From assembly GCA_003216235.1 (NCBI GenBank), contig QCJE01000003.1, positions 5,542 through 69,541 of the forward strand: a DNA stretch of 64,000 nucleotides, written 5' to 3'. Positions 1 through 64,000 of this stretch are shown here, in pieces. Origin of the DNA: Pelagibacteraceae bacterium AG-404-P07 (GTDB taxonomy: Bacteria; Pseudomonadota; Alphaproteobacteria; Pelagibacterales; Pelagibacteraceae). Positions within the stretch are counted from its first letter, which is position 1. Each line of letters starts with the position of its first letter. The notes beneath the pieces are model-generated. The model worked only from the letters and a program-made list of their open reading frames with translations. It ran no database searches and had not been told where the DNA came from. The position numbers and the translations under genes are program-made.

Positions 1-1068
1 TTCGCAAAAGTCTTAGAAGAAAATAAAATTAAGTTTATTGGGGCTTCATCTAAACACATAGAGATGATGGGAGACAAAATCCAAGCAAAAAAAATAGCTA
101 AAGAGAATGGTTTGCCTGTGATTGAGGGTTCTGAAGGTGGAGTAAAAAATATAAAAGAAGCAAAAGAACTTTGTAAAAAAATTGGATTTCCAGTTTTAAT
201 CAAAGCCTCAGGTGGAGGGGGTGGAAAAGGAATGAAGATTGTTAATAAAGAAGATGAATTTGAAACCCTTTTTTCCACAGCAAAATCTGAAGCTCAAAAA
301 TATTTTGGTAATGATGAGGTATACATTGAAAAATTTTTTCAGAATCCAAGACATATTGAAGTTCAAATATTAGCTGGAAAAAATAGAACAGTACATTTAC
401 ATGAAAGAGATTGTTCAGTTCAAAGAAGACATCAAAAATTGATTGAGGAAACTCCAAGTCCAGTTTTAACAAATGAAATAAGAAAAGATCTTTTTGAAAA
501 AACAGTGAATATGGTTAGCAAGATTGGTTATGAGGGTGCAGGCACTGTTGAATTTATTTATGAGGATGGAAAATTTTATTTCTTAGAAATGAATACAAGA
601 GTTCAAGTTGAACATCCAGTATCTGAAATGGTTACAGGTATTGACATCATTAAAGAACAAATTTGGATAGCCTTTTCTGGTGAAACAGCCTTAAAACAAA
701 ATGATATAAACCCTAGAGGACATGCAATTGAATGTAGAATTAATGCTGAAGACCCAAGTAAAAATTTTCAACCATCACCAGGTATTATTGGAATGTGTCA
801 TCAACCTTCTGGCTTTAGAACAAGAGTAGACGGTGCTATTTTTCAAGGTTACAAAGTTACTCCATATTACGACAGTATGGTTTGTAAATTAATATGTCAT
901 GGAAGAAATAGAACTGAAGCTATTCAAAGAATGAATAGATCTCTAGATGAGTTTGTAATAGAAGGTATTAATACTACGATACCATTACACAAAAAACTTC
1001 TTAACCACAAAAAATTTATCAATTCAGATTTCAATGTAAGTTGGCTTGATAATGAAAAAATTATCTAA
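1..1068 (+). CDS. accC: Acetyl-CoA carboxylase biotin carboxylase subunit (5' end lies outside the window)
   Basis: The frame is open from base 1 (FAKVLEENKIKFIG...). Motifs KASGGGGGKG, ERDCSVQRRHQK, EMNTRVQVEHPV, ECRINAEDP and YYDSM are present. Confidence 0.97.
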   Translation, partial: FAKVLEENKIKFIGASSKHIEMMGDKIQAKKIAKENGLPVIEGSEGGVKNIKEAKELCKKIGFPVLIKASGGGGGKGMKIVNKEDEFETLFSTAKSEAQKYFGNDEVYIEKFFQNPRHIEVQILAGKNRTVHLHERDCSVQRRHQKLIEETPSPVLTNEIRKDLFEKTVNMVSKIGYEGAGTVEFIYEDGKFYFLEMNTRVQVEHPVSEMVTGIDIIKEQIWIAFSGETALKQNDINPRGHAIECRINAEDPSKNFQPSPGIIGMCHQPSGFRTRVDGAIFQGYKVTPYYDSMVCKLICHGRNRTEAIQRMNRSLDEFVIEGINTTIPLHKKLLNHKKFINSDFNVSWLDNEKII

Positions 1069-1472
1069 TTACAACCAACCAACCATATATCATAAACAGG
1101 ATGGTCAAATGGTGTTATTGATGGACTTGATGAAAATATCCATCCATTAAAAATAAAGACATCATCGTTATCTTTCTTTGTTAAATCTCTTACTTGAATA
1201 TAAGCAGTTATTTCTGGATTATCATCAAATTCTGAGTTTTTACATTTAAAACTTTTAATCGATAAATCTTTATATAAGAATTTTTTACCATTCTTTAATT
1301 TCACTAATTTGTTCTTTGAACTTATTTTATCTAATATTTTTATCTCCGTATTACTTCCCTCTAAACCTTCATCTGCGTTTAAATCGGAAAAAATAAAGAA
1401 AAATAGAAATAAAATTAATAAAATAAAATTATATCTAATTTGTCCAACTTTTGTATTTTTTATTAGAAGCAT
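1065..1472 (-). CDS. DUF2155-family exported protein
   Basis: Hydrophobic N-terminus, ILDKIS and C-terminal FNGWIFSSSPS...FDHPVYDIWLVGC motif; usual alphaproteobacterial position next to NDUFA12 and accC. Confidence 0.8.
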   Translation of the reverse strand: MLLIKNTKVGQIRYNFILLILFLFFFIFSDLNADEGLEGSNTEIKILDKISSKNKLVKLKNGKKFLYKDLSIKSFKCKNSEFDDNPEITAYIQVRDLTKKDNDDVFIFNGWIFSSSPSITPFDHPVYDIWLVGCN

Positions 1473-1794
1473 TTTTATTCTTATTAGGATAATAAGCAGT
1501 TTCAGTTCCAGTTAAATTTGGCTGATGTGGTTTTTGCCAATTAAATTTTTTTAAATCGTGATCTTTCTCTATCTTATTTGGAGTAAAATGCATCCATGAA
1601 TACCACTCGACTGGAATTTTTGATGCATCAACTTCGTCTGCGTATATAACCCATCTTTTACCTTTTCTACTTTCATAGTACTTGTTACCAAACGAATCTT
1701 TTCCTACAAATTTTCCATATAAAAAAGTTTTAATTCTTGTTCCAAATGTATCTCGATTCCACCAAGTGAAAATTTTTTTAAAAACTGTCAACAT
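1435..1794 (-). CDS. NADH:ubiquinone oxidoreductase accessory subunit NDUFA12 (17.2 kDa) family
   Basis: Motifs VGKDSFGNKYY, RWVIY, EWYSWMH and WQKPHQPNLTGT. Confidence 0.93.
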   Translation of the reverse strand: MLTVFKKIFTWWNRDTFGTRIKTFLYGKFVGKDSFGNKYYESRKGKRWVIYADEVDASKIPVEWYSWMHFTPNKIEKDHDLKKFNWQKPHQPNLTGTETAYYPNKNKNASNKKYKSWTN

Positions 1795-1908
1795 AAAAAA
1801 TAGTTAAAATTTCAATTTAAAATTGTATAAATTAAATTAGACTAAAATTTGAATTTGTATATAAATTAATTGAATCATAATTCAAATTAATTTTAATATT
1901 GGGGTCAA

Positions 1909-2733
1909 ATGGCAAAATACTTAGTTGAAACTTATTACACTTGTACTTTTAAAGTAAATCATTATTTGGATGATATTAATGAAAAAGAGCTCAAAAATCT
2001 TGAAAAGAGAGATGACGGGAAATTTGAGATAATCGACGTAAAATTAGATAACCGAAAAACTAAAAATCTTGATCCAAATAATAATAAAATTGTTGAAAAT
2101 AATAATATTAATATCGTTTCTGAAAATAAAAAACCAGAAACTAAAAATCTAGAAAAATATCTTCAATCTTCTAAAAGTAATTCTGAAAAATCTGGAAAAA
2201 GATTTAGTATGCCAGATAGAAGAAAAGGTTATATTCAAAAAGCTACTATAGGCAACCATAAAGTTTATTTACACACTGGTGAATATGAGGATGGTAAGAT
2301 TGGCGAAATATTTATTGATACCAGCAAAGAAGGTGAATTAGTTAAAGCTTTAATGAATAATTTTGCAATAGCAATATCATTAGGATTACAATATGGGGTG
2401 CCATTAGATGAATTTATTAGTGCATTTGTTGGAACAAAATTTGAACCTTCGGGTAAAGTTCATGGGAATGACAGAATTTTAAGTGCATCGTCAATACTAG
2501 ATTATATTTTTAGAGAGCTCGCTATTTCTTACCAAAATAGAGAAGATTTAGCTCACACTCCATCTATCGGAAATTCTGAACAAACAAATTCAGATGAAAA
2601 TAATTCAGAAGATCAGAATCAATTATTAAAGATTGTTAAGGATATAACTAGTAAAGGTTTTGTAAGAAATAATTACAAAAAAAATTTAGTGGATTTGTCA
2701 GATGTAAAAATAAATCTAAAGGGTAAGAAATAA
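1909..2733 (+). CDS. Stand-alone TSCPD-domain protein (C-terminal domain of class II ribonucleotide reductase NrdJ) with an unrelated N-terminal segment
   Basis: [34 protein letters not shown]...[20 protein letters not shown]...FEPSG...[14 protein letters not shown] matches the alphaproteobacterial NrdJ C-terminal region. There is no catalytic barrel (only 274 aa). Confidence 0.8.
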
Positions 2734-2734
2734 T

Positions 2735-4513
2735 CTATTTCTTTAATTTTAGAGATAAATTCAATTCCTTAAGTTGTTTTTCGTCCACATTTGAAGGTGC
2801 ATTCATCATCAGATCTTGTGCATTTTGATTCATTGGAAACATGGTTACTTCTCTAATATTTTTTTCATTTGCTAAAAGCATTACAATTCTATCTATGCCC
2901 GGAGCGATACCACCATGTGGTGGTGCACCATAACTAAGTGCAGTTATCATGCCACTAAATTTATTATCAACATCTTTTTTATTATATCCTGCTATTGAAA
3001 AAAGTTTATACATTAACTCTGGAATATGATTTCTTATTGCCCCAGATGATAATTCCACTCCATTACACACAATATCGTATTGATAGGCAAAAATTTCTAG
3101 AGGTTTTTCAAAATCTATTTTATTTAAATCTCCTTGTGGCATTGAAAAAGGATTGTGACTAAATTCTATTTTCTTCGTCTCTTCATTTTTTTCAAACATT
3201 GGGTAATCAACTATCCAGCAAAAAGCGAAAAGATTCTCATCAACTAAATCTAGATCGTTAGCAATTTTATCTCTTGCCAAAGATGTAATTTTTTCTACAT
3301 CTGCTTTTTTACCACAAGCAAAAAATATACTATCACCTACTTCTGCATCAGTTATTTTCATTATTTCTGCTAGAGCCTCTCTAGAAAAAAATTTTCCCAC
3401 TGGTCCTTTTGCAGAAATATCTTTATCAATGGTAAAGTAAGCTAACCCCGAGGCTCCTTGGTCTTTTGCCCATTTATCAATATTATCGAAAAAACTTCTT
3501 GGCTTATCTTTTGTATTTTTTGTAACAATACATCTAACCTTTGAGCCTGAATTTACTAGTTTTTTAAATATTTCAAACTTTACGTCATCCCTTGTAAAAA
3601 TTTCTGTAATATCATTTATAATTAATGGGTTTCTTAAATCAGGTTTATCTGTTCCATATTTTAATAAGGCATCTAAGTAAGAAATTTTAGGAAATTTTTC
3701 AGAAATTAATTTTTTGTTTGAAAACTTTTTAAAAGTATTTATTAATAATTTCTCTACTACGTCAAATACATCTTCTTGTTCAACAAAAGACATTTCTAAA
3801 TCTAATTGATAAAATTCACCTGGGCTTCTATCTGCTCTAGCATCCTCATCTCTAAAACAGGGGGCAATTTGAAAATACTTATCAAATCCCGAAACCATTA
3901 TAAGTTGTTTAAATTGCTGTGGTGCTTGAGGGAGTGCATAGAATTTTCCTGGATTTAATCTACTTGGTACAAGAAAATCTCTTGCACCCTCTGGACTAGA
4001 TGATGTTAATATGGGTGTTTGAAATTCTAGAAAACCTAATTTACCCATCTCTTCTCTAATGAATGAAATTACTTTTGATCTTAAAATTATATTTTCATGA
4101 ATTTTTTTTCTTCTTAAATCTAAAAATCTGTACTTTAATCTTATTTCTTCTGCATATTCTTGATCACTAAAAACAGGCATAGGTAACTCTTTACATTTTC
4201 CTAAAATTTCAAAACTTTTTATTGAAACTTCTATTTCACCCGTACGAATATCTTTATTAATGGTTTCATTTGATCTTTTTAAAACGTTTCCTTGTATTTT
4301 TATCACCGTTTCAAGTTGAATTTTTTCCAATTGACTAAATTTTGAATTTTCTTGATCAATTATACATTGAGTAACACCATAATTATCTCTTAAATCAATA
4401 AATAAAAGATTTCCATGGTCTCTTTTCTTATTAATCCAGCCAGATAGAACAACGTTATTCCCAACATTTTTTTCTCTTAATTCATTGCAAGTGTGAGTTC
4501 TATATTTATTCAA
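2735..4513 (-). CDS. aspS: Aspartate--tRNA ligase
   Basis: Motifs RTHTC, RDHGNLLFIDLRD, EGARDFLVPSR, ALPQAPQQFKQ, CFRDED and APPHGGIAPGIDR; TTG start. Confidence 0.98.
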   Translation of the reverse strand: MNKYRTHTCNELREKNVGNNVVLSGWINKKRDHGNLLFIDLRDNYGVTQCIIDQENSKFSQLEKIQLETVIKIQGNVLKRSNETINKDIRTGEIEVSIKSFEILGKCKELPMPVFSDQEYAEEIRLKYRFLDLRRKKIHENIILRSKVISFIREEMGKLGFLEFQTPILTSSSPEGARDFLVPSRLNPGKFYALPQAPQQFKQLIMVSGFDKYFQIAPCFRDEDARADRSPGEFYQLDLEMSFVEQEDVFDVVEKLLINTFKKFSNKKLISEKFPKISYLDALLKYGTDKPDLRNPLIINDITEIFTRDDVKFEIFKKLVNSGSKVRCIVTKNTKDKPRSFFDNIDKWAKDQGASGLAYFTIDKDISAKGPVGKFFSREALAEIMKITDAEVGDSIFFACGKKADVEKITSLARDKIANDLDLVDENLFAFCWIVDYPMFEKNEETKKIEFSHNPFSMPQGDLNKIDFEKPLEIFAYQYDIVCNGVELSSGAIRNHIPELMYKLFSIAGYNKKDVDNKFSGMITALSYGAPPHGGIAPGIDRIVMLLANEKNIREVTMFPMNQNAQDLMMNAPSNVDEKQLKELNLSLKLKK

Positions 4514-5176
4514 CTATTCTCCTAAAACCTCTTTTATAATTTTAAAATCAATTGGTTTTTTCTTTTTTAAACTTGTTTCATCAATTTTATATATGAAATC
4601 AAATATTTTGCTATAGGATCTATCTATTCTTTTTACAATGAAATTAATTAATTTTTTGTCTATCAAAATTTGACGATCCGATAAATTTTTTAATATAATA
4701 GCATAAATCAAGTCATCATCAGGTTTTTCTATATTTTGTAAAAGGAAGTTTTTGGCTCTTGATTTTAAATCATCTAGCTGAAAATTTATATCTACTATTG
4801 GTTTATTAGATGTAACAATCAAATACATACCTTCTTGATCAATTATATTTATTAAAGTATACAAAAGTTTTTCATTAATATTTAAATCTACATTTTCTAA
4901 TATAATGTTTCTAAAACTTTTAATATTTACTAAATTTTCATTATTCAATTGATTTGACTCTAATATAAGTCCTCCCTTTTCTTTTAAAAAAATATTAATT
5001 AGATGTGTTTTTCCAGAGAATCTTTCTCCAATTACATTTAGAAAGTTTTTATCCCAATTGGGCCAATTATTAAATAAATCTAAGACATGTTTATTGCTAC
5101 TAGAAACATAGAAATCATCATACTTAAAATTTTTATCATGATTAAACTTAATAATATTTTGCTTTAAATTTTTCAT
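4514..5176 (-). CDS. hda: DnaA regulatory inactivator Hda/HdaA-like AAA+ protein
   Basis: DFYVSSSN, P-loop GERFSGKTHL, DLKSR and RIDRS; usual position divergent from purM. Start placed at ATG 5176. Confidence 0.8.
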   Translation of the reverse strand: MKNLKQNIIKFNHDKNFKYDDFYVSSSNKHVLDLFNNWPNWDKNFLNVIGERFSGKTHLINIFLKEKGGLILESNQLNNENLVNIKSFRNIILENVDLNINEKLLYTLINIIDQEGMYLIVTSNKPIVDINFQLDDLKSRAKNFLLQNIEKPDDDLIYAIILKNLSDRQILIDKKLINFIVKRIDRSYSKIFDFIYKIDETSLKKKKPIDFKIIKEVLGE

Positions 5177-6252
5177 TTTAAAATCCAAACGTTTTTTTGA
5201 GTATCAAAATTAAAATAATGATTTTCCATTAGTTTTAAAAAATTATTTGGTGTACTGTTAAATATAATTCTATAATATATAAAATCTTTATCAAATTTTT
5301 GAATGTTAAAATTATAAATCAAATCCATTTCTTCTAAAACTTTTTCAAAATTAGAAATTTTCTTCACATATTTTGTATTAATCTTTATATTTATTGGTAA
5401 TTTTATAGAAGTATTTATCAAATTAAAATTTTTCCAATAATCCTCATAAATTATTTTCATTTCATCTATTATTTTTTTTACATGATCATCATTATTCAAA
5501 TCATGTTTTGAAAATGATTTATTTTTTAATACCAATTCATTATTTAATGATATTTTAGATAAAAGTCTTATATTTTGATTGTTTACAAATATTAATGCAA
5601 TTACTGAGTCTTCTAAATTATACTTTTGAATTATTTCTTTAAAATCGTAGTCTTCAATAAATTCAAACTTACTTTTGATATTATTTATATCTTCTAGATC
5701 TTCTGTAGGAAGAATATATTCTATTAAATGATTACTTTTTTGATAAATGTTCCACTGATTGAATATTTTATTATTTGAAAATATTAAAAGATCTTTTTTA
5801 TTTTCATCAATTATAATTGGAATAAAAAAAATCTTTTTTTTTAAAGGTGTTGATGGAAAAACATTTTTTTTCTCTAAGTAACTAAGAAGTTTTTTTTTAT
5901 TGAATGATACATCCAAATTCACATAATATAGTTCATCAATAAATTTTTCTTCTTTAATAGAAAAAGTTTCTATCATTTCTTTTAACTCATTTTGCGTAAT
6001 TTGGTTTACTTTGTTTTGATCAACCGAAGTAACTATTTGTAAGATCAGCTCAAAGTATGCTTTTTCGAATCCTCTTATAATTACATTGTTTTTATCAAAA
6101 TTTATCTCAAATGGCTCTGATATCTCAATATTGTAAACATTAAATGATTTAGCTTGAATTTTGTCTGTGGAAAAAAAAAATAAAATTAGAGATAGTGTTA
6201 AAAAAAAATTATATAAGTTTTTTGTAAAAATTATTTTAAATTTTAACATCAT
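5173..6252 (-). CDS. Exported hypothetical protein, DUF2066-like
   Basis: Signal-peptide-like N-terminus; lies between purM and hda, where DUF2066 proteins usually sit in alphaproteobacteria. Confidence 0.55.
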   Translation of the reverse strand: MMLKFKIIFTKNLYNFFLTLSLILFFFSTDKIQAKSFNVYNIEISEPFEINFDKNNVIIRGFEKAYFELILQIVTSVDQNKVNQITQNELKEMIETFSIKEEKFIDELYYVNLDVSFNKKKLLSYLEKKNVFPSTPLKKKIFFIPIIIDENKKDLLIFSNNKIFNQWNIYQKSNHLIEYILPTEDLEDINNIKSKFEFIEDYDFKEIIQKYNLEDSVIALIFVNNQNIRLLSKISLNNELVLKNKSFSKHDLNNDDHVKKIIDEMKIIYEDYWKNFNLINTSIKLPINIKINTKYVKKISNFEKVLEEMDLIYNFNIQKFDKDFIYYRIIFNSTPNNFLKLMENHYFNFDTQKNVWILK

Positions 6253-6261
6253 TTTATAATA

Positions 6262-7290
6262 ATGAATAAAAACTCTTTTACATATAAAAAAAGTGGTGTT
6301 GATATAAATGCTGCAGATAGATTTGTAAAATTCATTTCAAACATTACATCAAAAAAAAGGGGCAAAAAAAAGTTTAACAATATTGGTGGGTTTGGATCAA
6401 TAACTGATATCCCAAAAAATATAAAAAACCCCAAAATTGTAGCGTGTACGGATGGAGTTGGTACCAAAATTGAAATCGCAAATATGATTAAAAAGTATGA
6501 CACCATTGGTATTGATCTGGTGGCAATGAGTGTAAATGATTTAATTGTTCAAGGCGCAATACCTCTTTTTTTTTTAGATTATATTTCTATTAACAAAATT
6601 AATTTAAAAAAATTAAAATCAATTATTAAAGGAATAAAAAAAGGATGTGATATTTCAAAATGTGAATTAGTAGGTGGTGAAACAGCTGAAATGCCTGATA
6701 CATACGAAAAAGATAAATTTGATATTGCTGGTTTTGCTGTTGGTATTGTTGATAAAAAAAAAATTTTAAAACAAAAAAAAATAAAAAAAAATAATCTTAT
6801 TTTGGCTGTTCCATCAAGTGGATTACATTCAAATGGATATTCTCTAGTAAGATATGTCTTAAAGAAAAATAAAATTAATGTCGCAAAAAATAATTTTTTA
6901 AAAAAAGAATTGATTAGACCAACCAAAATATATGTAAAAGAAGTACTTAACTTAATTCAAAAAAATTTACTAAATGGTTGTGCTAATATAACTGGTGGAG
7001 GAATCTCAGATAATTTAAAGAGAATAATTCCTGACAAACTTTGTGCGGAAATTGATTTAAAAAAAATTAAACCAACTAAGATTTTTAATTGGCTTAAAAA
7101 AAATAAGATTAATGATCAAGAAATGTTAAAAACTTTTAATTGTGGTGTTGGATTTTGTTTAATTATAAATCATGATAATTTAGAAAAAGTTAAAAATTAT
7201 TTTTCAAAACCGTATAAACCTTACGTTATTGGAAAAATAATCACTGGAAAAAATAAGATATTATTAAATGACAAAATTCCTTGGTTCTAA
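6262..7290 (+). CDS. purM: Phosphoribosylformylglycinamidine cyclo-ligase (AIR synthase)
   Basis: Motifs YKKSGVDI, TDGVGTK, GGETAEMP, SSGLHSNGYSL and TFNCGVG. Confidence 0.97.
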   Translation: MNKNSFTYKKSGVDINAADRFVKFISNITSKKRGKKKFNNIGGFGSITDIPKNIKNPKIVACTDGVGTKIEIANMIKKYDTIGIDLVAMSVNDLIVQGAIPLFFLDYISINKINLKKLKSIIKGIKKGCDISKCELVGGETAEMPDTYEKDKFDIAGFAVGIVDKKKILKQKKIKKNNLILAVPSSGLHSNGYSLVRYVLKKNKINVAKNNFLKKELIRPTKIYVKEVLNLIQKNLLNGCANITGGGISDNLKRIIPDKLCAEIDLKKIKPTKIFNWLKKNKINDQEMLKTFNCGVGFCLIINHDNLEKVKNYFSKPYKPYVIGKIITGKNKILLNDKIPWF

Positions 7291-7846
7291 ACGAATTTTC
7301 ACTGCAGTTTTTATTTCTGGCACAGGCACAAATTTAAAAAATTTAATTAAGTTTTCATTAACGAAAAAATCTCCAATAACTGTCAAAGCTGTGATATCAA
7401 ATAAAAATGAAGCTAAAGGTCTTAATTATGCAAAAAAATATAAAATTAAGATAAGAATTTTTAAATTTGATAATAATGACGATAGAGAAATTTTAAATTT
7501 TTTAAAAAAAGAAAAAATAAAATTGATCTGTCTTGCAGGGTTTATGAAGATTTTATCTAAAAAATTTATTCAAAAATTTGAAGGTAAAATTTTAAACATA
7601 CATCCTTCGCTTTTACCAAAATACAAAGGATTAAATACTCATAAAAGGGTTATTAATAGAAATGAAAAATTTTCTGGCTGTACAGTCCATCTAGTAAATT
7701 CAAAACTAGATAGTGGTAAGATAATTTTACAAAAAAAAGTAAAAGTATTTAAAAGAGATACTTCAAGCAAACTAGCCAAAAGGATACTAAAACAAGAACA
7801 TATTATATATCCTAAAGCTATATTAAAGCTAATATCTAATCTTTAA
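7268..7846 (+). CDS. purN: Phosphoribosylglycinamide formyltransferase
   Basis: Motifs ISGTGTNL, LAGFMKIL, NIHPSLLP and GCTVH...LDSG; follows purM. Confidence 0.96.
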   Translation: MTKFLGSKRIFTAVFISGTGTNLKNLIKFSLTKKSPITVKAVISNKNEAKGLNYAKKYKIKIRIFKFDNNDDREILNFLKKEKIKLICLAGFMKILSKKFIQKFEGKILNIHPSLLPKYKGLNTHKRVINRNEKFSGCTVHLVNSKLDSGKIILQKKVKVFKRDTSSKLAKRILKQEHIIYPKAILKLISNL

Positions 7847-8246
7847 AAAAAAATCCTATTTCAATTTTAGCATTGTCAATGCTATCCGAACCATGAACAG
7901 AATTTTTATCAATTGAAATTCCATATTTTTTTCTAATTGTACCATCTTTTGCATCTTTAGGATTTGTTGCGCCCATTAATTCTCGATTCCCTACAACTGC
8001 ATTTTCTTTTTCTAGTATCATTACTACTATTGGACCAGATGAAAGATATGTGCAAAGATCATTATAAAAAGGCTTTGTTTCATGAACTTTATAAAATTTT
8101 TCAGCCTCTGCTTTTTCAATTTGAATTTTTTTATCTTTTATAATTTTAAAACCTTTACTTTTAAAAATTTCTTTAATTTCATTTTCTAGTTTTCTTTCAA
8201 CAGCATCTGGTTTTATTATTGAAAGTGTTTGTTCTACATTACTCAT
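7836..8246 (-). CDS. ndk: Nucleoside-diphosphate kinase
   Basis: Motifs TLSIIKPDAV, MGATNP, GTIR and NSVHGSDS. Confidence 0.97.
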   Translation of the reverse strand: MSNVEQTLSIIKPDAVERKLENEIKEIFKSKGFKIIKDKKIQIEKAEAEKFYKVHETKPFYNDLCTYLSSGPIVVMILEKENAVVGNRELMGATNPKDAKDGTIRKKYGISIDKNSVHGSDSIDNAKIEIGFFFKD

Positions 8247-9708
8247 AGTTATCCTCTATTAATTTATTTAACAATCTTACTCCAAATCCTGTTGCACCAC
8301 CTGAATTTAATGCTCCTCCATATTTTGAAAAAGCCATTCCAGCTATATCTAAGTGAGCCCAAGGAGTTTTATTCAAAATAAATCTTTGTAAAAATTGAGC
8401 CGCTGTTGTAGATCCTGCTCCTCCAACATAATTTATATTTTGTACATCGGCATTTTTTGAATCAATTAATTTGTCGTAATTATTATGAAGTGGCATTCTC
8501 CAAACTTTCTCACCTACTTTTTCACCAGAATCAAAAATTTGTTTTGATAGTTTATCGTTATTCGAAAAAAGTCCCGCATATTCAGAGCCTAAGGATACTA
8601 TTATAGCTCCAGTTAAAGTTGCTAAATCAACAATAAATTGTGGTTTAAATTTTTTTTCAGTAAATGTTAATGCATCCGCTAACACTAGTCTTCCTTCTGC
8701 ATCGGTATTAAGTATTTCTATTGTTTTTCCACTATAAGATTTAACAATATCACCAGGTCTTTGTGCATTGCCTCCTGGCATATTTTCTACGAGTCCAACC
8801 ACTCCAACAGCATTAATTTTTGCTTTTCTTTTTGCAAAATTTTTCATTAGACCAACAACGACTGCTGATCCAGCCATATCATATGTCATATCTTCCATAA
8901 ACTTTGCAGGTTTTAACGAAATACCTCCTGTATCAAAACAAACACCTTTCCCCACAAACCCTAATGGTCTCTTATTAGATTTTGCACCTTTCCATTCGAG
9001 TGTTACTAAATATGAGCCTCTAATACTCCCTTGTCCAACTCCTAAAATTGCATTCATTCCTAATTTTTTTAATTTTTTTTGATCATATACATTTATTTTC
9101 AATCCATATTTTCTTAAAGAAATTAATCTTTTTGCATATTCATCTGGATGTAATACATTGCCTGGTTCTGAGACGAGATCTTTAGCAAAAGTAATTCCAT
9201 CAATTAAAGACTCAAATCTTTTATTTTTATTATAATTGAAATTTTTGCTTTTGAATGAGATGTTAATTTCATAATTTTCTAAATCTTTTTTTGTCTTATA
9301 TTTATTAAAACTATATGATTTTAATTTAACTCCATGAAAAAACTCATCTATAAAATTTTTATTTTTTTTTAAAATATCTGAAAAATTATCCTCTAAGAAC
9401 GTTGAATTTAAGATGGAATTTGATTTAATAAAATTAAAAAACTCTGCTCCTTTTTTTTCATTAGATAATGCTGAAAAATTATTCTTCAATTTTATTAAAA
9501 TAATCTTTTGAGTTGGATTGAGATTAAAGATCAATATATCTTTCTTTCGAGATTTACTGACATTTATTGTTTTACCAATATTGCTTGAAAAATGACTTAA
9601 AGAGAGCTTATTTAAACTATTTATCTTAAATTCCTCATTAGAAAACAAGACGTAATTTTTAATAGATGCATCATTAATGCTTTTTTTGACATTTATTTTA
9701 ATTGGCAT
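8239..9708 (-). CDS. pepA: Leucyl aminopeptidase (M17)
   Basis: Motifs VGKGVCFDTGGISLK, DMAGSA, NTDAEGRLVLAD and WAHLDIAG. Confidence 0.96.
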   Translation of the reverse strand: MPIKINVKKSINDASIKNYVLFSNEEFKINSLNKLSLSHFSSNIGKTINVSKSRKKDILIFNLNPTQKIILIKLKNNFSALSNEKKGAEFFNFIKSNSILNSTFLEDNFSDILKKNKNFIDEFFHGVKLKSYSFNKYKTKKDLENYEINISFKSKNFNYNKNKRFESLIDGITFAKDLVSEPGNVLHPDEYAKRLISLRKYGLKINVYDQKKLKKLGMNAILGVGQGSIRGSYLVTLEWKGAKSNKRPLGFVGKGVCFDTGGISLKPAKFMEDMTYDMAGSAVVVGLMKNFAKRKAKINAVGVVGLVENMPGGNAQRPGDIVKSYSGKTIEILNTDAEGRLVLADALTFTEKKFKPQFIVDLATLTGAIIVSLGSEYAGLFSNNDKLSKQIFDSGEKVGEKVWRMPLHNNYDKLIDSKNADVQNINYVGGAGSTTAAQFLQRFILNKTPWAHLDIAGMAFSKYGGALNSGGATGFGVRLLNKLIEDNYE

Positions 9709-9756
9709 AAAAGAGTTATAATTGAATGGTGTATATTTAGAAATAAAATATTTTCA

Positions 9757-10875
9757 ATGAAAAAATTAATATTTAGAAACATAGCAAAAGATACCTTAAT
9801 TTTTTTCACAATAATGTGCTTTACAGTGGGTACAATTGTCTGGACTCTTCAGGCAGTTAATTATTTTGACTATGTCAGTCAAGATGGTCATGGTTTAAAA
9901 ACCTACTTTACATATATATTATTAAATTTTCCAAAAATAATTCATCGAATAATACCCTTTATTTTTTTTATCACACTTTTTTATATTTTAAATGAGTATG
10001 AGAATAAAAATGAATTACAGATATTTTGGACTTTTGGAATAAGTAAAATTGATTTCGCACATAAAATTTTATTAATCTCTATAGCAATAACAATACTGCA
10101 AATTTGTTTTGGTGGTTTTTTATCACCATATACACAATTAAAAGGCAGAGAAATGTTAAAAAATTCTAATATAGATTTATTTTCATCTTTGATTAGAGAA
10201 GGAAAGTTTATTAATGCTGCTGAAGGTTTAACTATTTTTATAGAAGATAGAAATCAAGATGGAAGTTTTTCTAATATCTTTTTAGATGATTCATCTAAAT
10301 CAGTAACAAAAATGATTTATGCTAAAAATGGAGTGATAATTGATAATGATAATAGAAAAGTTTTTCAACTGTTTGATGGAAAAGTAATTAACAAAGACAA
10401 AACAAAAGTTAATACATTTGAATTTGATCAAATAGATTTTAATTTAGCAGATTATAGATCCTCAACTATAATTGCTCCAAAAATTCAGGAAATAAATTCA
10501 CTTGTACTTTTGGATTGTTCAAATTTTTTTAGCTTCAAAAACTTAAAAATAAGTAAACCTGATACTTTTAAATGTAGGGAATCTATTATGCCTGAAATAA
10601 ATCAAGAAATATTTAAACGTTTCTTTAAACCATTTTTTATTCCAATTATTGCAATCTTAAGTTGTTTTTTAATTATTACACCAAAAAGCAATTATAAATA
10701 TGAGAGAAATAAAAAAATAATTTTTTTAGTTATATTTTTTACATTAATTTTATCCGAGGGATCTTTGCGATACTCAACTACATCTGTTTTGGCCACAACA
10801 TTATATTTAACAATACCATTAATATTTTTTTTAATTGTCTATATGTTTTTTTATAGGAATGTAAAATATGTTTAA
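9757..10875 (+). CDS. lptF: LPS export permease LptF
   Basis: Multi-pass membrane protein with a periplasmic beta-rich domain and NEL.I..TFGIS motif; first gene of the lptFGD-surA-pdxA-rsmA operon. Confidence 0.85.
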   Translation: MKKLIFRNIAKDTLIFFTIMCFTVGTIVWTLQAVNYFDYVSQDGHGLKTYFTYILLNFPKIIHRIIPFIFFITLFYILNEYENKNELQIFWTFGISKIDFAHKILLISIAITILQICFGGFLSPYTQLKGREMLKNSNIDLFSSLIREGKFINAAEGLTIFIEDRNQDGSFSNIFLDDSSKSVTKMIYAKNGVIIDNDNRKVFQLFDGKVINKDKTKVNTFEFDQIDFNLADYRSSTIIAPKIQEINSLVLLDCSNFFSFKNLKISKPDTFKCRESIMPEINQEIFKRFFKPFFIPIIAILSCFLIITPKSNYKYERNKKIIFLVIFFTLILSEGSLRYSTTSVLATTLYLTIPLIFFLIVYMFFYRNVKYV

Positions 10876-11947
10876 AACTTATGAAAAATATATTGTAAGA
10901 AATTTTATCAATAAATTTTTTACTATCAGTATAATTTTTTTTAGTTTAATAGTTTTGTTGAGTGTTCTTGAAGAAATATCTTTTTTTAAAAATTCTGATG
11001 TAAATTTTATATTGCCTTATTTGATAACTTTTCTTGGAGCGCCAATTACTCTTTTCGAAATTTTTCCATTCATTTTTTTAATTTCTACTCAATTTTTATT
11101 TTATGATCTTTTTAAAAAAGATGAATTGAATTTATTTAAGATAAATGGTCTAAGTAATTTAAAAATCATTAAAATTTTATCTATCTTATCATTTATTATT
11201 GGAATATTAACTGTTTTAATTTTTTATAATGCAGCTTCTAAATTAAAATTTTTTTATACAGATATAAAAAATCAATATTCAGATGGAAATAAATATTTAG
11301 CTGTAGTAACTGATAGTGGTTTATGGCTTAAAGATGAAATAGATGATTCTATTTTAATTATAAAAGCAACAAGTATTGAAAATAATTACCTTCTTGATGT
11401 TTTAATTAACGAATTTGATAATGATTTTAATTTAATTAATACAATTCAATCTAATAAAATTAATATTAAAAATCAATTATGGGTTATAGATGATCCGTTA
11501 ATTACAAAAAAAAATGTAACCGATAAAGAAACTAATCAATTAATTATTCAAACAAATTTTGATAAAGAAAAAATAAAAACTCTTTTTTCTAACATATCTA
11601 CTTTACACTTATTAGAGTTATTTGATCTTAAAAAAGATTATGAAAATTTAGGTTATTCATCAAATGAAATAACACAACATTTGCTAACCTTATTTTCGAC
11701 CCCTTTTTTCTACACAATTTTAACATTGTTATCCGCAATAATAATGTTCAATATGAGTAAAAATAAATCACTCTTTTTCCAAATAATATTTGGGGTTTCA
11801 ATGTCTGTAATAATTTACTATATAAATTTTATTTTTAATTCATTGGGAACAAATGGACAAATACCGCTTATAGCCTCAATATTTATGCCTCTTGTGCTTA
11901 TATCTATTGTTGCTTTTATTGGATTGATTAAGATTAATGAAAAATAA
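10868..11947 (+). CDS. lptG: LPS export permease LptG
   Basis: Paralog of the upstream gene (EL...KINGLS, GLWLKD); operon position. Confidence 0.85.
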   Translation: MFKTYEKYIVRNFINKFFTISIIFFSLIVLLSVLEEISFFKNSDVNFILPYLITFLGAPITLFEIFPFIFLISTQFLFYDLFKKDELNLFKINGLSNLKIIKILSILSFIIGILTVLIFYNAASKLKFFYTDIKNQYSDGNKYLAVVTDSGLWLKDEIDDSILIIKATSIENNYLLDVLINEFDNDFNLINTIQSNKINIKNQLWVIDDPLITKKNVTDKETNQLIIQTNFDKEKIKTLFSNISTLHLLELFDLKKDYENLGYSSNEITQHLLTLFSTPFFYTILTLLSAIIMFNMSKNKSLFFQIIFGVSMSVIIYYINFIFNSLGTNGQIPLIASIFMPLVLISIVAFIGLIKINEK

Positions 11948-14321
11948 TTTTTTAATACTTTTTTTGGTTTTTTTATTATTTAATAGTTCATCTAAAGCTT
12001 CTGAATTTAAATTTATTACATCAGAAATTAAAATTTTAGATGATGGAAATTATATTGAAGCATTTAATGGTAAAGCGATTTCAGAGGATAATGAGATTGA
12101 AATTCAAGCAAAAAAATTTGAATATAATAAAGATTTACAAATATTAAAAGCATTGAATGGTTTAGCGATATTTAAACCTGATAATATTGAAATTGAGTTT
12201 CAAGAAATACAAATAGATCAAAAAAATTCAATCATATCAACAAAAGAAGTTACAAAAATTAGAGATATTAATAGAAATTTATTCGTTGAAACTAATTTTA
12301 TAAATTATGATAAAAAAAATAAAATTTTAAAATCTAATTCAAATTCAATACTTAAAGATAAATTTAATAATTCTTTATCTTCAAAAAGTTTTAATTATGA
12401 TATTAAAAAAAATATTCTTAAAATTCAAAATTCAACCTTAAAAGACTCTAAAGATAATATATTTAATATCGAATTAGCTTTCATAAATACAAAATCAAAC
12501 AAACTATTTGGTAAAGATATTGAAATTGATTTAAATAATGAGTCTTTTAATCAAGAAAATGAACCTAGACTTAAGGGGAGAACTATAATTTATGAAAATG
12601 ATTATACTGAGGTTACAAAAGGTGTTTTTACAACGTGTAAAAAAAGAGATAATTGTCCTCCATGGCAACTATCTGCAAAAAAAATAAAACACGATAAAAA
12701 AAACAAATTAATTAGTTATAATAATGCAAAACTAAAAATTTATGACATTCCAGTTTTTTATTTCCCAAAATTTTTTCATCCAGACCCAACAGTAAAAAGA
12801 AAATCAGGTTTTTTAATTCCATCTCTAAAAAGCTCTACAAATAATACTGAAAATTATTTTTCAGTCCCCTATTTTCATGTAATAAGTGAAAATAAAGATT
12901 TAACATTGTCTCCCCGTCTTTATTCATCTGACAAAATATTGCTTCAAAGCGAGTACCGTCAAGTTAATGATAACAGTAATTCAATAGCTGATTTTAGTGT
13001 TTTTAAGGAAAAAAGTGAAAATACAAAAAGTCATTTATTTTATAATTTAGATAAAGATTTAAATTTTGATTATTTTGAAGACTCAAATTTAAAATTAAAA
13101 ATACAAAAAACTTCTAATGATACATATTTGAGGGCTCAAAATATTGAGTCTGAAATTATTGAAAATACAAATACATTAGAAAATTCTATAAATCTTGAAC
13201 TTTATTCCGATAATTTATCAATAGATGCCAATATAACTGCATTTGAAAATTTAGATAGAATTAGCTCTGATAGATATGAATTTATACCTCAAATTGATCT
13301 ATCAAAGAAACTTGATAACAAAACTAAATTCGATGGTGATTTTGTTTTTAATTCTAAAAATTTATTTAAAAATTATAATACAAATATTTTTGAAAAAATA
13401 AATATAAATGATTTAACTTTTAATTCATATCCAAAAATAACCAAGAACGGTTTTTACAATAATTATGAATTTATAATAAAAAATGCAAATACAGATGCTA
13501 AAAATTCTGAAAATTATAAAAATCAGGAAAGTCATTATTTATCAGGATTATTACAATTAAACTCTTCAATGCCATTGATAAAAGAGAATGATGATTATCA
13601 AAATATTCTAAATCCAAAGATAGCTCTAAAAATAAGTCCTGATTTTACAAAAAATAAAAATGATAGTTTCACTAGACTTGATGTAAATAATATTTTTGGA
13701 TTGAATAGACTTGCTTCTGAAGAGTCTTTGGAAGGAGGAATGTCGTTAACTTTTGGAAATGAATTTAAAAAAATTAACAAGAAGGATTCAAGAGAAAATT
13801 TAGTCTTTAAATTAGCTAACAATATAAGATTAAAAGATAATACGGACTTACCCACAACTAATCAAATGGGATTAAAAACATCAAATTTATTTGGAGAATT
13901 TGCTTATAATCCAAATGAATTTTTTACGACAAAGTATAATTTTTCAAAAAAAAATAACTTTGATGACATAACTTACGAAAGTATAACTACAGCATTTAAC
14001 TTGGGTAACTTTGTAACATCATTTGATTATATTAATGAAAATGACACTCAAGAAAAAACTTCATATTTACTCTCAAAATTAGAATATAGTCTTAATTCAT
14101 CTAGTAATATTTCATTTTCTACAAGAGAAAATAAAAAAACTGATTTAACTGAATACTATAACTTTATGTACCAATACAAAAATGATTGTTTAGCAGCATC
14201 TGTTGAATATAACAAAAGCTACTACGATGATAGAGATATCAAACCTGAAGAAAGTATCTTTTTTAAATTAACTATTATGCCTTTTGGTCAAATTGCGAGT
14301 ACGCCAGATTTAATTGAATAA
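11937..14321 (+). CDS. lptD: LPS assembly outer-membrane protein LptD
   Basis: Signal peptide; motifs FTTC...CPPWQL, PVFYFPKFFHPDPTVKRKSGFLIP and C-terminal YKNDCL. Confidence 0.92.
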   Translation: MKNNFLILFLVFLLFNSSSKASEFKFITSEIKILDDGNYIEAFNGKAISEDNEIEIQAKKFEYNKDLQILKALNGLAIFKPDNIEIEFQEIQIDQKNSIISTKEVTKIRDINRNLFVETNFINYDKKNKILKSNSNSILKDKFNNSLSSKSFNYDIKKNILKIQNSTLKDSKDNIFNIELAFINTKSNKLFGKDIEIDLNNESFNQENEPRLKGRTIIYENDYTEVTKGVFTTCKKRDNCPPWQLSAKKIKHDKKNKLISYNNAKLKIYDIPVFYFPKFFHPDPTVKRKSGFLIPSLKSSTNNTENYFSVPYFHVISENKDLTLSPRLYSSDKILLQSEYRQVNDNSNSIADFSVFKEKSENTKSHLFYNLDKDLNFDYFEDSNLKLKIQKTSNDTYLRAQNIESEIIENTNTLENSINLELYSDNLSIDANITAFENLDRISSDRYEFIPQIDLSKKLDNKTKFDGDFVFNSKNLFKNYNTNIFEKININDLTFNSYPKITKNGFYNNYEFIIKNANTDAKNSENYKNQESHYLSGLLQLNSSMPLIKENDDYQNILNPKIALKISPDFTKNKNDSFTRLDVNNIFGLNRLASEESLEGGMSLTFGNEFKKINKKDSRENLVFKLANNIRLKDNTDLPTTNQMGLKTSNLFGEFAYNPNEFFTTKYNFSKKNNFDDITYESITTAFNLGNFVTSFDYINENDTQEKTSYLLSKLEYSLNSSSNISFSTRENKKTDLTEYYNFMYQYKNDCLAASVEYNKSYYDDRDIKPEESIFFKLTIMPFGQIASTPDLIE

Positions 14322-15247
14322 TGTTTAAATTAATTTTTTATAAAATTTTATTCTTATTTTTCATCTCAATATCACAATCTTACGGTGAAAATGTTTTTAT
14401 AAAAGTTAATGTGGATGATAATATAATTACTAATATTGATATTAAAAAAGAAATTAATTACTTAATAGTCTTAAATCCAAAATTATTAGAATTAGATGAA
14501 AATAGTAAAGAAGAAATTGCTAAAAAATCAATAATCAAAGAAATAATTAAAAAAAAAGAAATTATAAAATTTATTGATTTTAAGAAAAAAAATTCACTGG
14601 AAGACGAAATGTTAAAAAATTTATATAATAAATCAAATATCAATCAAAATGAATTTGAAAAAATTTTATTAGAAAAAGATAGTTACAATATAGAAGAAAT
14701 AAAAGAAAAGTTAAAAATTGAGATATTTTGGAATGATTTAATATATTTGAAATTTAAAGAACAAATTAAAATTGACGAAAGAGAACTCTCCAAAAAAATA
14801 GAAAAGTTATCAGATAAAGATATCAAAGAATATTCATTATCAGAAATTGTTTTTGAAAAAAAAAAAGATGAGAGCCTTGATGTGTTAATGAAAAGAATAA
14901 ATTCAAGCATTGAGAGTATAGGATTTGAAAATACAGCAAACATTTATAGTATATCTGATAGTGCGAAGTTTGGTGGAAAAATTGGCTCAATAAAAGAATC
15001 AAATTTATCAAAAAAAATTATTGATGAAATTGATAATTTAAAACAAGGCCAACATTCTAAAGTAATACAAATTGGTAATAATTTTTTAATTTTGAAAATA
15101 GATAGAATTGATTTGAAAAAATTAGAAATAGATAAAAATAAAGAATTAGAAAAAATGATTAAATTTGAAACTAATAGGCAATTAAATAAATTCTCAAAAA
15201 TATATTTTAGTAAATCGAAGATAAATTATATTATTAATGAAAAATAA
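14321..15247 (+). CDS. surA: SurA-like periplasmic chaperone/PPIase
   Basis: VDDNIITNIDI and a parvulin-like FENTANIYSISDSAKFGGKIG segment; lies between lptD and pdxA. Confidence 0.8.
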   Translation: MFKLIFYKILFLFFISISQSYGENVFIKVNVDDNIITNIDIKKEINYLIVLNPKLLELDENSKEEIAKKSIIKEIIKKKEIIKFIDFKKKNSLEDEMLKNLYNKSNINQNEFEKILLEKDSYNIEEIKEKLKIEIFWNDLIYLKFKEQIKIDERELSKKIEKLSDKDIKEYSLSEIVFEKKKDESLDVLMKRINSSIESIGFENTANIYSISDSAKFGGKIGSIKESNLSKKIIDEIDNLKQGQHSKVIQIGNNFLILKIDRIDLKKLEIDKNKELEKMIKFETNRQLNKFSKIYFSKSKINYIINEK

Positions 15248-16181
15248 ACCAATTCTTATAGTCGCAGGCGAGCCTAAGGGTATTTTTTTGGAAATATTTT
15301 TTAAATCAATTAAAAAAAATAGATTTCAAAGTCCATTGGTTTTAATCGCATCAAAAAAAATAGTTTTTTCTCAAATGAAAAGATTTAAATATTCAAAAAA
15401 AATCAATTTAATTGATTTAAAAAATTTGAATAAACTTTCGCTAAATAATAAAACTTTAAATTTAATTGATGTATCTTGTAAAAACTTAAATAATACAAGC
15501 TCTTATATAAAAAACTGTTTTGATATTTCTTTTAAAATTCTCAAAAATAGATTTACTAATAAACTAATTAATGGACCAATTAATAAATCAAAATTTCTCA
15601 ATAAAAAATTTCTTGGTATAACAGAATATATTGCACATAAATTTCATTCAAAAAAAGTTGCGATGTTAATTTATAATAAAGAATTATCTGTCTGCCCTAT
15701 TACCACTCATATTCCATTAAAATTAGTAAATAAAAGAATTAATAAAAAGATAATTGAAGAAAAAGTAATTTTAATAAATAATTTTTATAAAAAAAATTTT
15801 GGATTTACTCCAAAATTAGCAATTACAGGACTCAATCCACATTGTGAAAGTATACTTAAATTTAGTGAAGATCTCAAAATTATAAGACCTGCTGTAAGAT
15901 CTTTGGTAAAAAAAGGATATAAAATCAAAGGTCCATTTGCAGCTGACACAATCTTTTTGAAACAAAATAGATTGAATTATGATGTAATTTTAGGAATGTA
16001 TCATGATCAAGTGCTTACACCAATTAAAACACTTCATGAATATAATGCAGTTAACATAACATTGGGATTGCCTTTTTATCGATTATCTCCAGATCATGGA
16101 CCAAATAAAAAAATGTTTAACAAAAATTTATCAAATCCATTAAGCTTAATACAGTCAATTAAATTTTTAGATAAAAGGTGA
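15237..16181 (+). CDS. pdxA: 4-hydroxythreonine-4-phosphate dehydrogenase
   Basis: Motifs GEPKGI, GLNPH, GPFAADT, MYHDQVL and NITLGLPFYRLSPDHG. Confidence 0.93.
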   Translation: MKNKPILIVAGEPKGIFLEIFFKSIKKNRFQSPLVLIASKKIVFSQMKRFKYSKKINLIDLKNLNKLSLNNKTLNLIDVSCKNLNNTSSYIKNCFDISFKILKNRFTNKLINGPINKSKFLNKKFLGITEYIAHKFHSKKVAMLIYNKELSVCPITTHIPLKLVNKRINKKIIEEKVILINNFYKKNFGFTPKLAITGLNPHCESILKFSEDLKIIRPAVRSLVKKGYKIKGPFAADTIFLKQNRLNYDVILGMYHDQVLTPIKTLHEYNAVNITLGLPFYRLSPDHGPNKKMFNKNLSNPLSLIQSIKFLDKR

Positions 16182-16966
16182 TTAAAGCTAAAAAAAGTTT
16201 AGGTCAAAATTTTTTAATAGATAAAAATATTATTAATAAGATAGTAAACACTATAGATATTAAAAATAGATATATTCTTGAAATTGGACCAGGTACTGGA
16301 AATTTAACTTCATCATTATTAGAAAAGAGTCCTAAAAAATTTTATGTAATTGAAAAAGATACTCAGCTTTCTTTAAAGCTTAAAGAAAAATTTAAAGACG
16401 AATTAATAATTATTAATGATGATATCTTAAAGATAAATGAAAATCTTATAAGTGATAAAGAATTGATTGTTTTTGGAAATTTACCTTATAATATTTCAAC
16501 TGAAATTCTATGTAAGTGGATATTAAATTTGGATAGTCAAAATCTTTGGTTTAGTAATTTAGTTTTAATGTTCCAAAAAGAAGTGGCAGATAGAATTATT
16601 TCAAAATTTAACTCACCTAATTATGGTAGACTATCAATCCTTGCCAAATGGCGATTAGAAATTAAGAAAATTACAGATATTAAACCAAATTGTTTTTTTC
16701 CAAAACCAAAAGTCGATAGTTCTCTTTTGTTTTTTTCACCAAAAACAAAGTTTACTAAATTTAATAATCCAAAAAATCTAGAAAAAATTACAAGAGTTTT
16801 TTTTAATCATCGTCGTAAAATGATAAAAAAACCATTTAATAAAATGTTTCCAAAAAAAGAAGAATTATTAAATAAACTTCAAATTAGTTTAAATTTAAGA
16901 CCGCATAATCTTGATTTTGAAACCTATTATAATTTAACAAGTGAATTTGAAAAATTACAGGGTTAG
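16178..16966 (+). CDS. rsmA: 16S rRNA m6,2A dimethyltransferase KsgA
   Basis: Motifs [25 protein letters not shown] and MFQKEVADR; GTG start. Confidence 0.96.
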
Positions 16967-17587
16967 TTTTTCAACATGAGCTCTAATAAAATTAGAATCA
17001 TAATCTTTAGATCCACCTTCTATTTCTGCTTTAATTAAATTTAAAATTTTTGAATAACAACTTTCTAAATTTTCATTAATCACTACATAGTCATAATTTA
17101 TCCAATGAAGAACATCTCGACTAAATTGATTCATTCTTTCTTCTGCAGTTAATATATCGTCCGTATGACGATTAGATAATCTTTCAAATAAAACTTCTTT
17201 GCTTGGTGGTAAAATAAAAAAAGTAATTAATTTATAGTCTAATTTTTTATTCTTTATCTGGTCAGCACCTTGCCAGTCAATATCAAATAAAACATTTTTT
17301 CCTTTATCTAACTTGTCTATAACTGGAGTTCTAGTTGTTCCGTAAAGATTATTAAAAACTTTCGCGTATTCTAAAAATTCTTCATTTTTTATTAATCTTT
17401 TAAACTTTTCCTCTGACACAAAATAATAATCTTGGTCTTCTGTCTCGTTTGATCTTGGTTTTCTGGTTGTATGTGAAATTGAGATCTCAAAGTTTTCTAA
17501 CTTTGACAAAAGGCTCACTAGAGTTGTTTTTCCTGCTCCCGAAGGAGAGGACAAAATAATCATTACCCCATCATTGTCTGTGGGCAT
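16955..17587 (-). CDS. gmk: Guanylate kinase
   Basis: Motifs [18 protein letters not shown] and DIDWQGA. Confidence 0.97.
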
Positions 17588-17593
17588 TAAAAT

Positions 17594-17833
17594 TTAGTTG
17601 GCTTTTCCTTCTATAAATTTTACTGCATCACCAACAGTTAAAATTTTTTCTGCTTCACTATCAGATATCTCTGAACCAAATTCTTCTTCGAAAGCCATTA
17701 CTAATTCTACCGTATCTAGACTATCTGCTCCTAAGTCATCAATAAAACTAGACTCTTCAGTTACTTTTGCCTCATCTATACCTAAATGATCTGCTACAAT
17801 TTTTTTTACTTTACTTGAAACATCTTCTGACAT
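17594..17833 (-). CDS. acpP: Acyl carrier protein
   Basis: [20 protein letters not shown] phosphopantetheine attachment motif. Confidence 0.98.
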
Positions 17834-17880
17834 TATGATCCTTTTGTTTTAAATCGTTAATAGTTTAATTAACTATTTTG

Positions 17881-18618
17881 TCAAGCCATATACATCCCTC
17901 CATTAACATGTAAAGTCTCACCATTAATATAGTCTGATTGGTCTGAAATTAAAAAAAGAACAGCATTTGCAATATCTTTTGGCTCTCCTAATCTTCCAGA
18001 GGGGATTTTGGATATTATTGTTTCCTTAAATTTACCATCTATTTTATCTGTCATTGCAGTTTTAATAAAGCCGGGTGAAATACAATTAATATTTATATTT
18101 TTTTTACCATATTCTAAGGCTAGGCTTTTTGACATTGCTATTATTCCTGCTTTAGATGCTGTGTAATTTGTTTGTCCTAAATTTCCAGTATGCCCTACAA
18201 CCGAAGTAATATTGATAATTTTTCCAGATTTATTTTTAAGCATCTTTTTTATTGAAAACTTGCTTAACAAAAATGTGGAAGTTAAATTTATATCTATAAC
18301 TTTTTTCCATTCATCTATACTCATTCTAATAGCCAAATTATCTTGTGTTACTCCAGCATTGTTTACAATACAGTCCAAAGTTCCACCAAGTTGATCGGTT
18401 GCTTTTTCAATAAATTCTTCAATTTTTGTACTTTGTGAAATATCAAATTTTAAAATCTTTATATTATTTAATTTTGATTTCAATTCTTCTAACTTTTCAA
18501 GCTTAGTTCCTGACGCTAAAATATTTGCACCTTTTTCATTTAATTTTTCAACTATTGAGTTTCCAATACCTCCAGAGGCACCTGTTACAATAATATTTTT
18601 ATTATTCAAATCACTCAT
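17881..18618 (-). CDS. fabG: 3-oxoacyl-ACP reductase
   Basis: Motifs TGASGGIG, NNAG, NYTASKAG and PGFIKTAMT; lies between fabD and acpP. Confidence 0.95.
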   Translation of the reverse strand: MSDLNNKNIIVTGASGGIGNSIVEKLNEKGANILASGTKLEKLEELKSKLNNIKILKFDISQSTKIEEFIEKATDQLGGTLDCIVNNAGVTQDNLAIRMSIDEWKKVIDINLTSTFLLSKFSIKKMLKNKSGKIINITSVVGHTGNLGQTNYTASKAGIIAMSKSLALEYGKKNININCISPGFIKTAMTDKIDGKFKETIISKIPSGRLGEPKDIANAVLFLISDQSDYINGETLHVNGGMYMA

Positions 18619-19541
18619 ATATTTAAATCTTTTATATCATTCTCGTTATTTATTGTATTAATTTTTACATTTTTATCTATTCTTTTAACTAATCCAGATA
18701 AAACTTTTCCTGGACCTATTTCAATAAAGTGGTCAACTCCTTTATTTATCATATTTAAAACACTTTCTCTCCATCTTACTCTTTTTTCAATTTGATCAAC
18801 TAATAGTTTTTTTAATTCCTCTTTATTTGAAATTTCATTAGCAGTAACATTTGAAATCAATATCTTCTTACCACTCATAAAATCTAATTTTTCAATTTCT
18901 GTTTTCATTACTTCAGTTGCTTTGCTCATTAGATTACAATGAAATGGAGCACTAACTGGTAATTTAATATTCTTAATTTTTTCCATCTTCAAAATTTCAA
19001 TTAATTTTTCAAGGTCGTTATTTTTTCCACTTAAAACAATTTGACCCTCTGAGTTATCATTGGCTATCTGAATAATAAATTTATTTTGATTTTCTTTTAA
19101 AATTTTTTCTACAACTTTAACTGTTGATCCTAATACAGCTAACATACCACCCTCTCCATCTGGGACAGCGTTTTGCATGGCATCACCTCTAGTTCTTAAG
19201 AGTTTAATCGTATTTGAAAAACTAAGGTATTCAGCAGAAGACAAAGCAGAATATTCGCCTAGTGAATGCCCAGCAAAGTATTTTGCATTATTAAGATTAA
19301 TATTTAACTCTTTTGTTAAAACACTAAAAATTGAATAACTAATTAAAAAAATTGCTGGTTGAGTATTTATAGTTAAGTTTAATTGATCTTTTGGCCCCTC
19401 TAAAATAAGCTTTGATAAATTTAACTTCAAAACATCATCGGCTTCTTTAAATAGATTTTTTACTAAACTATATCTATCAAAAAATTCTTTTCCCATTCCA
19501 ACTAACTGAGATCCTTGACCTGGAAAAATTACTGAAAACAT
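18615..19541 (-). CDS. fabD: Malonyl-CoA:ACP transacylase
   Basis: Motifs FPGQGSQ, AGHSLGEYSAL, VSAPFHC and EIGPGKVLSGL. Confidence 0.97.
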   Translation of the reverse strand: MFSVIFPGQGSQLVGMGKEFFDRYSLVKNLFKEADDVLKLNLSKLILEGPKDQLNLTINTQPAIFLISYSIFSVLTKELNINLNNAKYFAGHSLGEYSALSSAEYLSFSNTIKLLRTRGDAMQNAVPDGEGGMLAVLGSTVKVVEKILKENQNKFIIQIANDNSEGQIVLSGKNNDLEKLIEILKMEKIKNIKLPVSAPFHCNLMSKATEVMKTEIEKLDFMSGKKILISNVTANEISNKEELKKLLVDQIEKRVRWRESVLNMINKGVDHFIEIGPGKVLSGLVKRIDKNVKINTINNENDIKDLNI

Positions 19542-19629
19542 CTAAAAAAAACCTATTTTATTTGTCCTTTTTGCTATTGTAATTGAATAATTATAATAGT
19601 ATATCCTCATTTTTTATTAAAGAACTTAA

Positions 19630-19983
19630 ATGAATTTTTACGAGCATACAATTATAGCTAGACAAGACACTTCTCCAAGTGAACTGAAGCAGTTAACTGA
19701 GAAATATTCAAAAATTATTACAAAAAATGATGGTGAAATTGTTAAAACTGAAGACTGGGGTCTTTTAAATCTATCCCATTTGATTAAGAAAAATAAGAAA
19801 GGGAGTTACATTCATTTTAAGATCAAAGGTAAAGGTAAAATTATAAATGAGCTTGAAAAAAATGAATCTTTAGACAAAAAACTATTAAGATATTTAACAG
19901 TAAAAGTTAAAAAATTTGATTTGGAAACTAATTATTTCTCTAAAAAAGAAGAAAATCAAATCAAGGAAAGTGTTAAAAACTAA
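19630..19983 (+). CDS. rpsF: 30S ribosomal protein S6
   Basis: [10 protein letters not shown]...EDWGL...Y pattern; first gene of rpsF-rpsR-rplI. Confidence 0.93.
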
Positions 19984-19985
19984 AC

Positions 19986-20258
19986 ATGGCAAAAAGACAA
20001 AGCGGAAATAAAAAAAACAAACAAAGCAACTTTTCAAAACTAAGTATTTTTCAACCAAATAAATATAAATTTAAAAGAAGTTGTCCGCTGTCTGCAAAAG
20101 GAGCGCCAAAAATAGATTATAAAAATATTAAATTATTGAAAAAATATGTTTCAGAAAATGGAAAGATATTGCCTTCAAGAATAACAAATGTTAGTCAAAA
20201 AAAACAAAGAGAGCTATCATTATCAATTAAAAGAGCTAGAAATTTAGCGTTATTATAA
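19986..20258 (+). CDS. rpsR: 30S ribosomal protein S18
   Basis: IDYKN...[12 protein letters not shown]...[17 protein letters not shown]. Confidence 0.96.
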
Positions 20259-20259
20259 G

Positions 20260-20715
20260 ATGAAAGTAATTTTATTAGAAAATATTAAAAGAGTTGGAGC
20301 TATTGGTGAAATTAAAGATGTAAAAAGAGGTTTTGCAAGAAATTTTTTAATAGCAAATAAGAAAGCACTATATGCTTCAAAAGAAAATATAAACCAAGTA
20401 GAAAAAATCAAAAATGATCTTGCAAAAAAAGATAACGAAAAAAAACAACAATCCAAGGCAATAGCAGAAAAAATAAATAGAAAAAAATATACAGTTCAAA
20501 AACTTTGTACTGAAACTAAAGAGCTTTATGGCTCTGTTAAACCTACAGAAATTTCAAAACTAATTAAAGAAATTGATAATATTGAGATAAAGCCTTCAAT
20601 GATACAGCCAACAAAAGAAATTAAATCTATTGGTAACTATAAAGTAAAAATTACTCTACACTCTGAAGTTGATGCAGAAATTACTTTAAATGTTGAGTCT
20701 TCTGAGACCATATAA
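20260..20715 (+). CDS. rplI: 50S ribosomal protein L9
   Basis: MKVILLE...G...VKRGFARNFLI and LYGSV motifs. Confidence 0.96.
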   Translation: MKVILLENIKRVGAIGEIKDVKRGFARNFLIANKKALYASKENINQVEKIKNDLAKKDNEKKQQSKAIAEKINRKKYTVQKLCTETKELYGSVKPTEISKLIKEIDNIEIKPSMIQPTKEIKSIGNYKVKITLHSEVDAEITLNVESSETI

Positions 20716-20786
20716 TAATTATACAATTTTTTCCCCAGCTTTTTTTTAAATTTTGTTTCTTTTTTTTTCGTGTAAATTAAAAAAAA

Positions 20787-22205
20787 ATGGAAAATAATTT
20801 AAGTATTGTAAAAGATAAATTTAAAGAATTACCCAATAACATTGAAGCTGAACAATCAGTTATTGGTTCAATTTTGGTAACAAATGAAATATTTGATGAA
20901 ATAAATACAATTATTTCAAGTTTAAATTTTTATGATCCAATGCATCAAAAAATATTTGGAGCAATAGAAAATCTTATTTACAAAGGAATGCTTGCCAACC
21001 CGATTACTTTAAAAAGTTTTTTTGAAGATGAAAAAGATGATCTAAATGTACCAGAATATTTGGTAAAGATTACTAAATTCTCTACATCAACAAGACAGGC
21101 TATTGAATATTCAAAAATTATTTATGACATGTTTGTTAGAAGAGAGTTAATTAAAATTTCTGAACAAACAATCGACTCTGCAAAAATAAGTGATCTTAAT
21201 ACAAATGGCCAAACAATAATTGAAAATTCAGAAAGATTGTTATTTGATCTTGCTGAAAAAGGTTCTTTTAATTCTTCTCTAATGAAATTTGACGAAGCAA
21301 TGAAACAAACAATTGAAATGGCTTCAGCAGCATATAAAAATGAGGAGGGTATTGTAGGGGTTCCTACTGGCCTTCGAGATCTTGATGATAGACTCGGAGG
21401 TTTACATCAATCTGATTTAGTCATAATTGCTGGAAGACCATCTATGGGTAAAACCGCATTAGCAACAAATATTGCATTTAATGCAGCTCAAAAATTACAA
21501 GATAATGGAAAAAAATCTTCAATTGCTTTTTTTTCACTAGAAATGTCATCTGAACAGTTATCAACAAGAATTCTAGCAGAACAGTCAAGAATTAAATCTA
21601 ATGACATTAGGCGTGGAAGAATTTCAGATGAACAATTTGATAAATTTATAGAAACTTCAAAAAATATTTCAGAGTTACCATTATATATAGATGAAACTCC
21701 AGCAATAAGTATTGCTGCCATGAGTAATAGAGCTAGAAGAATTAAAAGATTGTATGGGCTTGATATGATAGTAGTAGATTACATTCAATTAATGAGAGGA
21801 ACTTTTAATAATAAAGATGGAAGAGTACAAGAAATTTCGGAAATCACGCAAGGTCTTAAAGCAATAGCAAAAGAATTATCTGTACCAGTTGTTGCACTAT
21901 CCCAGCTATCAAGAGCAGTTGAACAAAGAGATGATAAGAAACCTCAATTATCGGATCTAAGAGAATCAGGATCAATAGAACAAGATGCTGATGTCGTGAT
22001 GTTTGTCTACAGAGAAGCTTATTATTTAGAGCGTAAAGAACCTCGACCAGCAACTGTAGAACATGCTGAGTGGCAGGCAAAAATGAATGAGATTTCTAAT
22101 CTCGCAGAAATCATTATAGGTAAACAAAGACATGGACCAACAGGAAATGTAATGCTTGAATTTGAGGCAATGTTTACCAAATTTAAAGATACTCAAAATA
22201 GTTAA
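20787..22205 (+). CDS. dnaB: Replicative DNA helicase
   Basis: Motifs AGRPSMGKT, FSLEMS, VDYIQLM, SQLSR, DLRESGSIEQDAD and KQRHGP; no intein. Confidence 0.98.
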   Translation: MENNLSIVKDKFKELPNNIEAEQSVIGSILVTNEIFDEINTIISSLNFYDPMHQKIFGAIENLIYKGMLANPITLKSFFEDEKDDLNVPEYLVKITKFSTSTRQAIEYSKIIYDMFVRRELIKISEQTIDSAKISDLNTNGQTIIENSERLLFDLAEKGSFNSSLMKFDEAMKQTIEMASAAYKNEEGIVGVPTGLRDLDDRLGGLHQSDLVIIAGRPSMGKTALATNIAFNAAQKLQDNGKKSSIAFFSLEMSSEQLSTRILAEQSRIKSNDIRRGRISDEQFDKFIETSKNISELPLYIDETPAISIAAMSNRARRIKRLYGLDMIVVDYIQLMRGTFNNKDGRVQEISEITQGLKAIAKELSVPVVALSQLSRAVEQRDDKKPQLSDLRESGSIEQDADVVMFVYREAYYLERKEPRPATVEHAEWQAKMNEISNLAEIIIGKQRHGPTGNVMLEFEAMFTKFKDTQNS

Positions 22206-22223
22206 ATTCAAATATAAAAGGGT

Positions 22224-24611
22224 ATGTTCACCCAATTTTATCAAAATATAATTATTAAAAATCCAAAGTTTATTTTTATTGTTTTGTTAATTGCTTTACT
22301 TAATTTTGGATATTATTCAAAAGATTTTAGATTAGATGCATCATCAGAAACTTTGCTAATTGAAGGAGATCCAGATTTAAAATACCTTCAAGAAATATCA
22401 GAAAAATATGGTTCTAAAGAATTTTTGATTTTAACCTATACTCCAAATGATGGTATGATTACTGATACCTCAATTAATAATCTTTTAAGTCTTAAATACA
22501 AAATTCAAAGTTTAGACTGGGTGCATAATGTTGTTACCTTACTAGATATACCTCTATTAGATAACTCAGAAGCACCTCTTCAAGAGAGATTAGAAAATTT
22601 CAAAACACTCAAAGACGATGATGTTGATAAATTAAGAGGTTTCAAGGAAATAGTTAGTAGTCCAGTATTTAAAAATTTTGTGATAAGTGAGGATGGTAAA
22701 ACAAGTGGCATTATAGTTTATTTAAAAGAAATTGATCCATTAAATGATATAGAAAATAAATCTAAAAAAGATATAGAAATTTACAGAGATAAAGTAAAAA
22801 AACAAAATCACAATAATATTCTAGAGATAAGAGAAGTAATAAAGAGTTATGAGAATATTGGAAAAATACATTTAGGTGGAATACCTATGATCGCTGATGA
22901 TATGATGACATTTATTAAAAGTGATATAATAGTTTTTGGTTTTGGAGTTTTATTATTTATAATTGCAACACTATGGTATGTTTTTCGTAAACTAATTTGG
23001 ATTTTAGTTCCGATAAGCAGCTGTTTATTTTCGGTTGTTATTATGACTGGGTTGCTTGGCTTATTGGGTTGGAAAGTAACAGTCATATCCTCAAATTTTA
23101 TTGCTTTAATGTTAATTTTAACTATGGCCATGAACATTCATATGAGCACAAGGTTTTTACAACTCAAAGAAAACTTTCCAAATAAAACTATTTTAGATTT
23201 ACTTATTTTGACGACACAAAAAATGTTTTGGCCAATTTTGTATACAGTTTTAACAACAGTTATAGCTTTTTTATCTTTAATATTTAGTGAAATAAAACCA
23301 ATTATTGATTTCGGATGGATGATGACAATGGGTTTAATAATATCTTTCATTATTACTTTTACTTTACTCCCAACCTTAATTAATTTTGTAACTGAAGAAA
23401 ATATTTCATTAAATAAATATAAAGAATCAAAAATAACTATATTCTTCTCAAAAATTTCTGAAAAATACCAAAAATCAATTTTTGTAGTCACAGGATTGGT
23501 GATAATTTTAAGTGTTACAGGTATTAGCCGACTTGAAGTTGAAAACAGTTTTATAAATTATTTTAATAAAGATACTGAAATTTATAAGGGAATGAAGTTA
23601 ATTGATGAAGAACTTGGAGGAACTACTCCATTAGAGGTAATTATAAAATTTCCAGAGAAAGAGTTAAAAACTGATGATGAGGATGAATTTGAAGATTGGG
23701 ATAATGAAAATGATAATAAAAATAATGACAAATATTGGTTTACAAAAGATAAGATAGATAAGATAACTTCAGTTCACAATTACTTAGATAGTTTACCGGA
23801 GACTGGAAAAGTTTTATCCTTTTCTTCAATTATTGATGTTGCTACCTCATTAAATAATAATAAACCTTTAGGCACTTTGGAAATGGGAGTTTTGTATTCA
23901 AAAATTCCTGAAAGTATAAAAACAGAAATAATAGATCCATATATATCTATCAAAGATAATGAAGCAAGAATAAATCTAAGAATAATAGATTCACAAAAAA
24001 ATTTGAGAAGAAATGAATTAATTAAAAAAATTAATTATGATCTAAAAAATAAAATAGGATTAAATGATAAAGAATTCAAATTAGCTGGAGTTTTAATTCT
24101 ATTTAATAATCTTCTTCAAAGTTTATTTAAATCACAAATATTAACTTTAGGACTTGTCATGATAGGTATATTTGCAATGTTTCTAATCCTTTTTAAAAAT
24201 ATTAAATTATCCTTAATTGGTGTCGTGCCTAATTTTATTGCTGCCTTTTTTATTTTAGGAATTATTGGTTTATTAGGAATTCCACTAGATATGATGACTA
24301 TTACTATAGCTGCAATAACTATAGGAATAGCTGTTGATAACAGTATTCATTATATTTATCGTTTTAAGGAAGAATTTAATAATTTAAAAAATTATAGTGA
24401 AACTATAAAAATTTGCCATTCAACTGTTGGTACAGCTATTTTAAATACTTCTATAACAATCGTTTTTGGTTTTTCAATTTTAGTTTTATCTAAATTTATT
24501 CCTACAATTTACTTTGGGATTTTTACAGGTATTGCAATGTTATTAGCAATGATATCTGTTCTCACTTTATTACCTGCTTTAATCTTGTTCATCAAACCAT
24601 TTGAAAAATAA
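22224..24611 (+). CDS. MMPL/RND-family membrane transporter
   Basis: Two-fold repeat of TM plus large periplasmic loop plus five TMs; GIAVDNSIHY motif in the second half. Confidence 0.85.
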   Translation: MFTQFYQNIIIKNPKFIFIVLLIALLNFGYYSKDFRLDASSETLLIEGDPDLKYLQEISEKYGSKEFLILTYTPNDGMITDTSINNLLSLKYKIQSLDWVHNVVTLLDIPLLDNSEAPLQERLENFKTLKDDDVDKLRGFKEIVSSPVFKNFVISEDGKTSGIIVYLKEIDPLNDIENKSKKDIEIYRDKVKKQNHNNILEIREVIKSYENIGKIHLGGIPMIADDMMTFIKSDIIVFGFGVLLFIIATLWYVFRKLIWILVPISSCLFSVVIMTGLLGLLGWKVTVISSNFIALMLILTMAMNIHMSTRFLQLKENFPNKTILDLLILTTQKMFWPILYTVLTTVIAFLSLIFSEIKPIIDFGWMMTMGLIISFIITFTLLPTLINFVTEENISLNKYKESKITIFFSKISEKYQKSIFVVTGLVIILSVTGISRLEVENSFINYFNKDTEIYKGMKLIDEELGGTTPLEVIIKFPEKELKTDDEDEFEDWDNENDNKNNDKYWFTKDKIDKITSVHNYLDSLPETGKVLSFSSIIDVATSLNNNKPLGTLEMGVLYSKIPESIKTEIIDPYISIKDNEARINLRIIDSQKNLRRNELIKKINYDLKNKIGLNDKEFKLAGVLILFNNLLQSLFKSQILTLGLVMIGIFAMFLILFKNIKLSLIGVVPNFIAAFFILGIIGLLGIPLDMMTITIAAITIGIAVDNSIHYIYRFKEEFNNLKNYSETIKICHSTVGTAILNTSITIVFGFSILVLSKFIPTIYFGIFTGIAMLLAMISVLTLLPALILFIKPFEK

Positions 24612-24616
24612 AAATA

Positions 24617-25162
24617 ATGATTGAAACCCTGCAGGAATTTTACAATTCAGTATCGATGATTGACTTAATTTATTTAGTTATTACCATTATGTCTTTGATA
24701 AAATGTTATAGTAAAGGCTTTATACTAAGTATTTTAGCTATGTCAAAATGGTTATTGGCATATATTGTAACGTTAATCATTTTTCCAAGATTAAAACCCT
24801 TTCTAGAAGATGTAATTGATAATGAATATGTTTTAGACATTGGTCTAGGTATCACAATATTTATTGTAGTAATCTTTTTTGTTTTATTAGTTAATAAAGG
24901 AATAAGTAAAGCAGTCAGATACACAGGTCTTGGAAGTCTAGATACTATTTTTGGACTCTTTTTTGGATTCGTAAGATCCTATATTATTGCTGTTTGTATA
25001 TTTTCAGGAATACATATCATTTATAACTATGATAAATGGCCAATAAATTTAGATAAATCATTCATCTTTCCTTACTTGGAAAAAGGTAGTAATTATTTGT
25101 TAAAAGAATTTCCTGATGAAAAAACATACCAAGATTCAAAAGAAAAAATTAATGAACTTTAA
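24617..25162 (+). CDS. cvpA: CvpA family membrane protein
   Basis: ID...GF N-terminus and D...G.FFGFVRS motif; directly upstream of purF. Confidence 0.88.
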   Translation: MIETLQEFYNSVSMIDLIYLVITIMSLIKCYSKGFILSILAMSKWLLAYIVTLIIFPRLKPFLEDVIDNEYVLDIGLGITIFIVVIFFVLLVNKGISKAVRYTGLGSLDTIFGLFFGFVRSYIIAVCIFSGIHIIYNYDKWPINLDKSFIFPYLEKGSNYLLKEFPDEKTYQDSKEKINEL

Positions 25163-26597
25163 TCCAAAAATCAAAGAGGAATGTGGTGTATTTGGAATAA
25201 GTAATGCTAAAGATGCATCAGCTCTAACTGCACTTGGTCTTCATGCTCTTCAGCATAGAGGTCAGGAAGGTTGTGGAATAGTAACATTTGATGGAAATCA
25301 TTATTTTTCTGAAAAAAGATTTGGTTTAGTTGGAGATAATTTTAATAAAGAAAAAATTTTAAAAAAACTAAAAGGAAATTATGCTATTGGGCATAATAGA
25401 TATAGTACCACAGGGGAAAATACATTAAGAAATATTCAGCCTTTTTTTGCTGATACTAATGCTGGAGGTATTGGAGTTGCTCACAATGGCAATCTGACAA
25501 ATTCTATTTTATTAAGAAATAAATTAGTTGAGGAAGGTGCTATCTTTTATACTACATCAGATACAGAAACTATTGTGCAATTGATTGCAAAATCAAAAAG
25601 AAAAAAAACAATAGATAAAATTGTTGATGCAATATTTCAAATTCAAGGAGGATATGCATTAGTTATGTTAACTCAAAATTCATTGATAGGAGTAAGAGAT
25701 CCTTATGGTATTAGACCGTTGGTAATAGGCAAAATAAATAATAGTTATGTTTTGGCCTCAGAAACTTGTGCTTTAGATATAATTGGTGCAAAATTTATTA
25801 GAGAAGTTGAAAATGGCGAAATTGTTTTAATTGAAAACAATGAAATCAAAAGCATAAAACCTTTTCCCAAACAAAAATTAAGACCTTGTGTATTTGAATA
25901 TATCTATTTTTCTCGACCTGACAGTATTTTAGACGGTAAAAGTGCCTATGAACATCGTAAAAATCTTGGTGTTGCGCTTGCAAAAGAAAATAATTTAAAG
26001 GCTGATATAGTTGTTCCAGTTCCAGACTCTGGAAATGCAGCTGCACTTGGTTTTGCTCAACACCTTGGTTTGAAGTTTGAATTAGGTCTTATTAGAAATC
26101 ATTACGTTGGTAGAACTTTCATAGAGCCAAGTCAAAAAATTAGAAGTTTAGGGGTAAAGCTGAAATTAAACGCAAATCAATCAACAATTAAAGATAAAAA
26201 AATAATTTTAGTTGATGATTCTCTAGTCAGAGGCACTACTTCTCATAAAATAATTAAAATGTTATATGATGCAGGTGCCAAAGAAGTTCATGTAAAAATT
26301 GCTTGTCCAGAAATTAAATTTCCAGATTTTTATGGTGTAGACACACCCACTAAAAAAGAATTGTTAGCTGCTAATAAAACAAATGATGAAATTTGTGAAT
26401 ATATTGGTGCTAAGTCTATAAATTTTTTATCATTAGAAGGTTTATATAAAGCAATAGGATTTGATAAAAGAAATGATAATTACCCACAGCTAACAGATCA
26501 CTATTTCACGGGAGATTATCCTGTAAAACTAATCGATGAGCTTAGTGATAGTAAAATTACTCAATTATCTCTACTAAATACAGGATCAAATAATTAA
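25152..26597 (+). CDS. purF: Amidophosphoribosyltransferase
   Basis: EECGVFG (propeptide plus catalytic Cys), LQHRGQE, GHNRYST, HNGN and LVDDSLVRGTT. Start could be 25116 or 25152. Confidence 0.97.
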   Translation: MNFNPKIKEECGVFGISNAKDASALTALGLHALQHRGQEGCGIVTFDGNHYFSEKRFGLVGDNFNKEKILKKLKGNYAIGHNRYSTTGENTLRNIQPFFADTNAGGIGVAHNGNLTNSILLRNKLVEEGAIFYTTSDTETIVQLIAKSKRKKTIDKIVDAIFQIQGGYALVMLTQNSLIGVRDPYGIRPLVIGKINNSYVLASETCALDIIGAKFIREVENGEIVLIENNEIKSIKPFPKQKLRPCVFEYIYFSRPDSILDGKSAYEHRKNLGVALAKENNLKADIVVPVPDSGNAAALGFAQHLGLKFELGLIRNHYVGRTFIEPSQKIRSLGVKLKLNANQSTIKDKKIILVDDSLVRGTTSHKIIKMLYDAGAKEVHVKIACPEIKFPDFYGVDTPTKKELLAANKTNDEICEYIGAKSINFLSLEGLYKAIGFDKRNDNYPQLTDHYFTGDYPVKLIDELSDSKITQLSLLNTGSNN

Positions 26598-27155
26598 ATG
26601 AAAACTGTTAATTTTACAGAAATGAAAAATGGAACTAAAGATGAATATTTATTATTAGATGGATATGAGCAAGACTATATCAAAGGAACAGCTGATAGGG
26701 TTTTAAAATTTATGAAAGGACTCAATCAAACTTTAGAGGGATATAAAATTACAAGGTTGGAACATTCGCTCCAAACTGCAACAAGAGCGTTTAACGATAA
26801 AGCTGATGAAGAAATGGTTGTAGCAGCTTTATTGCATGATATTGGAGATGAACTGGCACCATTAAATCATTCAGAGTATGCTGCAGCAGTACTCAAACCT
26901 TACGTAAGTAAAAAAACCCATTGGATTATTCAAAAACATGGTGAGTTTCAAATGTATTATTATGCCCATCATCTAGGTAAAAATAAAAATCAAAGGGATA
27001 AATATAAGAGTCATGAATATTATAAAGATACTGTAAATTTTTGTGAGAAATGGGACCAAGCCTCATTTGATCCAAATTTTAAAAGTATGACACTAGATGA
27101 ATTTACTCCAATGGTTAAGAGAATATTTTCTAGAAAACCATATTCTTTACTTTAA
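26598..27155 (+). CDS. HD-domain diiron protein, PhnZ/TmpB/MIOX-like
   Basis: Metal ligand pattern LEHSLQ ... LLHDIG ... NHSE ... KHG ... WDQ. Confidence 0.75.
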   Translation: MKTVNFTEMKNGTKDEYLLLDGYEQDYIKGTADRVLKFMKGLNQTLEGYKITRLEHSLQTATRAFNDKADEEMVVAALLHDIGDELAPLNHSEYAAAVLKPYVSKKTHWIIQKHGEFQMYYYAHHLGKNKNQRDKYKSHEYYKDTVNFCEKWDQASFDPNFKSMTLDEFTPMVKRIFSRKPYSLL

Positions 27156-27193
27156 AGTAATCTTACAAAAACTTTTTAGAAAGATCTTTAAAA

Positions 27194-28054
27194 ATGAAAA
27201 ATTTAACTGATCAACAAAAAGGCTCTTTGATGGCTTTTGTGGCAGTAATGTTTATCACGCCTGACTCTTTGTTCATAAGACTTTCAAATGTTGATACTTG
27301 GGGGCTGGTTTTTTATAGAGGAATAATTCCATTTTTCACAGTTTTTTTTGCTATGCTGTTAATTTATAAGTTAAATTTTTTTAATATTCTTTTTAATAGT
27401 GGTTATCATGGGCTTATTTATGTTGGAACATTTAGTTTAACAAATATTACTTTTGTTGTTTCAATACAAAATACAAACGTTGCAAATACACTTGTAATGA
27501 TTGCTACTGCTCCAATGATATCAGCTATTCTCGGAGCAATATTTTTGAAAGAACCACCTGATAAAAAGACTTTGATTTCTATATTCATTACTTTTTTAGC
27601 TATAATCTATATTTTCTCTGACTCATTAAAATTAGGTAATTTTTATGGAGATATATTAGGATTTATCACAGCTCTAGGATTGGCAGTAGGTGCTGTAACT
27701 ATAAGATCCGCAAAAACAAAAAATTTAGTTCCAGCAGCTGTGGTTGGAAAATTATTTGTTGCTATTTTTGCTTTATTTTTTATTGAGAGCTTTCTTTTAA
27801 TTGATAATGACCTATTAATTATTCCATTGATGTGTATTCTTTGTGTTGCAATACCTTTTGTTTTGGTAACTATAGCTCCAAGATTTATACCTGCCGCGGA
27901 GGTAAATTTATTTTTTCTATTAGAAACTATTATTGGTCCTATCTGGGTGTGGTTGATAATTAAAGAGCAACCAAGTATTGAGACCCTATATGGTGGAGCA
28001 ATTATAATTGTTACTATTGCTATCCATTCGTTTTTAAAATTAAAAAAGACTTAA
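27194..28054 (+). CDS. DMT/EamA-family transporter
   Basis: About 10 TM segments in two repeats; VANT and AAEVNL..LLETIIGPIWVW motifs. Confidence 0.88.
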   Translation: MKNLTDQQKGSLMAFVAVMFITPDSLFIRLSNVDTWGLVFYRGIIPFFTVFFAMLLIYKLNFFNILFNSGYHGLIYVGTFSLTNITFVVSIQNTNVANTLVMIATAPMISAILGAIFLKEPPDKKTLISIFITFLAIIYIFSDSLKLGNFYGDILGFITALGLAVGAVTIRSAKTKNLVPAAVVGKLFVAIFALFFIESFLLIDNDLLIIPLMCILCVAIPFVLVTIAPRFIPAAEVNLFFLLETIIGPIWVWLIIKEQPSIETLYGGAIIIVTIAIHSFLKLKKT

Positions 28055-28112
28055 GCTTGTCACAATTAAGACTTGATTTAATAATACATCGCGAATAATT
28101 ACAGTAAATTTT

Positions 28113-29402
28113 ATGAATAAAGTTTTAAAAAATTCTTGGGCATTATTTTTAGGAATGGGTTTTCTAATGATGGCGTATGGATTTCAAGGGTCACTTTTAG
28201 GTGTAAGAGCTGTTCAAGAAGAATTCAGTCTCACAGCTACTGGTTTTATGATGTCAGGATATTTTATTGGTTATTTTATTGGTGCTGCGACAATTCCAAA
28301 TATCATCTCAAGAGTTGGACATATTAGAGTTTTTGCAGCTTTTGCATCTTTAGCATCTTTAGTAATTTTAATGCACTCAGTGCTAATAAATCCTTTTATC
28401 TGGTTCTTACTTAGGGTTTTAACAGGAATAAGTATGGTTTGTATTTACACTGTTGCTGAAAGTTGGCTCAATGATAGATCAAGTAATAAAAATAGAGGAA
28501 GTGTTTTATCAGTTTATATGGTTATTCTCTATGGTGCGATGGGTGTTGGAATGTTTTTGCTAAATTTCAGTAGCCCAAAAAATTTTCAACCTTTTATATT
28601 GGTTTCAGTAATTACATCTGCTGCACTAATCCCTATTTTATTAACAAAAAAGAAACCACCAACTTTTAAAAAAATAAAAGCAATGACTTTAAGAAATCTT
28701 TACGAAGCTTCGCCATTTGGAATGGTTAGTTCATTATTTTATGGGACGATTCAATCAGCTCTCTTTACATTATTGGCTGTTTATGCAACTTCAATGAATT
28801 TTACAATTTTAGAAATTTCTATTGTGACATTTCTGTTAGCAATTTCAGGAGCTATTTCTCAATTTCCGGTTGGAAAAATTTCTGATATGTATGATAGAAG
28901 AAAAGTAATAGTTTTTTCTACTTTTGGTGCAGCAATTTTTGCTCTTTTGGCAATTTCAGTTTCAAGACAAATGTATTTACCAGATGGTCTTGCAACTAGT
29001 AAAACATGGTTTTATATTTTTTTAATACTCTTTTCTTTTTGTAGTTTGCCTATGTTTTCATTAATATTAGCGCACACAAATGATTATATATCAAAAGATA
29101 AATTTGTTGCTGCGGGTGCAGGTCTACAATTTGCATTTGGTCTAGGAGCAATGAGTGGTCCTTTTTTATGTTCAATATTTATGGATTTAGTAGGATCAAA
29201 TGGTTTTTTCATATTTCTATTTATTTTTCATTCCATTATAGGAATATTTGGAATTTATAGGATGAAAGTAAGAGCTACTGTCGACAATCCAGATTCTCAA
29301 TTTGTTGCAATGCCACAAACTATTACACCAGCGGGAATTGAATTAAATCCAACAACAGAACCTATTGATGAACCTACAAAAGAAGAAAGTAAAGTTAATT
29401 AA
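28113..29402 (+). CDS. MFS transporter (YcaD-like)
   Basis: About 12 TMs; RVGHIRVF, ESWLN and GKISDMYDRR motifs. Confidence 0.88.
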   Translation: MNKVLKNSWALFLGMGFLMMAYGFQGSLLGVRAVQEEFSLTATGFMMSGYFIGYFIGAATIPNIISRVGHIRVFAAFASLASLVILMHSVLINPFIWFLLRVLTGISMVCIYTVAESWLNDRSSNKNRGSVLSVYMVILYGAMGVGMFLLNFSSPKNFQPFILVSVITSAALIPILLTKKKPPTFKKIKAMTLRNLYEASPFGMVSSLFYGTIQSALFTLLAVYATSMNFTILEISIVTFLLAISGAISQFPVGKISDMYDRRKVIVFSTFGAAIFALLAISVSRQMYLPDGLATSKTWFYIFLILFSFCSLPMFSLILAHTNDYISKDKFVAAGAGLQFAFGLGAMSGPFLCSIFMDLVGSNGFFIFLFIFHSIIGIFGIYRMKVRATVDNPDSQFVAMPQTITPAGIELNPTTEPIDEPTKEESKVN

Positions 29403-30033
29403 TAACTTTATCAATGCTTTTTGACATCTTAATTAAAACTTCTTTTTTTGATAATTTATCTGTTCTAATTAAAATTGCATCTCTAACTTTTATTAAGGGG
29501 CTATTCTTTCTTTTTTTATCCATTTGAGTTCTCTTCTGAAGAGATTTTTTAACTTCTTTTAATTGAACTTTTTTTTGTAAATCTAACCATCGTCTATAAC
29601 TTGCAACATTTAAACTACATTTGAAATAAAAGGCTATATCATATTTAGGTTTTGTAGCTAAAATTTTACTAGCTATATCTCTCCCTTCAACACAGATTTT
29701 TTTATTACTTTTTATAATTTTTTTTTGAAATTGATTAACAATTTGTCTCACTTTTTTATTAGTAGCAAGTACTGCAACGTGATTGCTTATCTGCTCCGTG
29801 TGTAAATTTTGTTTAGCGATTTTGTTATAAGAAATATTTTTAAATTTTTTCTTTAAAAAAGTTATGGGATTTTTTGGCTTATAATTTATTATTAATTTAC
29901 TTCCATACCTGTATAGTAAACCAGAGTTGAACAATAAAAGTTTGTATTTTTTTGATGCTAATTTTGCCGCAGTACTTTTGCCGCTTGCAGCTTCCCCGTC
30001 ACAAGCAATAATTAATCTTTTAAATTTTTTCAC
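29395..30033 (-). CDS. cmk: Cytidylate kinase
   Basis: DGEAASGKST P-loop, SGLLYR, VEGRDIA and R..SPL motifs; GTG start. Confidence 0.85.
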   Translation of the reverse strand: MKKFKRLIIACDGEAASGKSTAAKLASKKYKLLLFNSGLLYRYGSKLIINYKPKNPITFLKKKFKNISYNKIAKQNLHTEQISNHVAVLATNKKVRQIVNQFQKKIIKSNKKICVEGRDIASKILATKPKYDIAFYFKCSLNVASYRRWLDLQKKVQLKEVKKSLQKRTQMDKKRKNSPLIKVRDAILIRTDKLSKKEVLIKMSKSIDKVIN

Positions 30034-30075
30034 AAAATCTTAATATATCTTAATAAATTTAATGCAAAAAAATTA

Positions 30076-30115
30076 TTATCTATTCAATAGATAAGGTGAT
30101 TTATCACTTATAAGT
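30076..30115. repeat. Cluster of three abutting or overlapping inverted repeats in the cmk / coiled-coil-gene divergent region
   Basis: TTATCTATT-C-AATAGATAA (30076-30094), GTGAT-TT-ATCAC (30096-30107) and ACTTATAAGT (30106-30115). Confidence 0.6.
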
Positions 30116-30205
30116 TGTAACTCAAAACAGTCACTAAATGATAAAAAAAGTAATAGTATTGGTTGAATAATTTCAAAATCTTTGTTCAAATTAATTTTTA
30201 TAAAA

Positions 30206-30955
30206 ATGCCCAGTAAAAAAAACATAAAAATAAAAAATAAAAAGAAAAAAGATAAAAATAGCGGAGGGCTAGCTAAACTTGCTAGTATCACTACAAAGTC
30301 TTTAAGTAGTGCTTATTTGAATTACAAAAAAAACCAAGAATTAAAAAAAATAAAAGAAATTAAGTTAAAAAAACTTCAAGAAAATAACGCAATAATAAAA
30401 GAAAAAAAAGATTTAAAAGTTTGGGAAGAAAAATTAAAAAAAGAAGAAAATAAATTAAGAATAAAAGAAGATGAGCTCAAAACAAAAGAAAAAGAACTAA
30501 GATCAAAAGAAGAAATTCAAAAAATTGAAAATGAAAGATTGATCAAGAAAGATGAAAATCTAGTTTTAATTACTAATGATTTAAGAAATAAGGAAAAAGA
30601 ACTTAAGCAAAAAGAAGAGGAGCAAAATAGGAAAAATATTGATCTTAAAGTTCGAGAAGAAGAACAATTGGCAAAAGAATTAAAAGAAAAAAAACGAAAA
30701 GAAAAAGTTCTTAAATTAATCAAGATAGAGGAAGAAAAACAGAAGGAATTAGAATTTGTTAAAATAAAAGAATGGGAAGAAAAATTTGATCGTGAAAAAA
30801 AAATTAAGCAACAAAGAGAAAATCTAAGAGAACAAAGATTAAGAGAGAAAGAACTAGAAAGATTAAAATCTTTTGAAGAAAATAGCAAACCTATTGAAAA
30901 TAAAATATCTTCTGGTTTAGAAAAATTTGAAGTTGATAAAACCCCAAAAAACTAA
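30206..30955 (+). CDS. Lys/Glu-rich coiled-coil or single-alpha-helix protein of unknown function
   Basis: Long open frame dominated by K/E/R/L with KEKEL repeats. ATG at 30206 is preferred over TTG at 30182. Confidence 0.7.
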   Translation: MPSKKNIKIKNKKKKDKNSGGLAKLASITTKSLSSAYLNYKKNQELKKIKEIKLKKLQENNAIIKEKKDLKVWEEKLKKEENKLRIKEDELKTKEKELRSKEEIQKIENERLIKKDENLVLITNDLRNKEKELKQKEEEQNRKNIDLKVREEEQLAKELKEKKRKEKVLKLIKIEEEKQKELEFVKIKEWEEKFDREKKIKQQRENLREQRLREKELERLKSFEENSKPIENKISSGLEKFEVDKTPKN

Positions 30956-31398
30956 TTTAAAATCTTAATTTCATCTCCAACATTTATTTTTGATGAGGAT
31001 AAAATCTGACATCTTAGACCTCCTCTTCTCAAAAATTCTTTAAGAATATTTTTTTGACTCAATATTTCTGTTAAATGTCTACATGGCCTACACAAATCTA
31101 TACCTTCTGCTTCAACTTTACCTATTAAAAGTTTTTTTCCAACTAAGTCATTAAGATTTATGCCTTTGGTAACAATATTTCTCCGAAAATCTAGGTATCT
31201 TATATTAAGACCATATTTTAAATTATAATAATCTATATTTTCTGATTCTATTAAGGATAACTGGCAATATGGATCATTAAACTCTTTAAAATGTCTATCG
31301 CCAATTACGCCTTTGTTAGCTAAAACTTTAATAGAACTTACTTCTTCTATTTCTTTATTGTTACTACGTGTGATACCGATCTTTATAATTTTTGACAT
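30952..31398 (-). CDS. MOSC-domain protein
   Basis: Motifs G..GDR, RRNIVTKG, CRPC and RGGLRC.I...I.VGD. Confidence 0.88.
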   Translation of the reverse strand: MSKIIKIGITRSNNKEIEEVSSIKVLANKGVIGDRHFKEFNDPYCQLSLIESENIDYYNLKYGLNIRYLDFRRNIVTKGINLNDLVGKKLLIGKVEAEGIDLCRPCRHLTEILSQKNILKEFLRRGGLRCQILSSSKINVGDEIKILN

Positions 31399-31439
31399 AT
31401 TTTACTATTACAAAGATACACTATATTATTTCAATTTAA

Positions 31440-31667
31440 ATGAATAAAGAAAATGCAAGCAAACTTTGGAAGATTATTCAAAAAGCTGGTGATCATCTTC
31501 AAGGACAACTACCAGATCATCCAAATCACCCTAAAGGACGAAATCCTTATGCACACGTAGCACTATGTATAAAAGATAAATTCAAAAATAGTTATAAAGA
31601 TATATCTGATGAAAAATTTGATGAGGTTGTAAATTTTATAGAATTTTTAAAACAACATCCAAGTTAG
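31440..31667 (+). CDS. Small conserved-looking hypothetical protein (75 aa)
   Basis: Clean ORF that fills the gap. It has a low-Lys motif LPDHPNHPKGRNPYAHVA and a C-terminal F..SYKDI....FDEV..FI segment. Confidence 0.7.
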   Translation: MNKENASKLWKIIQKAGDHLQGQLPDHPNHPKGRNPYAHVALCIKDKFKNSYKDISDEKFDEVVNFIEFLKQHPS

Positions 31668-32785
31668 TCTAATTGTTTTGGAAAATAATCTTTTAAATCA
31701 CCTTCTCTATAAACATCAGCAGTACAACAGTGAAGTCCTCCACCAAATGCATACGCATCTCTTAATTCAATAGGGATAACTTCCATGCCTAATTTATCAA
31801 GTTGTTCAGCTTGATACTTTTCACTTTTCTCGACACAAACTGTTTTAGGATCTAAAACCAAAACATTCATCGAAAGCCAAACTGAAGAATAACAAAGAGG
31901 TGGCGGTTCGTTGTGTGCTGGCTGTGCTGCATCAATTATCTCCCAACCATTATTCTCAAATAGTTTTCTCTGTTCTTTAGGTAATCTTCTTTGAGGATTG
32001 TTTATAATCAAACCTTCTCTAATTGGTGTAAATGTAGCATCAATATGTATTGGATAGGGATCTCCTGGAAAATTTACTGCATGGACTCTATGATCTTTAT
32101 AATGTCTTTTTAACCAATCAATACCTTTAAGATTTGTTGTAAATCCGTGTTGAACAATCAAATCTTTTCCAAATCTTAATACATCTGCAGCATCAAATAA
32201 TGGTTCTTCCTCTGTGGTTACAAAAAATTTATCTTCTGTCCATTTAAGCCGTTTTTGAATTCCAATTTTGTCTGATAAATAATCTTTTCTATAATCAGCA
32301 TCTGTAAGTCTTGGTTTTGGCGCTGACTCATGTCTCATGTTAGTATCATTATTGTAGTATTCTTTTAAAAGTGGCCTATAGCATAAATATTCAAACCATC
32401 TACATCTATAACTCATTGTGGCCTCTAAAATTTCATTTCCTACTGTAAGCAAAACATCCCTCGGGGGCATACATCCAAACATAGTTTCCGCCTCCCAATC
32501 AGGAGTTGATGTTTTTTGATTAAAATTAATTGGCTCAGGTCTGTCCACTTTAATACCCCTCTTCTCCAAAATATTTGTAAAATCATCTAAAAGCTGGTTA
32601 GCTTTATCAACTGTATCTTTTGTTCTTGGGCCAAATTTCCCCCTCATATCCGAATCTTCTGGAACCTTAGCGTCAAGGGCAGGTTCTGGTGCAGGTATAC
32701 AGGTTCCATCTGCTCTACCAACTATTACATGTTTTAGTGGGTCCCACTCATTCCAACTATTTACTACAAATTTATTTTTATTCAT
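31664..32785 (-). CDS. L-arginine:glycine amidinotransferase-like enzyme
   Basis: VNSWNEWDPLKHVIVG, MPPRD, FDAAD (catalytic Asp), HIDAT (catalytic His) and GGGLHCCT (catalytic Cys). Start placed at ATG 32785, 1 nt after the creatinase stop. Confidence 0.88.
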   Translation of the reverse strand: MNKNKFVVNSWNEWDPLKHVIVGRADGTCIPAPEPALDAKVPEDSDMRGKFGPRTKDTVDKANQLLDDFTNILEKRGIKVDRPEPINFNQKTSTPDWEAETMFGCMPPRDVLLTVGNEILEATMSYRCRWFEYLCYRPLLKEYYNNDTNMRHESAPKPRLTDADYRKDYLSDKIGIQKRLKWTEDKFFVTTEEEPLFDAADVLRFGKDLIVQHGFTTNLKGIDWLKRHYKDHRVHAVNFPGDPYPIHIDATFTPIREGLIINNPQRRLPKEQRKLFENNGWEIIDAAQPAHNEPPPLCYSSVWLSMNVLVLDPKTVCVEKSEKYQAEQLDKLGMEVIPIELRDAYAFGGGLHCCTADVYREGDLKDYFPKQLD

Positions 32786-32786
32786 C

Positions 32787-34004
32787 CTATCTTTTGATAA
32801 TATTATGTTCTGGGCCAAATGGAAACTTAGTAATATTTTCAGCCCCATCTTTACCGATAATTAAAATATCGTGTTCTCTATAACCACCCGAGCCTGGCTT
32901 TCCTTCAGGAATTAAAATCATAGGTTCCATTGAAATAACCATATTTTCTTCTAAGATCGTATCAATATCCTCTCTAAGTTCCAATCCTGCTTCCCGTCCA
33001 TAAAAATGGGAAAGGACTCCAAAGGAATGTCCATATCCAAAAGTTCTGTATTGTAAATACCCAAGATCTGCAAATAATTCATTTAATTCATTACAAATAT
33101 CTGAACATTTAACACCTGGCTTTATTAATTCTAGACCTCTTTTATGAACTTTTACATTTGCTTCCCAAGCTCTCATTGAGTCATCGTCAACTGATTCTAA
33201 AAATAATGTTCTTTCAAGTGCTGTGTAATAACCTGAAATCATTGGGAATGTATTCAAAGATAAAATATCACCATTTTTTAATTTGCGGTTAGTTTTTGGA
33301 TTATGTGCACCATCTGTATTAATTCCAGATTGAAACCATACCCAAGTATCCATGTATTCAGCACTAGGATAGGTAGTTGCAATTTCTCTCTCCATTTTAT
33401 CTCTTCCAGAAATTGCAATTTCTAGTTCAGTTGCACCTTGTTTAATATTTTTAACTATTTCTTCTGCACCTATATCAGCAATTCTTGCACCATTCTTGAT
33501 TATTTGTATTTCCTCATTTGATTTTATCATTCTTAATTTCATAAGCTCTTTTGAGATATCTTTAAAAACTGAAAATGAAAATATCGAACCAATTTTTTCT
33601 CTCATATCTAATGTAATATGATCATTTTCGATACCAATATTTTTTGGTGGATCGTCTCTACCAATAATCGAGACAATAGCTTTTAAAAAATTATCTCTTT
33701 TCCAATCTGTATAAATAACATTATCACAATGTGATCTTCTCCAAGGTTGACTTGAGTCTATATTGGCTGAAATAGTTGAAATCTTATTTTTTGTAATTAC
33801 GCAACCATAAGGTCTGCCAAAGGAACAATAAATAAAACCTGTGTAATATGCTATGTTGTGCATTGATGTTAAAATAATCATATCAAGGTTATTTTTTTCT
33901 AATACTTTTCTTAATTTATTTACTCTTTGATTATATTCTTGATCAGTGAAAGGAAGTTTTGCCTTTTCTCCATTATTTAATGTAAAAAAATCAGGTCTTT
34001 CCAT
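32787..34004 (-). CDS. Creatinase (creatine amidinohydrolase, M24 fold)
   Basis: Creatinase-specific motifs YCSFGRPYG, QPWRRS, WFQSGINTDGAHNP, YTALERT, GYGHSFGVLSHFYGREAGLELRED, SMEPM and GGYREHDIL. Confidence 0.9.
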   Translation of the reverse strand: MERPDFFTLNNGEKAKLPFTDQEYNQRVNKLRKVLEKNNLDMIILTSMHNIAYYTGFIYCSFGRPYGCVITKNKISTISANIDSSQPWRRSHCDNVIYTDWKRDNFLKAIVSIIGRDDPPKNIGIENDHITLDMREKIGSIFSFSVFKDISKELMKLRMIKSNEEIQIIKNGARIADIGAEEIVKNIKQGATELEIAISGRDKMEREIATTYPSAEYMDTWVWFQSGINTDGAHNPKTNRKLKNGDILSLNTFPMISGYYTALERTLFLESVDDDSMRAWEANVKVHKRGLELIKPGVKCSDICNELNELFADLGYLQYRTFGYGHSFGVLSHFYGREAGLELREDIDTILEENMVISMEPMILIPEGKPGSGGYREHDILIIGKDGAENITKFPFGPEHNIIKR

Positions 34005-34013
34005 AGATTTGTT

Positions 34014-34919
34014 TTAATTTAGAGCAATATATCTTTTATTCCATCTCATAATTAAACTATAATAAGTTATAGATACAAAAAGAAAAAAACCACCGACTAT
34101 AGTATTTGTTGATGGTACTTCATTGATGCCGAATAAAGGTAACCATACCCAAAAAATTCCCCCTATTACTTCAGTCAAAGATAGTAAAGTAAGTTCTGCT
34201 GCTGGAATTGCTTTTGATCCTATAGAATATAAAATTAACCCCAAACATACTAATGTACCATGCAACGAAAACATGGAGCTATTATAATTAGTTGCAAAAA
34301 AAGTTTGATTTTTGCTTAAAATCACAATTGTTGCTACAACAAAACAAAACAATCCCGCTATAGCTACAGTAGTAAATTTTGGAGTTTCTTTTCTCCATCT
34401 TAATGTTACAGAAAAAACAGAAAAACCGATAGACGAAGTAATGCCGAAAATAAATCCGATTACTGAACTTTTTTCAGTATTACCAAATGCCATTATTATT
34501 ATTCCTATAGTTGCAAGTATTATTGATATCCAAACATTAAAACTAATTCTTTCTTTTAAAAATAAAAAAGCAAGTAATGCTGTAAAAAAAGGCATAGCTG
34601 CTAAACATAATAAAGTAATTGCAGCTGTAGTGTTTGTAATTGAATAAATAAAAGAAATCATTGCTACACCAAGACCACATCCACCTAATAATCCTGATTT
34701 ACCAATTTTCTTATAATTTTTATAAAAATTTAAGCCTTCTTCAAAATATAAATAGAGATTTAAAAGAATAAATATCGTAAGGCCTCTACCAAATATATAT
34801 TGCCATGGTACAAGATTAGGTTGATCCATATACCTAACTACTAATGGACCAAATGACCAAAGTAGCCCAGCAAATAATACTACGGGTACTGCTATTTTTT
34901 CATTTTTAAGTTCGATCAT
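34014..34919 (-). CDS. DMT/EamA-family transporter
   Basis: About 10 TMs; AAELTLLSLTEVIGG.FWVW motif; 9 nt upstream of the creatinase gene. Confidence 0.87.
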   Translation of the reverse strand: MIELKNEKIAVPVVLFAGLLWSFGPLVVRYMDQPNLVPWQYIFGRGLTIFILLNLYLYFEEGLNFYKNYKKIGKSGLLGGCGLGVAMISFIYSITNTTAAITLLCLAAMPFFTALLAFLFLKERISFNVWISIILATIGIIIMAFGNTEKSSVIGFIFGITSSIGFSVFSVTLRWRKETPKFTTVAIAGLFCFVVATIVILSKNQTFFATNYNSSMFSLHGTLVCLGLILYSIGSKAIPAAELTLLSLTEVIGGIFWVWLPLFGINEVPSTNTIVGGFFLFVSITYYSLIMRWNKRYIALN

Positions 34920-34970
34920 TACTGAATTATTAATTCTTATTTATTTCAACTACAACAAAAATTAGATCAT

Positions 34971-36224
34971 TTATGAAAAAAATTTATTTGATTGATTTGG
35001 AAAAAAACAATCAACAATTTCCCCTTTTTTAAATTTTTCTTTACCAGAGGGTAGCATCACCCAAATATTTGATTGTATAAATGATTTTATTCTAAATGAC
35101 TCCTGGCCTTTTAAAATTTGAACTTCTAGTTTACCATTATTAGTTGTACTCAATTTACTTTTTACGAAACGTGTAAAGTCTTTTTTTTTTCTAAATTCAT
35201 TCTTTAATATTGCTTTAAATGAAATTTCCTCTTTTATACCAAGTAAATTTCTTAAATATGGGTATACAAAGAATCTAAAACATGCAGCTGATGAGATTGG
35301 GTTCCCTGGTAAACCAAAAATAGCTTTTGACTTCCCTCTTATCTTTGCAAACAAAATTGGCTTACCTGGTCTGATTGCTACACCTTTAAAATGATTAGAT
35401 AACCTAAATTTATTTACTACACTTGGCACAAAATCAAATTTTCCAGCTGATACAGCACCAGAAGTAATAATCATATCAATTTTCGATATAAGCATTTTGT
35501 TTATATATGATCTAAATAAATTACTTTGATTATCTCTTAAAATTCCACCATCTTTAAAGTTGAATAAAAAATTTTCATTCAAAGAATTAATATAATGACA
35601 ATTTGAGTTTCTTACTTCCCAATCTAGGATTTTATCTTTATTGGTAATTTCATTACCAGTTGAAAAAAATAAAATATTCGGTTTTTTTTTAACTTTAATC
35701 TTTTTTATTCCCAATGTCTTTAATGCTAATATATGATTAGGTTGCAAAATTGTTCCTTTAGATATTAATAAATCACCTTTTTTATAATCTGAACCCTTAA
35801 ACCTTACATGTTCAAACTTTGGTATTTTTTTATTTATTAAAATATAGTTAGGGTTTTTTTTATTTGGATGAAAATTTATTTGCTCAATTGGAATTATTGT
35901 ATCAAAAGATTTTGGTATTAATGCACCAGTCATTATCTCTACCGTTTGAAATTTTTTAATTTTTTTTTTAATTGGTTTATTTCCTGCAGCAATCGATCCG
36001 ATTATTTGGAATTTTTGATATAGCTTTTTATTTAATTTATTCGTATCGATTGATTTTAATGCATAACCATCAAAAGCAGCATTATTTCCTGAGGGATAGT
36101 ATGAATGAACATATATATTTTCTGAAGTAACTCTATTAAGACATTTGTTAGTTTTTATAAATTCTTCACCTATCTTAATTATAGATTTTTTTAAAATAAT
36201 TTTAGATTTTTTATAACTTATCAT
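34971..36224 (-). CDS. moeA: Molybdopterin molybdotransferase
   Basis: Motifs AAFDGYA, IMTGA..P, STGNE, TSGAVSAGKFD, RPGKP and GLPGNP. Confidence 0.94.
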   Translation of the reverse strand: MISYKKSKIILKKSIIKIGEEFIKTNKCLNRVTSENIYVHSYYPSGNNAAFDGYALKSIDTNKLNKKLYQKFQIIGSIAAGNKPIKKKIKKFQTVEIMTGALIPKSFDTIIPIEQINFHPNKKNPNYILINKKIPKFEHVRFKGSDYKKGDLLISKGTILQPNHILALKTLGIKKIKVKKKPNILFFSTGNEITNKDKILDWEVRNSNCHYINSLNENFLFNFKDGGILRDNQSNLFRSYINKMLISKIDMIITSGAVSAGKFDFVPSVVNKFRLSNHFKGVAIRPGKPILFAKIRGKSKAIFGLPGNPISSAACFRFFVYPYLRNLLGIKEEISFKAILKNEFRKKKDFTRFVKSKLSTTNNGKLEVQILKGQESFRIKSFIQSNIWVMLPSGKEKFKKGEIVDCFFPNQSNKFFS

Positions 36225-36828
36225 TCTTTAATAATTTTTTTGCATTTTCTAAATCTTCCTCGGTATTAATATTAAAAAAAGGATCTTTATTGTTTTCATA
36301 TTCTAAATCAATTGTTTTAACACCAATTTCATTTGCCCACAGTTCTACTTTTCTATCACCTTTGTCTAGCGCAAATTCTAACTTTTCAAATAGTTCTAGT
36401 GACCATAATCCAAAAATATTATGCCGTGTATTTTTTGACTTCATAAAAAATAGATTACTTTTATCTAAATTAATCTCTTTATAAAATTTTATTAGATGAT
36501 TTTTTTTAAAAAATGGAGTGTCAATTGGAAATGTTGATATCCATTTATAATCTTTTTTATTATCTCTTGCCCATTTCATTGCACTTAATACCCCTCCAAG
36601 AGGTCCCAGACCTTTTTTGATATCGCTTGTTACAGAAATGTTATTTGAGTCCAAAAATTTAATTGGCTCATTTGTCACAATCAAAATATCTTTATAAAGA
36701 TCTTTTATTTCATTCAAAATGTAATCAATCAGTATTTTATCAGCTAATTTAACTTGAGATTTATCTCTACCAAATCTTTTAGATTTTCCTCCTGCTAGCA
36801 CAACTGCTAAAATGTTGTTATGATCCAT
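36211..36828 (-). CDS. mobA: Molybdenum cofactor guanylyltransferase
   Basis: Motifs LAGGKSKRFG.DK, GPLGG, P.DTPF and FFNINT.ED. Confidence 0.92.
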   Translation of the reverse strand: MDHNNILAVVLAGGKSKRFGRDKSQVKLADKILIDYILNEIKDLYKDILIVTNEPIKFLDSNNISVTSDIKKGLGPLGGVLSAMKWARDNKKDYKWISTFPIDTPFFKKNHLIKFYKEINLDKSNLFFMKSKNTRHNIFGLWSLELFEKLEFALDKGDRKVELWANEIGVKTIDLEYENNKDPFFNINTEEDLENAKKLLKNDKL

Positions 36829-36871
36829 CAAACGAAATATAAAACATTAAATTTTGATTTAAAGAAATAAA

Positions 36872-37273
36872 ATGGATTTACGAATTTTAGAAATAGCCTC
36901 AAATACTGAGAACAATAAAATTCTTGAAAAACACACACATAAATCAAAAAATAAAAATCCAATTTGTGGCGATGAAATGGAAATTAGTCTTTTAGTGCAA
37001 AATGATAAGGTCATTGATATGGGTTACCAATGTAAATCATGTGTTTATTGCCAGGCTTCTGTGAGTTTACTATCACAAAAAATCAAAAATAAAAAATTAG
37101 ATGAAATCAAAAAATTTATAAATTCGTGTGAAAATATATTCGAAAATACTAAAATAATTTTAGAAAAAAATTGGGTAGACTTTATAGAATTATTGGACCA
37201 AAAAAATGCAACTAGAAAAGAATGTTTGCTTCTTCCAATGAGAACTGTATTTAAAGCATTAAAATTGCAATGA
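36872..37273 (+). CDS. IscU/SufU/NifU-N-like Fe-S scaffold or sulfur-transfer protein
   Basis: NPICGDE, C..C..CQAS and R.ECLLLP cysteine pattern. Confidence 0.82.
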   Translation: MDLRILEIASNTENNKILEKHTHKSKNKNPICGDEMEISLLVQNDKVIDMGYQCKSCVYCQASVSLLSQKIKNKKLDEIKKFINSCENIFENTKIILEKNWVDFIELLDQKNATRKECLLLPMRTVFKALKLQ

Positions 37274-37746
37274 TTAAAATAAATAAAGAAACTTTTAAAA
37301 AAGCTTTACTGGCAGGAATATTTTCTGCATTCACAATAGGTGTTCTTACTGTTTTAACCTATAAAAGTGCCTTAGGTTTATTTATAGCTGGGTCTTTTGG
37401 ATCATCTATGGTTTTATTATTCGGTTTTCCTGAAAGTCCATTTGCTCAACCAAAAAATGTTTTTTTTGGTCATTTAGTTACTGCACTTGTAGGTGTAGTT
37501 TTTGTAGCTCTAGTACCATTGCCAATATTCATCAACATAGCTTTAGCAGTTGGAGTTGGAATTTTTTTAATGATATTATTTAATGTCGTGCATCCTCCAG
37601 CGGGTGGAAATCCAATAATGGTAATTATTGGAAGTGTTTCTTATGATTATTTATTAAGTCCAATTATATTTGGATGTATTATCATTATTTCATTAGCTAT
37701 CTTAATTAATAAATTTTTACTTAAAAAGAATTATCCGTTAAAATGA
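37270..37746 (+). CDS. HPP-family small membrane protein
   Basis: SFGSS.VLLFG.PESPFAQP.N...GH and HPPAGG motifs; 4-5 TMs. Confidence 0.9.
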   Translation: MIKINKETFKKALLAGIFSAFTIGVLTVLTYKSALGLFIAGSFGSSMVLLFGFPESPFAQPKNVFFGHLVTALVGVVFVALVPLPIFINIALAVGVGIFLMILFNVVHPPAGGNPIMVIIGSVSYDYLLSPIIFGCIIIISLAILINKFLLKKNYPLK

Positions 37747-37750
37747 TTGG

Positions 37751-38590
37751 ATGAATTCTAATTATAAGGTAACCAAATTTAAAAAAAATAAATTTGAAAG
37801 AGTCGATGATCTCATTTCAATAGAAGAACCTTTAGAAATTTCGATAAAATATAAAGATCTAAATGAATGGGTAACTAGTAGCCTTTCAATAACAATGAGA
37901 ACCCCGGGTCATGATGAGGATTTAGTAAGGGGTTTTTTATTTAACGAACAAATAATTCAAAATTTAAATGAAATAGACAAAATAGAAAATATTGGTGAAA
38001 AGGTTGGGCGATATAAAATTCAAAACAAAATATTAATTACTCTTAATAATTCTAAAAATATAAATATTTCTAAAATTAAAAGAGACTTTTTAACAAATTC
38101 ATCGTGTGGAGTGTGTGGAAAATCATCGCTTGATGCTTTAGAGATAATTAAAAAAGAGAAAACTTTTAAGACTAAGCCAAGGTTAGCAAAAGGTGTTATT
38201 GTCAGATCGCCTTCAATATTAAGACAAAATCAAATTGAGTTTTCAAAAACTGGGGGAATTCACGCGAGTGGATTATTTTCATCAGATGGCAAATTGATAT
38301 CTCTTAGAGAGGATGTGGGAAGACATAATGCTCTAGATAAAATGATTGGAAATGCTTTAAATGAAAACCAAATTGACCCTAAAAACCAATTTATAACATG
38401 TTCTGGTCGATTAAATTTTGAGCTTGTTCAGAAAGTTTTAATGACAAATATTGGATTAATGATCGGTGTAGGTGCGCCAACTAGCCTAGCAATAGACCTG
38501 GCGAATAGGTTTGACATGACCTTGATAGGTTTCGTAAAAGAGGATAGTTTTAACATTTACACAAATAACCAAAAAGTTATTGTAAATTAA
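37751..38590 (+). CDS. fdhD: Formate dehydrogenase accessory sulfurtransferase
   Basis: Motifs EEPLEI, MRTPG, SSCGVCG, TGGIHAS, EDVGRHNALDK and APTSLA. Confidence 0.95.
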   Translation: MNSNYKVTKFKKNKFERVDDLISIEEPLEISIKYKDLNEWVTSSLSITMRTPGHDEDLVRGFLFNEQIIQNLNEIDKIENIGEKVGRYKIQNKILITLNNSKNINISKIKRDFLTNSSCGVCGKSSLDALEIIKKEKTFKTKPRLAKGVIVRSPSILRQNQIEFSKTGGIHASGLFSSDGKLISLREDVGRHNALDKMIGNALNENQIDPKNQFITCSGRLNFELVQKVLMTNIGLMIGVGAPTSLAIDLANRFDMTLIGFVKEDSFNIYTNNQKVIVN

Positions 38591-38606
38591 TATTGCGGGG
38601 AGACTA

Positions 38607-40262
38607 GTGTCAAAAAATATTAGTAATTTGTCAGGTAAAGTTGGATTAAAAGACAACCTTTTTAAAAAGATGTCTGAAAATATCCTTAATGACTCACCAA
38701 AAGATATTAAAGAAATTGCGAAAGAATATAATTTAGGTGTTTCAACTATTCATGGAGCAGAGAGCTTTTATGAATTTTTAAGACCTTCACATAGAGAAAA
38801 AAAAGCTTTTGTTTGTAATGGCAGCGCCTGCATGTGTGCTGGTACTCAAGACAAATTAAAAGAAACTTTAAAATCAAAACTTGGAGATGACAAAGTAGGT
38901 GAAATGTTTTGTTTGGGGCACTGTTACGAAAATCATGCTTTCCATTATGATGGTGAAAATTATGCAGGAAAAGATATTGAAAAAATTGATCAAATTTTAA
39001 AAGGAGAAAATATCAAACAAGAAAAATTTTTTTCAAAAAGTTATGCAACGACAAGTTTTTTAATGGATGATAAACTTTCTTCAACAGATCAATTCAAAGA
39101 TCAGCTGAATAAATTTTTAAAAGTAGATAAAAAAGAAATTGTTAAGTCACTACTAGACTCCAATCTAACAGGAAGAGGTGGTGCAGGCTTTCCAGCTGGA
39201 ATGAAATGGGATTTCTGTAGTAAAGCAAAAGGTGATAAGAAATATGTTATATGTAACGCTGATGAAGGAGACTCGGGCGCATTTTCTGACAGATACCTTT
39301 TGGAGGACCAGCCATTAAAAGTTATTTTTGGAATGGTAATATGCGGTTTGGTAATAGGAAGCGATGAAGGGGTATTATATATTAGAGGCGAATATCCAAA
39401 ATCTATAGAAGCAATTAATGGATGTATTAATGAACTTAAAAAATTAAACTTGTTGGGTGAAAATATTTTAGGTACTAAATTTTCTTTTGATCTTGGAATT
39501 TGCATTGGTCAAGGCGCTTATATTTGTGGTGAAGAAACAGCTTTGATAGCATCAATTGAAGGTAGGCGCGCTGAGGTAGATGTTAGACCTCCATTCCCAG
39601 TTACTGAGGGACTTTATAAAAAGCCAACTGTAGTTAACAATGTTGAAACTTTAGCAGCAGCAACGGGTATTTTAATTAATGGTGCTGAAAAATTCTCATC
39701 AATTGGAAACAAAAAATCTGCGGGAACAAAATTAGTTTGTCTAGATAGTTTTTTTAATAATCCAGGTGTTTATGAAATAGACATGGGAACACCAATGAAA
39801 AAAATATTTAATGAAATTGGTGGTGGTTACAAAGAACCCTTAAAAGCATTTCAAATTGGTGGTCCTCTAGGTGGTGTTGTTCCTCTTAATGAAATTGATA
39901 ATCTTAATTTAGACTTTCAGGAATTTACCTCAAAAGGTTTCATGCTGGGTCATGCCAGTGTTGTAAGTATTCCTAAAGATTTTCCAATGACTGAATACAT
40001 TCATCATTTATTTGAATTTTCTGCAGAAGAGTCTTGTGGCAAGTGTTTTCCAGGAAGGTTAGGGTCTTATAGGGGAAAAGAGATGTTTGACCAAGCTAAG
40101 AAAAAAACTGCAAAAATTCCTCTTAAATTACTTAATGAATTATTGGTAACAATGAAAAAGGGTTGTTTATGTGCTCTTTGTGGTGCAATACCAACTCCAA
40201 TAATGAATATTCTAAAATATTTTGGTGATGAAATGAAAGATGATATGGTAAAAGACAACTAA
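38607..40262 (+). CDS. NAD-dependent formate dehydrogenase flavoprotein subunit, NuoE-NuoF (FdsG-FdsB) fusion
   Basis: N-terminal [2Fe-2S] motif CNGSAC...CLGHC; GRGGAGFP, NADEGD, GAYICGEETAL and NNVET; C-terminal SCGKC. GTG start with a GGGGAG RBS. Confidence 0.9.
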   Translation: MSKNISNLSGKVGLKDNLFKKMSENILNDSPKDIKEIAKEYNLGVSTIHGAESFYEFLRPSHREKKAFVCNGSACMCAGTQDKLKETLKSKLGDDKVGEMFCLGHCYENHAFHYDGENYAGKDIEKIDQILKGENIKQEKFFSKSYATTSFLMDDKLSSTDQFKDQLNKFLKVDKKEIVKSLLDSNLTGRGGAGFPAGMKWDFCSKAKGDKKYVICNADEGDSGAFSDRYLLEDQPLKVIFGMVICGLVIGSDEGVLYIRGEYPKSIEAINGCINELKKLNLLGENILGTKFSFDLGICIGQGAYICGEETALIASIEGRRAEVDVRPPFPVTEGLYKKPTVVNNVETLAAATGILINGAEKFSSIGNKKSAGTKLVCLDSFFNNPGVYEIDMGTPMKKIFNEIGGGYKEPLKAFQIGGPLGGVVPLNEIDNLNLDFQEFTSKGFMLGHASVVSIPKDFPMTEYIHHLFEFSAEESCGKCFPGRLGSYRGKEMFDQAKKKTAKIPLKLLNELLVTMKKGCLCALCGAIPTPIMNILKYFGDEMKDDMVKDN

Positions 40263-43030
40263 TGAGTTCTGAAAAAAGAAAAATTGCTTATATTGATGGT
40301 AAACCATATGAGATTGGCGCCAATCATACATCTATCTTAAAATTTGTTAAAAGCTATGTTGGTGAAAAAAAAGTACCATCATTATGTGATGATCCTAATT
40401 TAGCACCCTACGGTGCCTGTAGAGTTTGTTCAGTTGAAGTAGCATTAGAAAAAGATGGACCAACAAAAGTAGTTGCTTCATGCCATACTCCAATAGCTGA
40501 AAATCAACACGTTTTCACAACAAATGACAATCTTCATAATCTTAGAAAAAACATAGTAGAATTGGTCTTAACTGACCATCCAATGGAATGTAATACTTGT
40601 GAGGTAAATAATAATTGTGAACTTCAAACTGTTGCAAACGACCTAGGTATTTCTGACCATAGATATAATAATCCAAAGCAACACAAAGGTATTCCAAGAG
40701 ATACTTCTCATGATTATATGAGAATGAACTTAGATAATTGTATAAATTGTGGAAGATGTGTAAGAGCTTGTGATGAAATTCAAGGATCATTTGTATTAAC
40801 AATGTCTGGAAGAGGTTTTGAGTCTAAAATTACAACAGATAACGATATGACATTTGGAGACTCTTCATGTGTTTCTTGTGGTGCTTGTGCACACACATGT
40901 CCAACTGATGCTATTTCTGATGTATTTCAGTCAAAGTCTGCTGCTGTAGATAAAAAAGTAAGAACTACCTGTTCATATTGTGGCGTAGGATGTAATCTTG
41001 AAACTTCAATTAAAAATAATAAAGTTGTTGCTATAGATACACCTAAAGAAACTGAGGTCAATGCCGGTCATACTTGTATCAAAGGAAGATATGCATTTGG
41101 TTTTTATGATCATCCTGACAGACTTAAAACTCCGTTAATTAAGAGAAATGGAAAATTTGAAGAAGCAACTTGGGATGAGGCTTATGATTTTATAAAAAAA
41201 GAAATGCAAAGGATCATAAAGGATCATGGACCTGATGCTTTTGCAGGTATTTCATCTGCTAGATGTACTAATGAAGAAAACTATGTTTTTCAAAAAATGA
41301 TTAGAGCTGCTGTTGGTACAAATAGTGTTGATTGTTGTGCAAGAATTTGTCACTCCCCTACCGCATGGGGAATGCAACAAACTTTCGGAACTGGTGCTGC
41401 AACTAATTCTACTGAAGATATCTATCATGCAGATTTATTTTTAATTATTGGAGCAAATCCAACAAATGCTCACCCAGTTACAGGTGCAAAAATAAAACAA
41501 CAAGTAATGAAAGGTAAAAAACTTATTGTTTTAGATCCTATTACAACAGAAGTTGCACAACTAGCAGACTATCATATTAAATTAAGACCCGGAACTAATG
41601 TTGCTGTTCTAAATATGATGTTACATTATATCGTTAAATCAAAATTATATAATGTTGATTTTATTAGAGATCGTACAGAAGGTTTCGATAATTTTTTAAA
41701 AGAAATTGAAAGACAAGATGTTGATCAATTGGCAAAAGTTGCTGGGGTAGATAAACAGCTAGTTAAAGAAGCTGCTATTGCATATGCAACTGCAAAAAAT
41801 TCAATGGAATTTCATGGGTTAGGAGTAACAGAGCACGAACAAGGGTCAAAAACAGTAATGTTGATTGCAGACCTAGCTATGATCACAGGTAATATTGGAA
41901 GAAAAGGAGTTGGTGTAAATCCTTTAAGAGGTCAAAACAATGTCCAAGGTGCTGCAGATATGGGTTGTCAACCTCATCAAGGTGCTGGCTATTTTGAAGT
42001 AGCTGATGAAAAAAATCAAAAATTCTATACAGAGAAATATGGTGTAACACATCCAACTAAAGCTGGCCTAAAAATACCACAAATGTTTGATGCGGCTATC
42101 AACAAAGAATTAAAAGGAATCTGGATTATTGGTGAGGATATTGTTCAAACAGATCCTAATAGTGCTCATGTGGTTGAAGCAATGAATTCATTAGAGTTAT
42201 TAGTTGTTCAAGAAATATTTATGAGTGAAACAGCAAAACTTGCAACAGTAGTTTTACCAGGAACTACCTTTTTAGAGAAAGATGGAACTTTCACTAATAC
42301 CGAAAGAAGAGTTCAAAGAGTTAATCGGGCTGTTCCTCCATTACCAGGAACAAAACCAGATGGCGTTATAGTAACAGATATGATGCAAAAACTTGGTTTT
42401 GATCAACCAGACTATGATGCAGATCAAGTATTAGCAGAAATTGCGGATATTGTTCCTTTCTTTAAGGGAATTACTCGAGAAAGATTAGGAAAAATGGGCT
42501 TACAATGGCCTGTAAAAGAAGATGGAACAGATACACAAATATTACATACTGAAGAATTCAAACTAGGAAAAGGTCGATTGAAAAACTTTGACTGGAAAGA
42601 ATCTTCTGAGATTGAAGCCAATCATAAAGATTATCCTCTAATATTGACGACAAGTAGAGTTTTACAACACTATAATGCTGCTACAATGACAAGAAGAACT
42701 AGCAATATTAACATTGTTGATGAAGATGTATTGTTAGTACATCCTAAAGATGCGGCAAATAGAGATTTAAATACTGGTGATATTGGAAGATTGTATTCAG
42801 GTAGAGGTGAAGTAGCTTTAAAAGTAGAGGTTACGGATAAAGTAAAAGAAGGTATAGTTTTTACAACATTCCATTTTCCTGAACATATGGTCAATATGGT
42901 AACTGGTCATGGAAAAGATGAAGAAACAATGTGTGCTGAATACAAAGTTTCTTCAGTACAAGTTCAAAAAATCTCAAATCAATTCAAAACTGAAGTAAAA
43001 CCAAAAGACCATGAGGCTGAAGTAAGCTAA
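40262..43030 (+). CDS. fdhF: Formate dehydrogenase alpha subunit (Mo/W-bisPGD, NuoG-like Fe-S N-terminus)
   Basis: CRVC, H...C..C.....C, CINCGRCVRAC, CVSCGACAHTCP, CSYCGVGC; active-site CARICHSP (Cys form); LRGQNNVQG. Confidence 0.93.
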   Translation: MSSEKRKIAYIDGKPYEIGANHTSILKFVKSYVGEKKVPSLCDDPNLAPYGACRVCSVEVALEKDGPTKVVASCHTPIAENQHVFTTNDNLHNLRKNIVELVLTDHPMECNTCEVNNNCELQTVANDLGISDHRYNNPKQHKGIPRDTSHDYMRMNLDNCINCGRCVRACDEIQGSFVLTMSGRGFESKITTDNDMTFGDSSCVSCGACAHTCPTDAISDVFQSKSAAVDKKVRTTCSYCGVGCNLETSIKNNKVVAIDTPKETEVNAGHTCIKGRYAFGFYDHPDRLKTPLIKRNGKFEEATWDEAYDFIKKEMQRIIKDHGPDAFAGISSARCTNEENYVFQKMIRAAVGTNSVDCCARICHSPTAWGMQQTFGTGAATNSTEDIYHADLFLIIGANPTNAHPVTGAKIKQQVMKGKKLIVLDPITTEVAQLADYHIKLRPGTNVAVLNMMLHYIVKSKLYNVDFIRDRTEGFDNFLKEIERQDVDQLAKVAGVDKQLVKEAAIAYATAKNSMEFHGLGVTEHEQGSKTVMLIADLAMITGNIGRKGVGVNPLRGQNNVQGAADMGCQPHQGAGYFEVADEKNQKFYTEKYGVTHPTKAGLKIPQMFDAAINKELKGIWIIGEDIVQTDPNSAHVVEAMNSLELLVVQEIFMSETAKLATVVLPGTTFLEKDGTFTNTERRVQRVNRAVPPLPGTKPDGVIVTDMMQKLGFDQPDYDADQVLAEIADIVPFFKGITRERLGKMGLQWPVKEDGTDTQILHTEEFKLGKGRLKNFDWKESSEIEANHKDYPLILTTSRVLQHYNAATMTRRTSNINIVDEDVLLVHPKDAANRDLNTGDIGRLYSGRGEVALKVEVTDKVKEGIVFTTFHFPEHMVNMVTGHGKDEETMCAEYKVSSVQVQKISNQFKTEVKPKDHEAEVS

Positions 43031-43035
43031 ATTAA

Positions 43036-44484
43036 ATGACCATAGGATGGTGTTTTGATAATACTTATTTCAAATTATCAAAAGCTTTTAAAGAAGATAT
43101 AAAGCCTATTCCAGTTAAAAAACCTGAACTAGTCTTATTTAATAAAAAACTTGCAGAGGATCTTAATCTTGATTTTTCTAATTTGGATAATCAAAAATTA
43201 TCAGAATTATTTTCAGGAAACTCTTTACCAGAAGGTAGTAATAGTCTTGCCCAAGCTTATGCTGGACATCAATTTGGTCATTTCACTATGTTAGGTGATG
43301 GTAGAGCTGTTTTGATTGGGGAACATTTATCAAAAGATAATAAAAGATATGATATTCAATTTAAGGGGTCAGGAAAAACTGCATTTTCAAGAAATGGTGA
43401 TGGTAGGGCTGCATTAGGTCCAATGTTAAGAGAATATATAATTAGTGAAGCTATGAATGGACTAAGAATTCCAACAACAAGAAGTTTAGCAGTTGTAAAA
43501 ACAGGTGAAGATGTAATTAGAGAAGCTTTTTTACCTGGTGCAATTTTAACAAGGATTGCTTCAAGTCATATAAGGGTTGGAACTTTTCAATATATTGCTG
43601 CTAGAGAAAAAAAAGATGAACTAGAAGTTTTGTTAAACTATGTGATTAATCGTCATTATCCAGATATAAAAAATTCTAAAAATAAAGCTATAGATCTTCT
43701 AGCTAATGTTATGGAAAAACAAATAGATCTAGTTGTCAATTGGATGAGAGTTGGTTTTGTTCATGGTGTAATGAATACTGATAATATGAGTATTTCTGGT
43801 GAAACAATAGATTATGGACCTTGTGCATTTATGGATACGTATGATCCAAAAACAGTATTTAGTTCTATAGATCAAATGGGTAGATATGCTTATTGCAATC
43901 AACCTGTAATCACAAAATGGAATTTATCAAGATTTGCTGAATGCTTAATACCTTTTATTGATAATGATCAAGAGAAAGCAATTGAATTAGCGACAAAAAT
44001 CATAAATTCATTTGAAAAAAAGTATGAAGAAAAATGGCTTAATATGATGAGAGATAAGTTAGGTTTATTTGGTGTAGATGAAAAAGATAAATTTTTAATT
44101 CTTGATCTACTTACTTGGATGCATCAAAAGAAAGTTGATTATACAAATACTTTTTGTCATTTAATGAATGAGAATATAGATGATGATAAAAATTACGAAG
44201 ATAAAGATTTTCAAAATTGGAAAATAAGATGGGATGAAAGATTAAAAACTAATAATAATACATCAGAAAAATATTTAGAATTAATGAAAACTGTTAACCC
44301 TTTAATTATACCAAGAAATCATAAAGTTGAAGAGGCTCTTGAAGAAGCTAAAAAAAATAATTTAAAACCCATTAATCAACTAATAAAAGTTTTGAAAGGT
44401 CCATATTCTCATCAAAAAGATATTCTTGATTATCAAATTGGATCTAATTCAGATAAAAAATACCAAACCTTTTGTGGAACTTAA
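43036..44484 (+). CDS. selO: Protein adenylyltransferase SelO (YdiU family)
   Basis: Motifs AYAGHQFG, LGDGRA, KGSGKT, DGRA, GFVHGVMNTDN, TIDYGP and C-terminal TFCGT. Confidence 0.93.
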   Translation: MTIGWCFDNTYFKLSKAFKEDIKPIPVKKPELVLFNKKLAEDLNLDFSNLDNQKLSELFSGNSLPEGSNSLAQAYAGHQFGHFTMLGDGRAVLIGEHLSKDNKRYDIQFKGSGKTAFSRNGDGRAALGPMLREYIISEAMNGLRIPTTRSLAVVKTGEDVIREAFLPGAILTRIASSHIRVGTFQYIAAREKKDELEVLLNYVINRHYPDIKNSKNKAIDLLANVMEKQIDLVVNWMRVGFVHGVMNTDNMSISGETIDYGPCAFMDTYDPKTVFSSIDQMGRYAYCNQPVITKWNLSRFAECLIPFIDNDQEKAIELATKIINSFEKKYEEKWLNMMRDKLGLFGVDEKDKFLILDLLTWMHQKKVDYTNTFCHLMNENIDDDKNYEDKDFQNWKIRWDERLKTNNNTSEKYLELMKTVNPLIIPRNHKVEEALEEAKKNNLKPINQLIKVLKGPYSHQKDILDYQIGSNSDKKYQTFCGT

Positions 44485-44485
44485 T

Positions 44486-45589
44486 TTAAAGTACATAAGG
44501 TTCTGGTCTAGCTTCTTTACCTAAAACTCTTTCAACAGCCATATTTGAAATATCAATCGATTGATATGCGCCAGTTGTAATTAACTCTGTTAAAGCTCTA
44601 CCAATTCCTGGTGCTTGCATTAGACCTCTACCTGTAAAACCTGTAGCTAAATATACATTTTCAAACTTAGGATGCTTTCCAACTACCGCATTATTATCAA
44701 GTCTATTACAATCATAATAACCGGCCCACCCTCCAGTTAACTTTAGTTCTTCCATTGCAGGTATTCTTTGAGCCAATGCGGGCCATACAAGTTCTTCAAA
44801 ATCATCCCATGCTGGCTCCAAATCATCTGCATCAAAAACAGACTTAGGGGATCCTGCTAAATATTCTTTTCCCTCTGGTCGCCAATATACCCCTGTTGTT
44901 AAATCTCCAGTTAAAGGCATTTCAGGAATATGTTTTGGGCACTTAACTCTAAATACAGTGTGCTTTTGTGGTTCAACTGGAATATCTTCCAATAGTTCTT
45001 TTGTCCAACATCCTGCAGCAGAAATAATTGTTTTAGCTTTTATTTCTGACAAAGATTTTATTTCCCCTTTTACAAATTCCGCACCAAGTTCCATTGCTTT
45101 ACTTTTTAACGCACTATGGAACATAAATGGATCAATCCATCCTTCACTTTGATTATCAGTAAATGTAGCAGTTTCTATTCCATCACTATTTATATATGGA
45201 AAAAATTTAGTTAGTTCCGACCCCTTAATATTTTTTGTACCCGCTTCACAAGCTTTATGGTTCTCTAAAGCTTTATATTGTTCCTCAGCATGTTCAGGTC
45301 CAAACATTAATAGATATCCATTTGTTACCATACTAGCTGTTGGTTTAGGATTTTTTTCTGTTTTTAGTAATTCAGGTATTTGAAAAATAAATTCTCTCGC
45401 AAATTTTCCTAATAAAATATTTTCTGTTTGAAAAAATTGTCTTCTAAATCCTCCAAGTGATAAAGGGAAAGAAGCTGTTTTATATGTTGGATCTCTCTCA
45501 ATTACTTTTACTTTTCTGCCCTCTTTAGAAAGAAAATAAGCAGTTGCTGTACCAATAATTCCGCCACCTACTATTACAACATCATCCAT
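44486..45589 (-). CDS. FAD-dependent oxidoreductase, DAO/sarcosine-oxidase superfamily, FOXRED1-like
   Basis: VVIVGGGIIG dinucleotide-binding motif, SLGGFRRQF, EGWIDP, WAGYYD and GFTGRGLMQAPGIGRA. Confidence 0.82.
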   Translation of the reverse strand: MDDVVIVGGGIIGTATAYFLSKEGRKVKVIERDPTYKTASFPLSLGGFRRQFFQTENILLGKFAREFIFQIPELLKTEKNPKPTASMVTNGYLLMFGPEHAEEQYKALENHKACEAGTKNIKGSELTKFFPYINSDGIETATFTDNQSEGWIDPFMFHSALKSKAMELGAEFVKGEIKSLSEIKAKTIISAAGCWTKELLEDIPVEPQKHTVFRVKCPKHIPEMPLTGDLTTGVYWRPEGKEYLAGSPKSVFDADDLEPAWDDFEELVWPALAQRIPAMEELKLTGGWAGYYDCNRLDNNAVVGKHPKFENVYLATGFTGRGLMQAPGIGRALTELITTGAYQSIDISNMAVERVLGKEARPEPYVL

Positions 45590-45590
45590 T

Positions 45591-46058
45591 TCAATTTAAA
45601 ATATATAAGTTTAAGTTTAGAAATAGTGCATAGCAACTCCAAAGTAAATAGGGAATCATTAGATATGAACTTACATAATTGACACGTTTGAATCTTAAAA
45701 TAAGAATAATTATCAAAATAATTAGAATCATTAATACAATTAATGCTAATAAGATTTGGTGAAGACCAAAAAAAACAATACTCCAAGTTGTATTGAAAAC
45801 TATGTGAATAAAATAAATATAAATTGTATTCATTTCTCTATTTTTACTATGCCAATAAAACCAAATAGCTAATGTCATCATTAGATATAATGTTGTCCAA
45901 ACTGGAGCAAAAATCCAATCTGGTGGATTATAATTTGACTTTACGAGCTGTGAATACCAAGGTTCTTTAAAACTTATTGTCGCCATTCCCCCAATAAATG
46001 ATGCAGAATATGTAATTATGAAAAATAGAACAAATGATATAAATTTATTTTTAAGCAT
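45591..46058 (-). CDS. tspO: TspO/MBR tryptophan-rich sensory protein
   Basis: WY..L.K....PPDWIFAPVWTTLY, N..WS.VFFG and PYLLW motifs. Confidence 0.93.
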   Translation of the reverse strand: MLKNKFISFVLFFIITYSASFIGGMATISFKEPWYSQLVKSNYNPPDWIFAPVWTTLYLMMTLAIWFYWHSKNREMNTIYIYFIHIVFNTTWSIVFFGLHQILLALIVLMILIILIIILILRFKRVNYVSSYLMIPYLLWSCYALFLNLNLYILN

Positions 46059-46064
46059 TTAAGT

Positions 46065-46070
46065 ATTATA
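46065..46070 (-). promoter_or_regulatory. Candidate -10 element for a leaderless tspO transcript
   Basis: The minus strand reads TATAAT-acttaa-ATG: a consensus -10 six nt before the start codon, with no SD. The background is AT-rich, so a chance match is possible. Confidence 0.4.
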
Positions 46071-46082
46071 CAACACTATAGA

Positions 46083-46844
46083 ATGAATAAAAAAACAATT
46101 TGGATAACTGGCGGAAGTACAGGAATAGGCAAAGCGTTAGCTATAAAGTTTGCTAACGAAGGTTGGAATGTAGCGATTTCTGCAAGACGTGAAAATCTAC
46201 TTAAAGAAATTTCTGATAATAATGAAAATATTCATGGATTTCCCTTAGATGTAACAGATAAGTCAAAATGTCGAGAAGTTTTTAAGCAAATTAAAAATAA
46301 GTTTCAAGATATTGATATTTGTTTTTTTTCTACTGGGACTTGGAATCCGAAGAAAGAAAAAGATATAGACATTGAACAAATAGAGGACGTATTTAAAATA
46401 AATTTTTTCGGCACATTAAATAGTATCAAAGCTGTAGAAGAATATTTTAAAAATAGAAAAGAAGGTATTGTAGCTATTGTTTCATCTATTGCTGGATATA
46501 GAGGATTACCCAATTCAACTGGTTATGGACCTTCTAAATCTGCTCTAAATAATTTAGCAGAAAGTTTATACTTCGATTTTAAAAGATCAAATGTACGTGT
46601 TTGCTTGGTATCTCCTGGATTTATAAAAACACCAATGACTGATAAAAATGATTTTAAAATGCCATTTTTAAAAACAACAGAATATGCAGCTGAAAAAATT
46701 TACGATGGATTAATTAATAAGAATGTATTTGAAATTCATTTTCCAAAATCTTTAACTCTTATACTTAAAATTTTAAGCTTCTTACCAAGCAAAATATATT
46801 TTGGTTTGGTGGGTAAAATGACAAAATATCAAAAAAAAAATTAA
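46083..46844 (+). CDS. Short-chain dehydrogenase/reductase associated with the cfa/DUF1365 cluster
   Basis: Motifs TGGSTGIG, SSIAGYRGLP, YGPSK and PGFIKTPMTDKNDFKMPF. Confidence 0.88.
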   Translation: MNKKTIWITGGSTGIGKALAIKFANEGWNVAISARRENLLKEISDNNENIHGFPLDVTDKSKCREVFKQIKNKFQDIDICFFSTGTWNPKKEKDIDIEQIEDVFKINFFGTLNSIKAVEEYFKNRKEGIVAIVSSIAGYRGLPNSTGYGPSKSALNNLAESLYFDFKRSNVRVCLVSPGFIKTPMTDKNDFKMPFLKTTEYAAEKIYDGLINKNVFEIHFPKSLTLILKILSFLPSKIYFGLVGKMTKYQKKN

Positions 46845-47389
46845 TCTTTAACAAATACCACTGTAAGTTCTGCAACTCTTATGCCAAACTTTGTCATGGT
46901 TGCTCTATTTATGGCAACACGATCATCCTGCTTAAATATCCAGTCATCAAAAGTAATTTTCATTTCTTTCCCTTTGACAGGTACTAAAAGAACATATTCG
47001 AATTTAAATGCTGGCCCATATGAATAACCTTTTGCTTTTCCCACAACGTCTCCGGCTGTTCCCTCATAATTGTTGTCATCAATTTTTGTAATTTGCCATT
47101 GTCTATTTTGAATTTCACCATCATCCCAATTAAATTTTTCATCTAAAATTAATTGGTTTCCATCCCATTTACCATTTAGATCTGCTGAAAACTGTCTCGT
47201 AACTTTACCAGATCTATTTTGAAGAACTCCCCAAGCTTTAACATTGCCTGACAAATATTCTTCTATGATTAATCTGGGTTCCTTACCTTTAAAATCTTCT
47301 GGGTTCATAGCACTTTTATTTGAACAGTTTGTAATTAAGAATAAAGAAATTATCAATAAAATTGATTTTAAGTTAATTATTTTTCTCAC
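46841..47389 (-). CDS. DUF3833-family lipoprotein
   Basis: Lipobox-like ITNC; AWG..Q.RSG.V.R.F, LDE.F, FDDW and KFGIRVAE motifs; AGGAG RBS. Confidence 0.85.
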   Translation of the reverse strand: MRKIINLKSILLIISLFLITNCSNKSAMNPEDFKGKEPRLIIEEYLSGNVKAWGVLQNRSGKVTRQFSADLNGKWDGNQLILDEKFNWDDGEIQNRQWQITKIDDNNYEGTAGDVVGKAKGYSYGPAFKFEYVLLVPVKGKEMKITFDDWIFKQDDRVAINRATMTKFGIRVAELTVVFVKD

Positions 47390-47403
47390 ATTTCTCCTTT
47401 TAG

Positions 47404-48582
47404 TTATTTATTTTGTAATGAAAATTGAATTAAGTCGATATTTTTTGATTTAAATCCAGCCTCACAATAAGAAAGATAAAATTCCCACATTTTTTTAAAT
47501 GTCGAATCAAAACCTTGGGTCTTAATTAAATCCCATTTTTTATTAAATTCATTTCTCCATAATGCCAATGTATAAGAATAATGATTAGCGTAAGAGTCAT
47601 ATGACTTTATAGTCAAACCATTTTCTGACACATGCTTATTTAAAGCATTTTTACTTGGAAGAAATCCACCAGGAAAAATGTATTTTTGAATAAAATCTTG
47701 CTTATTTTTATATCTATCAAATAAGCTATCATCAATTGTAATTGCTTGAATAGCAGCTGTGCCAGTATCAGATAAATTTTCTTTAATCTTTTTAAAATAA
47801 CTCTCTAAATAATTTTGTCCTACGGCTTCTATCATTTCAATTGAAGCTATTGAATTATATTTATCTTTTAAATCTCTATAATCTTTAATTTGAATATTAA
47901 CTTTTTCATTTAAACCACATTTATGAATCCTTTCTTTAGCATATTCATATTGTTTTTTTGAAATTGTTATACAATCTAATTTTACATCATATTTCTTGCC
48001 TAAGTATTCAGCAAAACCTCCCCAGCCACATCCTATCTCTAAAACTTTATCTCCATTTTTTGGTTTAATTAGATTAATTAATTTTTGATATTTATTATTT
48101 TGAGCATCTGATAAATCTTGATTTTTCTCCTCAAAGATAGCGCTTGAATATGTAAGAGTTTTATCAAGCCAAAGTGAGAAAAATTCATTCCCTAAATCAT
48201 AATGTTTAGTAATATTTTCTTTACTTCTGCTTTTAGTATTATTAATAAAAATATTCTTTAAAAAATTTATTACTGATAAATCCAATAGTCCCGAAAATTT
48301 ATAGATTACTTTTATATTTCGTGCTGTGATTTCAATTAAGTTTGATAGGTTGTCTGTTTCAAATTCTTCTTTCATATAAGACTCGGCAAAACCAATACTT
48401 CCACCTTTAATCAAATTAAAAGTGAAATTTGGTTTTTTTATTCTTATATTAGCTTTCAAAGAATCATCAGGATTACCAAATTTAATTATGTCCCCATTAA
48501 AGCTTGTGATTTCCAAATAACCAGAATCAATATCTTGCAAAATCCTAAATACAATCTTGTCTGCAAAGTTATATAAATTCAT
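47404..48582 (-). CDS. Cfa-family SAM-dependent fatty-acyl methyltransferase (UfaM-like)
   Basis: Motifs HYDLGNEFF.LWLD..LTYSSA, LEIGCGWGG, SIEMIEAVG, FIQKYIFPGG and WEFYLSYCEAGF. Confidence 0.88.
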   Translation of the reverse strand: MNLYNFADKIVFRILQDIDSGYLEITSFNGDIIKFGNPDDSLKANIRIKKPNFTFNLIKGGSIGFAESYMKEEFETDNLSNLIEITARNIKVIYKFSGLLDLSVINFLKNIFINNTKSRSKENITKHYDLGNEFFSLWLDKTLTYSSAIFEEKNQDLSDAQNNKYQKLINLIKPKNGDKVLEIGCGWGGFAEYLGKKYDVKLDCITISKKQYEYAKERIHKCGLNEKVNIQIKDYRDLKDKYNSIASIEMIEAVGQNYLESYFKKIKENLSDTGTAAIQAITIDDSLFDRYKNKQDFIQKYIFPGGFLPSKNALNKHVSENGLTIKSYDSYANHYSYTLALWRNEFNKKWDLIKTQGFDSTFKKMWEFYLSYCEAGFKSKNIDLIQFSLQNK

Positions 48583-49340
48583 TAGTTTTCAAACGTTATA
48601 TTATTTTTTATTTTTAACTTTTTTTTAATAAATTTTATTCCTTTAGCCCATAATTTAAACGCTTCAAAATGTATCGCTGAAATAATTTTAAAGGTCATGA
48701 GAGGATGTTTTAAGTATGATTTTATCAGCTGTGAGCTTGTAAGGTCTGTTCTCGTACCATCTTGCGAAGCATATAATATTTTTTCATTAAATTGATATTG
48801 ATCGATTATGACTGATATTTTTTCTGAAGGTTTTAAAATTCTAAAAAAGTAATTACAGTTCATTTCTATAAATGGTGAAACATGAAATTTTTTTTCACAA
48901 TTATGTTGTAAAAGATTGTCATTTTCTACTTTAAAAATATAAGTATGTTGCTCTCCAAATGTATTTTTAACCTCATACAATATCGAAATTAATTTATCTT
49001 CATTGTTATAAACATAAAAAACACTCAGGGGATTAAACACATAACCTAAAATTCTTGGGTAACACAAAAGTTTTATCTTAATATTTTTATTATTTATCTT
49101 ATTTTCATTTAAATTTTTTTTAACCCATGCAACTAATGAAGTTCCATTTCTATCACCATGATCTTTGTCAAAGAAGCTAATTAAGTTAAATTTATTATAT
49201 GAAAAGAAACTTATATCTTTATCTAAAATATTTAATTCTGATAAATCAATTAAAAGTGAAAATACTTTATATTTAAAAAAATGTAATTTTGGTTTAAATC
49301 TTTTATGAATTACTGTTCCATTATAAATAGCACTAGTCAT
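48582..49340 (-). CDS. DUF1365-family protein (UfaO-like)
   Basis: Motifs HKRFKP..H.F.Y, PRILGYVFNPLS, EVKNTFGEQH, KKFHVSPF and IHFEA.KLW.KG. Confidence 0.88.
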   Translation of the reverse strand: MTSAIYNGTVIHKRFKPKLHFFKYKVFSLLIDLSELNILDKDISFFSYNKFNLISFFDKDHGDRNGTSLVAWVKKNLNENKINNKNIKIKLLCYPRILGYVFNPLSVFYVYNNEDKLISILYEVKNTFGEQHTYIFKVENDNLLQHNCEKKFHVSPFIEMNCNYFFRILKPSEKISVIIDQYQFNEKILYASQDGTRTDLTSSQLIKSYLKHPLMTFKIISAIHFEAFKLWAKGIKFIKKKLKIKNNITFEN

Positions 49341-50571
49341 TAAAGTTTTTTAGCATTTCAATAGATGATTTTAATCCATCTTCATGAAAACCGTAACCAA
49401 AATAACTACCACAAAAAAGAATATTTCTTTTATTTTGTAAATTTTTAAGCTTACTTTGATATGTAAGTGCTGACTGATCAAAATATGGATGAGTAAATTT
49501 CACTTTTTTTAAAACCTTTGATCCATCTATTTCAAAATAAGGATTCAATGTTAAAAAAATATTTTCCTCACATTTTAAATTTTGTAATAAGTTTAACCAG
49601 TATGTAATTGAATTTTTTTCAATTTCATTTTTTTTAATTGAAGAATTCCATGAAGACCATGCTTTTTTATTTTTTGGCATAACCTTTTCATCTGTGTGGA
49701 TATAAGCAATATTCTCTTTATAACTAAAATTAGATAAAATTTTCTTTTCATCTTCTGAAGGATCTTCAATCATTGATAGTGCTTCATCAGCATGGGTAGC
49801 TAAAATAACTTTGTCATAATTAAAAAATTCACTTTCACCACCGTAATATAAATCAATTCCATTGTTATTAGATTTAATTTTGGTAACTTTATAATTTTTA
49901 AAATGTTCACCACTTATCTTAGAAAGAATATTTTCGACATAAGTTCTACTTCGATTTGAAACTGTATACCATTGAGGTCTATTCTTTAATTTAAACAAAC
50001 CATGATTTTGAAAAAATTTCAAAAAAAATTTTAATGGCATCTGGTTTGCTTCATAAGGTGGCATAGACCAAATAGCAGAAACCATAGGGATCAAGTGATA
50101 ATCTATAAATTCTTTTGAGACCTTTTCTTTCTTTAAATAATCACCAAGTGTTATTTCTTCATCTAACTCATTAAATTTATCAAACTTTTTATAAAATTTA
50201 ATTATATCAAAAAACATTCTTAAAAATTTAAAATTTATCAGATTAGATCTATTAGAAAAAATTCCATCTAATCCTCTACCGCAATATTCAAAAAATGAGT
50301 CATCAACTGAAACCGAAAATGACATGTCACTTTTTTCAATTTCAATTTTATTTTCATTAAAAAATCTAATTAGATTTGGATATGTTTGAAAATTAAATAC
50401 AATGAAACCGATATCTACTGACACTTTTTTAGTTCCAAATGTTAAATCTATTGTATGAGAATGTCCCCCGAAATGATCTTCTTTTTCAAATAAGTCTACA
50501 TGATGATTTTTTGATAAGTAGTAAGCAGCACTTAAGCCTGAAATTCCTGAGCCAACAACAGCAATTTTCAT
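49333..50571 (-). CDS. NAD/FAD-binding amine-oxidase-fold protein (UfaD-like desaturase)
   Basis: Motifs KIAVVGSGISGL, GGHSHT, VDIGFIVFN..TYPN, FF.NHGL, WSSWN and GYGFHEDG. Confidence 0.85.
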   Translation of the reverse strand: MKIAVVGSGISGLSAAYYLSKNHHVDLFEKEDHFGGHSHTIDLTFGTKKVSVDIGFIVFNFQTYPNLIRFFNENKIEIEKSDMSFSVSVDDSFFEYCGRGLDGIFSNRSNLINFKFLRMFFDIIKFYKKFDKFNELDEEITLGDYLKKEKVSKEFIDYHLIPMVSAIWSMPPYEANQMPLKFFLKFFQNHGLFKLKNRPQWYTVSNRSRTYVENILSKISGEHFKNYKVTKIKSNNNGIDLYYGGESEFFNYDKVILATHADEALSMIEDPSEDEKKILSNFSYKENIAYIHTDEKVMPKNKKAWSSWNSSIKKNEIEKNSITYWLNLLQNLKCEENIFLTLNPYFEIDGSKVLKKVKFTHPYFDQSALTYQSKLKNLQNKRNILFCGSYFGYGFHEDGLKSSIEMLKNFND

Positions 50572-50577
50572 TAAACT

Positions 50578-53448
50578 TTATGCTGCATCTTCTTTGAATT
50601 CATCCATACTTGGACATGTACAGAAGATATTCTTATCACCATACACATTGTCTACCCTTGCTACAGGAGGCCAAAACTTATTTGCTCGTAAAAATTTAGC
50701 TGGATAAGCAGCCTCTTCTCGAGTGTATTTGTGCGTCCATTCATCTGATGCTAATTCGGTATCAGTATGAGGTGCATTCTTTATTGGATTATCAACTTTA
50801 TCAAACTTACCAGATTTTATTTGATCAATTTCTTGTTTTATCTTTATTAAAGTGTCACAAAATCTATCCAGTTCAGATAAGCTTTCACTTTCTGTAGGTT
50901 CAATCATCATAGTACCAGCTACTGGCCATGACATCGTCGGTGCATGAAAGCCAAAATCAATTAATCTTTTAGCGATATCTTCCTCTGTAATACCTGTTTC
51001 TGATTTTATTGTTCTGATATCAATAATACACTCATGAGCAACGTTGCCTTTAGAACCTTTGTATAAAATTGGAAAATGATCTTTAAGTCTATTTGCAATA
51101 TAATTAGCGTTTAAGATTGCAACTTGAGTGGCAAGTTTTAATCCCTCAGAACCCATCATTTTAATATACATCCAAGAAATTGATAAAATACTTGAACTAC
51201 CCCAAGGAGCTGCTGAAACAGCACCAATTCCTGACGAAGGGCCACAGTCTTTAACAACCGGATGATTAGGTAGATAAACTTGTAAATGTCTTTTACATGC
51301 AATAGGTCCCATTCCAGGTCCTCCACCACCATGCGGAATACAGAATGTTTTGTGTAAGTTTATATGACAAACATCTGGACCAAAATTTCCAGGTTTTGCA
51401 ATTCCAACTAAAGCATTTAAATTTGCTCCATCCATATAAACTTGACCTCCATGTTTATGAATTAATTCACAGATATCTGATATTTTTTCTTCAAAAACTC
51501 CATGAGTTGATGGATAAGTTACCATCAATGCTCCAAGATTTTCAGAATGAGTTTCTGCTTTTTTCTTTAAATCCTCAAAATCAACGTTTCCTTCTTTATC
51601 ACAATTAACCACAACAACTTTCATTCCAACCATCTGAGCACTTGCTGGATTGGTTCCATGTGCTGAGCTTGGTATTAGACATATATTTCTATTTTTATCA
51701 CCTCTATCTAAATGATATTTTCTAATTACCATTAATCCTGCATACTCACCTTGAGCACCTGCATTTGGCTGAAGTGAAACTCCTGAAAAACCAGTAATTG
51801 ATCTTAGCCAATTTTTAAGGTCTGTGAACATTGTTCTGTATCCTTCCATCTGTTCAATAGGCACAAACGGATGAGGCTCTGCTAGTTCTCTCCATGAAAT
51901 AGGTATCATTTCTGCGGTAGCATTTAATTTCATGGTACATGAGCCTAGGGCAATCATAGTTCTGTTAAGAGCTATGTCCTTGTCTTCTAACTTTTTAAGA
52001 TATCTAAGCATTTCTGTTTCTGAATGATAAGAATTAAAAACAGGATGCTCTAAATATTTTGAAGTTCTTAATAAATTTTTTGGTAAATTGGGTAAACTTA
52101 CTGTAGGATCTTCTTTCTTAATTGATTCAGCTGCATTAAAAATTTTTAATAGTTGATTTACTCTATAAACATTTTTCTTTTCATCAAAAGAAACAGCAAG
52201 CATTTCTGAATTTACTTTTCTTATATTAACTTTTTGAGCCAAAGCATTTTTAAAGATTTGATCAGTTTTTTCTTTAGTAACAATTGTTACAGTATCAAAA
52301 AAATAATCTGAATATATTTCATACCCAGATTGTTTTATCTTATCAGCAAAGTTTTTTGCTAATTGAGAAACTCTTTCAGAAATACTTTTAATTCCATCAG
52401 GTCCATGATAAATTGCATATGCTGCTGAAACTATTGCTAATAAAGCTTGCGCAGTGCAAATATTACTAGTCGCCTTATCTCTTCTAATGTGTTGTTCTCT
52501 AGTTTGTAAAGATAATCTGTAAGCTTTATTTCCATGTCTATCAACTGATACACCAACAATTCTTCCTGGCATTGATCTTTTATACTCATCTTTTGTTGCA
52601 AAAAATGCTGCATGGGGTCCTCCATAACCCATTGGGATGCCAAATCTTTGAGAACTGCCAACTGCAATATCGGCTCCTAGCTCTCTTGGTGTTTTTAGCT
52701 TTGCGAGTGCTAGCAGATCACATGCTAAAATTGCTTTACCATTTTTTTTATGAATTTTACTTATTGCCTCACTAGGATTTTTAATATCACCTAAAGTTCC
52801 AGGGTACTGTAAAATTCCACAAACAATATCTTCTTTTAACTGCTCTAAAACTTTTTCCTCATTCCCAACCAGAACTTTTAGACCAATTGGCTCCGCTCTA
52901 GTTTGTATTACATCAATAGTTTGTGGATGACAATTTTCTGAGACAAAAACTAAATTACTATCACCTTTATTAAGTCTGTGACTCAGGCCCATAGCCTCTG
53001 CAGCTGCTGTACCTTCGTCTAGTAAAGATGCATTTGCAATATCCATTCCCGTAAAATCAACAATCATTTGTTGAAAGTTTAACAGCATTTCCAATCTTCC
53101 TTGCGCTACCTCTGGCTGATAAGGTGTGTAGGAAGTATACCAACCAGGATTTTCTAAAATATTTCTTAAGATTACATGTGGTGTATAGGTTCCGTAATAA
53201 CCCATACCAATAAAATTTGAGTAAACTTGATTTTGTTTTGAAATTACTTTTAATTTTCTTAATGCTTCATATTCTGAATTCGATTCACCAATATTTAATT
53301 CGCCTCTAAACTGTATTTTTTCTGGAACAGTATTATCTATCAAGTCGTCCAGTGATTTATAATTTAATTTTTTTAACATCTTTGATTGTTCTTCTTCAGA
53401 AGGACCAATATGTCTTTTTAAAAAATCTTTTTGGGAATTATGTAACAT
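50578..53448 (-). CDS. gcvP: Glycine dehydrogenase (decarboxylating), P protein
   Basis: Motifs RHIGP, YTPYQPEVAQGRLE, REQHIRRDKATSNICTAQ, LGSCTMKLN and NLHKTFCIPHGGGGPG. Confidence 0.98.
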   Translation of the reverse strand: MLHNSQKDFLKRHIGPSEEEQSKMLKKLNYKSLDDLIDNTVPEKIQFRGELNIGESNSEYEALRKLKVISKQNQVYSNFIGMGYYGTYTPHVILRNILENPGWYTSYTPYQPEVAQGRLEMLLNFQQMIVDFTGMDIANASLLDEGTAAAEAMGLSHRLNKGDSNLVFVSENCHPQTIDVIQTRAEPIGLKVLVGNEEKVLEQLKEDIVCGILQYPGTLGDIKNPSEAISKIHKKNGKAILACDLLALAKLKTPRELGADIAVGSSQRFGIPMGYGGPHAAFFATKDEYKRSMPGRIVGVSVDRHGNKAYRLSLQTREQHIRRDKATSNICTAQALLAIVSAAYAIYHGPDGIKSISERVSQLAKNFADKIKQSGYEIYSDYFFDTVTIVTKEKTDQIFKNALAQKVNIRKVNSEMLAVSFDEKKNVYRVNQLLKIFNAAESIKKEDPTVSLPNLPKNLLRTSKYLEHPVFNSYHSETEMLRYLKKLEDKDIALNRTMIALGSCTMKLNATAEMIPISWRELAEPHPFVPIEQMEGYRTMFTDLKNWLRSITGFSGVSLQPNAGAQGEYAGLMVIRKYHLDRGDKNRNICLIPSSAHGTNPASAQMVGMKVVVVNCDKEGNVDFEDLKKKAETHSENLGALMVTYPSTHGVFEEKISDICELIHKHGGQVYMDGANLNALVGIAKPGNFGPDVCHINLHKTFCIPHGGGGPGMGPIACKRHLQVYLPNHPVVKDCGPSSGIGAVSAAPWGSSSILSISWMYIKMMGSEGLKLATQVAILNANYIANRLKDHFPILYKGSKGNVAHECIIDIRTIKSETGITEEDIAKRLIDFGFHAPTMSWPVAGTMMIEPTESESLSELDRFCDTLIKIKQEIDQIKSGKFDKVDNPIKNAPHTDTELASDEWTHKYTREEAAYPAKFLRANKFWPPVARVDNVYGDKNIFCTCPSMDEFKEDAA

Positions 53449-53828
53449 TATGATGAGCTCTCCTTTGCAAATTTATCATATTCATCTTTATTCATTAAAG
53501 AGTCCATTTCTGATTTATCTTTAATCTTTAACTTAAAGAACCATGCGGTATTTTCAGGATCTTGGTTAATTTTTGATGGATCATCTACGATATCCTGATT
53601 AGTATCAACTACCTCACCGCTAACTGGTGTATACACATCACTTGCGGCTTTTGTAGACTCAACAACTCCTGCTGTTCCATCTTTTTCTACATTGGAACCT
53701 TTTTCTGGAAGCTCTGTAAAAACTATATCTCCTAACATTTCTGTTGCATGTTTTGTAATTCCAATAGTAGCTACATCACCTTCTAACTTAATCCACTCAT
53801 GTTCTTTAGAATATTTTACTTCACTCAT
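53448..53828 (-). CDS. gcvH: Glycine cleavage system H protein
   Basis: Motifs HEWI, LGDIVF and VESTKAASD (lipoyl-Lys). Confidence 0.97.
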
Positions 53829-54931
53829 TTGTTTGCTCCTTTCACATAACTTTTTTTATAAAATGGTAACCCACAGATATTTGCTGGGTATTTTTTTCCT
53901 CTTACTTCTAAAAAAACTTTTGTATCTTTCTTTGAGAATTCATTTTCAACATAACCCATTGCTACTGGTCCATTTACACTTGGACCAAATGTTCCACTTG
54001 TTATTTCGCCTATATATGAGTCTGATTGATTAAATATCTTGGTTTTTTCTCTCGCAATTACTCTACCCTCTGGTTTTATACCAACTCTAATTTTACTAAC
54101 GCCATCATTAAGTTGTTTATTAATTATATTTGATCCAATAAAATTACCTTTGGAAACTCTCTCTTTCGAAATTGCCCATTTTAAATTTGCCTCTACTGGC
54201 GTTTTGTTCTTATCTAGTTCATGGCCATATAAACATAAACCAGCTTCTAATCTTAGAGTATCTCTTGCGCCAAGACCGATCAACTTTGCTCCTTTTTCAA
54301 TTAATCTTTTTGTAAACTTTTCTACTAGATCATTGGGTAAAGAAATTTCAAAGCCATCCTCTCCTGTATAACCAGATCGCGTAATATAAATTTTTTGTTG
54401 CTCAAATAAGAACCAATTCCCGGTCATAAAGGATAGTTCTTCTACACCATTAATAATGTTATTTAAAATTTGTGCTGATTTTGGTCCTTGAATGGCAATT
54501 AAAGATCTGTTTTCATCTAAGACCATTTTATGTTTATTATTTAGTAACTTACTTAAAATTTTAAAATCATTCTCTTTACATGCGGCATTCAGAATTATTA
54601 AAAAACCTTGCTCAATTTTAGTTACAATTAAATCATCATATATGCCTGCTTCATCATTCATTAAAAAACTATATTTTGAATGATTTAATTTTAAATCTTT
54701 TAAGTTTAACGGAAAAATTTTCTCTAAATCTTCAATTAGATTTTCATCTCCATAAATAAATAATTGCCCCATGTGAGAAACGTCAAAGATACCTGAATGA
54801 TTTCTTGTGAATTTATGCTCCTCAACTATTCCATCTGAATATTGAATGGGCATTTGATATCCTGCAAATTCAACAAACTTCGCCTTATTATCTTGATGTA
54901 ATTTATATAAAGATGTTTTTTTTATTTCCAT
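53825..54931 (-). CDS. gcvT: Glycine cleavage aminomethyltransferase T
   Basis: Motifs [27 protein letters not shown] and [18 protein letters not shown]. Confidence 0.97.
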
Positions 54932-54945
54932 ATTAACTCTTTTTA

Positions 54946-55093
54946 CCCATCTGTATATTTGCCTGAGAGTTTTGCTCCTTCGGCGAGAATTTAATCTCTT
55001 TCCAGAGTTAATACGTTACGGTCCTTTTTGCCTGAGAGATTCCTGGGTGGTTGCTCCTTCGGCGCTACGGTATTAAGTAGTCTCTCCCGTATA
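54946..55093 (-). ncRNA. Tandem glycine riboswitch upstream of gcvT
   Basis: The minus strand has two aptamers with the conserved cores: acgGGAGAGA...CGCCGAAGGAGCAA...AATCTCTCAGGCAAAAAGGACCGT, then CTCTGGAAAGAG...CGCCGAAGGAGCAAAACTCTCAGGCAA...ACAGATGGG. It is a GC-rich island directly 5' of gcvT. Confidence 0.95.
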
Positions 55094-55121
55094 GACATAA
55101 TCTAATAAGTAGAGACATATG

Positions 55122-56000
55122 TCAATGAGAAATAGTTTTTTCACTTTTTTTTAAAAGCGTATAAAACTGTATTAAAACAGCTAAAAGAATTATAGCTCCT
55201 CCAATTAAACTTAACGTTGAGGGTCTTTCGCTTGCAAATAGAAAAGCCCACAAAGGTCCAAGAACAGATTCGGATAACATTATTACTCCAACCATTGCTG
55301 AAGGCGTTGTTCTTGCGCCTATAGTAATAAATATAAAACCAAAACCTATTTGAAAAAAACCAGCCAGAAAACCTAAGAAAATATCATAATATGAAATCAT
55401 AATTTTTGTTGAAAGAATATATCCAATTAAGCAGCAACATATTCCTGCAACAAATTGTGCTGGAACCATATCAATTGATGGATATTTTCTAACAACAATA
55501 ATCAATACCGCAAAAGTTATTGGCATTGAGAATGCAGCTAAATTTCCAGTCAGCTCTCCTGGTGATAAAGAATTTCCAACCATAATTAAAACACCAATGA
55601 TCGCCAAAATAATAGAAAATAAAGTAATTGAGGAAATTTTTTCTTTTAAAAAAAAATAACCAAAAATAGCTAAAAATAAAATTTGTAATGAAATGATAAA
55701 ATTAGTGTTAGCTACAGTTGTAGTGTACATTGCAACTACATATCCGCAAAAACCTAAGGATAAAATCACTCCGGCAAAAAATCCAGGAAGTCCTGATAAG
55801 TAAAATGAACTAAATAATCTTTTTTTGTAAGTTATTAATAAAAAGAGTAAAATAGTAATAGAAAAAAAAACTGATCGCCAAAATAAAATTTGCCATAAAT
55901 TGGCTCCCTCAAAAGATTTTACAATTAAACCTCCAAAACTTAAACTTACAGCACCAAAAAAAACTAATAAAGGACCTGGTAAATTTTTTATTAAGTTCAT
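55122..56000 (-). CDS. DMT/EamA-family transporter
   Basis: About 10 TMs; WQILFWRS, TTVANT and LSESVLGPLW motifs; its start overlaps the pxpC stop. Confidence 0.87.
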   Translation of the reverse strand: MNLIKNLPGPLLVFFGAVSLSFGGLIVKSFEGANLWQILFWRSVFFSITILLFLLITYKKRLFSSFYLSGLPGFFAGVILSLGFCGYVVAMYTTTVANTNFIISLQILFLAIFGYFFLKEKISSITLFSIILAIIGVLIMVGNSLSPGELTGNLAAFSMPITFAVLIIVVRKYPSIDMVPAQFVAGICCCLIGYILSTKIMISYYDIFLGFLAGFFQIGFGFIFITIGARTTPSAMVGVIMLSESVLGPLWAFLFASERPSTLSLIGGAIILLAVLIQFYTLLKKSEKTISH

Positions 56001-56944
56001 TATATTTGAGAAATTAGATTTTGAGTTTCTAATTCATACAATTTATACAAAGATTCTGCACTAGATAATTCAATTTCTTCAAATTTAATTTTTGTTCCTG
56101 GTGTTAATTGAACTAATTTGTCATAGTCAGCACTTATTACTACACCTATTTTTGGGTATCCACCTATAGTTCCATGATCGGAAAGCATAATAATAGGATT
56201 TCCATCAGCAGGTACCTGTATAGCTCCTTTTATTAAACCCTCAGATTTAATGTTAGTATTTACAATATTTTCTATTTTTGAACCTTGTAATCTCATTCCC
56301 ATTCGATCAGATAATTTTGAAATTGTAAATTCTTTTTCAAAAAAAAGATCTTTTCCTTTTTTTGAAAAATAGTCAAAGTTAGTTCCCTTGATTATCCGAA
56401 TATTTTCTATTCTTGTATTTACATAATTTAATTTTTTACTATTTAAATTTTTATTAATTTTTAAAAGATTTATTTTTTGGTCAACATTTAATTTTTTACC
56501 CTCATTTGCACCTATATTTGCTTTTGTATTAGTAGAGCAACTTGACCATTGATATTTTAAATCAAATTCTCCACTTATAGATAAATAACCATAAACAGAT
56601 TTATTGGTTGATATGATATCTAATTTATCTCCACTCTCTATTTCAAAAGTTTGATAACAGACTCCATCTATCTTGCTATTGTTTCTTTTAATTATAAAAT
56701 TTACATCTCCTGTAATAGCAATATTAATTTTTTCTCCTAAATATTCCAGTAAAGGACCTTGATAAGCAAATTCAATTACTGGAGACTCAAGTTTGTTTCC
56801 TACTAATTTATTAGCTAATAAATAATTTCTGTTATCCATAGCACCACTAAATGGGATTCCAATATGATAAAGATTTTTTCTACCACCATCTTGAAATGTA
56901 GTATTAATTCCAGCTCTTAAAATTTTGAAATAATTTTTATTCAT
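56000..56944 (-). CDS. pxpC: 5-oxoprolinase subunit C (KipA/AHS2 family)
   Basis: Motifs TTFQDGGR, SGAMD, SDRMGMRL and GAIQVP.DG.PIIM.SD..TIGGYPKI. Confidence 0.82.
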   Translation of the reverse strand: MNKNYFKILRAGINTTFQDGGRKNLYHIGIPFSGAMDNRNYLLANKLVGNKLESPVIEFAYQGPLLEYLGEKINIAITGDVNFIIKRNNSKIDGVCYQTFEIESGDKLDIISTNKSVYGYLSISGEFDLKYQWSSCSTNTKANIGANEGKKLNVDQKINLLKINKNLNSKKLNYVNTRIENIRIIKGTNFDYFSKKGKDLFFEKEFTISKLSDRMGMRLQGSKIENIVNTNIKSEGLIKGAIQVPADGNPIIMLSDHGTIGGYPKIGVVISADYDKLVQLTPGTKIKFEEIELSSAESLYKLYELETQNLISQI

Positions 56945-57611
56945 TGAAATTTTGATGTTGATCTTTTGATATTTCTTTAAATGTAACTATATCGCCTGGG
57001 TTAATTAAATTTGGATCTTTTTCATTAAAACTATCAAAAATTTTTAAAGGAGAGTTCCCAATTACATTCCACCCCCCAGGACTTTCAAATGTATAGATAT
57101 TTGCAAATTGTTCAGTTAATCCTACAGAGCCTTTGGGCACTTTAACTCTTGGTGTATCCAATCGATTAACTCTCATATTGATATCAAGATCACCAAGAAA
57201 AGGCATGCCAGCTATAAAACCTGTCATATAACAAAAAAATTCTTTTTTGAAAATATTTTCATAGATTTTAACTCTATTTATTTTCAACTTTTCTTCTAAT
57301 CTTGATATATCAAGTGCAAAACTTTCATGAGTACATACAGGAACTTCTATTTTTTTACTTTTCAATTCATCATGGCTATCAATATTAAGATTTTCGACAA
57401 TTTTTTTTATTACTTTGAAATTAGTCATTTTTAAATCAAATGAAATAATCAACTTATTGTAAGATGGAGTTAAATTATTAATACCTTCTATATTTTTTTT
57501 TTGAATACTTTTGAAATATTTGATTACTTCAGTATTTGTAGATTGATTTACCTCATTACCAAAATCACAATATAAAGCCGCATCACCAAGATTTGATATA
57601 TTTTTTATCAT
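56937..57611 (-). CDS. pxpB: 5-oxoprolinase subunit B (KipI/AHS1 family)
   Basis: Motifs GDAAL, PSYN, GFIAGMPFL, R..TPR..VP.GSVG and SPGGWNVIG. Confidence 0.82.
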   Translation of the reverse strand: MIKNISNLGDAALYCDFGNEVNQSTNTEVIKYFKSIQKKNIEGINNLTPSYNKLIISFDLKMTNFKVIKKIVENLNIDSHDELKSKKIEVPVCTHESFALDISRLEEKLKINRVKIYENIFKKEFFCYMTGFIAGMPFLGDLDINMRVNRLDTPRVKVPKGSVGLTEQFANIYTFESPGGWNVIGNSPLKIFDSFNEKDPNLINPGDIVTFKEISKDQHQNFNE

Positions 57612-57638
57612 GCCATGTTATACTTAACTATTATAACT
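57612..57638. promoter_or_regulatory. 27-bp divergent control region between pxpB and pxpA
   Basis: Plus strand has TG-T-TATACT (extended -10, 57616-57624). Minus strand has TATAAT (57630-57635). An inverted repeat GTTATA-N9-TATAAC spans 57617-57637. Confidence 0.45.
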
Positions 57639-58412
57639 ATGGAAATTAATATAAACTGTGATTTAGGTGAAAAATCAAAACATCACTCTAACAAATATGA
57701 TCCAGATTTGTTAAAAATTGTAAATTCTGCGAATGTTGCATGTGGTTATCACGCTGGAGATGAAGAGACTATGCATCAAGTAATTGAAATTTCTAAAAAG
57801 AATGGTGTGAGCATTGGGGCACATCCATCATTTAATGATCCTGAGAATTTTGGTAGAGAAAGAATGAATTTATCTACTGCTGAAGTAGAAAAACTTATAA
57901 TTGATCAATATGAAATACTCCAAAAAATTGCATCTAAGTATGGTGAGAATGTAACTCACATAAAACCTCATGGAGCTTTAAATAATATGGCTTGTGAGGA
58001 TATTGATTTAGCAACAACGCTTGCAAAATGCATTAAAGGAATAAATAAAGATTTGATATATTTGGTCCCAACTGGATCAAAAATGGAACAAACAGCAAAA
58101 AAACTAGATATGAAAATAGCATGTGAGATTTTTGCTGATAGAAATTATGAGGATGATGGTAATCTAGTGTCTAGAAAAAAACCTCATGCACTTATCACTG
58201 ATCCTGAAAAAGCAAAAAAGCATGTTTTAAAAATGGTTAAAACTCAGTCACTTAATTGTCACAGCGGAAAACAAATACCTTGCGAAATAGATTCTGTGTG
58301 TATACATGGGGATAATCAAAGTTCATTAGCTACCGCTCGTTCAATAAAAGAAAATTTGACTGAAAATGGTTTAAAGCTAAAAAAACTTAATGAAATGAAA
58401 AAATTTATATAA
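57639..58412 (+). CDS. pxpA: 5-oxoprolinase subunit A (LamB/YcsF)
   Basis: Motifs INCDLGE, SANVACGYHAGD, IGAHPS, HIKPHGAL, FADRNY and CIHGD. Start placed at ATG 57639 (MEININCD). Confidence 0.9.
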   Translation: MEININCDLGEKSKHHSNKYDPDLLKIVNSANVACGYHAGDEETMHQVIEISKKNGVSIGAHPSFNDPENFGRERMNLSTAEVEKLIIDQYEILQKIASKYGENVTHIKPHGALNNMACEDIDLATTLAKCIKGINKDLIYLVPTGSKMEQTAKKLDMKIACEIFADRNYEDDGNLVSRKKPHALITDPEKAKKHVLKMVKTQSLNCHSGKQIPCEIDSVCIHGDNQSSLATARSIKENLTENGLKLKKLNEMKKFI

Positions 58413-58909
58413 TGATTAAAAAAACAATTTTATTACTTTTTACTTATTTTTTGATCACTTCAAATGTATTTAGCGCTGGAAGTAGTGGTGACGGGGGTGA
58501 AAGCAAAGTTAAAAAATTAAGTTCTTATGACTCTGCTGTTATTAAAATTAAAAAAGCTAAAAAATACGAAAAAAAAGGCAAAGCTAAAAAAGCTAAAAAA
58601 TCTTATAATGAAGCTTTAAAATATCTTTATAAAGCAAATAAAGAAAAACCTTTTGATCCAGATACATTGAATTATTTAGGATTTGCAAATAGAAAAGTAG
58701 ACAACATTAAAGATGCAGAAATTTATTATTTAATGGGTCTAGAAATAGATCCAAAACATAATGGTATAAATGAATATTTGGGTGAGCTTTACGTTTATAC
58801 TAATAGGCATAATCTTGCAGTAGAAAGACTGGAAGTTTTGAAAGGTTGTAACTGTGAAGAGTATGACCAACTGAAAGCAGTAATTGCTGGAGAAGCCTCT
58901 AAATATTAA
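58412..58909 (+). CDS. Exported TPR-repeat protein
   Basis: Signal peptide; TPR-like DTLNYLGFANRK...A..YY..GLEIDPKHNGINEYLGELY segment. Confidence 0.8.
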   Translation: MIKKTILLLFTYFLITSNVFSAGSSGDGGESKVKKLSSYDSAVIKIKKAKKYEKKGKAKKAKKSYNEALKYLYKANKEKPFDPDTLNYLGFANRKVDNIKDAEIYYLMGLEIDPKHNGINEYLGELYVYTNRHNLAVERLEVLKGCNCEEYDQLKAVIAGEASKY

Positions 58910-60216
58910 TTTATATTTTTAATCATTTGTTCAGGCATCCATAAAGCAATTTCTGGAAAAATAACTACAAGTATTACAGCTAAAACCATTAATAAGAATA
59001 AAGGGAATGCACTTCTTGCAATATATCCCATGTCTTTATTTGCCATTCCTTGTAGAACAAATAAATTAAATCCCACTGGAGGGGTAATTTGTGCCATCTC
59101 AACTACAATAACTAAAAATATTCCAAACCAAATCATATCAAACCCTGCTTGTCTAATCATCGGCTCAATTATAGCCATGGTAAGAACTACTGCTGAAATA
59201 CCATCAAGAAACATTCCTAAAATTATGTAAAAGATCATTAAAACGAAAATTAACACATATGGTGAAAGATCCATATTGTTAATCCAAATAGCTAAATTTC
59301 TAGGCAAACCGGTAAAACCCATAGCTAAAGATAAAAATGTCGAGCCTGCCAATATAAAAGCTATCATACATGAAGTTTTTGTTGCACCTAATAATGACGA
59401 TTTAAATGTATCTAAATTCAAACTTTTTTGGAAGAAAGACAAAATTAACGCCCCAACAACTCCCAGTGAAGCAGCCTCTGTTGCAGTTGCTATCCCGGTA
59501 TATATTGATCCAATTACTGCTAAAATTAATAGTATCACTGGTAAAAGTTGTTTAGATCTTTTAATTTTTTCAAAAAATGAATATTCTTCAAGAATTTTAG
59601 GCATTTCCTTTTTATTAATTAAAGACCAAATTATTACATAAGACATAAATATTAGAGCAATCATTATTCCAGGAATAATTCCTGCAATAAACAATTTTGC
59701 TATAGACTCTTGTACAGCAACTCCATAAATTATTAATATAATTGAAGGCGGTATCAACAACCCTAGAGTTCCTGATCCAGCTAAACTTCCTAATAAAATT
59801 TTTTCAGGATAATTCCTTTTTCTCAATTCAGGGATAGACATCTTACCTACAGTTGCAACAGTTGCAGCAGATGATCCCGATATAGCAGCAAATAAGGCAC
59901 AACCAACAACATTTACATGAATTAAACCACCAGGTAATTTTTGCATCCAAGGGGATAAACCTTTAAATAAATTTTCTGAAAGTTTTGTTCTAAAAAGAAT
60001 TTCTCCCATCCAAACAAATAAAGGCAAAGCAGTCAATGTCCACGAGGATGATGTACCCCAAATTGTTGTTGCCATAGCATCGCCAACTGGTCTTGAAGTA
60101 AATAGCATCATTCCTATTGCTGATACACCAATCATACTTATTGCTACCCATATGCCAGATCCTAAAAAAAATAATAAAACACTAATAAAAAATACTGTTA
60201 AAAATATTTCTGTCAT
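58906..60216 (-). CDS. dctM: TRAP transporter large permease (DctM)
   Basis: Motifs ALPLFVWMGE, FAAISGSSAAT, GTLGLLIPPS, TATEAA and ITPPVGFNLFV. Confidence 0.92.
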   Translation of the reverse strand: MTEIFLTVFFISVLLFFLGSGIWVAISMIGVSAIGMMLFTSRPVGDAMATTIWGTSSSWTLTALPLFVWMGEILFRTKLSENLFKGLSPWMQKLPGGLIHVNVVGCALFAAISGSSAATVATVGKMSIPELRKRNYPEKILLGSLAGSGTLGLLIPPSIILIIYGVAVQESIAKLFIAGIIPGIMIALIFMSYVIIWSLINKKEMPKILEEYSFFEKIKRSKQLLPVILLILAVIGSIYTGIATATEAASLGVVGALILSFFQKSLNLDTFKSSLLGATKTSCMIAFILAGSTFLSLAMGFTGLPRNLAIWINNMDLSPYVLIFVLMIFYIILGMFLDGISAVVLTMAIIEPMIRQAGFDMIWFGIFLVIVVEMAQITPPVGFNLFVLQGMANKDMGYIARSAFPLFLLMVLAVILVVIFPEIALWMPEQMIKNIN

Positions 60217-60699
60217 CTAATTACTTTTTACTGTTAAAATAAATTTGTGGAAAACGCTTATAAAAAAAATGGTTGATCCAATCCCAACGCTTGTTTGTGG
60301 TATCCAAATAAGTATTTCATCAGCACCTTCGCTACGTTCCTGAAATTTATAAGAAATGATTAGCATTTTAACAAAATAAAAAGCTAAATATCCTGAGAAA
60401 AAACAAGCTACACTCAAGCACCAAATCTCTATTAATCTTTTTTTGAGCCCTGAAAGTTTTTCTAAAAAGAGTGTTATTCTTATGTGGCCTCCTTCAACAA
60501 ATGTATAAGCTAAAGCAAAAAAAGAAGCTGAGGCCATACAATAACCTGAATATTCTGCAAGACCTCTGATGTAAAACCCAAATATTCTTGATGAAATACC
60601 AAGTAGAATAAATACGGCTACTAAAATTAAAAAAAAGGCTGCAATATAACCAGAAAATTTGTAAAGCTTATTTAAATTTTTATCAAAAAATTCTGACAT
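60217..60699 (-). CDS. dctQ: TRAP transporter small permease (DctQ)
   Basis: Four TMs and a GGHIRITL motif; lies between dctP and dctM. Confidence 0.9.
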   Translation of the reverse strand: MSEFFDKNLNKLYKFSGYIAAFFLILVAVFILLGISSRIFGFYIRGLAEYSGYCMASASFFALAYTFVEGGHIRITLFLEKLSGLKKRLIEIWCLSVACFFSGYLAFYFVKMLIISYKFQERSEGADEILIWIPQTSVGIGSTIFFISVFHKFILTVKSN

Positions 60700-60707
60700 A
60701 ATAATTT

Positions 60708-60734
60708 AAGGCCACTTAAATTTTAAGTGGCCTT
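60708..60734 (-). terminator. Stem-loop between dctP and dctQ (attenuating terminator or mRNA stabiliser)
   Basis: Perfect inverted repeat AAGGCCACTTAAA-T-TTTAAGTGGCCTT, 17 nt after the dctP stop. Confidence 0.7.
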
Positions 60735-60751
60735 TAATTAGTTAATCTTAA

Positions 60752-61723
60752 TTATTTATAAGCTGATAAAACAGTAGCTCCTCTTGATCCAGCTTTTTGA
60801 GTCCACTCTTTAGCCATGGTCTCTCCAACTTTTTCAAAATGAGTTTTTAGTGTTGAATTAACTTTTCCAACTACCATTCCAGCATTTGCCAAAGCCTTTT
60901 TGTCGGCCACATTTCCTTGTTTTGATAATTGCCAACCTTTTCTTTCTGCTAGCGCTGCTTGCTTCATAACTATATCCTGTGTAGAGCTATCTAATTTATT
61001 CCATGCATCTTTGTTCACAATAATCATATTTTTTGGAAACCAAGCTGCAATATCATAAAAATACTTCACTCCATTTTCCCAGATTTTAGAATTTTTTCCT
61101 GTTGTAGGTGAAGTGATCATACTTTCAACAGCTCCTGTCGAGAAAGCTTGACTAATTTCGGCAGCTTCAATTTTAGTTGGAGCCATTCCAGTTAGTTCAG
61201 CTATTCTAATAGTTGCTGAATTATATGCTCTAAATTTTAATCCTTTAAGATCGTTAACAGAGTTAATTTCTTTTTTACTGTACAATCCTTGTGCTGGCCA
61301 TGGTACAGCATATAAAAATACTAAACCTTTTTCATCTAGGCTTTTAACGATTTCATCTTTTGAAGCTTTGTATAATTTCATAGCATCAGAATAAGATGAG
61401 GCTAAAAAAGGTTGAGAGTCTATCTCCAACAAAGGGTCTTCTTTTCCTAAAGCTGACATAAATCGTTCGCCTATTTGTGCTTGGCCTGTTCTTACTGCTC
61501 TAAAGATTTCTCCACCCTTAAATAAAGATCCTCCAGGATGAGTAACTATTATTAACTTACCGCCTGTTTTTTCAGTAACATTTTTTGCAAATTCAGCTGC
61601 ATTAGCAGAATGAAAATTACTTGCTCCATATGCAAGGGCCATATCCCATTTTTCCGCTAAAGCAATATTTATTGACAAAATTGATGAAACTAAAATACTA
61701 AAAAAATATTTTATTAACTTCAT
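60752..61723 (-). CDS. dctP: TRAP transporter solute-binding protein (DctP)
   Basis: Signal peptide, WDMALAY..SNFH, HPGGSL, DLKGLKFRAYN (conserved Arg) and a strong GGAGGA RBS. Confidence 0.92.
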   Translation of the reverse strand: MKLIKYFFSILVSSILSINIALAEKWDMALAYGASNFHSANAAEFAKNVTEKTGGKLIIVTHPGGSLFKGGEIFRAVRTGQAQIGERFMSALGKEDPLLEIDSQPFLASSYSDAMKLYKASKDEIVKSLDEKGLVFLYAVPWPAQGLYSKKEINSVNDLKGLKFRAYNSATIRIAELTGMAPTKIEAAEISQAFSTGAVESMITSPTTGKNSKIWENGVKYFYDIAAWFPKNMIIVNKDAWNKLDSSTQDIVMKQAALAERKGWQLSKQGNVADKKALANAGMVVGKVNSTLKTHFEKVGETMAKEWTQKAGSRGATVLSAYK

Positions 61724-61836
61724 TTATCCTCCATTTTTTTTAAACGTATTTCATATTGTATTAAATAATTTATCAATAAAAAAATTATACTACTTTTAAT
61801 TGAATTTTTTTTTATATCGAATATTATGTTTCTACT

Positions 61837-62448
61837 TTGTTACAAGAATTACTTATATTAGCTCAAATTATTTTTATTACAATTATCTTAACAGCAGATA
61901 ATGCGATAATCATTGGTGTCATTTCAGCTAATTTTATTCCAAAAAATAAAAAACAAATAATTTATTGGGGTGTTGCTGGTGCTCTAATTTTTAAAGTTAT
62001 ATTTGCACTTTTTGCTACTTATTTATTTAAATTCTACTTTATAAAGATATTAGGTGGTCTACTTTTAATTTGGATAGTAAATGATTTAAGAAAAGACCTC
62101 TTTGAAATTAAAAAGATAAAATCACCAACTAAAAGATCTAAAGAACCATCTTTTATACAAAGTGTTTATAAAGTTTTATTTGCAGACATAATGATTAGTT
62201 TTGATAATGTAATTGGAGTGGTTGGTGCAGCTAAAGGAAATTTTAGTTTTATGATCTTTGGACTTGTACTTTCTGTTGTTCTAACAGGAGCTTTAGCAAC
62301 ATATCTTGCAAGCTATATTCAGAAACATTTGTGGATAGCTTATGTCGGTCTAATTTTTATCTTATTAGTAGCACTACAACTCGTGATTGGAGGATTAGTG
62401 GACCTCGATATCTTGTCAATTAATAAAGAGTTTAGAAAATATTTTTAA
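61837..62448 (+). CDS. TerC/YjbE-family membrane protein
   Basis: ILTADNAIIIG and ADIMISFDNVIGVVGAA motifs; TTG start. Confidence 0.85.
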   Translation: MLQELLILAQIIFITIILTADNAIIIGVISANFIPKNKKQIIYWGVAGALIFKVIFALFATYLFKFYFIKILGGLLLIWIVNDLRKDLFEIKKIKSPTKRSKEPSFIQSVYKVLFADIMISFDNVIGVVGAAKGNFSFMIFGLVLSVVLTGALATYLASYIQKHLWIAYVGLIFILLVALQLVIGGLVDLDILSINKEFRKYF

Positions 62449-62457
62449 ATATATAAT

Positions 62458-63315
62458 TTGCCATTAAAACATTTATCAATTCTAATATTTATTATGATCG
62501 CTCATGGAAGTGCTTTTCCAGTTGCAAAATTAGCTCTCAACAACTCTGTTCCTCCAATTTTAATGGCATCATTAAGGATGGGATTGGTTTTTATGATATT
62601 AGTTCCATTTTGGAAATTTAAACTACCTGAAAAAAAATATTTAAAATCTCTTATATTTTTTTCATTTTCAATGGGCGTATTTGTTTATGCTTTTATGAAC
62701 TTATCATTATTTCATTCTTCAATAATTTCTCCAATAATTTTAGGATCTCAATTAGCAATACCGTTTGGAATCTTAGCTAGCGCATTTATACTGGATGAAA
62801 ATATAAGTAAAAATAAATGGATATTAATTTTTACTTCATTTTTAGGAATAATAGTTATCTTTTTTGATCCAAAGTTAACAGAAAATTATTTAGGTTTGTT
62901 TTTCGCAAGCTTAATGGCTTTATTTTTTGGTTTAGCTCAAGTCTATTCTAGACAATTAAAAGAGCTTCCAACAAGTATGATTAACGCGAGTACGGGACTT
63001 TTTGGTTTTATAATATTATTAATTGTTTCTTTTTTTTTAGAAGGAAATGTTATTTATAATTTTAAAAATATAAATTATAACTCTTGGTTATTGATTTCTT
63101 ATCAAGCTATTATCGTTTCTTTATGTGCTCATTTGTTAATGTTCTATTTGTATAAGTTTTATACTGTCGGGAGAATTTTCCCTTTTTACTCTTTATTTCC
63201 AATTTTTGGAATTCTTCTCACTTACTTAATTTTCAATGAAGTACCAACTATGTTGTTCATATTGGGTGGTATAATCGTTATAACTTCAGTCTTTTTCTTA
63301 CATAAAATAAATTAA
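62458..63315 (+). CDS. DMT/EamA-family transporter
   Basis: About 10 TMs in two EamA repeats (PP.LMA.LR, L.PIFGI...Y....E); TTG start. Confidence 0.82.
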   Translation: MPLKHLSILIFIMIAHGSAFPVAKLALNNSVPPILMASLRMGLVFMILVPFWKFKLPEKKYLKSLIFFSFSMGVFVYAFMNLSLFHSSIISPIILGSQLAIPFGILASAFILDENISKNKWILIFTSFLGIIVIFFDPKLTENYLGLFFASLMALFFGLAQVYSRQLKELPTSMINASTGLFGFIILLIVSFFLEGNVIYNFKNINYNSWLLISYQAIIVSLCAHLLMFYLYKFYTVGRIFPFYSLFPIFGILLTYLIFNEVPTMLFILGGIIVITSVFFLHKIN

Positions 63316-63388
63316 TTTGCATATTGAATTATTATTTAAATAAGCTTTAATTTACCTTTTATAAATTGTTAACAAATAGAGGAATATA

Positions 63389-64000
63389 ATGAAAAAACTA
63401 TTTATTGCTGCATTTATTTTTGTTTCTACTTTTACAACAAATGTTTTTGCAGAAGTTAAGATGGGAATTATTTTAGGATTTACTGGTCCTATCGAGTCCC
63501 TTACTCCAGCTATGGCTGCCTCTGCTGAGCTTGCATTTAAAGAAGCTTCAGACTCAGGTTCGTTATTAGGAGGTGAAACTATTTCAGTAATAAGAGCAGA
63601 CTCAACTTGTGTTGATTCAGCAGCAGCAACAGCAGCAGCTGAGGGTGTTATTTCACAAGGAGTAGCAGCTATTATGGGTGCTGACTGTTCAGGTGTAACT
63701 GGAGCGATTGCTTCGAACGTTGCTGTACCAAATGGTGTAGTGATGATTTCACCATCAGCTACATCACCAGGATTAACAACTCTAGATGATAAAGGATATT
63801 TTTTTAGAACTGCACCATCAGATGCAAGAGGTGGTCAGATTTTAGCTGATATTACTAAAGACAGAAAAGTTAAAAGCGTTGCAATCACGTACACAAATAA
63901 TGACTATGGAAAAGGTTTAGCAGATGTTTACAAGGCAGCTGTTGAGGCTCATGGTATCAAAGTAACTGCTGTAACTGCTCACGAAGATGGTAAAGCAGAT
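63389..64000 (+). CDS. ABC transporter solute-binding protein, LivJ/BraC-like (runs off the window; absent from the supplied ORF track)
   Basis: GAGGA RBS then ATG at 63389: MKKLFIAAFIFVSTFTTNVFAEVKMGIILGFTGPIESL...GADCSGVT...ISPSATSP...FFRTAPSD...YTNNDYGKGL; the frame is open to 64000. Confidence 0.9.
   Translation, partial: MKKLFIAAFIFVSTFTTNVFAEVKMGIILGFTGPIESLTPAMAASAELAFKEASDSGSLLGGETISVIRADSTCVDSAAATAAAEGVISQGVAAIMGADCSGVTGAIASNVAVPNGVVMISPSATSPGLTTLDDKGYFFRTAPSDARGGQILADITKDRKVKSVAITYTNNDYGKGLADVYKAAVEAHGIKVTAVTAHEDGKAD

Follow-up and report, generated by a model that had tools for sequence, protein, structure and literature searches.

A transporter gene of the EamA/DMT family (DMT) and a gene for an AGAT-family amidinotransferase (AT) form the fixed core of an operon carried by nearly every Pelagibacter genome, in which creatinase is an optional member and creatinase and threonine aldolase appear as interchangeable modules. 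Tentatively, we interpret this arrangement as an operon of modular design that takes up and salvages guanidino acids and related derivatives of glycine. No other bacterial lineage in the sea is as abundant as SAR11, whose ecology is shaped by its need for glycine.

The window, a stretch of 64,000 nucleotides, contains three tightly spaced minus-strand genes, for DMT, creatinase and AT in that order (Table 1). The first-pass annotation had described them as tightly coupled, and both of its spacings were reproduced: 9 nt between DMT and creatinase, and 1 nt between creatinase and AT, where the TAG of creatinase is followed by a single G and then by the ATG of AT. With this 1-nt gap, the creatinase and AT genes are predicted to be translationally coupled. 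The longest possible AT ORF begins at 32848, and we place the true start at 32785 because the alignment of the orthologues starts at the first residue of the 373-aa version. The gene order is not due to chance, since 42 of 70 Pelagibacter loci share it.

Table 1. Features of the operon and its 3' boundary in the window
Feature	Coordinates	Strand	Remarks
DMT (EamA/DMT-family transporter)	34919..34014	-	301 aa; first gene of block
Creatinase (creatine amidinohydrolase)	34004..32787	-	405 aa; between DMT and AT
AT (AGAT-family amidinotransferase, marine alphaproteobacterial 'DPYPIH' clade)	32785..31664	-	373 aa
75-aa ORF	31440..31667	+	converges on AT, overlaps AT stop; 3' boundary marker of operon

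The boundary ORF was found by tblastn in 56/70 loci, always just 3' of AT or of threonine aldolase; it matched no Pfam family and is probably outside the pathway. Pfam identified MFS, cmk, MOSC and MoeA among the neighbours between 28.1 and 36.2 kb, and no GAMT, creatininase, NRPS, PKS or methyltransferase among those scanned in this interval, bearing out the first-pass annotation, which had reported the first four as absent nearby. Rfam returned no riboswitch other than a glycine riboswitch located at gcvT, at a distance of 20 kb, and promoter and terminator scans at the locus gave scores no better than those of shuffles. A metatranscriptome contig runs from 32785 straight to 34014, exactly omitting the creatinase gene; the RNA evidence consists of contigs from one metatranscriptome run that cover only a little of the stretch, and is informative on neither co-transcription nor expression level.

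The creatinase matched P. putida creatinase (1chm) over its full length (residues 4-404) with an E value of 2.4e-158, followed by the other solved creatinases (7yto, 1.2e-157; 1kp0, 2.6e-146), while the next family, the prolidases, reached only 1e-26. It is composed of Creatinase_N (PF01321) and Peptidase_M24 (PF00557) domains, and the SFGR, GAHN, ALER, YGRE and MEP motifs are identical to those of 1CHM at the aligned positions; we take the active-site residues to be the catalytic His in GAHN, the Arg in SFGR and YGRE, and the Glu in ALER and MEP. Domain architecture, similarity and active-site motifs together identify a genuine creatinase (EC 3.5.3.3), with creatine hydrolysis as its predicted activity. 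Creatinases are known to be creatine-specific. In these features the protein resembles the P. putida enzyme of the classical creatinine-creatine-sarcosine pathway, and sarcosine oxidase genes are likewise present in the SAR11 genome. In contrast to that pathway, the SAR11 locus has no creatininase, most creatinase carriers yielded no urease, and the creatinase is an optional cassette within a transporter-amidinotransferase operon. A creatinase has already been recorded in SAR11 subgroup Ia (PMC3686209).

AT aligned over its full length with vertebrate AGAT/GATM (EC 2.1.4.1; 1JDW/1JDX), at about 45% identity to human AGAT (1jdw; E = 5e-87, 296 bits); the SAR11 protein has no counterpart to the N-terminal ~60 residues of human AGAT, a chain of 423 aa. 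CyrA, SxtG (6U1R), AmtA, StrB1 (1BWD) and HsvA (5WPI) share its fold and catalytic machinery, but these secondary-metabolite enzymes are more distant than AGAT (SxtG, 5e-67; HsvA, 2e-60; StrB1, 2e-51; 230-179 bits) and their flap is also different. Pfam gave a weak match to the ADI superfamily. The motifs FDAAD, HIDAT and GGGLHC occupy the same aligned positions as in 1JDW, with C353, H247 and D198 equivalent to the Cys407-His303-Asp254 triad of human AGAT (hAGAT). The identities and motifs that the first-pass annotation had assigned to the creatinase and AT were thereby confirmed. D110, D249, R266 and S301, the equivalents of the Arg/Orn-binding residues D170, D305, R322 and S355, are kept across the marine alphaproteobacterial clade; R322 and S355 presumably bind the alpha-carboxylate in hAGAT. 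In this alignment, AT retains every catalytic and Arg/Orn-binding residue of AGAT. Unlike vertebrate AGAT, it shares its operon with genes for a transporter and a creatine-degrading enzyme, no accompanying GAMT was seen, and its proposed physiological direction is reversed. AGAT can also work backwards, guanidinoacetate then serving as the donor (PMC4887976).

The 300-flap of AT reads DPYPI and does not match, at its Tyr and Ile, the Asn300/Met302 of hAGAT (DPNPM), two residues that take part in binding the substrate and moving the lid; CyrA, whose Arg:Gly activity is proven, carries DIFPS, and AmtA carries DMHPM (PMC4887976). Because the CyrA flap also differs from that of hAGAT, DPYPI does not rule out glycine/guanidinoacetate, although this specificity is not assured either, given that DPYPI differs from both DPNPM and DIFPS. 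The flap is hypervariable across the amidinotransferase family and DPYPIH is invariant within the AT clade, in which identity is 73-80% across alphaproteobacterial orders. No NRPS, PKS, aminocyclitol or toxin genes were found beside AT among the scanned window neighbours, the SAR11 variant loci and five non-SAR11 contexts. A literature search returned no paper tying an amidinotransferase to SAR11/Pelagibacter, and the main text of a nitrogen-limitation study of HTCC1062 mentions neither gene of the creatinase/AT pair.

We surveyed 201 Pelagibacterales genomes, including 116 of Pelagibacter and 60 of a second family. AT is present in 114/116 and 50/60 of these, respectively, and creatinase in 71/116 and 1/60; DMT was found in 114/116 Pelagibacter genomes, the same two lacking both DMT and AT. 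DMT lies directly 5' of AT in all 70 Pelagibacter loci, whereas 28 of these (40%) have AT without creatinase. Wherever the coordinates of both were listed, creatinase is directly 5' of AT; it separates DMT from AT, and the gaps on its two sides measure 1-12 nt. The isolate HIMB1483 is one that has the form with creatinase. In 28/70 loci AT is followed after 2-6 nt by a gene for a threonine/phenylserine aldolase (PF01212, 200 bits; 1v72 and 7yvr, E = 1e-106); this gene is absent from the window locus and was not found elsewhere in the genome in five whole genomes. Shared retention in closely related genomes does not count as independent evidence. On the AT gene tree, the minimum number of changes is 6 for creatinase and 10 for aldolase. 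All four combinations of the two genes occur, and each gene is a plug-in independent of the other, with at least 6 gains or losses for the first and at least 10 for the second. The first-pass annotation had taken creatinase and AT as the unit; the creatinase is indeed nearly always beside AT, but AT occurs independently of it, so the pair is co-conserved in one direction only, and the constant partner of AT is DMT.

DMT, a polytopic membrane protein about 300 aa long, carries an EamA domain (PF00892, 63 bits) and fits the EamA/DMT family; its score against TIGR00950 (60.8 bits) is under the cut-off of 230, and no specific equivalog was reached. The matches listed in a protein search for DMT relatives outside SAR11 were overwhelmingly near-identical SAR11 sequences. 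An orthologue in another genus (57% identity) is the last gene of a DMGDH/SarDH-ETF-ETFQO operon, and one genome has retained DMT-aldolase with AT deleted, indicating that DMT travels with glycine-yielding catabolic enzymes. A second-family homologue (44%) has unrelated neighbours. Many characterised EamA-family members are exporters, and AT is unlinked to any transporter in the second SAR11 family and other Alphaproteobacteria; both observations weigh against the uptake-and-salvage reading. In other marine Alphaproteobacteria (the five non-SAR11 contexts) AT stands alone, as would befit a single enzyme feeding into arginine metabolism.

Beyond the observed gene identities, operon architecture and conservation pattern, we infer which way DMT transports, which way the AT reaction runs and which compound donates the amidino group, as follows. 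DMT would import small glycine-derived compounds, for example guanidinoacetate and creatine, and AT would run the AGAT reaction in reverse, transferring to ornithine the amidino group of guanidinoacetate (or of a closely similar compound), which would yield arginine and free glycine. In strains like that of the window, creatinase would convert creatine to sarcosine and urea, and resident sarcosine oxidases would turn sarcosine into glycine and a C1 unit; in other strains the appended aldolase would release glycine from threonine. The net effect would be a supply of glycine (and arginine) for a glycine-requiring oligotroph. We favour import and salvage because each partner enzyme yields glycine or sarcosine, and the lack of a biosynthetic partner (NRPS, PKS or GAMT-like) in any context examined supports this reading. 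Reverse AT salvage, one of two options in the first-pass annotation, remains the best reading on account of these partners, although its premise of creatinase-AT pairing fails.

The genomes contain SoxD, a marker of multi-subunit sarcosine oxidase operons, together with argF/G/H, so sarcosine and ornithine can be handled; since arginine biosynthesis is complete, salvage is not essential. Of the other genes that the first-pass annotation had listed for a genome check, canonical arginase was not found, both Pelagibacter ureohydrolase paralogues scoring as agmatinase type, and urease was not found in 58 of the 71 creatinase-positive genomes, suggesting that creatine is probably prized for sarcosine/glycine and not for urea nitrogen. 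Ornithine cyclodeaminase was not found either. We found no report of dissolved guanidinoacetate in seawater in the literature, so guanidinoacetate may be scarce as a main substrate; creatine is a reported marine metabolite (PMC12324868, PMC11366302). The end product proposed here, glycine from glycine derivatives, is that of the SAR11 glycine-betaine-sarcosine-glycine route, which is tied to glycine auxotrophy, and the glycine-betaine demethylation clusters contain the DMT orthologue and a divergent AT copy, the latter within a glycine-betaine import and demethylation island. In contrast to that route, the starting compounds would be guanidino acids and, in some strains, threonine, undescribed as SAR11 substrates. 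If salvage is true, guanidino acids such as guanidinoacetate and creatine would be a new SAR11 substrate class and would open an added arginine route that spares nitrogen and ATP; salvage might also account for the unexplained creatine isotopologue of field tracer work.

It is unlikely, in our judgement, that AT works instead on the creatine/sarcosine pair (creatine + ornithine <-> sarcosine + arginine), with DMT importing creatine in all strains and creatinase acting as a hydrolytic overflow; run in reverse, the same AT would make creatine from sarcosine. We know of no characterised amidinotransferase that takes an N-methylated acceptor or donor, and the creatinase would be partly redundant, both of which speak against it. 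The 1-nt creatinase-AT coupling nevertheless suggests a common substrate, the divergent AT copy adjoins a DMGDH/SarDH-type enzyme, and creatine, unlike guanidinoacetate, has been reported in the sea (PMC12324868, PMC11366302). In addition, 13C3,15N1-creatine arose in North Pacific communities from sarcosine that stemmed from glycine betaine, by the action of 'an unidentified enzyme' (PMC9321204), and there is a slim chance that the near-universal SAR11 AT, interconverting creatine + ornithine and sarcosine + arginine, is that enzyme. The clade-specific invariant DPYPIH flap could reflect a non-glycine acceptor, but the flap offers little guidance here, differing even between hAGAT and CyrA with their identical substrates (PMC4887976). 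If true, this would be a one-step creatine synthase/salvage reaction new to biochemistry, by which SAR11 could turn creatine into arginine and glycine with no nitrogen lost as urea.

We also consider it improbable that AT runs forward, from arginine and glycine (or another amine) to ornithine and guanidinoacetate (or another guanidino compound), with the product exported by DMT or used in another cellular role. The reaction canonically runs this way in animals and CyrA, the export activity of many EamA proteins would fit, threonine aldolase could supply AT with glycine, and the very high conservation of AT across orders suggests an important product. However, forward operation would make an oligotroph that needs glycine and is poor in nitrogen lose glycine and three nitrogen atoms, none of the contexts examined showed a downstream enzyme of GAMT-like, NRPS or PKS type, a creatine-degrading insert makes little sense in a biosynthetic operon, and the DMT orthologue belongs to a catabolic SarDH/DMGDH-ETF operon. 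A similarly small probability attaches to AT substrates unrelated to glycine (polyamines, taurine/taurocyamine, beta-alanine, GABA or lysine), the creatinase and aldolase being there merely because the site tolerates insertion. Acceptors do vary in the family (lysine for AmtA and, presumably, polyamines for HsvA), as does the flap, the region just 3' of the operon is highly variable, and AT is an orphan gene elsewhere. Yet creatinase lies inside the operon and aldolase before the boundary ORF, neither in the variable region; the equivalents of R322 and S355, with their presumed alpha-carboxylate binding, are conserved; and three independent partner enzymes converge on glycine/sarcosine.

Very improbable is an arginase substitute, in which AT would transfer the amidino group of arginine to a carrier (glycine/sarcosine) and creatinase would hydrolyse the guanidino acid back to carrier and urea: the coupled genes and the agmatinase-type ureohydrolases would suit it, but AT lacks creatinase in 40% of Pelagibacter loci and nearly all second-family genomes, the urea would be wasted in the many carriers without a detected urease, no ornithine cyclodeaminase was found, the transporter is left without a role, and creatinases are known to be creatine-specific. 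This was the second option of the first-pass annotation, and as the core role it falls with the creatinase-free loci; in strains with creatinase, where no canonical arginase was found, it may still occur as a side effect.

Several candidate associations were rejected. In another genome, a methyltransferase next to the divergent AT copy resembles METTL27 and matched no GAMT in the PDB, and a MOSC gene lies downstream of AT in only one locus with enough flank, plus the window. Creatinase and a Mo-cofactor/FDH block co-occur strongly (32/39 versus 2/31), but of 5 independent contrasts no more than 3 point the same way (p = 0.25). Separately, close AT homologues are named 'serine/threonine protein kinase' by NCBI, an annotation error that needs correcting there.

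The window is rich in A+T (GC ~28%) and comes from a Pelagibacter (SAR11 Ia) genome of 0.94 Mb that is 79% complete. The three-gene block proposed by the first-pass annotation was borne out, in that an EamA/DMT-family transporter (DMT), a creatinase and an AGAT-family amidinotransferase (AT) follow one another on the minus strand with gaps of 9 and 1 nt. The creatinase shows full-length similarity to solved creatinases (1chm, E 2.4e-158), and the active-site motifs earlier claimed for it are all identical in the alignment to 1chm. The best match of AT is human AGAT (hAGAT; E 5e-87, ~45% identity), followed by SxtG, HsvA and StrB1, and alignment to hAGAT confirmed the Cys-His-Asp triad, with the equivalents of D170, D305, R322 and S355 also kept. 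The loop aligned to the residue-300 region of hAGAT (300-flap) reads DPYPI in AT but DPNPM in hAGAT; for comparison, it is DIFPS in CyrA and DMHPM in AmtA (PMC4887976). A conserved 75-aa ORF forms the closing boundary, past which the region is highly variable; of the 70 Pelagibacter loci, 56 have a detectable copy, in each case at the operon's 3' end.

Coordinates of the operon, its flanks and the compared loci (positions without a prefix refer to the window; L, compared locus)
Feature	Position	Strand	Remarks
EamA/DMT permease	34919..34014	-	first gene of block
Creatinase	34004..32787	-	middle gene of block
AT	32785..31664	-	last gene of block
Conserved 75-aa ORF	31440-31667	+	convergent with AT, overlaps AT stop codon; without Pfam family
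MOSC-domain protein, small	30952-31398	-	downstream of operon
MobA-MoeA genes	34971-36831	-	directly upstream of DMT, 51-nt gap
fdhD/formate dehydrogenase block	36872-44484	+	adjoins MobA-MoeA
Glycine-betaine island, genome G148	L043:400-12800		OpuAC ABC transporter, BHMT-like, DMGDH/SoxA-like (801 aa), AT, METTL27-like methyltransferase, GbcA-like Rieske oxygenase, SET-domain protein, DddP-like M24 hydrolase
Second-copy island	L034:2200-11600; L042		TauD-like dioxygenase, HD protein, GMC oxidoreductase, AT, different EamA transporter, plant-type 2OG-Fe(II) oxygenase, luciferase-like monooxygenase, AA_synth
Canonical site, genome G148	L142:4868-7107		DMT, threonine aldolase, 75-aa ORF
DMT orthologue operon, genome G156	L143:143-6206		DMGDH/SarDH-type dehydrogenase, ETF-beta, ETF-alpha, ETF-QO, DMT orthologue
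Class-III aminotransferase, Ca. P. ubique HIMB4	L090:9167-10537		456 aa

Among 201 genomes of the order, whose close relationship means that the counts overstate independence, AT is present in 114 of 116 Pelagibacter genomes (the window's genus) and 50 of 60 from a second SAR11 family, with no match for it in six other genera, whereas creatinase occurs in only 71 of the 116 and 1 of the 60. DMT shares the phylogenetic profile of AT (114/116), the two Pelagibacter genomes without it being the two that lack AT. Sufficient flanking sequence was available for 70 Pelagibacter loci; DMT comes before AT in all of them, and 42 contain creatinase. Creatinase lies directly upstream of AT in every Pelagibacter genome with both coordinates listed, and in creatinase-free genomes DMT directly adjoins AT. 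A marine metatranscriptome contig in which 32785 is joined to 34014, leaving out exactly the creatinase, is this natural DMT-AT form. Of the functional creatinase-AT unit envisaged earlier, the physical coupling stands, but AT is conserved without creatinase. Creatinase in SAR11 was already known (PMC3686209); for AT, the DMT-AT core and the modular architecture, no description was found in the searchable literature.

In 28 of the 70 loci AT is followed, 2-6 nt on, by a fourth gene. Its product is an aldolase of the threonine/phenylserine type (PF01212, 200 bits; E 1e-106 to both 1v72 and 7yvr); in five whole genomes searched, none was found elsewhere. All four presence-absence combinations of creatinase and aldolase occur, with at least six and at least ten state changes, respectively, on the AT gene tree. 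In Ca. P. ubique HIMB4 the aldolase position is taken by a class-III aminotransferase, a family that includes ornithine, GABA and putrescine aminotransferases.

DMT also has partners other than AT. At the canonical site of G148, where AT is deleted and DMT leads directly to the aldolase and the 75-aa ORF, a natural DMT-aldolase pair is found. The AT copy of this genome is located elsewhere; a divergent AT (74% identity) lies in its island for glycine-betaine import and demethylation. In G156, from an AT-less genus, a DMT orthologue (57%) closes an operon of dehydrogenase and ETF genes, and a LysE-type translocator converges on it. Two Pelagibacter genomes carry second AT copies (75% identity) in an island that may represent another guanidino-compound pathway. 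The copy on L034 stands beside a 257-aa MOSC protein, different from that of the window, which has a counterpart at its downstream position in only one other locus.

Judged from gene content, each DMT-associated enzyme would supply glycine or its direct precursor: running in reverse, AT would convert guanidinoacetate and ornithine to glycine and arginine, creatinase would release sarcosine from creatine, threonine aldolase would form glycine from threonine, and SarDH/DMGDH would form it from sarcosine or dimethylglycine. Because of these partners, and because biosynthetic partner genes were found in none of the AT or DMT contexts examined, we tentatively favor import and salvage feeding the glycine and arginine pools, with DMT-AT as the core and creatinase as an optional add-on, a plausible reading that falls somewhat short of probable. 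The salvage role suggested by the first-pass annotation is therefore kept, with the DMT-AT pair replacing creatinase-AT. For this system we infer the directions of transport and of reaction as well as the substrates, and the literature searched holds no record of guanidinoacetate in seawater. An AT specific for creatine/sarcosine is unlikely, but would also explain a reported sarcosine-to-creatine activity of an unidentified enzyme (PMC9321204). Forward synthesis by AT followed by export of a guanidino compound is improbable given the contexts free of biosynthetic partners, and an unrelated substrate pair for AT is about as improbable. An arginase bypass formed by AT and creatinase is very unlikely and cannot be the core role, since AT is conserved without creatinase.

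An inventory of five genomes, of which four are 99% complete, showed argF, argG and argH together with one or two copies of SoxD, a marker of multi-subunit sarcosine oxidase operons; ornithine cyclodeaminase was not found in the five, and their two ureohydrolase paralogues are both agmatinase-type, neither attaining the arginase cut-off. Urease alpha was found in only 14 of 116 Pelagibacter genomes, 13 of them creatinase-positive, so that 58 of the 71 creatinase carriers have no urease match. In the eight urease-positive genomes with both on one contig (G091, G157, G150, G077 and others), the urease gene lies ~43-54 kb from the DMT-creatinase-AT locus.

The MobA-MoeA genes and the fdhD/formate dehydrogenase block accompany 32 of 39 creatinase-positive vs 2 of 31 creatinase-negative loci; the few independent contrasts gave three changes in the same direction, none opposite and two without change (p = 0.25). 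Oxidation of the creatine methyl group may connect the two.

Outside SAR11, AT homologues with 76-80% identity occur in Rhodobacterales, Rhizobiales and others, in which the DPYPIH flap is likewise invariant. There AT is a lone orphan gene, sometimes adjoined by transposases or restriction-modification genes; such copies in other marine bacteria would be accounted for if this single gene gave entry to arginine metabolism. Close homologues (P0009, P0033, P0102, P0120 and others, from Rhodobacterales, Rhizobiales and other MAGs) are named 'serine/threonine protein kinase' by NCBI, an evident annotation error, and glycine amidinotransferase by JGI.

Follow-up and report, generated by a model that had tools for sequence, protein, structure and literature searches.

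Known furan fatty acid gene clusters and the SAR11 glycine riboswitch

Furan fatty acids (FuFAs) are protective against light and oxygen, and the gene set for their formation is already known. In Cereibacter (Rhodobacter) sphaeroides, the operon RSP1091-1087 lies beside rpoE-chrR and belongs to the singlet-oxygen regulon under σE-ChrR. Its first two genes encode UfaD, an NAD/FAD-binding protein that has been likened to phytoene desaturases, and UfaO, a DUF1365 protein; the methylase of this cassette, RSP1089, is dispensable, and UfaM is RSP2144 of an unlinked locus (PMC7380195). The R. palustris CGA009 operon ufaD-ufaO-ufaM corresponds to RPA2571-RPA2570-RPA2569 (Lemke et al. 2020, PMC7380195), and the dimethyl-FuFA methylase FufM of this strain is RPA0924 (PMC7380195). 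In Halomonas sp. YLGW01, a gammaproteobacterium and thus unlike SAR11, the CMAS of the ufa cluster makes 11-methyloctadec-12-enoate, and a separate cfa makes cy17:0 and cy19:0 (PMC12089945). Experiments in both R. palustris and Halomonas identified the methylase located in the cassette as UfaM; the copy outside the cassette is Cfa or a different enzyme.

The leader of SAR11 gcvT with its glycine riboswitch was reportedly described by Tripp et al. in 2009. The riboswitch has been placed in the intergenic region flanked by gcvT and a gene for a membrane protein (Meyer et al. 2009, PMC2704228), the same position as at the locus described here. In a Red Sea mdRNA-seq study, SAR11 in situ transcripts began with the first P1-stem base of the riboswitch and continued into gcvT, and the study stated that it had found no additional genes linked to the riboswitch (PMC5069720). 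The genes after gcvP are undiscussed in these SAR11 riboswitch papers (PMC2704228, PMC5069720).

Gene content and order of the locus

We analyzed a 64,000-nt stretch (the window) from Pelagibacteraceae bacterium AG-404-P07. On its minus strand, the order is tandem glycine riboswitch, gcvT, gcvH, gcvP, FAD protein, DUF1365 protein, CMAS methylase, and DUF3833 protein, with the following features.

55097..55125, minus strand: candidate sigma-70-like promoter (TTGACA, 17 nt, GATTAT; 10/12 matches in a consensus scan)
54947..55102, minus strand: tandem (two-aptamer) glycine riboswitch (RF00504, RF03166, fold)
53825..54931, minus strand: gcvT, glycine cleavage aminomethyltransferase, 368 aa (NF010093, 463.8 bits, cut-off 459; PF01571 and PF08669)
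53448..53828, minus strand: gcvH, lipoyl carrier protein, 126 aa (NF002270, 164 bits, cut-off 117; PF01597, 1.4e-43)
50578..53448, minus strand: gcvP, glycine dehydrogenase, 956 aa (TIGR00461, 1448.7 bits, cut-off 859)
49333..50571, minus strand: UfaD-like FAD-dependent fatty-acyl desaturase candidate, 412 aa (NAD_binding_8, 2.2e-16; Amino_oxidase, 9.1e-16)
48582..49340, minus strand: UfaO-like DUF1365 protein, candidate O2-dependent furan-ring-forming enzyme, 252 aa (PF07103, 258.5 bits)
47404..48582, minus strand: cassette-type CMAS SAM-methyltransferase, candidate UfaM (cis-vaccenate 11-methyltransferase), 392 aa (PF02353, 283 bits)
46841..47389, minus strand: DUF3833 protein, 182 aa (PF12915, 206.8 bits)
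46083..46844, plus strand: SDR (adh_short), 253 aa (PF00106, 152 bits)
45591..46058, minus strand: TspO/MBR tryptophan-rich sensory protein, 155 aa (PF03073, 133 bits)

The family assignments of GcvP, GcvH, GcvT, the FAD protein, DUF1365, CMAS, DUF3833, and SDR are all strong. gcvT and gcvH overlap by 4 nt, gcvH and gcvP by 1 nt, the FAD and DUF1365 genes by 8 nt, and the DUF1365 and CMAS genes by 1 nt; gaps of 6 nt and 14 nt separate the gcvP stop from the FAD gene and the methylase gene from the DUF3833 gene, respectively. The DUF3833 protein begins with a signal- or lipoprotein-like leader ending in Cys, and its stop is overlapped by 4 nt by the SDR gene, which converges on the cassette end. 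A consensus scan of 10 kb detected no terminator at the junctions; its three sites were all within gcvP, compared with 2.8 expected from shuffles. The gene order, spacings, and convergent SDR given in an earlier note on this DNA agree with the ORF coordinates, and its claim that no terminator separates the genes agrees with the scan.

Both the families and their order match those of RSP1091-1087 and RPA2571-2569. Downstream of gcvP, SAR11 thus has its copy of the four-gene alphaproteobacterial FuFA, or singlet-oxygen photo-oxidative lipid, cassette, with a convergent SDR gene and a TspO gene beside it, and the earlier note was right to call the block FuFA-type. The likeness to R. palustris CGA009 is one of gene order, FAD, DUF1365, and CMAS all lying inside the cassette (PMC7380195). 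The R. sphaeroides operon likewise has five genes, of similar lengths: RSP1089, RSP1090, RSP1088, and RSP1087 encode 402, 250, 186, and 245 aa versus 392, 252, 182, and 253 aa here (PMC7380195). The DUF3833 gene holds the same position as RSP1088, and the SDR resembles RSP1087 in size; however, the SDR gene is described as part of the operon in R. sphaeroides and is convergent here. The candidate UfaM of the window is inside the cassette, in contrast to the R. sphaeroides UfaM. The account of the R. sphaeroides set in the earlier note holds for the cassette families and fails for the methylase.

The same arrangement was found in 20 ChrR-linked cassettes from 20 alphaproteobacterial genomes, whose proteins showed 35–46% identity with those of the window. 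FAD-DUF1365-CMAS was present in 17/20, the FAD gene (37–43% identity) was always directly upstream of DUF1365, a DUF3833 gene followed the methylase in 12/20, and a convergent SDR past the cassette was usual. Within Pelagibacteraceae, 162 of the 173 genomes searched had the DUF1365 family.

Absence of σE-ChrR

Among 83 DUF1365-positive Alphaproteobacteria, ChrR was present in 56 and within about 6 kb in 34; the remaining 27 are mostly genomes of 1.2–2.5 Mb. Neither rpoE nor chrR was found in the window, in the whole 79%-complete genome, or in five closed relatives, which extends the same observation previously made for the window. RpoD and RpoH are the only SAR11 sigma factors. The cassette adjoins rpoE-chrR in most Alphaproteobacteria; SAR11 has lost this regulator together with nearly all its sigma factors. 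Unlike the R. sphaeroides and R. palustris operons, the SAR11 cassette is without σE-ChrR, and unlike that of R. palustris, it abuts gcvP with no promoter space.

Phylogeny of the methylase and predicted reactions

A tree of 90 CMAS domains united every cassette-linked methylase, the window copy included, in one clade (n = 44, support 1.0). Outside this clade were E. coli Cfa, each of the 38 non-cassette paralogues, six copies from DUF1365-less genomes, and a second SAR11 paralogue. Grouping with E. coli Cfa, the outcome against which the tree had been proposed as a check, was thus not seen. The tree holds no R. sphaeroides or R. palustris proteins, and the label "UfaM-type" is given from gene position and published results. 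The window methylase scored 265 and 263 bits on the curated Cfa models (cut-offs 400 and 600), and on the Brucella Cfa model the second SAR11 paralogue reached 504 bits versus 263. In near-complete relatives, this Cfa-like paralogue lies elsewhere and is the only other full-length CMAS gene. The pair matches the two CMAS paralogues of Halomonas sp. YLGW01 in gene arrangement.

From the R. palustris and Halomonas systems we infer, by analogy, FuFA chemistry in SAR11. The cassette methylase would act as UfaM, converting phospholipid-bound cis-vaccenate with SAM to 11-methyl-12-trans-18:1; the FAD protein (UfaD) would desaturate this product to the 10,12-diene, and the DUF1365 protein (UfaO) would close the furan ring with oxygen from O2.

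Riboswitch and upstream promoter

RF00504 matched 55009–55099 at 65.1 bits (gathering score 32); the tandem model RF03166, aligned over its full length, gave 66 bits and fell short of its gathering score (110). The fold had a z of −3.2, with the P1 stem of the second aptamer extending to the gcvT AUG. The element is therefore the tandem two-aptamer form of the glycine riboswitch that had already been proposed to head gcvTHP. A stretch of 15 nt separates its 3′ end from the start codon of gcvT and leaves no space for a terminator; therefore, the riboswitch most likely has a translational expression platform and acts on gcvT rather than on transcription of genes 4.4 kb downstream. The candidate promoter just upstream overlaps the end of the upstream DMT gene, and its position fits the published SAR11 transcription start (PMC5069720); a consensus match alone is no proof of its function.

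Upstream context of the cassette

The tight gcvP-cassette junction noticed earlier recurs widely: it measured 3–12 nt in 78/80 named Pelagibacteraceae loci of four genera. Such spacing is common in the window, where 34 of the 44 same-strand gene pairs were ≤15 nt apart (median gap, 0 nt) and the divergent pairs were only 3 and 9 nt apart.

In ten relatives without riboswitch-gcvTHP at the locus, the intact cassette occupied the same place and abutted an unrelated pxpB-pxpC-DMT operon. A whole-genome family search of five of these ten detected GcvP in none. On the cassette tree, the gcv-less genomes did not form a single clade (node supports 0.955–0.995), which suggests at least two independent losses, a count that heavy SAR11 recombination may distort. 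Each deletion took away all gcvP sequence. In two further genomes, gcvP was frameshifted or internally deleted beside an intact cassette. In three other Pelagibacteraceae genera (g5–g7), the gene immediately upstream of the cassette encoded photolyase, as it did in 4/20 small ChrR-less Alphaproteobacteria and in 3/20 ChrR-linked ones; in another SAR11 family the cassette stood behind soxA-soxG-DUF983. Both gcvTHP and soxAG yield methylene-THF, which may point to a genuine C1 link.

Most likely, the cassette is a promoter-less tail of the upstream operon. It lacks promoter space and would be transcribed by read-through from whatever stands there: riboswitch-gcvTHP in most Pelagibacteraceae, pxpB-pxpC-DMT where gcvTHP was deleted, photolyase in g5–g7, and soxA-soxG-DUF983 in another family. 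Co-transcription of gcvP and the cassette is plausible. We assign a probability of about 0.68 to the whole explanation, namely a FuFA-type cassette read through from the upstream operon by packing rather than glycine wiring.

Alternative explanations

The earlier note had proposed that the riboswitch deliberately couples the cassette to glycine, so that the supply of methylene-THF and SAM sets lipid methylation and photo-oxidative protection. The conserved, terminator-free junction speaks for this proposal, as does the sox context, another methylene-THF source; since there are only ~10 GCV_T-domain genes per 1.3-Mb genome, two such neighbourhoods are somewhat unexpected by chance. However, the C1 argument was devised once the data were known, neither gcv nor sox genes were upstream in any of the 20 small ChrR-less Alphaproteobacteria, and tight spacing is the norm genome-wide. 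Together with the probable action of the riboswitch on gcvT translation, the survival of the cassette after loss or breakage of gcv genes, and its attachment to photolyase elsewhere, this makes glycine wiring poorly supported and very improbable. Because gcv-less relatives retain the lipid genes in place, the junction, although old and stable, looks like a product of packing and not a device coupling lipid protection to glycine. It is unlikely, though conceivable, that the cassette instead has its own promoter within the 3′ portion of the preceding coding sequence and is transcribed independently of gcvTHP and glycine, perhaps constitutively. Promoters within coding sequence must be common here given the closeness of the divergent pairs, the AT-rich sequence has many −10-like hexamers, and a potential promoter inside the R. 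sphaeroides operon is mentioned in published notes on its cloning (PMC7380195). Nevertheless, across 21 genomes the last 120–240 nt of gcvP carried no conserved hexamer pair and were not in excess in synonymous conservation (last 40 codons, 0.639 versus 0.615 overall), and promoter-like matches in the region were fewer than in shuffled sequence (43 versus 58). The cassette also persisted after at least two deletions of all gcvP sequence; therefore, a gcvP-internal promoter is not essential to it.

As a third alternative, the product in SAR11 might be no furan fatty acid but only a methyl-branched or cyclopropane/cyclopropene lipid, or another oxidised lipid. Pointing that way, RSP1089 at the R. 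sphaeroides cassette position has no detectable FuFA role and DUF1365 chemistry has been demonstrated for two proteins only (PMC7380195); the searchable literature reports no furan or 11-methyl fatty acid for SAR11. Yet intact members of each of the three families needed are present and near-universal in Pelagibacteraceae, the methylase neither joins the Cfa clade nor reaches either curated cut-off, the separate Cfa-like paralogue already covers cyclopropanation, and the cassette-located methylases of R. palustris and Halomonas make 11-methyl-18:1. We consider a product without a furan ring quite unlikely.

TspO gene

The neighbourhood in the earlier note was correct for the genes listed, with the TspO gene (46058–45591) left out. 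TspO is a conserved neighbour adjoining the SDR gene across Pelagibacter loci. In one unrelated alphaproteobacterium (L153), a TspO gene is directly upstream of the FAD gene.

Organization of the cassette locus

An ORF map of 44-58 kb in the window exactly reproduced the gene order, strands, and spacings that an earlier note on this DNA had claimed for the block running from gcvT to the SDR gene. In a scan of named genomes, the matches were all to Pelagibacteraceae or Candidatus Pelagibacter records (79-94% identity), which places the window in SAR11.

Genes of the gcvTHP-cassette locus and its downstream neighbors (ORF map, 44-58 kb).
54931-53825, minus strand, gcvT
53828-53448, minus strand, gcvH; -4 nt junction with gcvT
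53448-50578, minus strand, gcvP; -1 nt junction with gcvH
50571-49333, minus strand, FAD protein; +6 nt from gcvP; matches to NAD_binding_8 and Amino_oxidase
49340-48582, minus strand, DUF1365 protein; -8 nt with the FAD gene; PF07103, 258.5 bits
48582-47404, minus strand, CMAS-family methylase; -1 nt junction with the DUF1365 gene
47389-46841, minus strand, DUF3833 protein; +14 nt from the methylase gene
46083-46844, plus strand, SDR; converges on the cassette, 4-nt overlap with the DUF3833 stop
46058-45591, minus strand, TspO; adjoins the cassette SDR
44486-45589, minus strand, DAO-family FAD oxidoreductase, 367 aa; 1-nt gap after TspO; kept in relatives

Profile searches gave strong family assignments for all genes of the gcvTHP-cassette-SDR block. 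The PF07103 match of the DUF1365 protein (258.5 bits against a cut-off of 25) covered residues 5-241 of 252 aa. The sequence between the gcvP stop codon and the ATG of the FAD gene was AGTTTA. A consensus scan found no terminator-like site at any junction, and its three matches in 10 kb equaled the shuffle expectation. A hairpin inside gcvP (50713-50698) was rejected as a terminator since it has a 5-bp stem, its match count was that expected from shuffling, and it lies within coding sequence; the stem was kept in only ca. 13 of 21 genomes in an alignment judged by eye. The DAO-family oxidoreductase (44486-45589) showed a weak match to the glycine oxidase ThiO (79 bits; cut-off, 251).

Similarity to the furan-fatty-acid genes

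The operon of R. sphaeroides consists of RSP1091 (ufaD), RSP1090 (ufaO, DUF1365), RSP1089 (402-aa methylase), RSP1088 (186 aa), and RSP1087 (245 aa), and that of R. palustris contains RPA2571 (ufaD), RPA2570 (ufaO), and RPA2569 (ufaM) (PMC7380195). The earlier note had taken the R. sphaeroides set to be UfaM, UfaD, and UfaO encoded together. The families are indeed the same, but the placing of UfaM at the cassette was mistaken: UfaM of R. sphaeroides is RSP2144, encoded at a separate locus, and the cassette-position methylase RSP1089 can be deleted with fatty acids unchanged (PMC7380195). In Halomonas YLGW01, the methylase of a consecutive ufa cluster produces 11-methyloctadec-12-enoate, and a second paralogue is a true Cfa (PMC12089945).

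The cassette DUF1365 protein has the character that defines UfaO, and the FAD protein has those that define UfaD, i.e., an NAD/FAD-binding, phytoene-desaturase-like protein encoded directly upstream of ufaO. In 20 alphaproteobacterial loci with ChrR encoded within ca. 6 kb (ChrR-linked cassettes), the FAD gene was paired with the DUF1365 gene without exception. The order FAD-DUF1365-CMAS was found in 17 of these 20 loci, DUF3833 behind the methylase gene in 12, and a convergent SDR gene in most, while the gene directly upstream encoded a photolyase in three and TspO in one. Since the ChrR-linked loci carry the same genes, the full set of the window, including the converging SDR and the neighboring TspO, is the canonical cassette. 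TspO adjoins the cassette SDR throughout Pelagibacter, and in an unrelated alphaproteobacterium (locus L153, 2177-2593) its gene immediately precedes the FAD gene. The repeated association may have to do with porphyrins or singlet oxygen.

To place the methylase, we compared it with curated Cfa models and with its homologs. It scored 265 bits on the E. coli-type Cfa model (cut-off 400) and 263 bits on the Brucella-type model (cut-off 600), the latter of which gave 504 bits for the second SAR11 CMAS paralogue. Near-complete relatives carry a second full-length CMAS gene outside the cassette, and the products of the two genes are 33% identical; the genome of the window (79% complete) has the cassette copy only. 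Trees were built with FastTree and are given with SH-like supports. The class-level CMAS search took in one unpublished genome (G258), on which none of the conclusions depends. The CMAS tree comprised 90 domains: 34 cassette-linked, 40 non-cassette from the same genomes, six from genomes lacking DUF1365, nine from SAR11, and E. coli Cfa. Every cassette-linked methylase, including those of the window and of other SAR11 lineages, fell into a single clade (n = 44, support 1.0), which also took in two copies from one genus with a relocated cassette-type gene. The 46 sequences outside this clade were E. coli Cfa, 38 non-cassette paralogues, six solo copies, and the second SAR11 paralogue, and the support for joining them was only 0.65. 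With E. coli Cfa outside the cassette-linked clade and scores below both curated cut-offs, the methylase does not group with true cyclopropane synthases, a grouping that the earlier note had given as refuting its proposal. The link to the proven UfaM proteins (RSP2144, RPA2569, and the Halomonas UfaM) comes from gene position and published results rather than from the tree, and on this basis the window methylase is a candidate UfaM.

The photolyase-adjacent arrangement of RSP2143-2144 did not recur, since a photolyase gene was found within 3.5 kb at 0 of 40 loci with non-cassette CMAS genes. The Cfa-like paralogue of Pelagibacter (locus L027, 5579-8300, of genome G013) is flanked by a DHDPS-family gene on one side and by two ORFs without a Pfam match (401 and 97 aa) on the other.

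Absence of the sigmaE-ChrR regulator

The earlier note saw no rpoE/chrR in the window, and our searches confirmed this and extended it to the whole 79%-complete genome, where sigma-70 region-2 matches were confined to proteins of 628 and 297 aa and no protein reached the ChrR cut-off. rpoE-chrR was likewise absent from five closed SAR11 genomes. We then surveyed 161 alphaproteobacterial genomes evenly spread over ca. 145 families. DUF1365 was present in 83 and ChrR in 60 of them. ChrR occurred in 56 of the 83 DUF1365-positive genomes, and in 34 it was encoded within ca. 6 kb of DUF1365. The remaining 27 DUF1365-positive genomes, which are ChrR-less, were mostly 1.2-2.5 Mb in size, which makes loss of the regulator with retention of the cassette a general feature of small genomes. 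The best reading of these comparisons is that the cassette belongs to the known furan-fatty-acid system but lacks its regulator, and from this we infer its chemistry in SAR11.

Judged by DUF1365, the candidate pathway is present in 162 of 173 Pelagibacteraceae genomes. SAR11 bacteria live in sunlit, oxygenated surface water and carry proteorhodopsin. Such a near-universal furan-fatty-acid pathway would be a plausible, so far undocumented component of the SAR11 defense against singlet oxygen and could supply marine furan lipids. The literature searched contained no report from SAR11 of the phospholipid products expected of this pathway, namely 9M5-FuFA and its intermediates 11Me-12t-18:1 and 11Me-10t,12t-18:2, nor did it yield lipid data for SAR11.

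Relationship between the cassette and gcvTHP

The earlier note called for a synteny survey, and this showed a conserved gcvP-cassette junction. The FAD gene was directly behind gcvP in all 18 same-genus genomes with contiguous downstream sequence in the first set of relatives. Of 80 named Pelagibacteraceae loci, 78 had a gap of 3, 6, or 12 nt between the two genes. Three further genera (50-60% protein identity) share the order DMT, riboswitch, gcvTHP, cassette, SDR, and TspO, and the presence of the glycine riboswitch was confirmed in them. The run from the riboswitch to DUF3833 lies on the same strand with short gaps and no terminator, and we consider it likely that the cassette is co-transcribed with gcvTHP (probability ca. 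0.6). However, among neighboring genes on one strand of the window, 34 of 44 pairs (77%) are at most 15 nt apart, with a median gap of 0, and therefore the closeness of gcvP and the cassette carries little weight. Among the divergent genes, pxpB and pxpA (57611-57615) are 3 nt apart and another pair is 9 nt apart, so that their promoters must sit inside neighboring coding sequence.

The earlier note had proposed that the cassette may be under glycine control. One glycine aptamer (RF00504) was identified at 55009-55099 with 65.1 bits (Rfam gathering score, 32). The predicted fold and an alignment to the tandem model (66 bits, under the cut-off of 110 of that model) indicate a second, adjacent aptamer, whose P1 stem ends 15 nt before the gcvT AUG; in the predicted fold, this stem includes the AUG. 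Since this leaves no room for a terminator before gcvT, the riboswitch most likely acts on translation, and any effect on the cassette would be indirect.

A promoter of its own at the 3' end of gcvP would separate the cassette from the riboswitch. Synonymous-site and column conservation across 21 genomes gave no signal of such an embedded promoter: synonymous conservation in the last 40 gcvP codons was 0.639 versus 0.615 overall, ranking 34th of 200 windows, with no excess. A weak promoter may be present there despite the absent signal. Relatives without gcvTHP bear on both possibilities. In ten relatives, the riboswitch and gcvTHP are missing at the locus and the cassette is intact in the same place, where it now abuts DMT, of the pxpB-pxpC-DMT operon; at the five junctions read, the two genes overlap by 1 or 4 nt or are 9 nt apart. 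A GDC-P family search of five of the ten, one of which is 96% complete, found no GcvP. The five gcv-less genomes examined first were not monophyletic in the cassette-DNA tree (node supports, 0.955-0.995), implying at least two losses. These deletions took every base of gcvP, and thus a promoter within gcvP cannot be what the cassette depends on. A cassette without GcvP was found in ca. 10 of 146 sampled species of the genus.

The gene preceding the cassette also varies by lineage. In three other Pelagibacteraceae genera (g5-g7), a photolyase gene overlaps the FAD gene; in two genera of a second SAR11 family, the cassette lies behind soxA-soxG-DUF983; and in one further genome the gene there encodes TauD and is transcribed divergently. 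Among 20 small ChrR-less Alphaproteobacteria, a photolyase gene was upstream in four, nine others examined had mixed unrelated genes, and gcv or sox genes were never found there.

Four observations thus speak against wiring of the cassette to glycine: the spacing is uninformative, the leader most likely acts on translation, gcv-less relatives keep the cassette, and the upstream partner changes with the lineage. An adaptive link between glycine and the cassette is improbable. One form of it would have the cassette recruited repeatedly behind operons that release methylene-THF (gcvTHP and soxA-soxG-DUF983), its expression in gcv-bearing cells tracking the riboswitch through polarity or mRNA stability; if so, the most abundant heterotroph of the ocean would have a membrane photo-protection that follows its glycine and C1 status. 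Both gcvTHP and soxAG yield methylene-THF, and with ca. 10 GCV_T-domain genes per genome their coincidence is somewhat unexpected by chance. This shared context, recognized post hoc, is the sole observation that keeps the idea of a glycine link alive, and we regard recruitment as very doubtful. The glycine link is probably incidental, and the cassette most likely rides as the tail of whichever operon precedes it. The comparative pattern is that of a streamlined genome after the loss of a stress regulator, in which genes of the regulon persist as tails of unrelated operons.

Variation of the neighboring genes

The riboswitch-gcvTHP block (50578-55102 in the window) is polymorphic, being present or absent within the genus (loci L022-L026, L233, and L246-L249), and no GcvP was found in 27 genomes of the second SAR11 family. 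The presence or absence of gcvTHP bears on which SAR11 lineages can oxidize glycine. In two further genomes, gcvP is frameshifted or internally deleted and the cassette is intact. gcvP of the closed genome G196 (locus L245, 5702-8556) gave two overlapping matches in different frames, an apparent frameshift, and that of G164 (locus L043, 6486-8915) lacks residues ca. 94-272; either gene decay or faulty assembly may account for these cases. The cassette linked to soxA-soxG (locus L034, 949-8001; also L033, L035, and L036) is a distant copy with 30-42% identity that overlaps the end of the sox block. The photolyase of the closed genome G219 (locus L037, 6494-7908) is encoded by two overlapping ORFs with FAD_binding_7 (241 aa) and DNA_photolyase (271 aa) domains, which suggests a frameshift.
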